Part shown: piece after piece, positions 1-18,305 of the stretch
Layout: the number at the start of each line of letters is the position of its first letter
Position numbering within the stretch: the stretch's first letter is position 1
Assembly (NCBI GenBank): GCA_964588985.1
Contig: CAZPQW010000039.1
Coordinates: forward strand, 1 to 18,305
Reading direction: 5' to 3'
DNA length: 18,305 nt
Source: an uncultured Solirubrobacteraceae bacterium
GTDB taxonomy: Bacteria > Actinomycetota > Thermoleophilia > Solirubrobacterales > Solirubrobacteraceae
Program-made: the position numbers and the translations under genes
The notes under the pieces: generated by a model
Database searches by the model: none
What the model was told of the DNA's origin: nothing
The model's input: the letters and a program-made list of their open reading frames with translations, nothing else

Positions 1-515
1 ACCTCGAAGTAGCGCGCGAACTTCTCCCAGCAGGTGTGAACGTCCGCGCCCATCACCATGTTCGGGCGATCCGCGGGCAGCCCCGCGGCCTCGCGGCGCA
101 GCTGCCACGAGCGCTTGTGGGCGAGCATCGCGAGCATGATCGCCTCCGAGGAGCCGATCGTGGCGGTGCCGGTGGGCTGCTGGTGCGCCGGCGCGTGGAA
201 CAGCCGCCCGATCATGGAGACGACCCGCCGGTGCACGACCTCGGTCTGCGGGTACTCGTCCTGGTCGATCAGGTTCTTCGCGAGCGTCTCCGCGGCAAGC
301 CTGTCGGCCTGCGGCTCCATCCAGCTGGTCACGAATGACGCGAGGTTGAGCGCGGGGTTGCCGTCGAGGTTGAGCTCGTCGTGCACGAGCTGGTAGGCGC
401 CGTCCGCGCTCATGCCCTCCGCCGGCAGCCGGTACTTGGGGATGTCGTGCGAGAACGACCGCCCGGCGTAGGTCGGCGTGACGAGATCCTCCGAGTCGAC
501 GTTCAGTTTGTGCAC
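1..515 (-). CDS. gadB: Glutamate decarboxylase (PLP-dependent, group II), N-terminal part; runs off the window
   Basis: Not in the ORF track. Manual translation from GTG at 515 (GGAGGT SD at 521-526 on the minus strand) gives [16 protein letters not shown]...[25 protein letters not shown]...[12 protein letters not shown]...[13 protein letters not shown]...[22 protein letters not shown], which are hallmark GAD motifs. Confidence 0.93.
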
Positions 516-605
516 GGGACACCTCCGGTCGTGGCGTGACGGATCACTGGATGGTGGATCATCCCGCGATAGCCCCGCGAGGCGCACTGGCGAGCGTCCC
601 AAAGC

Positions 606-626
606 TGAGAACAAGACTCAGTCTCA
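606..626. promoter_or_regulatory. Putative Fur-family (Zur) operator
   Basis: TGAGAACAAGACTCAGTCTCA has TGAGA/TCTCA ends and can be read as two imperfect 7-1-7 inverted repeats offset by 6 bp (606-620, 612-626). It lies directly upstream of the -10 element of a metal ABC operon that encodes a Fur-family protein. Confidence 0.55.
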
Positions 627-635
627 TGATATGTT
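627..635 (+). promoter_or_regulatory. Extended -10 element (TGnTATGTT) of a probably leaderless ABC operon transcript
   Basis: TG-A-TATGTT ends 6 nt before the GTG at 642, and no SD sequence is present. Confidence 0.5.
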
Positions 636-641
636 TGCGGC

Positions 642-1523
642 GTGCCAGTTGCGCAGTCGAGCGGCGGTCGATCCCCGGCGATAGAGCTGGAAGGCGCGAG
701 CGTGCGGCTGGCCGGCACGACGATCTGGAGCGACGTGTCGATGCGCATGGCCGAAGGCGAGTTCGTTGCGCTGCTCGGAGCGAACGGCTCGGGCAAGTCG
801 ACCCTGCTGAAGGCGGTGCTCGGCGCGCTGCCGCTGGCGGCGGGACGGCTGAGTGTTTTGGGCAGGCCGCCTGGGGAGGCGAACCGCGCGATCGGCTACC
901 TGCCTCAGCGCCACGCGTTCGAGCGTGGAGCGCAACTGCGGGGGCGCGACATCGTGCGCCTCGGGCTGGACGGCGACCGCTGGGGCGTGCCGTTACCGCT
1001 GTGGTGGGGACGCGACGGCGCTCGCGCGCGAGGCGCGTCGAGCGCGCGCCGGCAGGTCGACGAAGCGATCGAGCTGGTCGGCGCCGCCTCCTACGCGGAC
1101 CGCCCGATCGGCGAGTGCTCGGGCGGCGAGCAGCAGCGGCTGCTGATCGCGCAGGCGCTCGTGCGCCGGCCGAGGCTGTTCCTGCTGGATGAGCCGCTGG
1201 ACAGCCTCGACCTCCCCAACCAGGCCTCTGTGGCGGCGCTCGTCGCCGATATCTGTAGGAGCGCAGGCGTGGGGGTGCTGCTGGTCGCGCACGACGTCAA
1301 CCCGCTGCTGCCCTACCTCGACCGCGTGGTGTACCTGGCGCGCGGACACGCGGTGGAGGGGCCGGTGGAGCAGGTGATCACGAGCGAGACGCTCAGTCGC
1401 CTCTACGGGGTCCCGGTGGAGGTGCTGAAGGCCTCCGACGGCCGTCTGGTGGTCGTGGGACAGCCGGAGCCGCCCGCGCACCACCACGACCGACACGCTC
1501 ACGCGCACGCCCATGCCGGCTGA
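642..1523 (+). CDS. znuC: Zn/Mn ABC transporter ATP-binding protein with His-rich C-terminal tail
   Basis: Walker A GANGSGKST, IGYLPQ Q-loop, signature CSGGEQQR, Walker B LLDEP, H-loop VAHD, and tail HHHDRHAHAHAHAG. Metal specificity is inferred from context. Confidence 0.9.
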   Translation: MPVAQSSGGRSPAIELEGASVRLAGTTIWSDVSMRMAEGEFVALLGANGSGKSTLLKAVLGALPLAAGRLSVLGRPPGEANRAIGYLPQRHAFERGAQLRGRDIVRLGLDGDRWGVPLPLWWGRDGARARGASSARRQVDEAIELVGAASYADRPIGECSGGEQQRLLIAQALVRRPRLFLLDEPLDSLDLPNQASVAALVADICRSAGVGVLLVAHDVNPLLPYLDRVVYLARGHAVEGPVEQVITSETLSRLYGVPVEVLKASDGRLVVVGQPEPPAHHHDRHAHAHAHAG

Positions 1524-2442
1524 TCTCGCCAACCCGCATCTCGGCTGGAACCTCGCGCGTGACGTGAGCGAGCTCGTGGAATACCACTTCATGGTCAACG
1601 CGCTCGTGGCGGGTGGGATCGTTGCGGTGATGGCAGGGCTTGTGGGTTGGGTGATGGTGCTGCGCGGCGAGGCGTTCGCGGGGCACACGCTCGCGGTGAT
1701 GGCCTTCCCCGGTGCGAGTGCGGCGGCATTGCTGGGCATACCGGCAGCGTGGGGCTACTTCGCGTTCTGCGGCGCCGGCGCGGCTGCGATCGGGCGACTG
1801 TCGGGCGGCGAGCGTGGCTCCTGGAGCGAGGCGTCGGCGGGTATCGGCGCGGTGCAGGCGAGCGCGCTCGCGGTCGGCTTCCTGTTCGTGAGCCTCTACG
1901 GCGGCGTGCTCGGGGGGTTGGAGAGCCTGCTGTTCGGCAACATCCTCGGCGTGTCCGACGGCGAGGTGCTGGTGCTCGCGTTCGTGGCGGTAAGCACGCT
2001 CGCAGTCCTGGCGGGGATCGGCCGCCCGCTGCTGTTCGCGTCGGTTGACCCGGACGTGGCGGGTGCGCGCGGGGTGCCCGTGAGGGCGCTGTCGGGGACG
2101 TTCCTGTCGCTGCTCGGGCTGGCGGTTGCGGCGACGAGCCAGATCACCGGTCCGCTGCTGGTGTTCGCTTTGCTGGTGATGCCGGCGGCGACCGCGCAGG
2201 CGCTCACGGCGCGGCCGGCGCTCAGCCTGTGGCTGACCGTGCTGTTGGCGTTGGCGGTGACGTGGCTCGGGCTGGGCATCTCCTACTTCTCCGCCTACCC
2301 AGCGGGCTTCTTCATCTCGACGATCTCCTTCGCGATCTACGTGCTCGCGCGGGTCGGCGCGGCGCTCTCGCGACGGACGCGTCCCGATCGCGGTCTCGGG
2401 CCAGTCACGATGGAGCCACCGCCGAGAGGTGTGATCGCCTGA
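1513..2442 (+). CDS. znuB: Zn/Mn ABC transporter permease (ABC-3 family)
   Basis: FMVNALVAGG...VLRGEAFAGHTLAVMAFPGA, LFGNILGVS, RPLLFASVDPDVAGARGVPV, GPLLVFALLVMPAATA; multiple hydrophobic segments; overlaps the ATPase by 11 nt. Confidence 0.9.
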   Translation: MPADLANPHLGWNLARDVSELVEYHFMVNALVAGGIVAVMAGLVGWVMVLRGEAFAGHTLAVMAFPGASAAALLGIPAAWGYFAFCGAGAAAIGRLSGGERGSWSEASAGIGAVQASALAVGFLFVSLYGGVLGGLESLLFGNILGVSDGEVLVLAFVAVSTLAVLAGIGRPLLFASVDPDVAGARGVPVRALSGTFLSLLGLAVAATSQITGPLLVFALLVMPAATAQALTARPALSLWLTVLLALAVTWLGLGISYFSAYPAGFFISTISFAIYVLARVGAALSRRTRPDRGLGPVTMEPPPRGVIA

Positions 2443-3278
2443 TGCTCTCGCATGAGTTCATGCGCAACGCTCTGCTCGCGGGGACGTTTATCGCGCTCGC
2501 GTGCGGCATCAGCGGCTGGTTCGTGGTGCTCCGCGGCCAGGTGTTCGCCGGCGACGCGCTCAGCCACGTGGCCTTTCCCGGCGCGCTCGCTGCGGCGGCG
2601 GCGGGCGTCGACGAGCGGGTTGGCCTGATCGGCGCGACGGTCGTCGCGGGTGCGGCGATCGGTGTGCTCGGCCGCGGCGCGTTCGCGGGACGCGGAGCGC
2701 GGATGTCCGCGGCGGGCGTCGCGGACGACACGGCGATCGGGATCGTGTTCACGTTCATCCTCGGCGGGCTCGGGCTGTATTTCGTGACGCGCTTCGGCAT
2801 GAGCTCGGGCGCCGGAGCGGGCATCCAGGTGGCGCACACGCTGTTCGGCTCGATCTTCGGCCTCGGTGCGGGCGAAGCGCGTGTGGCCGCCGGAGTGGGG
2901 CTGGGCGTGGTGGGGCTGACGCTCGCGATCGCACGCCCGCTGCTGTTCGCGTCGGTCTCGCCGGCGGTGGCCGGCGCTCGTGGCGTGCCCACGCGTCTGC
3001 TGGGCGTGGGCTTCCTGGTGCTGCTCGCGGTCGTGGCTGCGGAGGCCGTCCAGGCGGTCGGCGCGCTGCTGTTGCTGGGGTTGCTGGCGGCGCCCGCGGC
3101 AGCCGCGCACCGCATCGCCAGGAGCCCGTACGCGGGGATCGCGCTGGCGGGCGCGCTTGCGCTGGCGGCGATGTGGGGCGGGCTGGTGCTCTCCTACGCG
3201 CTGCCGTGGCTTCCGCCGAGCAGCGCGATCGTGGGGCTGGCCGTGGGGATCTATGCGACCGCGGCGGTGCTCGCATGA
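2442..3278 (+). CDS. znuB: Second Zn/Mn ABC transporter permease (ABC-3 family)
   Basis: True start is the ATG at 2442 (TGATG overlap): MLSHEFMRNALLAG...VLRGQVFAGDALSHVAFPGA...LFGSIFG...RPLLFASV...ARGVP. Paralogue of the preceding gene. Confidence 0.88.
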   Translation: MLSHEFMRNALLAGTFIALACGISGWFVVLRGQVFAGDALSHVAFPGALAAAAAGVDERVGLIGATVVAGAAIGVLGRGAFAGRGARMSAAGVADDTAIGIVFTFILGGLGLYFVTRFGMSSGAGAGIQVAHTLFGSIFGLGAGEARVAAGVGLGVVGLTLAIARPLLFASVSPAVAGARGVPTRLLGVGFLVLLAVVAAEAVQAVGALLLLGLLAAPAAAAHRIARSPYAGIALAGALALAAMWGGLVLSYALPWLPPSSAIVGLAVGIYATAAVLA

Positions 3279-3715
3279 AGGGCGCGGCGTGGGTGCAGGG
3301 TGCCGAGGCCGAGCTCGCGGCGGCGGGTCGCAAGCGTGGCGGCGCGCGGCGCGCGGTCCTGGAGCTGCTCGGCGGCGAGACATGCGCGCTCAGCGCGCTG
3401 GAGATCGAGGACGCCCTGAGAGGATCGCACGGTCGAGCGGTGAGTCGCGCGAGTGTCTACCGCATCCTCGACGAGCTGGAGCAGATGGGTCTCGTCCAGC
3501 GCGTGGAGATCGGCCAGGCGATGGTGCGCTACGAGCGCGTGTGCGGGCACGACGAGCACCACCATCACCTCGTGTGCGACGCGTGCGGTGTGGTGATCCC
3601 GTTCTCGGACCCCGCGCTCGAGCGCGCGATCACGGATCTCAGCAAGCGCGTTCCGCTGGTCGTGTCCGAGCACGAGATCGTGCTGCACGGATCCTGTCAG
3701 GACTGCGCCGCGTAG
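3275..3715 (+). CDS. zur: Fur-family transcriptional regulator, probably Zur
   Basis: ATGA overlap at 3275-3278. Contains RRAVLELL, VSRASVYRILDELEQMGLV (wHTH), HHHHLVCDACG and C-terminal GSCQDC. The Zur subtype is inferred from the operon. Confidence 0.88.
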   Translation: MKGAAWVQGAEAELAAAGRKRGGARRAVLELLGGETCALSALEIEDALRGSHGRAVSRASVYRILDELEQMGLVQRVEIGQAMVRYERVCGHDEHHHHLVCDACGVVIPFSDPALERAITDLSKRVPLVVSEHEIVLHGSCQDCAA

Positions 3716-3748
3716 GAGATCGGGTGGCAGCAGGAGTAGAATGTGAGC

Positions 3749-3967
3749 ATGGAGCCCAAGGCGAGAACACCTCTTCTTTCGGTCGGTCACGAGGCTGAGT
3801 GGGCGGAGATCAATCGCGAAGAGACGGAGCAGCTTCGCGCGAGCAACATGGCATTGACGCCCGCCCAGCGGCTCGAGGTCGGGCAAAGACTTTCTCAGCA
3901 GGCTGTCTCCCTGCTAGCGGCCGCGATAAGAACCGGCCATGTCCCCAGACGAGCTCTCTGGTCCTGA
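3749..3967 (+). CDS. Small hypothetical protein (72 aa), possible antitoxin or partner of the downstream nucleotidyltransferase
   Basis: TAGAAT at 3737-3742 lies 6 nt before ATG 3749 (alternative start GTG 3743 with GGAG). Predicted helical, with ...NMALTPAQRLEVGQRLS.... Overlaps the next gene by 29 nt. Confidence 0.6.
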   Translation: MEPKARTPLLSVGHEAEWAEINREETEQLRASNMALTPAQRLEVGQRLSQQAVSLLAAAIRTGHVPRRALWS

Positions 3968-4451
3968 CCTCGCGGGCGTCGTCGCTGACGCCTATGCGGT
4001 CGGGCTCGAGTATGTCGTTATCGGTGGCTTCAGCGTTATCTACCACGGCTACGTTCGCGCGACCAAAGACAGCGATCTGCTCGTTCCCGATGGTCCCGAC
4101 GCCGACGCTGCGGTGCTGCGCTTTCTCGAGCGTGTAGAGGGGAGGCGTTTGTACGACGGCAAGGTGCTGGCGCCCGCCGATGTCGCAGATGCTCAACACC
4201 TGCGCATCAACTGCCGCCACGGCATTGTCGACATCATGCGTGGAGGGTTGCCGCCTCTGGACTACGCCACGGTTGCCGCGCGTGCCGAACTCGTTGAGTT
4301 CCTCGGGCAGAAAGTTCGCATCGCGGGTCTGGTGAGCGTGGTGGGCTTCAAGCGCCTGGCAGGCCGACCTCAGGATCGCCTGGACCTCGCAGAACTCGAA
4401 GGCATACACCCCGAGCTTCCGATCGAGCCGATCCCCGGCCTCGACGAGTAG
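3939..4451 (+). CDS. Pol-beta-superfamily nucleotidyltransferase (DUF6036/AbiEii-like)
   Basis: N-terminal YVVIGGFSVIYHGYVRATKDSDLLV (GG..., RxTxDxD), a central VDIM strand, and C-terminal KRLAGRPQDRLDL. Confidence 0.8.
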   Translation: MSPDELSGPDLAGVVADAYAVGLEYVVIGGFSVIYHGYVRATKDSDLLVPDGPDADAAVLRFLERVEGRRLYDGKVLAPADVADAQHLRINCRHGIVDIMRGGLPPLDYATVAARAELVEFLGQKVRIAGLVSVVGFKRLAGRPQDRLDLAELEGIHPELPIEPIPGLDE

Positions 4452-4502
4452 AACGACGCTGGTAGCACGACACCGGAAGTACGCGGCCGACTGTTGCCAC
4501 GG

Positions 4503-4532
4503 TTGACATAGCACCACCTATCGGCAGACACT
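4503..4532 (+). promoter_or_regulatory. Putative housekeeping-sigma promoter for the secreted protein gene
   Basis: Perfect TTGACA at 4503-4508, an 18-nt spacer, and a weak -10 GACACT at 4527-4532. Confidence 0.35.
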
Positions 4533-4569
4533 CGCGGCGTCAGTGGAAACCGACGAAGGGGATGCGGGG

Positions 4570-5562
4570 ATGATTCGACTGAGGATGTTCGGGCTGTGCC
4601 TGATGGCGGTCATGGCCATCGGCGCGGTCGCCGCGGCGAGCGCTTCGGCGGAAGCGCCCGAATACGGCAGGTGCATCAAAAAAGCGAAAACCGAAGGCGC
4701 TGGGTTCTCGGACTCGAACTGCGGCACGGCCGTCGGCGCGGAAGGCAAATACGAATGGCTCGCGGGCCCCGGCCCGAAAGCGAAATTCACTTCGATCGAA
4801 CGTTTCATCTTCTCCGGGAAATACACCAACTGCCTGCGTGCCCGGGGCGAAGAAGAAATCGCCGAACAGAAGCGCAAAGAAGCCGAAACGGCTCCGGAAC
4901 CGGAAAAAGCGAGGCTCATACGCGAAGCCGAAGAACACGAACACGTTGCTGAAGAACGGCGGGCGAAAGCCAAACTCAGCAAGGCCGAATGCGAAACGCT
5001 GATCGAAGAAGAACGCGCGAAAGCGCCGGCAGTGTTGGAAACGGTGACGGGCCTGCAGGTGACGTGCGGCGGCGTGACGAGCGCCGGCGAATACACCGGC
5101 GTGAAAACCGTGGGCAACCTCACGACGACGTTCACCGAATGTGCAATCGCGGGCTTTTCGTGCCAGTCCGCGGGGGCCGAAGAAGGCGAAATTGCGACGA
5201 ACACGCTCGACGGGTCACTGGGTGTGGTGCAGAAAGAAGAACCGCTCACGAAAGTCAAAGTCAAAATCGGCCTCGACCTCTACCCGGCGGAAGGCTCGGC
5301 GGTGGCGGAATTCAGCTGCGACGGAGTGCCGATCGCAGTGACGGGGTCGGTGATCCACGAGGTGAAAGCCAACAAAATGGTGCTCACCGAATCGGAAAAA
5401 TTCGCTCAGAGCAAAGGCAAACAGAAACCGGAAAAATTCGAAGGTCAGCCGGCGGATGTGTTCGAGACCTCGCTGGGCGGCGGTCCGAGCGTGCAGTCCG
5501 GCCTGATGCTGAAGGGCGAACTGACGAACGAAGAAAAGATCGAGGTCAACTCGATCGTCTGA
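4570..5562 (+). CDS. Secreted hypothetical protein, Cys-rich and Glu/Lys-rich (330 aa)
   Basis: ATG 4570 begins a Sec signal peptide MIRLRMFGLCLMAVMAIGAVAAASASA|E. The mature part has 8 Cys and a beta-strand-like pattern with a charged helical insert. Confidence 0.85.
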   Translation: MIRLRMFGLCLMAVMAIGAVAAASASAEAPEYGRCIKKAKTEGAGFSDSNCGTAVGAEGKYEWLAGPGPKAKFTSIERFIFSGKYTNCLRARGEEEIAEQKRKEAETAPEPEKARLIREAEEHEHVAEERRAKAKLSKAECETLIEEERAKAPAVLETVTGLQVTCGGVTSAGEYTGVKTVGNLTTTFTECAIAGFSCQSAGAEEGEIATNTLDGSLGVVQKEEPLTKVKVKIGLDLYPAEGSAVAEFSCDGVPIAVTGSVIHEVKANKMVLTESEKFAQSKGKQKPEKFEGQPADVFETSLGGGPSVQSGLMLKGELTNEEKIEVNSIV

Positions 5563-7528
5563 TCGATCGCTGATCGGCGGTGGCGTGCGTGTGGGCCGGA
5601 GGGCTCGCGCGCACGCCACCCCACAGATATGTGGCGACGCACCCCAGGGCGAACACCGCCACGACCAGCAGCACCGGGCCTGAGTCCTCGGCGAGCGCGC
5701 CGACGACGCCCGCGGTGAGCCCTCCTCCGAGCGCGGCCAGCCACCCCGGATCGCCGTGCACCGGTGTGAGCAGACGGTCACGCATGCGGATCCCGAACCC
5801 ACCGCACGCCAGGGCGAGCACGGTGGCGAAGGGCATCGCGTGGTTCTTCAGCTCTCTCCACGCGGCGCCGTAGCGACGCACGATCACGTCACGCAGATCG
5901 CCCGCGGAGCGCGCGTCGAGGATGCTCCCGGTGAAGTGCCCGCCGCCGTGAGCGGTGGCGAGATCGAGGGCGGCGAGCACCACGAGCCCCGCGATGGGGG
6001 CGAGGATCACGGCGAGCGCGCGCCTGCGGCTGACCGCGCCGGGCGCCAGCAGCACGGTCGCGACAGCGAAGCCGGCGCTGACGAGGATCACGCCGCCGAC
6101 GCCCGCGCCGATGCGCGCGGAGCCCTCCACCACGGCCAGCACTGCGCCCGCACCCGCCACCGTCAGTGCGGCGCGGCGGGAGCGCACGGCGGGATAGAGC
6201 GCGGCGGCGACCGCCGCGAGCACGAGCACCGCGAGCCCCGACTTGAGCTCGTTGCCGATGCCGTAGAAGCGCGCGCCGAGGATCGGGTTTGGTCCCAACA
6301 CCGAGCGCATCAACAGCTGCCTGCCGGAGAGTGCGTCGAGGGTGAGCAGGACGATCGAGACGACGGCGGGAGGAATCACCGCGCGAGGCCACGGCGTGAG
6401 TCGGTCGGTGAACGCCCCGAACGCGAGGCACCCGAGCGCGATCGTGGCGTACTCCACAGGCGCGCTCGGCTCGAGCGCCGCGGGGATCAACACGACGACG
6501 GGCGCCCACATCACGCCGAGCGCCCCCACGCGCATCGCACGTGCGCGAGCCGCCGGTCGCGTTGCGCATGCGAGAAGCAGCAGCGCCCAGGCGATCAGCA
6601 GCGCGGCGAGCGCCTTCAGTCGTCGCCCGCCGACCACGTGCAGGCGTGCCATCAACGCGCGCAGGCTCGAAGAGTGCAGCGGACCGTCGGTTTCGAGCGC
6701 CTTGCCGCGCATGTCCGCGGGCAGCTTCTTCACCCCCAGGTGCACGAGGATCGTGGGCGCGAGGTCGACCGCGGCGATCAGCCCGCGCTGTTTGGTGCTC
6801 GCCGAGGTGAGCTCCCTGCCACCGGCGCCGCCCAGACCGGCGGCGGCCGTCCACAGCAGCTCGCCGCCGCGCGTGTCTGGCGCGCGCTGGACGACGAGCA
6901 GCAGCTCGCCGGGTTCGTGTTCGGCGCTCAGCGCGCGCAGGTCGGCGATTCCTTCCGCGCCGGCGGGCAGGTCGGCCACGACGAGGCGCTTTTCGCGGCG
7001 CTGCGCGGTGATACGCGCGAGCAGCGTGCGGGCCGCTCCGAGCGAGTCGGAGGCGATCACGCCGTTGGAGTCGGCTGCGGCGATCGCGTCGAGGTCGTTC
7101 GTGCCGAGGACACCCGCGTAGCCGGCGCCGCCCGGGAGCTGGCTGGCGAGCAGCCCGGGCCGCAGCAACTGGGGTGCTTCTTCGGCGCGCTGGACGGCTT
7201 CGCTCCATCCCGCGACCGCAGCTCCGCTGGCGGTGGGGGCGATCGTCAACAGAGGGGCGCTCGCGCTGGGGTATGCGGAGGACGAGATCCGCGCCCCCTG
7301 GGTGAGGTCGAGCAGGAACTGAGCGCTTTGGTAGCTGCCTTGAGTGGCGGACATGATCCCCACGGACATCCCGCCGACGCTCGCCAGCTGCGACTCGCTC
7401 ACCGGCGCGAACAGCAACAGCGCGGATGGCTGCCGGGCGCCTGTCCGGGCGTGAGCGCTCGACGCCGACGCGCAGAGCGCCGACGCGCACAGGAGGGCGA
7501 GCGCCGCCCCCCGCCCGATTGGGCTCAG
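5546..7528 (-). CDS. Uncharacterised membrane protein: signal peptide, degenerate alkaline-phosphatase-like extracellular region and multi-TM C-terminal domain; start uncertain
   Basis: Corresponds to the C-terminal 660 aa of track ORF 5546..8710. Signal-like GRGAALALLCASALCASASSAHA; GLIAAVDLAPTILVHLGV...PADMRGKAL resembles the AlkP/sulfatase C-terminal motif; LGPNPILGARFYGIGNE loop; many hydrophobic segments. Confidence 0.75.
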   Translation of the reverse strand: MSPIGRGAALALLCASALCASASSAHARTGARQPSALLLFAPVSESQLASVGGMSVGIMSATQGSYQSAQFLLDLTQGARISSSAYPSASAPLLTIAPTASGAAVAGWSEAVQRAEEAPQLLRPGLLASQLPGGAGYAGVLGTNDLDAIAAADSNGVIASDSLGAARTLLARITAQRREKRLVVADLPAGAEGIADLRALSAEHEPGELLLVVQRAPDTRGGELLWTAAAGLGGAGGRELTSASTKQRGLIAAVDLAPTILVHLGVKKLPADMRGKALETDGPLHSSSLRALMARLHVVGGRRLKALAALLIAWALLLLACATRPAARARAMRVGALGVMWAPVVVLIPAALEPSAPVEYATIALGCLAFGAFTDRLTPWPRAVIPPAVVSIVLLTLDALSGRQLLMRSVLGPNPILGARFYGIGNELKSGLAVLVLAAVAAALYPAVRSRRAALTVAGAGAVLAVVEGSARIGAGVGGVILVSAGFAVATVLLAPGAVSRRRALAVILAPIAGLVVLAALDLATAHGGGHFTGSILDARSAGDLRDVIVRRYGAAWRELKNHAMPFATVLALACGGFGIRMRDRLLTPVHGDPGWLAALGGGLTAGVVGALAEDSGPVLLVVAVFALGCVATYLWGGVRASPPAHTHATADQRSIRRSS

Positions 7529-9813
7529 ACCTCCGCTCCCTCGCTCGCAACCTCGCGACCGGCGCGAGGAGCCCCGCCGTTGTGAAGCGCGCCCTGCCCG
7601 TTCGAGGTGGCGTCCACGTCGGCCGTGGGCAGCGTGCCCTCGATGTTGAGGCGCGGCAGCAGCCGGTCGAGTGAGGCGGGCAGCGACCACGTGACCTTGC
7701 CGATCAGGTGGAGCGTCGCCGGCAGCAGCAGGCAGCGCACGACGAGCGCGTCGAGGAGCACGGCGCTCGCGAGGCTGAGGCCGAACTCTTTGATGACGCG
7801 GTTTTCGCCGAGCATGAAGGACAGGAAGACGCACACCATGATCGCGGCGGCGGCGGTGACGACGCGTCCGGTGAGCGCGAGCCCCTCGCCGACCGCGCGC
7901 GAGTTCTCGCGCGTGTGCGCCCAGCGCTCGTGGATGCGCGAGACGAGGAACACCTCGTAGTCCATCGAGAGGCCGAACACGATCGCGAACAGCATCACGG
8001 GGATGAACGACTCGATCGGGCCCTGCTGCACGCCGAACACGCTCCCAAGCCAGCCCCACTGGAAGATCGCGACGATCACGCCGAGCGAGGCCCCGATCGA
8101 GAGCAGGTTCATCACGGCGGCCTGCAGCGGGATCACGAGCGAGCGGAAGACGATCATCAACAGCAGCGCGGAGAGCAGCACGACGACGCCGATGAACAGC
8201 GGCAGCTTGTGCCCGAGGACGGTCGCGAAGTCGACCGAGCCGGCGGTGACGCCGCCGACGTAAGCGGTCAGGCCGCTGCGCTTCTCGATCGGCGGGATGA
8301 CGTGGTCGCGCAGGCGCGAGACCAGCTGGGTCGTGGCGTAGGCCTGTGGCGAGGAGCGCGGGTAGACGGTGAGCGTGGCGACGTTCCTTGCCGGTTCGTT
8401 GAGTCGCGGCGGTGCGACCGCGACGACACCGGGCGTGGCGGCGATGCTCGAACGGAGCGTGGCGAGCGCTGCCTGCGTGCCGGCTGGCACCTTCGCGACG
8501 ACGAGCAGCGGGCCGTTGAAGCCCGCGCCGAAGCCCTGCGCGAGCAGCTCGTAGGCTTTGTGAGTGGTCTGGCTGGAGGGGTCGTTGGCGGCGTCGCTCG
8601 ATCCGAGCCGCAGCGCGGTTGCGGGTGCTGCGATCGCGAGCATCGCGAGCGCCGAGACGAGCGCGATGCTCGCCGGGTGGCGCTGTACGAATGCGCTCCA
8701 GCGCAGCCACGCGCCGCCGTCGGGTGCGGCGACCGGCTCGCCCGCGGCGTGGCGTGCCGCGGCGCGGGCCCGTGCGCGCCGCCCGCCGACGGCCACGCGA
8801 GCACCGGCCAACGTCAGAAGCGCGGGAAGCAGCGTGAGCGAAGCGAGCATCACCAGCAGCACGCCGATCGAAGCGGAGATCGCTACGCCGTAGAGGAAGT
8901 CGACGCCGAGCAGCATCATCCCGAGCAGCGCGATCACGACTGTGCAGCCGGCGAACAGGACCGCACGACCCGCGGTGTCGATCGCCTGCACGACCGACTC
9001 GCGCGCGTCGGCGAACGTCGGTCCCGGGGTGGCGTAGGCCTCGCGGAAGCGGGTGAGGATGAACAGCGCGTAGTCGATCCCGACCCCCAGGCCGATCATG
9101 GCGGCGAGCTCGGAGGAGAAGTTGGGGGTGTTGACGACGTGGGTGAACAGCGCGATCGCCCCGAGCCCGGTGCCGAGTCCGAACAGCGCGGTGACGATCG
9201 GCAGGCCCATCGCGATCAGTGAGCCGAACGTGAGCAGCAGCACTACGATCGCGGCGAGCAGCCCGACCGCGGTGGACAGGCCGAAGCCTTCCTGCTGGGT
9301 GATCTCGATCGCCTGTCCGCCCAGCTCCACCTGCAGGGGGTGGGCGGGATTCGATACAGCGGCCGCGCGAGCGGTCTTGACGACGCGTTCGACGGTGCCC
9401 TTGTTCAGCAGGTTGGCTTTTTCGTCGAACACCACCGTGGCGAAGGCGATCGTGCGATCGGCGGAGATCGACTTCCCGGCGACCGCCCCTTCATAGGGGC
9501 TGATCACCTGGGCGACGTGGGGCAGTTTGCTCACTTCGGCGAACATCGCACTCATGCGCGAGCGCACCGCTTGGTCGAGGACCGTTCCGGAGCTGACCTT
9601 GTAGACGATCGTGTCGCGGTCGCCCGCCTGTTCGCGGAAGCTGTGCTGGAGCAGATCCGCGGCGCGCTGCGTGTCGGAGTTGGGCAGCGTGAAGTTGTTG
9701 GAGTAGCTCGTCCCGGCGGATTGCGCGAAGGCGTTTACGGCGAACAGGAGGACCACCCAGCCGAGCACGACGTACTTGCGGTGGGTCGTCGACCAGCGGG
9801 CGAGCTTCAGCAC
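7525..9813 (-). CDS. MMPL family (RND superfamily) transporter
   Basis: Two repeats with MIGLGVGIDYALFILTRFRE, TAGRAVLFAG, GFGAGFNGPL, FAIVFGLSMDYEVFLVSRIHE and TGRVVTAAAAIM. Confidence 0.95.
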   Translation of the reverse strand: MLKLARWSTTHRKYVVLGWVVLLFAVNAFAQSAGTSYSNNFTLPNSDTQRAADLLQHSFREQAGDRDTIVYKVSSGTVLDQAVRSRMSAMFAEVSKLPHVAQVISPYEGAVAGKSISADRTIAFATVVFDEKANLLNKGTVERVVKTARAAAVSNPAHPLQVELGGQAIEITQQEGFGLSTAVGLLAAIVVLLLTFGSLIAMGLPIVTALFGLGTGLGAIALFTHVVNTPNFSSELAAMIGLGVGIDYALFILTRFREAYATPGPTFADARESVVQAIDTAGRAVLFAGCTVVIALLGMMLLGVDFLYGVAISASIGVLLVMLASLTLLPALLTLAGARVAVGGRRARARAAARHAAGEPVAAPDGGAWLRWSAFVQRHPASIALVSALAMLAIAAPATALRLGSSDAANDPSSQTTHKAYELLAQGFGAGFNGPLLVVAKVPAGTQAALATLRSSIAATPGVVAVAPPRLNEPARNVATLTVYPRSSPQAYATTQLVSRLRDHVIPPIEKRSGLTAYVGGVTAGSVDFATVLGHKLPLFIGVVVLLSALLLMIVFRSLVIPLQAAVMNLLSIGASLGVIVAIFQWGWLGSVFGVQQGPIESFIPVMLFAIVFGLSMDYEVFLVSRIHERWAHTRENSRAVGEGLALTGRVVTAAAAIMVCVFLSFMLGENRVIKEFGLSLASAVLLDALVVRCLLLPATLHLIGKVTWSLPASLDRLLPRLNIEGTLPTADVDATSNGQGALHNGGAPRAGREVASEGAEV

Positions 9814-9835
9814 GAGGACTAGGGTAGCTGGCTGC

Positions 9836-10384
9836 TCAGTTGACGCTCGGGTCGAGCGGCATCCGCGCGATCAACGCGTAGCTGCCGCCCATGCGAGTGA
9901 GCACGCTGCCCCACAGACCTTCGGGCACGTCGCTGAAGACGTCCTCCGGCAGGGCGGGGTGCGCGATCCAGTCGTCGTTGGCGACCTCCGCGTCGAGCTG
10001 CCCCGCGCTCCAGCCGGCGTAGCCCGCGAACACGCGTCGTCGCGCGGTGCTCTGCATGAGCTCCTCGATGCCCGCCTCCGGGGCGGGGAAGCCGATGCGC
10101 CCGAGCACGAGCAGTCCGGCGGGGTCGGGGTCGAGGAACTCGGCGAGGAACACGATCGACGTGGGCTGGACGGGACCGCCGACGAACACCGGCTCGAGCT
10201 CTCCGACGGCATCCTCCAACAGCGGCGCGGCCTCGCCGATGGTGACCTCGGAGGGGCGGTTGAGCACGACGCCCATGGCGCCGTCCTCGTTGTGCACCCC
10301 GACCAGCACGACCGTTCTCGCGAAGTTGGGGTCCACCAGCGAGGGCGAGGCGAGCAGCAGCTGACCGGCCAGCGATTCGCTCAT
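9836..10384 (-). CDS. yqgE: YqgE/AlgH family protein (UPF0301)
   Basis: Start at ATG 10384: MSESLAGQLLLASPSLVDPNFARTVVL...GAMGVVLNRP...FVGGPV...RVFAGYAGWSAGQLDAE...DPSVN. Confidence 0.93.
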   Translation of the reverse strand: MSESLAGQLLLASPSLVDPNFARTVVLVGVHNEDGAMGVVLNRPSEVTIGEAAPLLEDAVGELEPVFVGGPVQPTSIVFLAEFLDPDPAGLLVLGRIGFPAPEAGIEELMQSTARRRVFAGYAGWSAGQLDAEVANDDWIAHPALPEDVFSDVPEGLWGSVLTRMGGSYALIARMPLDPSVN

Positions 10385-10446
10385 CGTGAACGAGGCTAGC
10401 GCTTGGATGGACGGACGGCGCCTGAGCACCCGATACGGTGCGCTCG

Positions 10447-11835
10447 ATGACGCGAGAGTTCGACGTGATCGTGATCGGCGCGGGACCGGCGGGCGAGGTG
10501 TGCGCGGGTCGTCTGGGGGCGAGCGGCGTGTCGGTGGCGCTGGTCGAGCGGGAGCTCGTGGGCGGCGAGTGCTCCTACTACGCGTGCATGCCCTCGAAGG
10601 CGCTGCTGCGCCCCGCGCAGGCGCTGGCGGAGGCGCGCCGCGTGCCGGGCGCGGCGGAGGCGGCGCGGGCCGAGCTTGATGTCACAGCGGTCCTGCGCCG
10701 CCGCCACGAGGTGGTGCACCAGCTCGAGGATTCCGCGCAGCTGCCGTGGCTTGAGGAGCGCTCGGTGACGCTCGTTCGCGGCCACGGGAGGCTGGTGGGC
10801 GAGCGCGAGGTGCGCGTGGGGGAGGAGCTGCTGCGCGCCCGCCGCGCGGTGGTGATCGCCACCGGCAGCGGCGCGGCGATGCCGCCGATCCCGGGGCTGC
10901 GGGAGTCCGAGCCGTGGACGAACCGCGAGGTGACGACGGCGAGCGCGATCCCCGCGTCGCTGCTGATCCTCGGCGGCGGGGTTGTGGGCGTGGAGATGGC
11001 GCAGGCGTACGCGTCGCTGGGCGCGCGCGTGACGGTCGTGGAGGCGGGCTCGCGGCTGATCGCGGGTGAGGAGGAGTTCGCGTCGGAGCTGGTTCGCGAA
11101 GCGCTCGAGCAGGCGGGGGTGCAGGTGGCGCTTGGAGTTAAGGCGGTGGCGGTGGAGAGGGATCTCTCGGGCGGTGTGCGCGGGCCGGTGACGCTGCGCC
11201 TGGAGGACGGTCGCTCGTTCACGGGCGAGGAGCTGCTCGCGGCGGTCGGACGCCGCCCTCACACCGACGAGCTGGGTCTCGAGTCGCTCGGGTTGGAGCC
11301 GGGCAGGCCGGTGGAGGTCGACGAGACGCTGCGGGTGGCCGGGCACGACTGGCTGTATGCGGTGGGCGACGCGAACGGGCGGGTGCTGCTGACGCACATG
11401 GGCAAGTACCAGGCGCGCCTGGTGGCCGATCGCATCCTCGGGCGGACCGACCGTGACCTGGCGCTGCGCTCGGATGGGCGCTCCTCGCCGCGGGTGATCT
11501 TCACCGAGCCGCAGGTGGCGGCGGTGGGGTACACGCTCGCGGGCGCGCGCGAGGCGGGGCTGAACGTGCGCGCGGTCGACGTGGGGGTGGAGGCGAACGC
11601 GGGCGGCAGTTTCGTGGGCAAGGACGCGCCGGGCACGGCGCGGATCGTGGTGGACGAGGATCGTGGCGTGATCGTGGGCGCGACGTTCACGGGCGTGGAG
11701 GTGGCGGAGTCGCTGCACGCGGCGACGATCGCGCTGATCGGCGCGGTTCCGCTGGAGCGTCTGTGGCATGCGGTGCCGTGCTTTCCGACGCGCAGCGAGG
11801 TGTGGCTGAACCTGCTCGAAGGCTACGGCCTGTAG
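10447..11835 (+). CDS. Class I pyridine nucleotide-disulfide oxidoreductase (LPD/MerA-like flavoprotein)
   Basis: FDVIVIGAGPAG FAD motif, redox-active GGECSYYACMPSK, IATGS, GGGVVGVE, AVGRRP, YAVGD and VIFTEPQVA. The C-terminus reads AVPCFPTRSE. ATG 10447 is the preferred start. Confidence 0.92.
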   Translation: MTREFDVIVIGAGPAGEVCAGRLGASGVSVALVERELVGGECSYYACMPSKALLRPAQALAEARRVPGAAEAARAELDVTAVLRRRHEVVHQLEDSAQLPWLEERSVTLVRGHGRLVGEREVRVGEELLRARRAVVIATGSGAAMPPIPGLRESEPWTNREVTTASAIPASLLILGGGVVGVEMAQAYASLGARVTVVEAGSRLIAGEEEFASELVREALEQAGVQVALGVKAVAVERDLSGGVRGPVTLRLEDGRSFTGEELLAAVGRRPHTDELGLESLGLEPGRPVEVDETLRVAGHDWLYAVGDANGRVLLTHMGKYQARLVADRILGRTDRDLALRSDGRSSPRVIFTEPQVAAVGYTLAGAREAGLNVRAVDVGVEANAGGSFVGKDAPGTARIVVDEDRGVIVGATFTGVEVAESLHAATIALIGAVPLERLWHAVPCFPTRSEVWLNLLEGYGL

Positions 11836-11847
11836 GGCGGCCTCCGT

Positions 11848-13368
11848 CTAGCTTGCGGAGAAGATGTCGAGCGTGCCGCTGAGCTGGTGGTCGTTGGCGT
11901 TGCCCTCCGGCTCGACCACGTGGCTGTCGACGACGATCGGGCTGTTCCAATGTCCGCTCGCGCCGGGCAGCTTGGCTACCGGGCGCGGTGAGGCAGGCTT
12001 ATAGATATTAATTCCGCCGCCGCTGAGGTCGTAGACGTAGAGCAGGCCGCCCGCCATCACGGGGCTGGTGCCCGGAGTGGAGTTTTCCCAGGCTCGGTAG
12101 AGCCGCCCGGCGCGCAGTACGTACGCGGCGGTGCCGCCTTCGTCGGCGACGAACATCGTGGTGTGCCCGCGCCGCTGCCAGACCGCGGGCGCGGAGAACA
12201 GCTCGCCGCCGCCGGGGATCGACAGCCGCTGGATTTCGCCGCCGAGCGGGTGAACGCGCGTGCGCGCTCCGGTGGGCGGGTGGCCGTCGAGACGCGAGAG
12301 CGCGAGCACGCGCAGGATGCCGTCCTTGCCGGCGAGCACGATGCGGTCGTGGCCGAGCAGCGCGGGTGCGCTTGAGCCTAGGTCGGTGTCGCCGCTGTTG
12401 AGCTGCGCCTGGTTGGTGGGGGTGAAGGACTGGCGCAGGGCGAGCGTGGGGAACGTGAGCTCGAGAGCGCTGTCGCCGAAGTTGGTGGTGCCGTTCCAGG
12501 GGCCGTTGCCGGTGTCGATGAGGATGCGCCCGTTGCGGGGCTCGACCACCGGCCCGCCTCGCGAGAGGATCGCGGAGTCGCTCGCGGAGCACGTGCTGGG
12601 GGCGAGGATTTCGTGGCGGTTGGCGCAGAGCGTGTTGAACACCTTCGAGATCCGCCCGCTGGCGCGGTCGATCGCGACGACGTGGCCCTGGTAGGGAGGG
12701 GCGTCGCCGTAGTAGCCGCCGGTGGTGGCGAGCAGGTCGCCGCCGTCGATGTTGAGCGCGGCTGCGAGCTTCTCGTGGGTGGGGTCGCGCGTAATCGGCA
12801 CAGGCCACGAGCCGCCCGCGGCCTCGCTGCCGCTTGCGAGCGAGAGCTTGTGGATGAGGCCGTTGGGTGAGGCGGCGTAGACGAACCGCCTGTTGGGGTC
12901 GGCGAGCGGGCTGGTGGTTGTGATCTGCGAGCTGCCCGCCCAGCGGCTGTAGCCGGGAGGCGTGAACGTCCACAGGATCCTGCCGCTGTCGGCGTCGATG
13001 GCGATCGTCTTGCCGTACGTGGTGGTGACGACGATCGTGTTGTGGGTGGCGCCATCGACGCTCGCGCCGTGCAAGTAGATCGGCGAGGAGTCGACCGTGC
13101 CGGCGAGCTTCACGGTCCTGCGCGCGAGATGCCCGACGTTGGCGGCGGTGATGCCGGTGGAGAGTTCGCTGACGCCGCTGCGTTGAGGATTGAGGCCGAA
13201 CTCGGGCCAGTCGAGCAGTCGCGCAGAGGAGGTGTGCGCGGGCGCTGGAATCGCGCTGACGCCGGCGGTGGGCGTGGAGACGTCGGCGGGGGCGCTGCTG
13301 CCGCAGGCCGCGAGCACGACGCCGACGGACGCCGTCGCGCCGAGGCGGATGAGCTGGCGGGGAACCAT
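11848..13368 (-). CDS. PQQ-repeat beta-propeller lipoprotein
   Basis: ATG 13368: MVPRQLIRLGATASVGVVLAAC (lipobox), DWPEFGLNPQRSG, AIDADSGRILW Trp-docking repeat, DTDLGSSAP and AGKDG. Confidence 0.8.
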   Translation of the reverse strand: MVPRQLIRLGATASVGVVLAACGSSAPADVSTPTAGVSAIPAPAHTSSARLLDWPEFGLNPQRSGVSELSTGITAANVGHLARRTVKLAGTVDSSPIYLHGASVDGATHNTIVVTTTYGKTIAIDADSGRILWTFTPPGYSRWAGSSQITTTSPLADPNRRFVYAASPNGLIHKLSLASGSEAAGGSWPVPITRDPTHEKLAAALNIDGGDLLATTGGYYGDAPPYQGHVVAIDRASGRISKVFNTLCANRHEILAPSTCSASDSAILSRGGPVVEPRNGRILIDTGNGPWNGTTNFGDSALELTFPTLALRQSFTPTNQAQLNSGDTDLGSSAPALLGHDRIVLAGKDGILRVLALSRLDGHPPTGARTRVHPLGGEIQRLSIPGGGELFSAPAVWQRRGHTTMFVADEGGTAAYVLRAGRLYRAWENSTPGTSPVMAGGLLYVYDLSGGGINIYKPASPRPVAKLPGASGHWNSPIVVDSHVVEPEGNANDHQLSGTLDIFSAS

Positions 13369-13405
13369 CGAGATGGTTCTATCGCATCCGATAGGGTGAA
13401 CGCAG

Positions 13406-13858
13406 ATGGCCAAGACCCCGCAGGTCGGCGAGCCGGCTCCCGATTTCGAGCTGCCGGGCACCGAGGGCCCGTTCCGGCTCTCAGAGCACCGCGGCGAGCG
13501 TGTGGTGCTGCTGTTCTACCCAGGCGACAAAACCCTCGTCTGCACCAAACAGTTCTGCTCCTACCGTGACCGCGCCGAGGACTTCGCCTCCCTGAACGCG
13601 ACCGTCGTGGGAATCTCCTCCCAGGACCTCGACTCGCACGCGGCGTTCATCGCCCAGCATGGGCTGAACGTGCCGCTGCTGTCGGACGTGGACCGGCAGG
13701 TGGCGATGGAGTACAGCGCATTCTCGCCAAGGCTCGGGACCAAGCGCGCGGTGATCGTCATCGATGAGGAGGGGGTTGTGCGGCACCGGCACGATCATCT
13801 GCTGGGGCTGGACTATCAGTCGGTGGATGAGTTGAAGGGTGTTTTGGACGGGATTTAG
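13406..13858 (+). CDS. bcp: Peroxiredoxin, BCP/PrxQ subfamily
   Basis: VGEPAPDFEL, FYPGDKTLVCTKQFCSYRD (PxxxTxxC plus CxxxxC), GISSQD, PLLSD and KRAVIVIDEEG. Confidence 0.93.
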   Translation: MAKTPQVGEPAPDFELPGTEGPFRLSEHRGERVVLLFYPGDKTLVCTKQFCSYRDRAEDFASLNATVVGISSQDLDSHAAFIAQHGLNVPLLSDVDRQVAMEYSAFSPRLGTKRAVIVIDEEGVVRHRHDHLLGLDYQSVDELKGVLDGI

Positions 13859-13933
13859 CAGGGCTGCGCATTAGGCAATTGCTCCGCTTTGCGCAGATGT
13901 ACTTCTGTCCTACAAGTTGTCGCGTTTCCGAAC

Positions 13934-14079
13934 CTTCGCTGTGCAACCCTGCTCGAGCGCAGTGAAGTGCCGGAGGCACGAAGCGAAGAGTCGAGCCCGG
14001 TTGCACTGTCACCCACTGCATCGCCGGAGGCGGCAGGGTTGTAAACAGCCGGCCGGTGCCCTATCTGTTGTGGAGTGAC
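13934..14079 (+). ncRNA. Candidate structured cis-regulatory leader RNA (unassigned); alternatively a REP-like palindromic element
   Basis: Nested helices 13941-48/13999-14006, 13951-56/13991-96 and 13967-71/13975-79; second hairpin 14016-14036; alternative helix 13942-52/14033-43; 14008-16 is complementary to the start region 14070-79. Confidence 0.45.
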
Positions 14080-14737
14080 CCATCGGCCTACGACCGAGAC
14101 CACCTACAGACAACTTGTCCGCGAAGCAAGGGAGCGCCTTCGTCTGAACCCCTGTCAAGGGGCAGACCAGCTCGCAAAGGCGCTCGCATGTAGCGAGCGC
14201 ACACTGAACCGTGCGTTTGCGAGTGCTGGGACCACGATGCGTGACGACCGGAAGCGCCTCCGCTTGGATCGTGCCGCGCTTGTACTTCTAGGCGACAAAC
14301 CACCTTCAGAGGCTGCGCAGCGCGCTGGCTACGCGTCATCGCGACAGCTCGCTGAACCATTTCGCACGCAATTCGGGGTGACACCCAGTCGCATCCGAGA
14401 GATCGGTCGTGCTGAGAAGACAGTTCGCTGGCAGGCAAGCCGACGTGGCCCGTATAAGGGCTCGTGGCAGCAATATAGGCGTAGGCAGATGTGGCGCGCA
14501 GCGCGGCGCGTACTCCGTGCCGCCCATGCCGAACTCACGACAGGGACTTTGCCAGCCGACAAGGTCGAGCGCGCGTTGAAGCTGAAACTGCCGCGCCCGC
14601 GGGAGCCAAAGGCGCCATTGGCGCTCTACGAGGTTTTCGGCCCCGATGCGCGAGTGGTGCCGGAGGATCTTCTTCGACAGGTATGGGCCTCTCGTAGAGC
14701 AGTGCAGGAGGCTCAACGGTCACGCGGATCGACATGA
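14075..14737 (+). CDS. AraC-family helix-turn-helix protein with N-terminal HTH and unknown basic C-terminal half
   Basis: DQLAKALACSERTLNRAF...RLRLDRAALVLL...SEAAQRAGYASSRQLAEPFRTQFGVTPSRIR matches the AraC double-HTH pattern within residues of about 28-110. Confidence 0.8.
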   Translation: MTHRPTTETTYRQLVREARERLRLNPCQGADQLAKALACSERTLNRAFASAGTTMRDDRKRLRLDRAALVLLGDKPPSEAAQRAGYASSRQLAEPFRTQFGVTPSRIREIGRAEKTVRWQASRRGPYKGSWQQYRRRQMWRAARRVLRAAHAELTTGTLPADKVERALKLKLPRPREPKAPLALYEVFGPDARVVPEDLLRQVWASRRAVQEAQRSRGST

Positions 14738-14747
14738 GGGGCTCTCG

Positions 14748-14873
14748 ATGGGACACTTGACATCAGCAGAGGTCCTCACGGCTCTTGGGCTCCGTGCTCT
14801 CTGGAAGGCTCCGGAGTGGACTCTCAAGGTTGTCTTGGTTATCGATGCCATTAGGCTCCGGCGTGACCGGTGA
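14748..14873 (+). CDS. Putative 41-aa small protein
   Basis: ATG lies 10 nt after the AraC stop, preceded by GAGGGG. Sequence MGHLTSAEVLTALGLRALWKAPEWTLKVVLVIDAIRLRRDR is amphipathic with a basic end. Confidence 0.4.
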   Translation: MGHLTSAEVLTALGLRALWKAPEWTLKVVLVIDAIRLRRDR

Positions 14874-14945
14874 ATTCAGAAGAGTGCATCGCCATCGGTA
14901 AAGTCTCGGCGAGGAGATCAGGTACTTGGGTCGGGTGCCCCCCGA

Positions 14946-15011
14946 TCGCGCAAGTACGTCCTCTTGGTAATCAAGCAGAAAACCGATCTGTACTCCCAGG
15001 TTCTCTGCAGG
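14946..15011 (-). pseudogene. C-terminal remnant of a MazF/PemK-type toxin
   Basis: PAENLGVQIGFLLDYQEDVLAR resembles the last strand and helix of PemK/MazF (..LgrxIGxL...e..l). It begins right after the antitoxin remnant; the N-terminal part is absent. Confidence 0.5.
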
Positions 15012-15012
15012 A

Positions 15013-15235
15013 CTAAACGAGCTAGGTAGGCAAGCCGCGCGCGTACTCGGCCAACCCCGCGAGATCGCGATCTGGACCAGTGCGGGCAAGGATCTCGGCG
15101 TCGCGGGCGCCGACGCTCGCGTTCGAGGACCTGAATCACGACGTATGCCCGGCTTCGCCCACCGCCGGAAACGACAACCTCATCGATGAAAGCCGCGAGC
15201 TTGTCAGGTAGGCAAATTGCGATCTGAGTGCTCAT
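15013..15235 (-). pseudogene. Frameshifted ribbon-helix-helix antitoxin (MazE-like)
   Basis: MSTQIAICLPDKLAAFIDEVVVSGGGRSRAYVVIQVLERERR, then a frame change near 15110 gives ARDAEILARTGPDRDLAGLAEYARGLPT*LV*. The RHH strand-helix-helix pattern is clear. Confidence 0.7.
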
Positions 15236-15386
15236 GGGCGGTGTCCTGAACGTCTGCGATCTCTCCTGACAGCATTTCGAGGTCCTTGTCGAGTGTTGGA
15301 TCGTGTGGCGTGGCCCACAAGTCAGCCAGCTCGGCGCTTGGTACCCACTGCTGTTTGCGGACGGGGTTTTGCGGGTTCGTTGCCAT
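15204..15386 (-). CDS. 60-aa ORF resembling the C-terminal half of a Phd/YefM-type antitoxin (possibly a fragment)
   Basis: Strong GGAGG SD directly after the ppk1 stop. PVRKQQWVPSAELADLWATPHDPTLDKDLEMLSGEIAD has an acidic antitoxin-like tail and no DNA-binding N-domain. Confidence 0.45.
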   Translation of the reverse strand: MATNPQNPVRKQQWVPSAELADLWATPHDPTLDKDLEMLSGEIADVQDTAHEHSDRNLPT

Positions 15387-15395
15387 GGTCCTCCG

Positions 15396-17612
15396 CTAGT
15401 GCCCCCCAACCCCCAACCGCCCCGCATCCTCCCGCCGCTCCGAAGGCCGCTCGGTCCCCGCACGAGCCGCATAGATATCAGCCAGCTCCAGCTGCAAGCT
15501 CCGCGGCTTCTCCCCGGGCCCAGGCGCCAGCCTCCGCCACTCCCCATCCCCGTCGAGATCCCAAGCGTTCTGGTTGTCAGCAAACGCCCGATCGAGCGAG
15601 TCCAGCAGCTCGGCCTGCAGCTCGGGGTTCTCTACGGGCACGGCAAGCTCGACGCGGTGGTCGAGGTTGCGCGGCATGAGGTCGGCGGAGGCGATGAACA
15701 CGGTGTGCTCGCCGTCGCGCTCGAACGTGTAGATGCGCGAGTGCTCGAGCAGGCGCCCGACGATCGAGACGACGCGGATGTTCTCCGACAGGCCCGGGAC
15801 ACCCGGGCGCAGGCAGCAGATGCCGCGCACGTTCAAGTCCACGCGCACGCCCGCCTGTGAGGCGGCGTAGAGCGCGCGGATACAGCGGCCGTCGACGAGC
15901 GAGTTCATCTTCATGGCGATCCGCGCGGGCGTCTGCTCGCTGTGCGCGGCGACGGTCTTCTCGATCTCCGCGATGATGCCGTCGCGCAGCTGGTTGGGGG
16001 CCATCAGCACCTTGCGGTAGTGCAGGGGGCGTCCGTAGCCGGTGAGGTAGTTGAACATGTCCGCCACGTCGGCGCCGATCTGCTCGTCGGTGGTGAACAG
16101 GCCGAAGTCGGTGTAGAGGCGCGCGGTGGCGGAGTGGTAGTTGCCGGTGCCGATGTGCACGTAGTTGCGCACGCCGTCGCCCTCGCGGCGCACCACGAGC
16201 ACGCACTTGGCGTGGGTCTTCAGCGCCGGCTGGCCGTAGACGACGTGCACCCCGGCCTCCTCCAGCGCCTTCGCCCAGTGGATGTTCATGCGCTCGTCGA
16301 AGCGCGCCTGCAGCTCGACCAGCGCTACCGCCTGCTTGCCGCGCTCGGTTGCGTCGATCAGCGCTGGCACCAGCGGCGAGTCGTCGCTCGTGCGGTACAC
16401 CGTCTGCTTGATCGCGAGCACGTTCGGGTCGGCGACCGCCTGCTCGACGAAGCGCTCCACGGAGGTGGAGAACGACTCGTAGGGGTGGTGCACGAGCAGG
16501 TCGCCTTCGCGCATCGCGCCGAGCACGTCCGGGCGCTCGCCCTCGTGGCGCAGCAGACGCGGGTGGGTGATGCCGACGATCGTCTCTTCGCGCAGCTCAG
16601 CGTGGCCGGGGAGCTTCACGATCTGCCACAGCGCGCCCATGTCGAGCAGGCCGTCGACGGGGTAGATCTCCTCCTCCTGCACGCCCAGGAGTACCGTGAG
16701 CGCCTCGCGCAGCTGGTCGGAGCAGTGTGCGCCGACCTCCACGCGCACGACCTCGCCGAAGCGCCTGCGGCGCAGCTCGTCCTCGACCGCCTGCAGCAGG
16801 TCGGCGGCGTCGTCGGAGACCTCCAGGTCGGCGTCGCGGGTGACCCGGAAGGTGTCGTAGTCGGCGATCTCCATCCCCGGGAACAGCGCGTCGAGGTGGT
16901 GGGCGATCACGTCCTCCAGCGGTACCAGCAGCGCCGGCTCGGGTGCGGGCTGCTTGAGCGTGACGAATCGCGGCAGGATCTCCGTGGGGACCTTCACGCG
17001 CGCGAACACCGTCTGGTCGTTGACCGGATCGCGCACGAGCACCGCGAGGCTGAGCGACAGGTTCGAGATGTAGGGGAAGGGTCGCCCGGGAGCGACCGCG
17101 AGCGGGGTTAGGGCGGGGAAGATCGCCTTCTGGAAGTGCTTGGCGAGTTCCGCGCGGCGGTCTTCGTCGAGCTCGTCCACGCCCACCACGCGGATGTCGT
17201 GCTCGGCGAGCGCCGGGCGCAGCCGCCGTTCGAAGCAGTCGGTCAGCCGCTCGCTTAGCCCGAGCGCGCGCTCGCGGATCAGCGCAATCGTCTCGGAGGG
17301 GATGCGCCCGTCCTGGCTCGCCTTCTCCACGCCGGCGTCGATCTGGTCGCGCAGGCCGGCGACGCGCACCATGTAGAACTCGTCGAGGTTGGTGGTGTAG
17401 ATCGCGCAGAACTTCACGCGCTCCAGCAGCGGCACACGCTCGTCCTCCGCGAGTTGCAGCACGCGGTCGTTGAAGTCCAGCCATGAGACCTCGCGGTTGA
17501 AGAACAGCGACGACTCCGCTGCGCTGTCGCCCCCTCCGCCGCCTGGTGGGTGCCCGTCGAGCTCGTGGAGCTCGCTCAGGTCTTGTAGCTGATGTTCACG
17601 ATCTCCTTGCAT
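15396..17612 (-). CDS. ppk1: Polyphosphate kinase 1
   Basis: FFNREVSWLDFNDRVLQLA, NLDEFYMVRVAGL, PFPYISNLSL, LVHHPYESF (phospho-His), KTHAK, HIGTGNYH, LEHSRIY and SADLMPRNLDHRVE. Confidence 0.98.
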   Translation of the reverse strand: MQGDREHQLQDLSELHELDGHPPGGGGGDSAAESSLFFNREVSWLDFNDRVLQLAEDERVPLLERVKFCAIYTTNLDEFYMVRVAGLRDQIDAGVEKASQDGRIPSETIALIRERALGLSERLTDCFERRLRPALAEHDIRVVGVDELDEDRRAELAKHFQKAIFPALTPLAVAPGRPFPYISNLSLSLAVLVRDPVNDQTVFARVKVPTEILPRFVTLKQPAPEPALLVPLEDVIAHHLDALFPGMEIADYDTFRVTRDADLEVSDDAADLLQAVEDELRRRRFGEVVRVEVGAHCSDQLREALTVLLGVQEEEIYPVDGLLDMGALWQIVKLPGHAELREETIVGITHPRLLRHEGERPDVLGAMREGDLLVHHPYESFSTSVERFVEQAVADPNVLAIKQTVYRTSDDSPLVPALIDATERGKQAVALVELQARFDERMNIHWAKALEEAGVHVVYGQPALKTHAKCVLVVRREGDGVRNYVHIGTGNYHSATARLYTDFGLFTTDEQIGADVADMFNYLTGYGRPLHYRKVLMAPNQLRDGIIAEIEKTVAAHSEQTPARIAMKMNSLVDGRCIRALYAASQAGVRVDLNVRGICCLRPGVPGLSENIRVVSIVGRLLEHSRIYTFERDGEHTVFIASADLMPRNLDHRVELAVPVENPELQAELLDSLDRAFADNQNAWDLDGDGEWRRLAPGPGEKPRSLQLELADIYAARAGTERPSERREDAGRLGVGGH

Positions 17613-17660
17613 TGGTCTCTCTCAAGCTACACGACACGCTAGTGTGCGAGGCGATAGGGA

Positions 17661-18164
17661 ATGGCTCGTCAGCTCTGGCTACTAAGGCACGCAGAGGCGG
17701 AGCCACACGGCGCGCGTGAGGACAGCGAACGACGCCTGACCGAGCGCGGCGAAGGGCAGGCGCGCACGGCCGGAAGCGCGCTCGCGCTTATGGGGGTCGA
17801 GTTTGAGGCGATCCTGTTCAGCCCGAAGGCACGGGCGCGCCAGACCGCAGAGATGGCGGCGGAGGGCATGGGGGAGGATGCGCGGGCTCTGATGGCGGTC
17901 CATCCGCTGCTCGCGGGCGGCTTCGGTGCGGCGCAGGCGATCGACGCGATGGCGGGGACGACGGCGGACAGCCGCGTGCTGCTCGTCGGACACGAGCCCG
18001 ACCTGTCCGGTGTGGTCGGGGAACTCACCGGCGGGCGCGTGGAGCTCAAGAAGGGCGGTCTTGCGATCGTGCGGCTACACGGTGCGAGCGGAGAGCTCGC
18101 CGTCCTCTTGCGCCCCGGCGAGCTTGCTCTGATCGCCGGCGGGGTTCCAGTCGACGGGGACTGA
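17661..18164 (+). CDS. sixA: SixA-type phosphohistidine phosphatase (histidine phosphatase superfamily)
   Basis: LWLLRHAEAE, DSERRLTERG, SPKARARQTA, LLVGHEPDL and LKKGG; divergent from ppk1. Confidence 0.9.
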   Translation: MARQLWLLRHAEAEPHGAREDSERRLTERGEGQARTAGSALALMGVEFEAILFSPKARARQTAEMAAEGMGEDARALMAVHPLLAGGFGAAQAIDAMAGTTADSRVLLVGHEPDLSGVVGELTGGRVELKKGGLAIVRLHGASGELAVLLRPGELALIAGGVPVDGD

Positions 18165-18305
18165 CGAGGGCACGTCGTTCGGGTCGACGACCTCGAGCGA
18201 TTCGGCGGCGAAGCGGTAGCCGATGCCGAAGTGCGTGTGGATGTAGCGCCATTTCGGCGAGGCCTTCTCGAGCTTCTGGCGGAGCTTGCGCACGAACACG
18301 TCGAC
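18075..18305 (-). CDS. OmpR/PhoB-type response regulator, C-terminal winged helix (5' part outside the window)
   Basis: VDVFVRKLRQKLEKASPKWRYIHTHFGIGYRF is the Trans_reg_C recognition helix and wing. Confidence 0.9.
   Translation of the reverse strand, partial: VDVFVRKLRQKLEKASPKWRYIHTHFGIGYRFAAESLEVVDPNDVPSSVPVDWNPAGDQSKLAGAQEDGELSARTV

Follow-up and report, generated by a model that had tools for sequence, protein, structure and literature searches.

The window analysed here is a stretch of 18,305 nucleotides from an uncultured bacterium of the Solirubrobacteraceae. Between two of its core genes, one encoding an AhpC/TSA (bcp-like) peroxiredoxin and the other the convergent ppk1, the GC profile reveals a low-GC insert of about 1.5 kb, which holds a structured element, a gene for an AraC-type regulator, a 41-aa ORF and a broken gene that we take to be antitoxin-like (Table 1). 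The structured element and the AraC gene are parts of a small mobile cassette in islands of the Solirubrobacteraceae, a poorly studied soil lineage.

Table 1. Features of the insert and its borders (window coordinates)
Feature	Position	Strand	Basis or remark
AhpC/TSA (bcp-like) peroxiredoxin, core gene	13406..13858	+	Pfam
Conserved 27-nt block 5' of hairpin 1, largely unpaired in the hairpin-1 fold	13914..13940	+	blastn, alignments
Hairpin 1 (66 nt)	13941..14006	+	z -3.3, paired columns
Outer stem of hairpin 1	GTGCAACC 13941-48 / GGTTGCAC 13999-14006	+	sequence
Inner stem of hairpin 1	GCTCGA 13951-56 / TCGAGC 13991-96	+	sequence
Purine-rich internal loop of hairpin 1	13957-66/13980-90	+	
Terminal stem-loop of hairpin 1, GTGCC-GGA-GGCAC (C-GGA-G loop)	13967-79	+	sequence
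11-bp alternative helix	13942-52/14033-43	+	sequence
Start-covering helix	GTCACCCAC 14008-16 over GTGGAGTGAC 14070-79	+	sequence
Hairpin 2 (CTGC/GCAG, CGCC-GGA-GGCG)	14013..14038	+	read from sequence
-35-like box TTGTAA, putative promoter element	14039..14044	+	alignment A5
-10-like box CCTATCTG	14060..14067	+	starts 15-16 nt before the start codon
AraC/XylS-type regulator, 220 aa	14075..14737	+	Pfam, AlphaFold, Foldseek
41-aa ORF, Shine-Dalgarno present	14748..14873	+	54-aa counterpart after the L040 homologue
Frameshifted remnant of a small antitoxin-like gene	15022..15235	-	translations
ppk1, convergent core gene, other border of the insert	15396..17612	-	Pfam, GC profile

The insert and its AraC-type gene

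Among 29 relatives, the spacing from bcp to ppk1 is 40-97 nt in 12 and 0.4-1.3 kb in 4; in the other 13, ppk1 lies outside the 1.5 kb examined. Several relatives carry partial AhpC copies, and in all three that were opened (L127, L128 and L129) a displaced 3' part of the gene is found kilobases downstream, beginning at the same codon (window 13523). One of these three copies adjoins conjugation-like genes. The shared starting codon of the displaced copies marks the AhpC gene as an integration hotspot for islands in the genus.

Several smaller observations concern the surroundings. The first 40 aa of the antitoxin-like remnant have no match in Pfam. ARAGORN calls a tRNA-Arg(GCG) on the opposite strand inside this broken gene (15065-15142); the call is probably false, since Rfam finds no tRNA there. 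Directly 3' of the AhpC stop codon is an inverted repeat, CTGCGCA / TGCGCAG (13864-13898), which is possibly the terminator stem of the AhpC gene itself. The left half of the window contains a lower-GC gene pair (3939-4451 and 4543-5562); one ORF of the pair encodes a nucleotidyltransferase-like protein of 170 aa (weak DUF6036), the other a secreted-looking protein of 339 aa with no Pfam match.

The gene downstream of the structured element had been assigned to the AraC type from its translation, and Pfam agrees: HTH_18 (PF12833) matches residues 33-109 with an E value of 8.8e-16, above the Pfam cut-off. The protein consists of an N-terminal helix, this domain and an Arg-rich, basic, all-helical C-terminal part that belongs to no named family. 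Its AlphaFold model has a pLDDT of 93. Matches to the PDB found with Foldseek cover the AraC domain only, and the Atlas gave no usable feature match for residues 105-205. By Foldseek the protein resembles MarA, SoxS and the DNA-binding domain of AdpA, sharing their AraC fold with two HTH motifs and lacking, as they do, an effector domain at the N terminus; unlike them, it carries the extra C-terminal part of about 100 aa.

This subfamily is rare. BLASTP gave 12 matches, nine of them close homologues at 62-75% identity. There is one close match in 300 genomes of the genus and none in 400 genomes of the family; two loci are present among all genome contigs and eight in metagenomes. A scan of genome contigs with the single protein found none, and a viral fold search returned generic AraC matches only. 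The nearest relatives are a shorter, single-domain paralogue that is widespread, being present in 302 of 401 family genomes (E 1e-14). This tally includes three genomes marked unpublished, whose one fetched locus (L047) has no start and is left out of the counts of paralogue loci given below.

In 20 of 28 loci (within L043-L071) the paralogue is divergent from a gene that we presume to be CBS-like, and a motif, TGCAAC-N3-TGY-CKCAA, is shared over the start site of that gene. The host genome retains the motif (G000 C2 near 1882, score 30.7) with the paralogue not adjacent.

The 41-aa ORF is probably the second gene of the cassette. Its Shine-Dalgarno sequence scores -6.9 kcal/mol; it has no Pfam match and no protein homologue was found. 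The gene after AraC varies by clade, being a hydrophobic peptide of 41-54 aa in one (window 14748-14873, L040 6607-6771) and a membrane-like protein of 113-139 aa in the other (L032 1294-1713, L037 401-742). Neither clade's gene has a match in Pfam.

The structured element and its conservation

All the helices described in the sequence-only reading have their arms at the coordinates it gave (Table 1), CTTCGCT (13934-40) with AGCGAAG (13982-88) among them; a 3-bp CGC/GCG helix within hairpin 1 is present but marginal. The fold is better than that of shuffled sequences: 13938-14010 has a z score of -3.33 on the + strand and -3.28 on the - strand, with none of 200 shuffles as good, and the longer stretch 13934-14079 scores -2.67 (+; 4 of 200 shuffles as good) and -2.60 (-). 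A wider stretch, 13900-14100, is unexceptional (-1.13 and -0.07). A G-U pair had been noted as working on the + strand only; this strand argument is weak, since both strands score alike, as RNA and as DNA. The element occurs once in the 3.4-Mb host genome by blastn, nhmmer and a covariance model, which speaks against a repeat of the REP or MITE kind. The impression that it belongs to no known riboswitch class was borne out, as Rfam gives no gathering-level match in the window (best E 3.6 in 13700-15500) and nothing over the element in L032, L038, L090 and L091. A consensus scan for terminator-like or promoter-like sites found none.

Upstream DNA could be read for four close types of homologue besides the window, namely L032, L038, L040 and the L033 type, which comprises L003, L033-L036 and L041, identical over the element stretch. 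L037, which begins inside the gene, was left out, and the distant L039 (37%) has no match to the element. The element is kept upstream of the AraC gene in all four close types. Their blastn matches each start at 13914, with differing flanks, and the distance from element to start codon is fixed at 68-70 nt. Hairpin 1 is the dominant fold in all four homologue types; its z score on the + strand is -4.1 in L032 and -4.6 in L038, and similar on the - strand.

A four-row alignment shows pairing in 82% of 67 cells, has both partners altered in 4 of 21 pairs, and beats shuffled and slid controls; with four related rows only, such covariation is support for the structure rather than proof or a significance test. 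The outer stem, invariant in 10 of 16 pairs, is uninformative on structure. The terminal stem reads GTGCC-GGA-GGCAC, GATCC-GGA-GGGTC, GGGC-GTCA-GCCC or GGGC-GCTA-GCCC, so that letters and register vary while the pairing and a C-G-closed G..A loop persist. The loops are GC-GTCA-GC in L032, GC-GCTA-GC in L038 and CC-GGA-GG in the window, in the L033 type and in hairpin 2 of the window; neither tetraloop of hairpin 1 (L032, L038) is of the GNRA kind. Hairpin 2 is variable in sequence and fold, and ranks 21 of 24 in a cognate-versus-cross test. Owing to two deleted rows in alignment A5, RNAalifold arrived at another 5' fold from it; this 5' hairpin is strong in the window only (p 0.002; others 0.22-0.53). 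The suggestion that an unannotated structured element is tied to the AraC gene is thus supported by its conservation and covariation upstream of homologues.

In the genus the element is found only beside the AraC gene, which disposes of the idea of a dispersed repeat. A 28-nt pattern hit two of 400 genus genomes, both at loci already known beside the gene. The covariance model gave no strong match in 150 genus genomes; of its nine weak matches (E 0.011-0.049) the eight inspected were judged to be chance, as was a weak match in its own genome. No match was found by DNA search in 60 relatives, in plasmids and phages, or in viral contigs searched by protein and by pattern. The literature listings searched showed no paper on the motif; the large motif surveys may hold an unregistered candidate in their supplements.

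The contexts are mobile ones. The element stands 14 nt after a tyrosine integrase in L032 and at 2 kb from a tRNA in L038, and in L040 and the L033 type its neighbourhood contains remnants of serine recombinases, PIN and Fic genes, and transposases. A replication-relaxation gene occurs in a single island, at a distance of about 19 kb. L040 has lost the hairpin interior and has an IS5-like insertion in the AraC gene, and the L033 type has a deletion running from the hairpin into codon ~72, so that in two of five types a deletion has its breakpoint inside the hairpin. As a separate observation, the L040 cassette has a degenerate direct repeat of 25 nt on either side (L040 4784 and 6838), and less clear versions of it are seen in the L033 type (upstream, L034 3876) and in the window (downstream, ~14895-14925); no convincing family of this repeat was found in the genome.

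We rejected the possibility that the element is a lost N-terminal coding stretch. The matches of the homologues' N-terminal 'extensions' to the window fall in different frames and run through a stop codon, so the extensions are read-through of non-coding DNA. When back-translated, six of seven (P0002, P0004-P0007, P0013) have TATC 12-13 nt and the 3' arm 76 nt ahead of the start, and four of those six have the 5' arm at 131-133; that of the distant P0014 does not fit. Degenerate back-translation of this kind shows compatibility with the element, not its sequence.

Promoter-like boxes and the proposed switch

The -35-like pattern TTGnnA is kept in all four homologue types read as DNA, and the -10-like box reads CGTATC in L038 and L040 and TCTATC in L032. 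The layout common to all four is TTGnnA, 17-18 nt, TATC, 7-8 nt and GTG. By comparison with the anti-SD motif, no Shine-Dalgarno was found before the AraC GTG in any of the four.

Leaderless starts are common across the host genome: TAnnnT ends 6-7 nt upstream of 180 of 3832 ATG and 121 of 7890 GTG candidate starts, over a background of about 5-10 per position. The TA of the AraC -10-like box sits at the peak distance of these leaderless starts; all four lack T at position 6 of TAnnnT, a letter present in 67-69% of TA sites so placed. Leaderless promoters of this genome are not enriched for TTG 16-18 nt upstream (at 17 nt, 6 of 394), nor is CGTA enriched before starts genome-wide. Of 29 fetched paralogue loci a start was found in 28, of which 23 have CGT[AG] 12-19 nt before it; ATCC stands 16-18 nt upstream of CGT[AG] in 17 of these 23. 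This paralogue promoter (ATCC, 16-18 nt, CGTA) is of the ECF type, CG-type -10 boxes being described as an ECF sigma trait in PMC12019637. The AraC -35-like box differs from the paralogue's ATCC. A matrix built from paralogue sites puts the site at -15/-16 at the top in L038 and L040, in second place in the window and outside the top four in L032. On a side note, four TGATCC-N16-CGTA sites lie within 4 kb of the host genome (G000 C1 274555-278185) and are a candidate small regulon; one is upstream of an ORF that presumably encodes an ECF sigma factor.

By its sequence, 14039-14067 looks like a promoter for a leaderless AraC transcript. The gene is probably leaderless because a Shine-Dalgarno is missing in 4/4 and the -10-like box resembles that of the paralogue. 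Hence transcription likely starts at or just before 14075, in which case the hairpins would lie outside the AraC mRNA.

The sequence-only reading had proposed something different, a switch in a 160-nt 5' leader with hairpin 1 as the aptamer and the alternative helix freeing the start codon, and had named a start downstream of about 14045 as evidence against it; such a start is where the boxes now point. The promoter-like boxes and the lack of a Shine-Dalgarno downstream of the hairpin speak against placement in a leader and leave no ribosome-binding site to hide. Nor is there a conserved upstream promoter, and in L032 integrase coding reaches to 14 nt before the conserved block.

The switch itself was tested by constrained folding, for which three homologues could be used. 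In the window it is convincing: the alternative state lies 0.9-2.6 kcal/mol above the hairpin state, so the two are nearly equal, and it opens the start, raising the unpairing of its first two bases from about 0.1-0.2 to 0.8-0.9. In L032, L038 and L040 the alternative state is 10.9-15.7 kcal/mol worse and the exposure of the start is unchanged, so that none of the three homologues switches. The 11-bp helix, perfect in the window, is imperfect elsewhere and has no compensatory change (cognate rank 6 of 24), although the pairing of its core, GCAA to TTGY, exceeds that of shuffles in each of the four (p 0.000, 0.015, 0.024 and 0.015). The complementarity of CTTCGCT to AGCGAAG is specific to the window, with no counterpart in homologues. 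A helix over the start is possible in each of the four (p 0.005, 0.14, 0.08 and 0.09; cognate rank 2 of 24) and is the best remaining support for a leader. The + strand's purine-rich internal loop also counts for it.

Translational riboswitches and orphan motifs of cis-regulatory RNA (cis-reg in Rfam) are well established, and the element is like them in its covarying hairpin, conserved unpaired purines, fixed distance and association with one gene family. It is unlike them in having no Rfam match, no conserved switch and no Shine-Dalgarno, and in the probable promoter between motif and gene. We do not uphold the riboswitch interpretation, and regard the switch leader as very unlikely.

Possible functions of the hairpin pair

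What, then, might the hairpins do? The suggestion that we favour, at somewhat less than an even chance, is that the pair blocks read-through and insulates the cassette promoter. The element would be the upstream module of the cassette, whose parts are the conserved block, hairpin 1, hairpin 2, promoter, AraC regulator and small ORF. A weak promoter belonging to the regulator, at 14039-14067, would drive its leaderless transcription. The hairpins would fold in RNA arriving from upstream, either by read-through of the preceding gene or from a weak start near 13912. RNA polymerase would pause or stop at the pair without a U-tract, and the regulator's promoter would stay insulated wherever the cassette lands.

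We favour such an insulating pause or terminator because the hairpins appear to lie outside the mRNA, because the upstream ORF is co-directional in 5/5 contexts, so that read-through would reach the hairpins, and because terminators made of hairpin clusters with no U-tract are reported for Actinobacteria. A test for an intrinsic terminator finds the stable GC-rich hairpin downstream of a co-directional gene and no U-tract after the stem. According to PMC8355165, nearly 90% of M. tuberculosis terminator structures are without a pure U trail, and hairpin clusters can terminate. The locus is like the tandem or clustered terminators described there in having two hairpins in a row, the first strong and GC-rich, with no U-run, a co-directional gene before them and a promoter after; it is unlike them in that the element is 66 nt long, has a conserved internal loop and 5' block, and travels with the downstream gene. 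Stems that covary or change register and yet stay paired also count for an insulating hairpin. Against it stand the conserved 27-nt 5' block and purine-rich internal loop, which a plain terminator does not need, the atypical promoter boxes with a matrix that misses L032, the consensus scan that showed neither a terminator-like nor a promoter-like site, the possible start-covering helix and the poor conservation of hairpin 2.

Another suggestion, unlikely in our estimate, is that the fold works at the DNA level. As a cruciform, or as a hairpin of the single + strand, with an extra-stable mini-hairpin cap, it could be recognised in transfer, replication or recombination of the island, or could modulate the promoter 30 nt downstream. 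DNA mini-hairpins, according to PMC13037366, have the form GCGNNAGC or GCGNAGC, are found at phage and plasmid priming sites, where CCGAAGG and GCGTTAGC variants are included, and are much less stable as RNA. The loops of L032 and L038 fit exactly the motif given there, and the window and the L033 type have the CC-GNA-GG variant; since the loops fit this motif and not GNRA, a role at the DNA level has some plausibility. As the sequences are related, their loop letters could simply reflect common ancestry. Loop and closing pairs are like those of the G4, St-1 and alpha3 origins and of RSF1010 ssiA (PMC13037366); unlike them, the element has no primase or origin genes nearby and stands before a promoter in a chromosomal island. 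Folding of hairpin 1 as DNA, with z scores of -2.6 to -5.2, agrees with a DNA role, as do the integrases, serine recombinases and replication-relaxation gene in its contexts and the deletions that break the hairpin in two types. On the other side, there is one copy per cassette with no partner site, no relaxase or primase gene travels with it, and the constant spacing from the start codon argues for control of transcription.

Integron attC sites have RYYYAAC / GTTRRRY ends, an unpaired central spacer and an arrangement in arrays. The element was compared with them and rejected, which also weakens the DNA reading: its ends are GTGCAAC / GTTGCAC, the 3' end in L032 is GGTGCAC, the spacer is fully paired in L038 and there is no second site. 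On inspection we also set aside readings of the element as a kink-turn, T-box, 6S or single-strand promoter.

It is decidedly improbable that 13914-14043 is a stand-alone RNA of about 130 nt, starting weakly near 13912 and ending at hairpin 2, whose internal loop binds a protein in feedback control. The sharp onset of conservation at 13914 in all contexts and the conserved unpaired segments would suit such an RNA, and in the window the best score for a second -10-like box falls at 13898, with similar letters before L033 and L040; but the box is not conserved in L032 and L038, whose flanks are unrelated, and pairing of the RNA to the cassette mRNA does not exceed shuffles (best -23.8 versus -21.8 to -29.6). 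The simplest partner, we propose, would be the C-terminal part of the regulator, Arg-rich, all-helical and of no known family. A broader conjecture, and a distinctly unlikely one, is that the stand-alone AraC protein with its new basic C-terminal domain recognises the hairpin beside its own gene, either as a mini-hairpin-capped DNA arm or as an RNA copy, and so senses single-stranded DNA or its own small RNA rather than a metabolite. If correct, this would be an undescribed kind of two-part module in actinobacterial islands.

Finally, the conserved arms could be an operator palindrome in duplex DNA, with TGCAAC inverted at -133 and -75 and a third box over the -35, bound by an AraC-type or other regulator, the inner pairing being incidental. 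AraC proteins typically bind near -35, TGCAAC/GTTGCA hexamers also occur around the paralogue's promoter, and the unvarying pairs of the outer stem would suit binding boxes too. Nevertheless, the matrix for the paralogue-linked motif scores the arms at no more than 2.3, versus 24.6-32.8 for its 12 training sites, and the inner and terminal stems alter sequence and register while keeping their pairing. We consider an operator very doubtful.

Whatever its function is, the element, rare and of a familiar general kind, adds an uncatalogued covarying structured motif that goes one-to-one with a rare AraC subfamily bearing an unnamed C-terminal domain. It is also a cautionary case, in which a switch convincing in one genome is gone in its homologues. 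As an insulating terminator it would be of modest interest, an example of how a small cassette preserves its regulation on moving from one island to another. Should it prove to be a DNA mini-hairpin or an RNA bound by protein, it would represent a new mode of control for an AraC protein.
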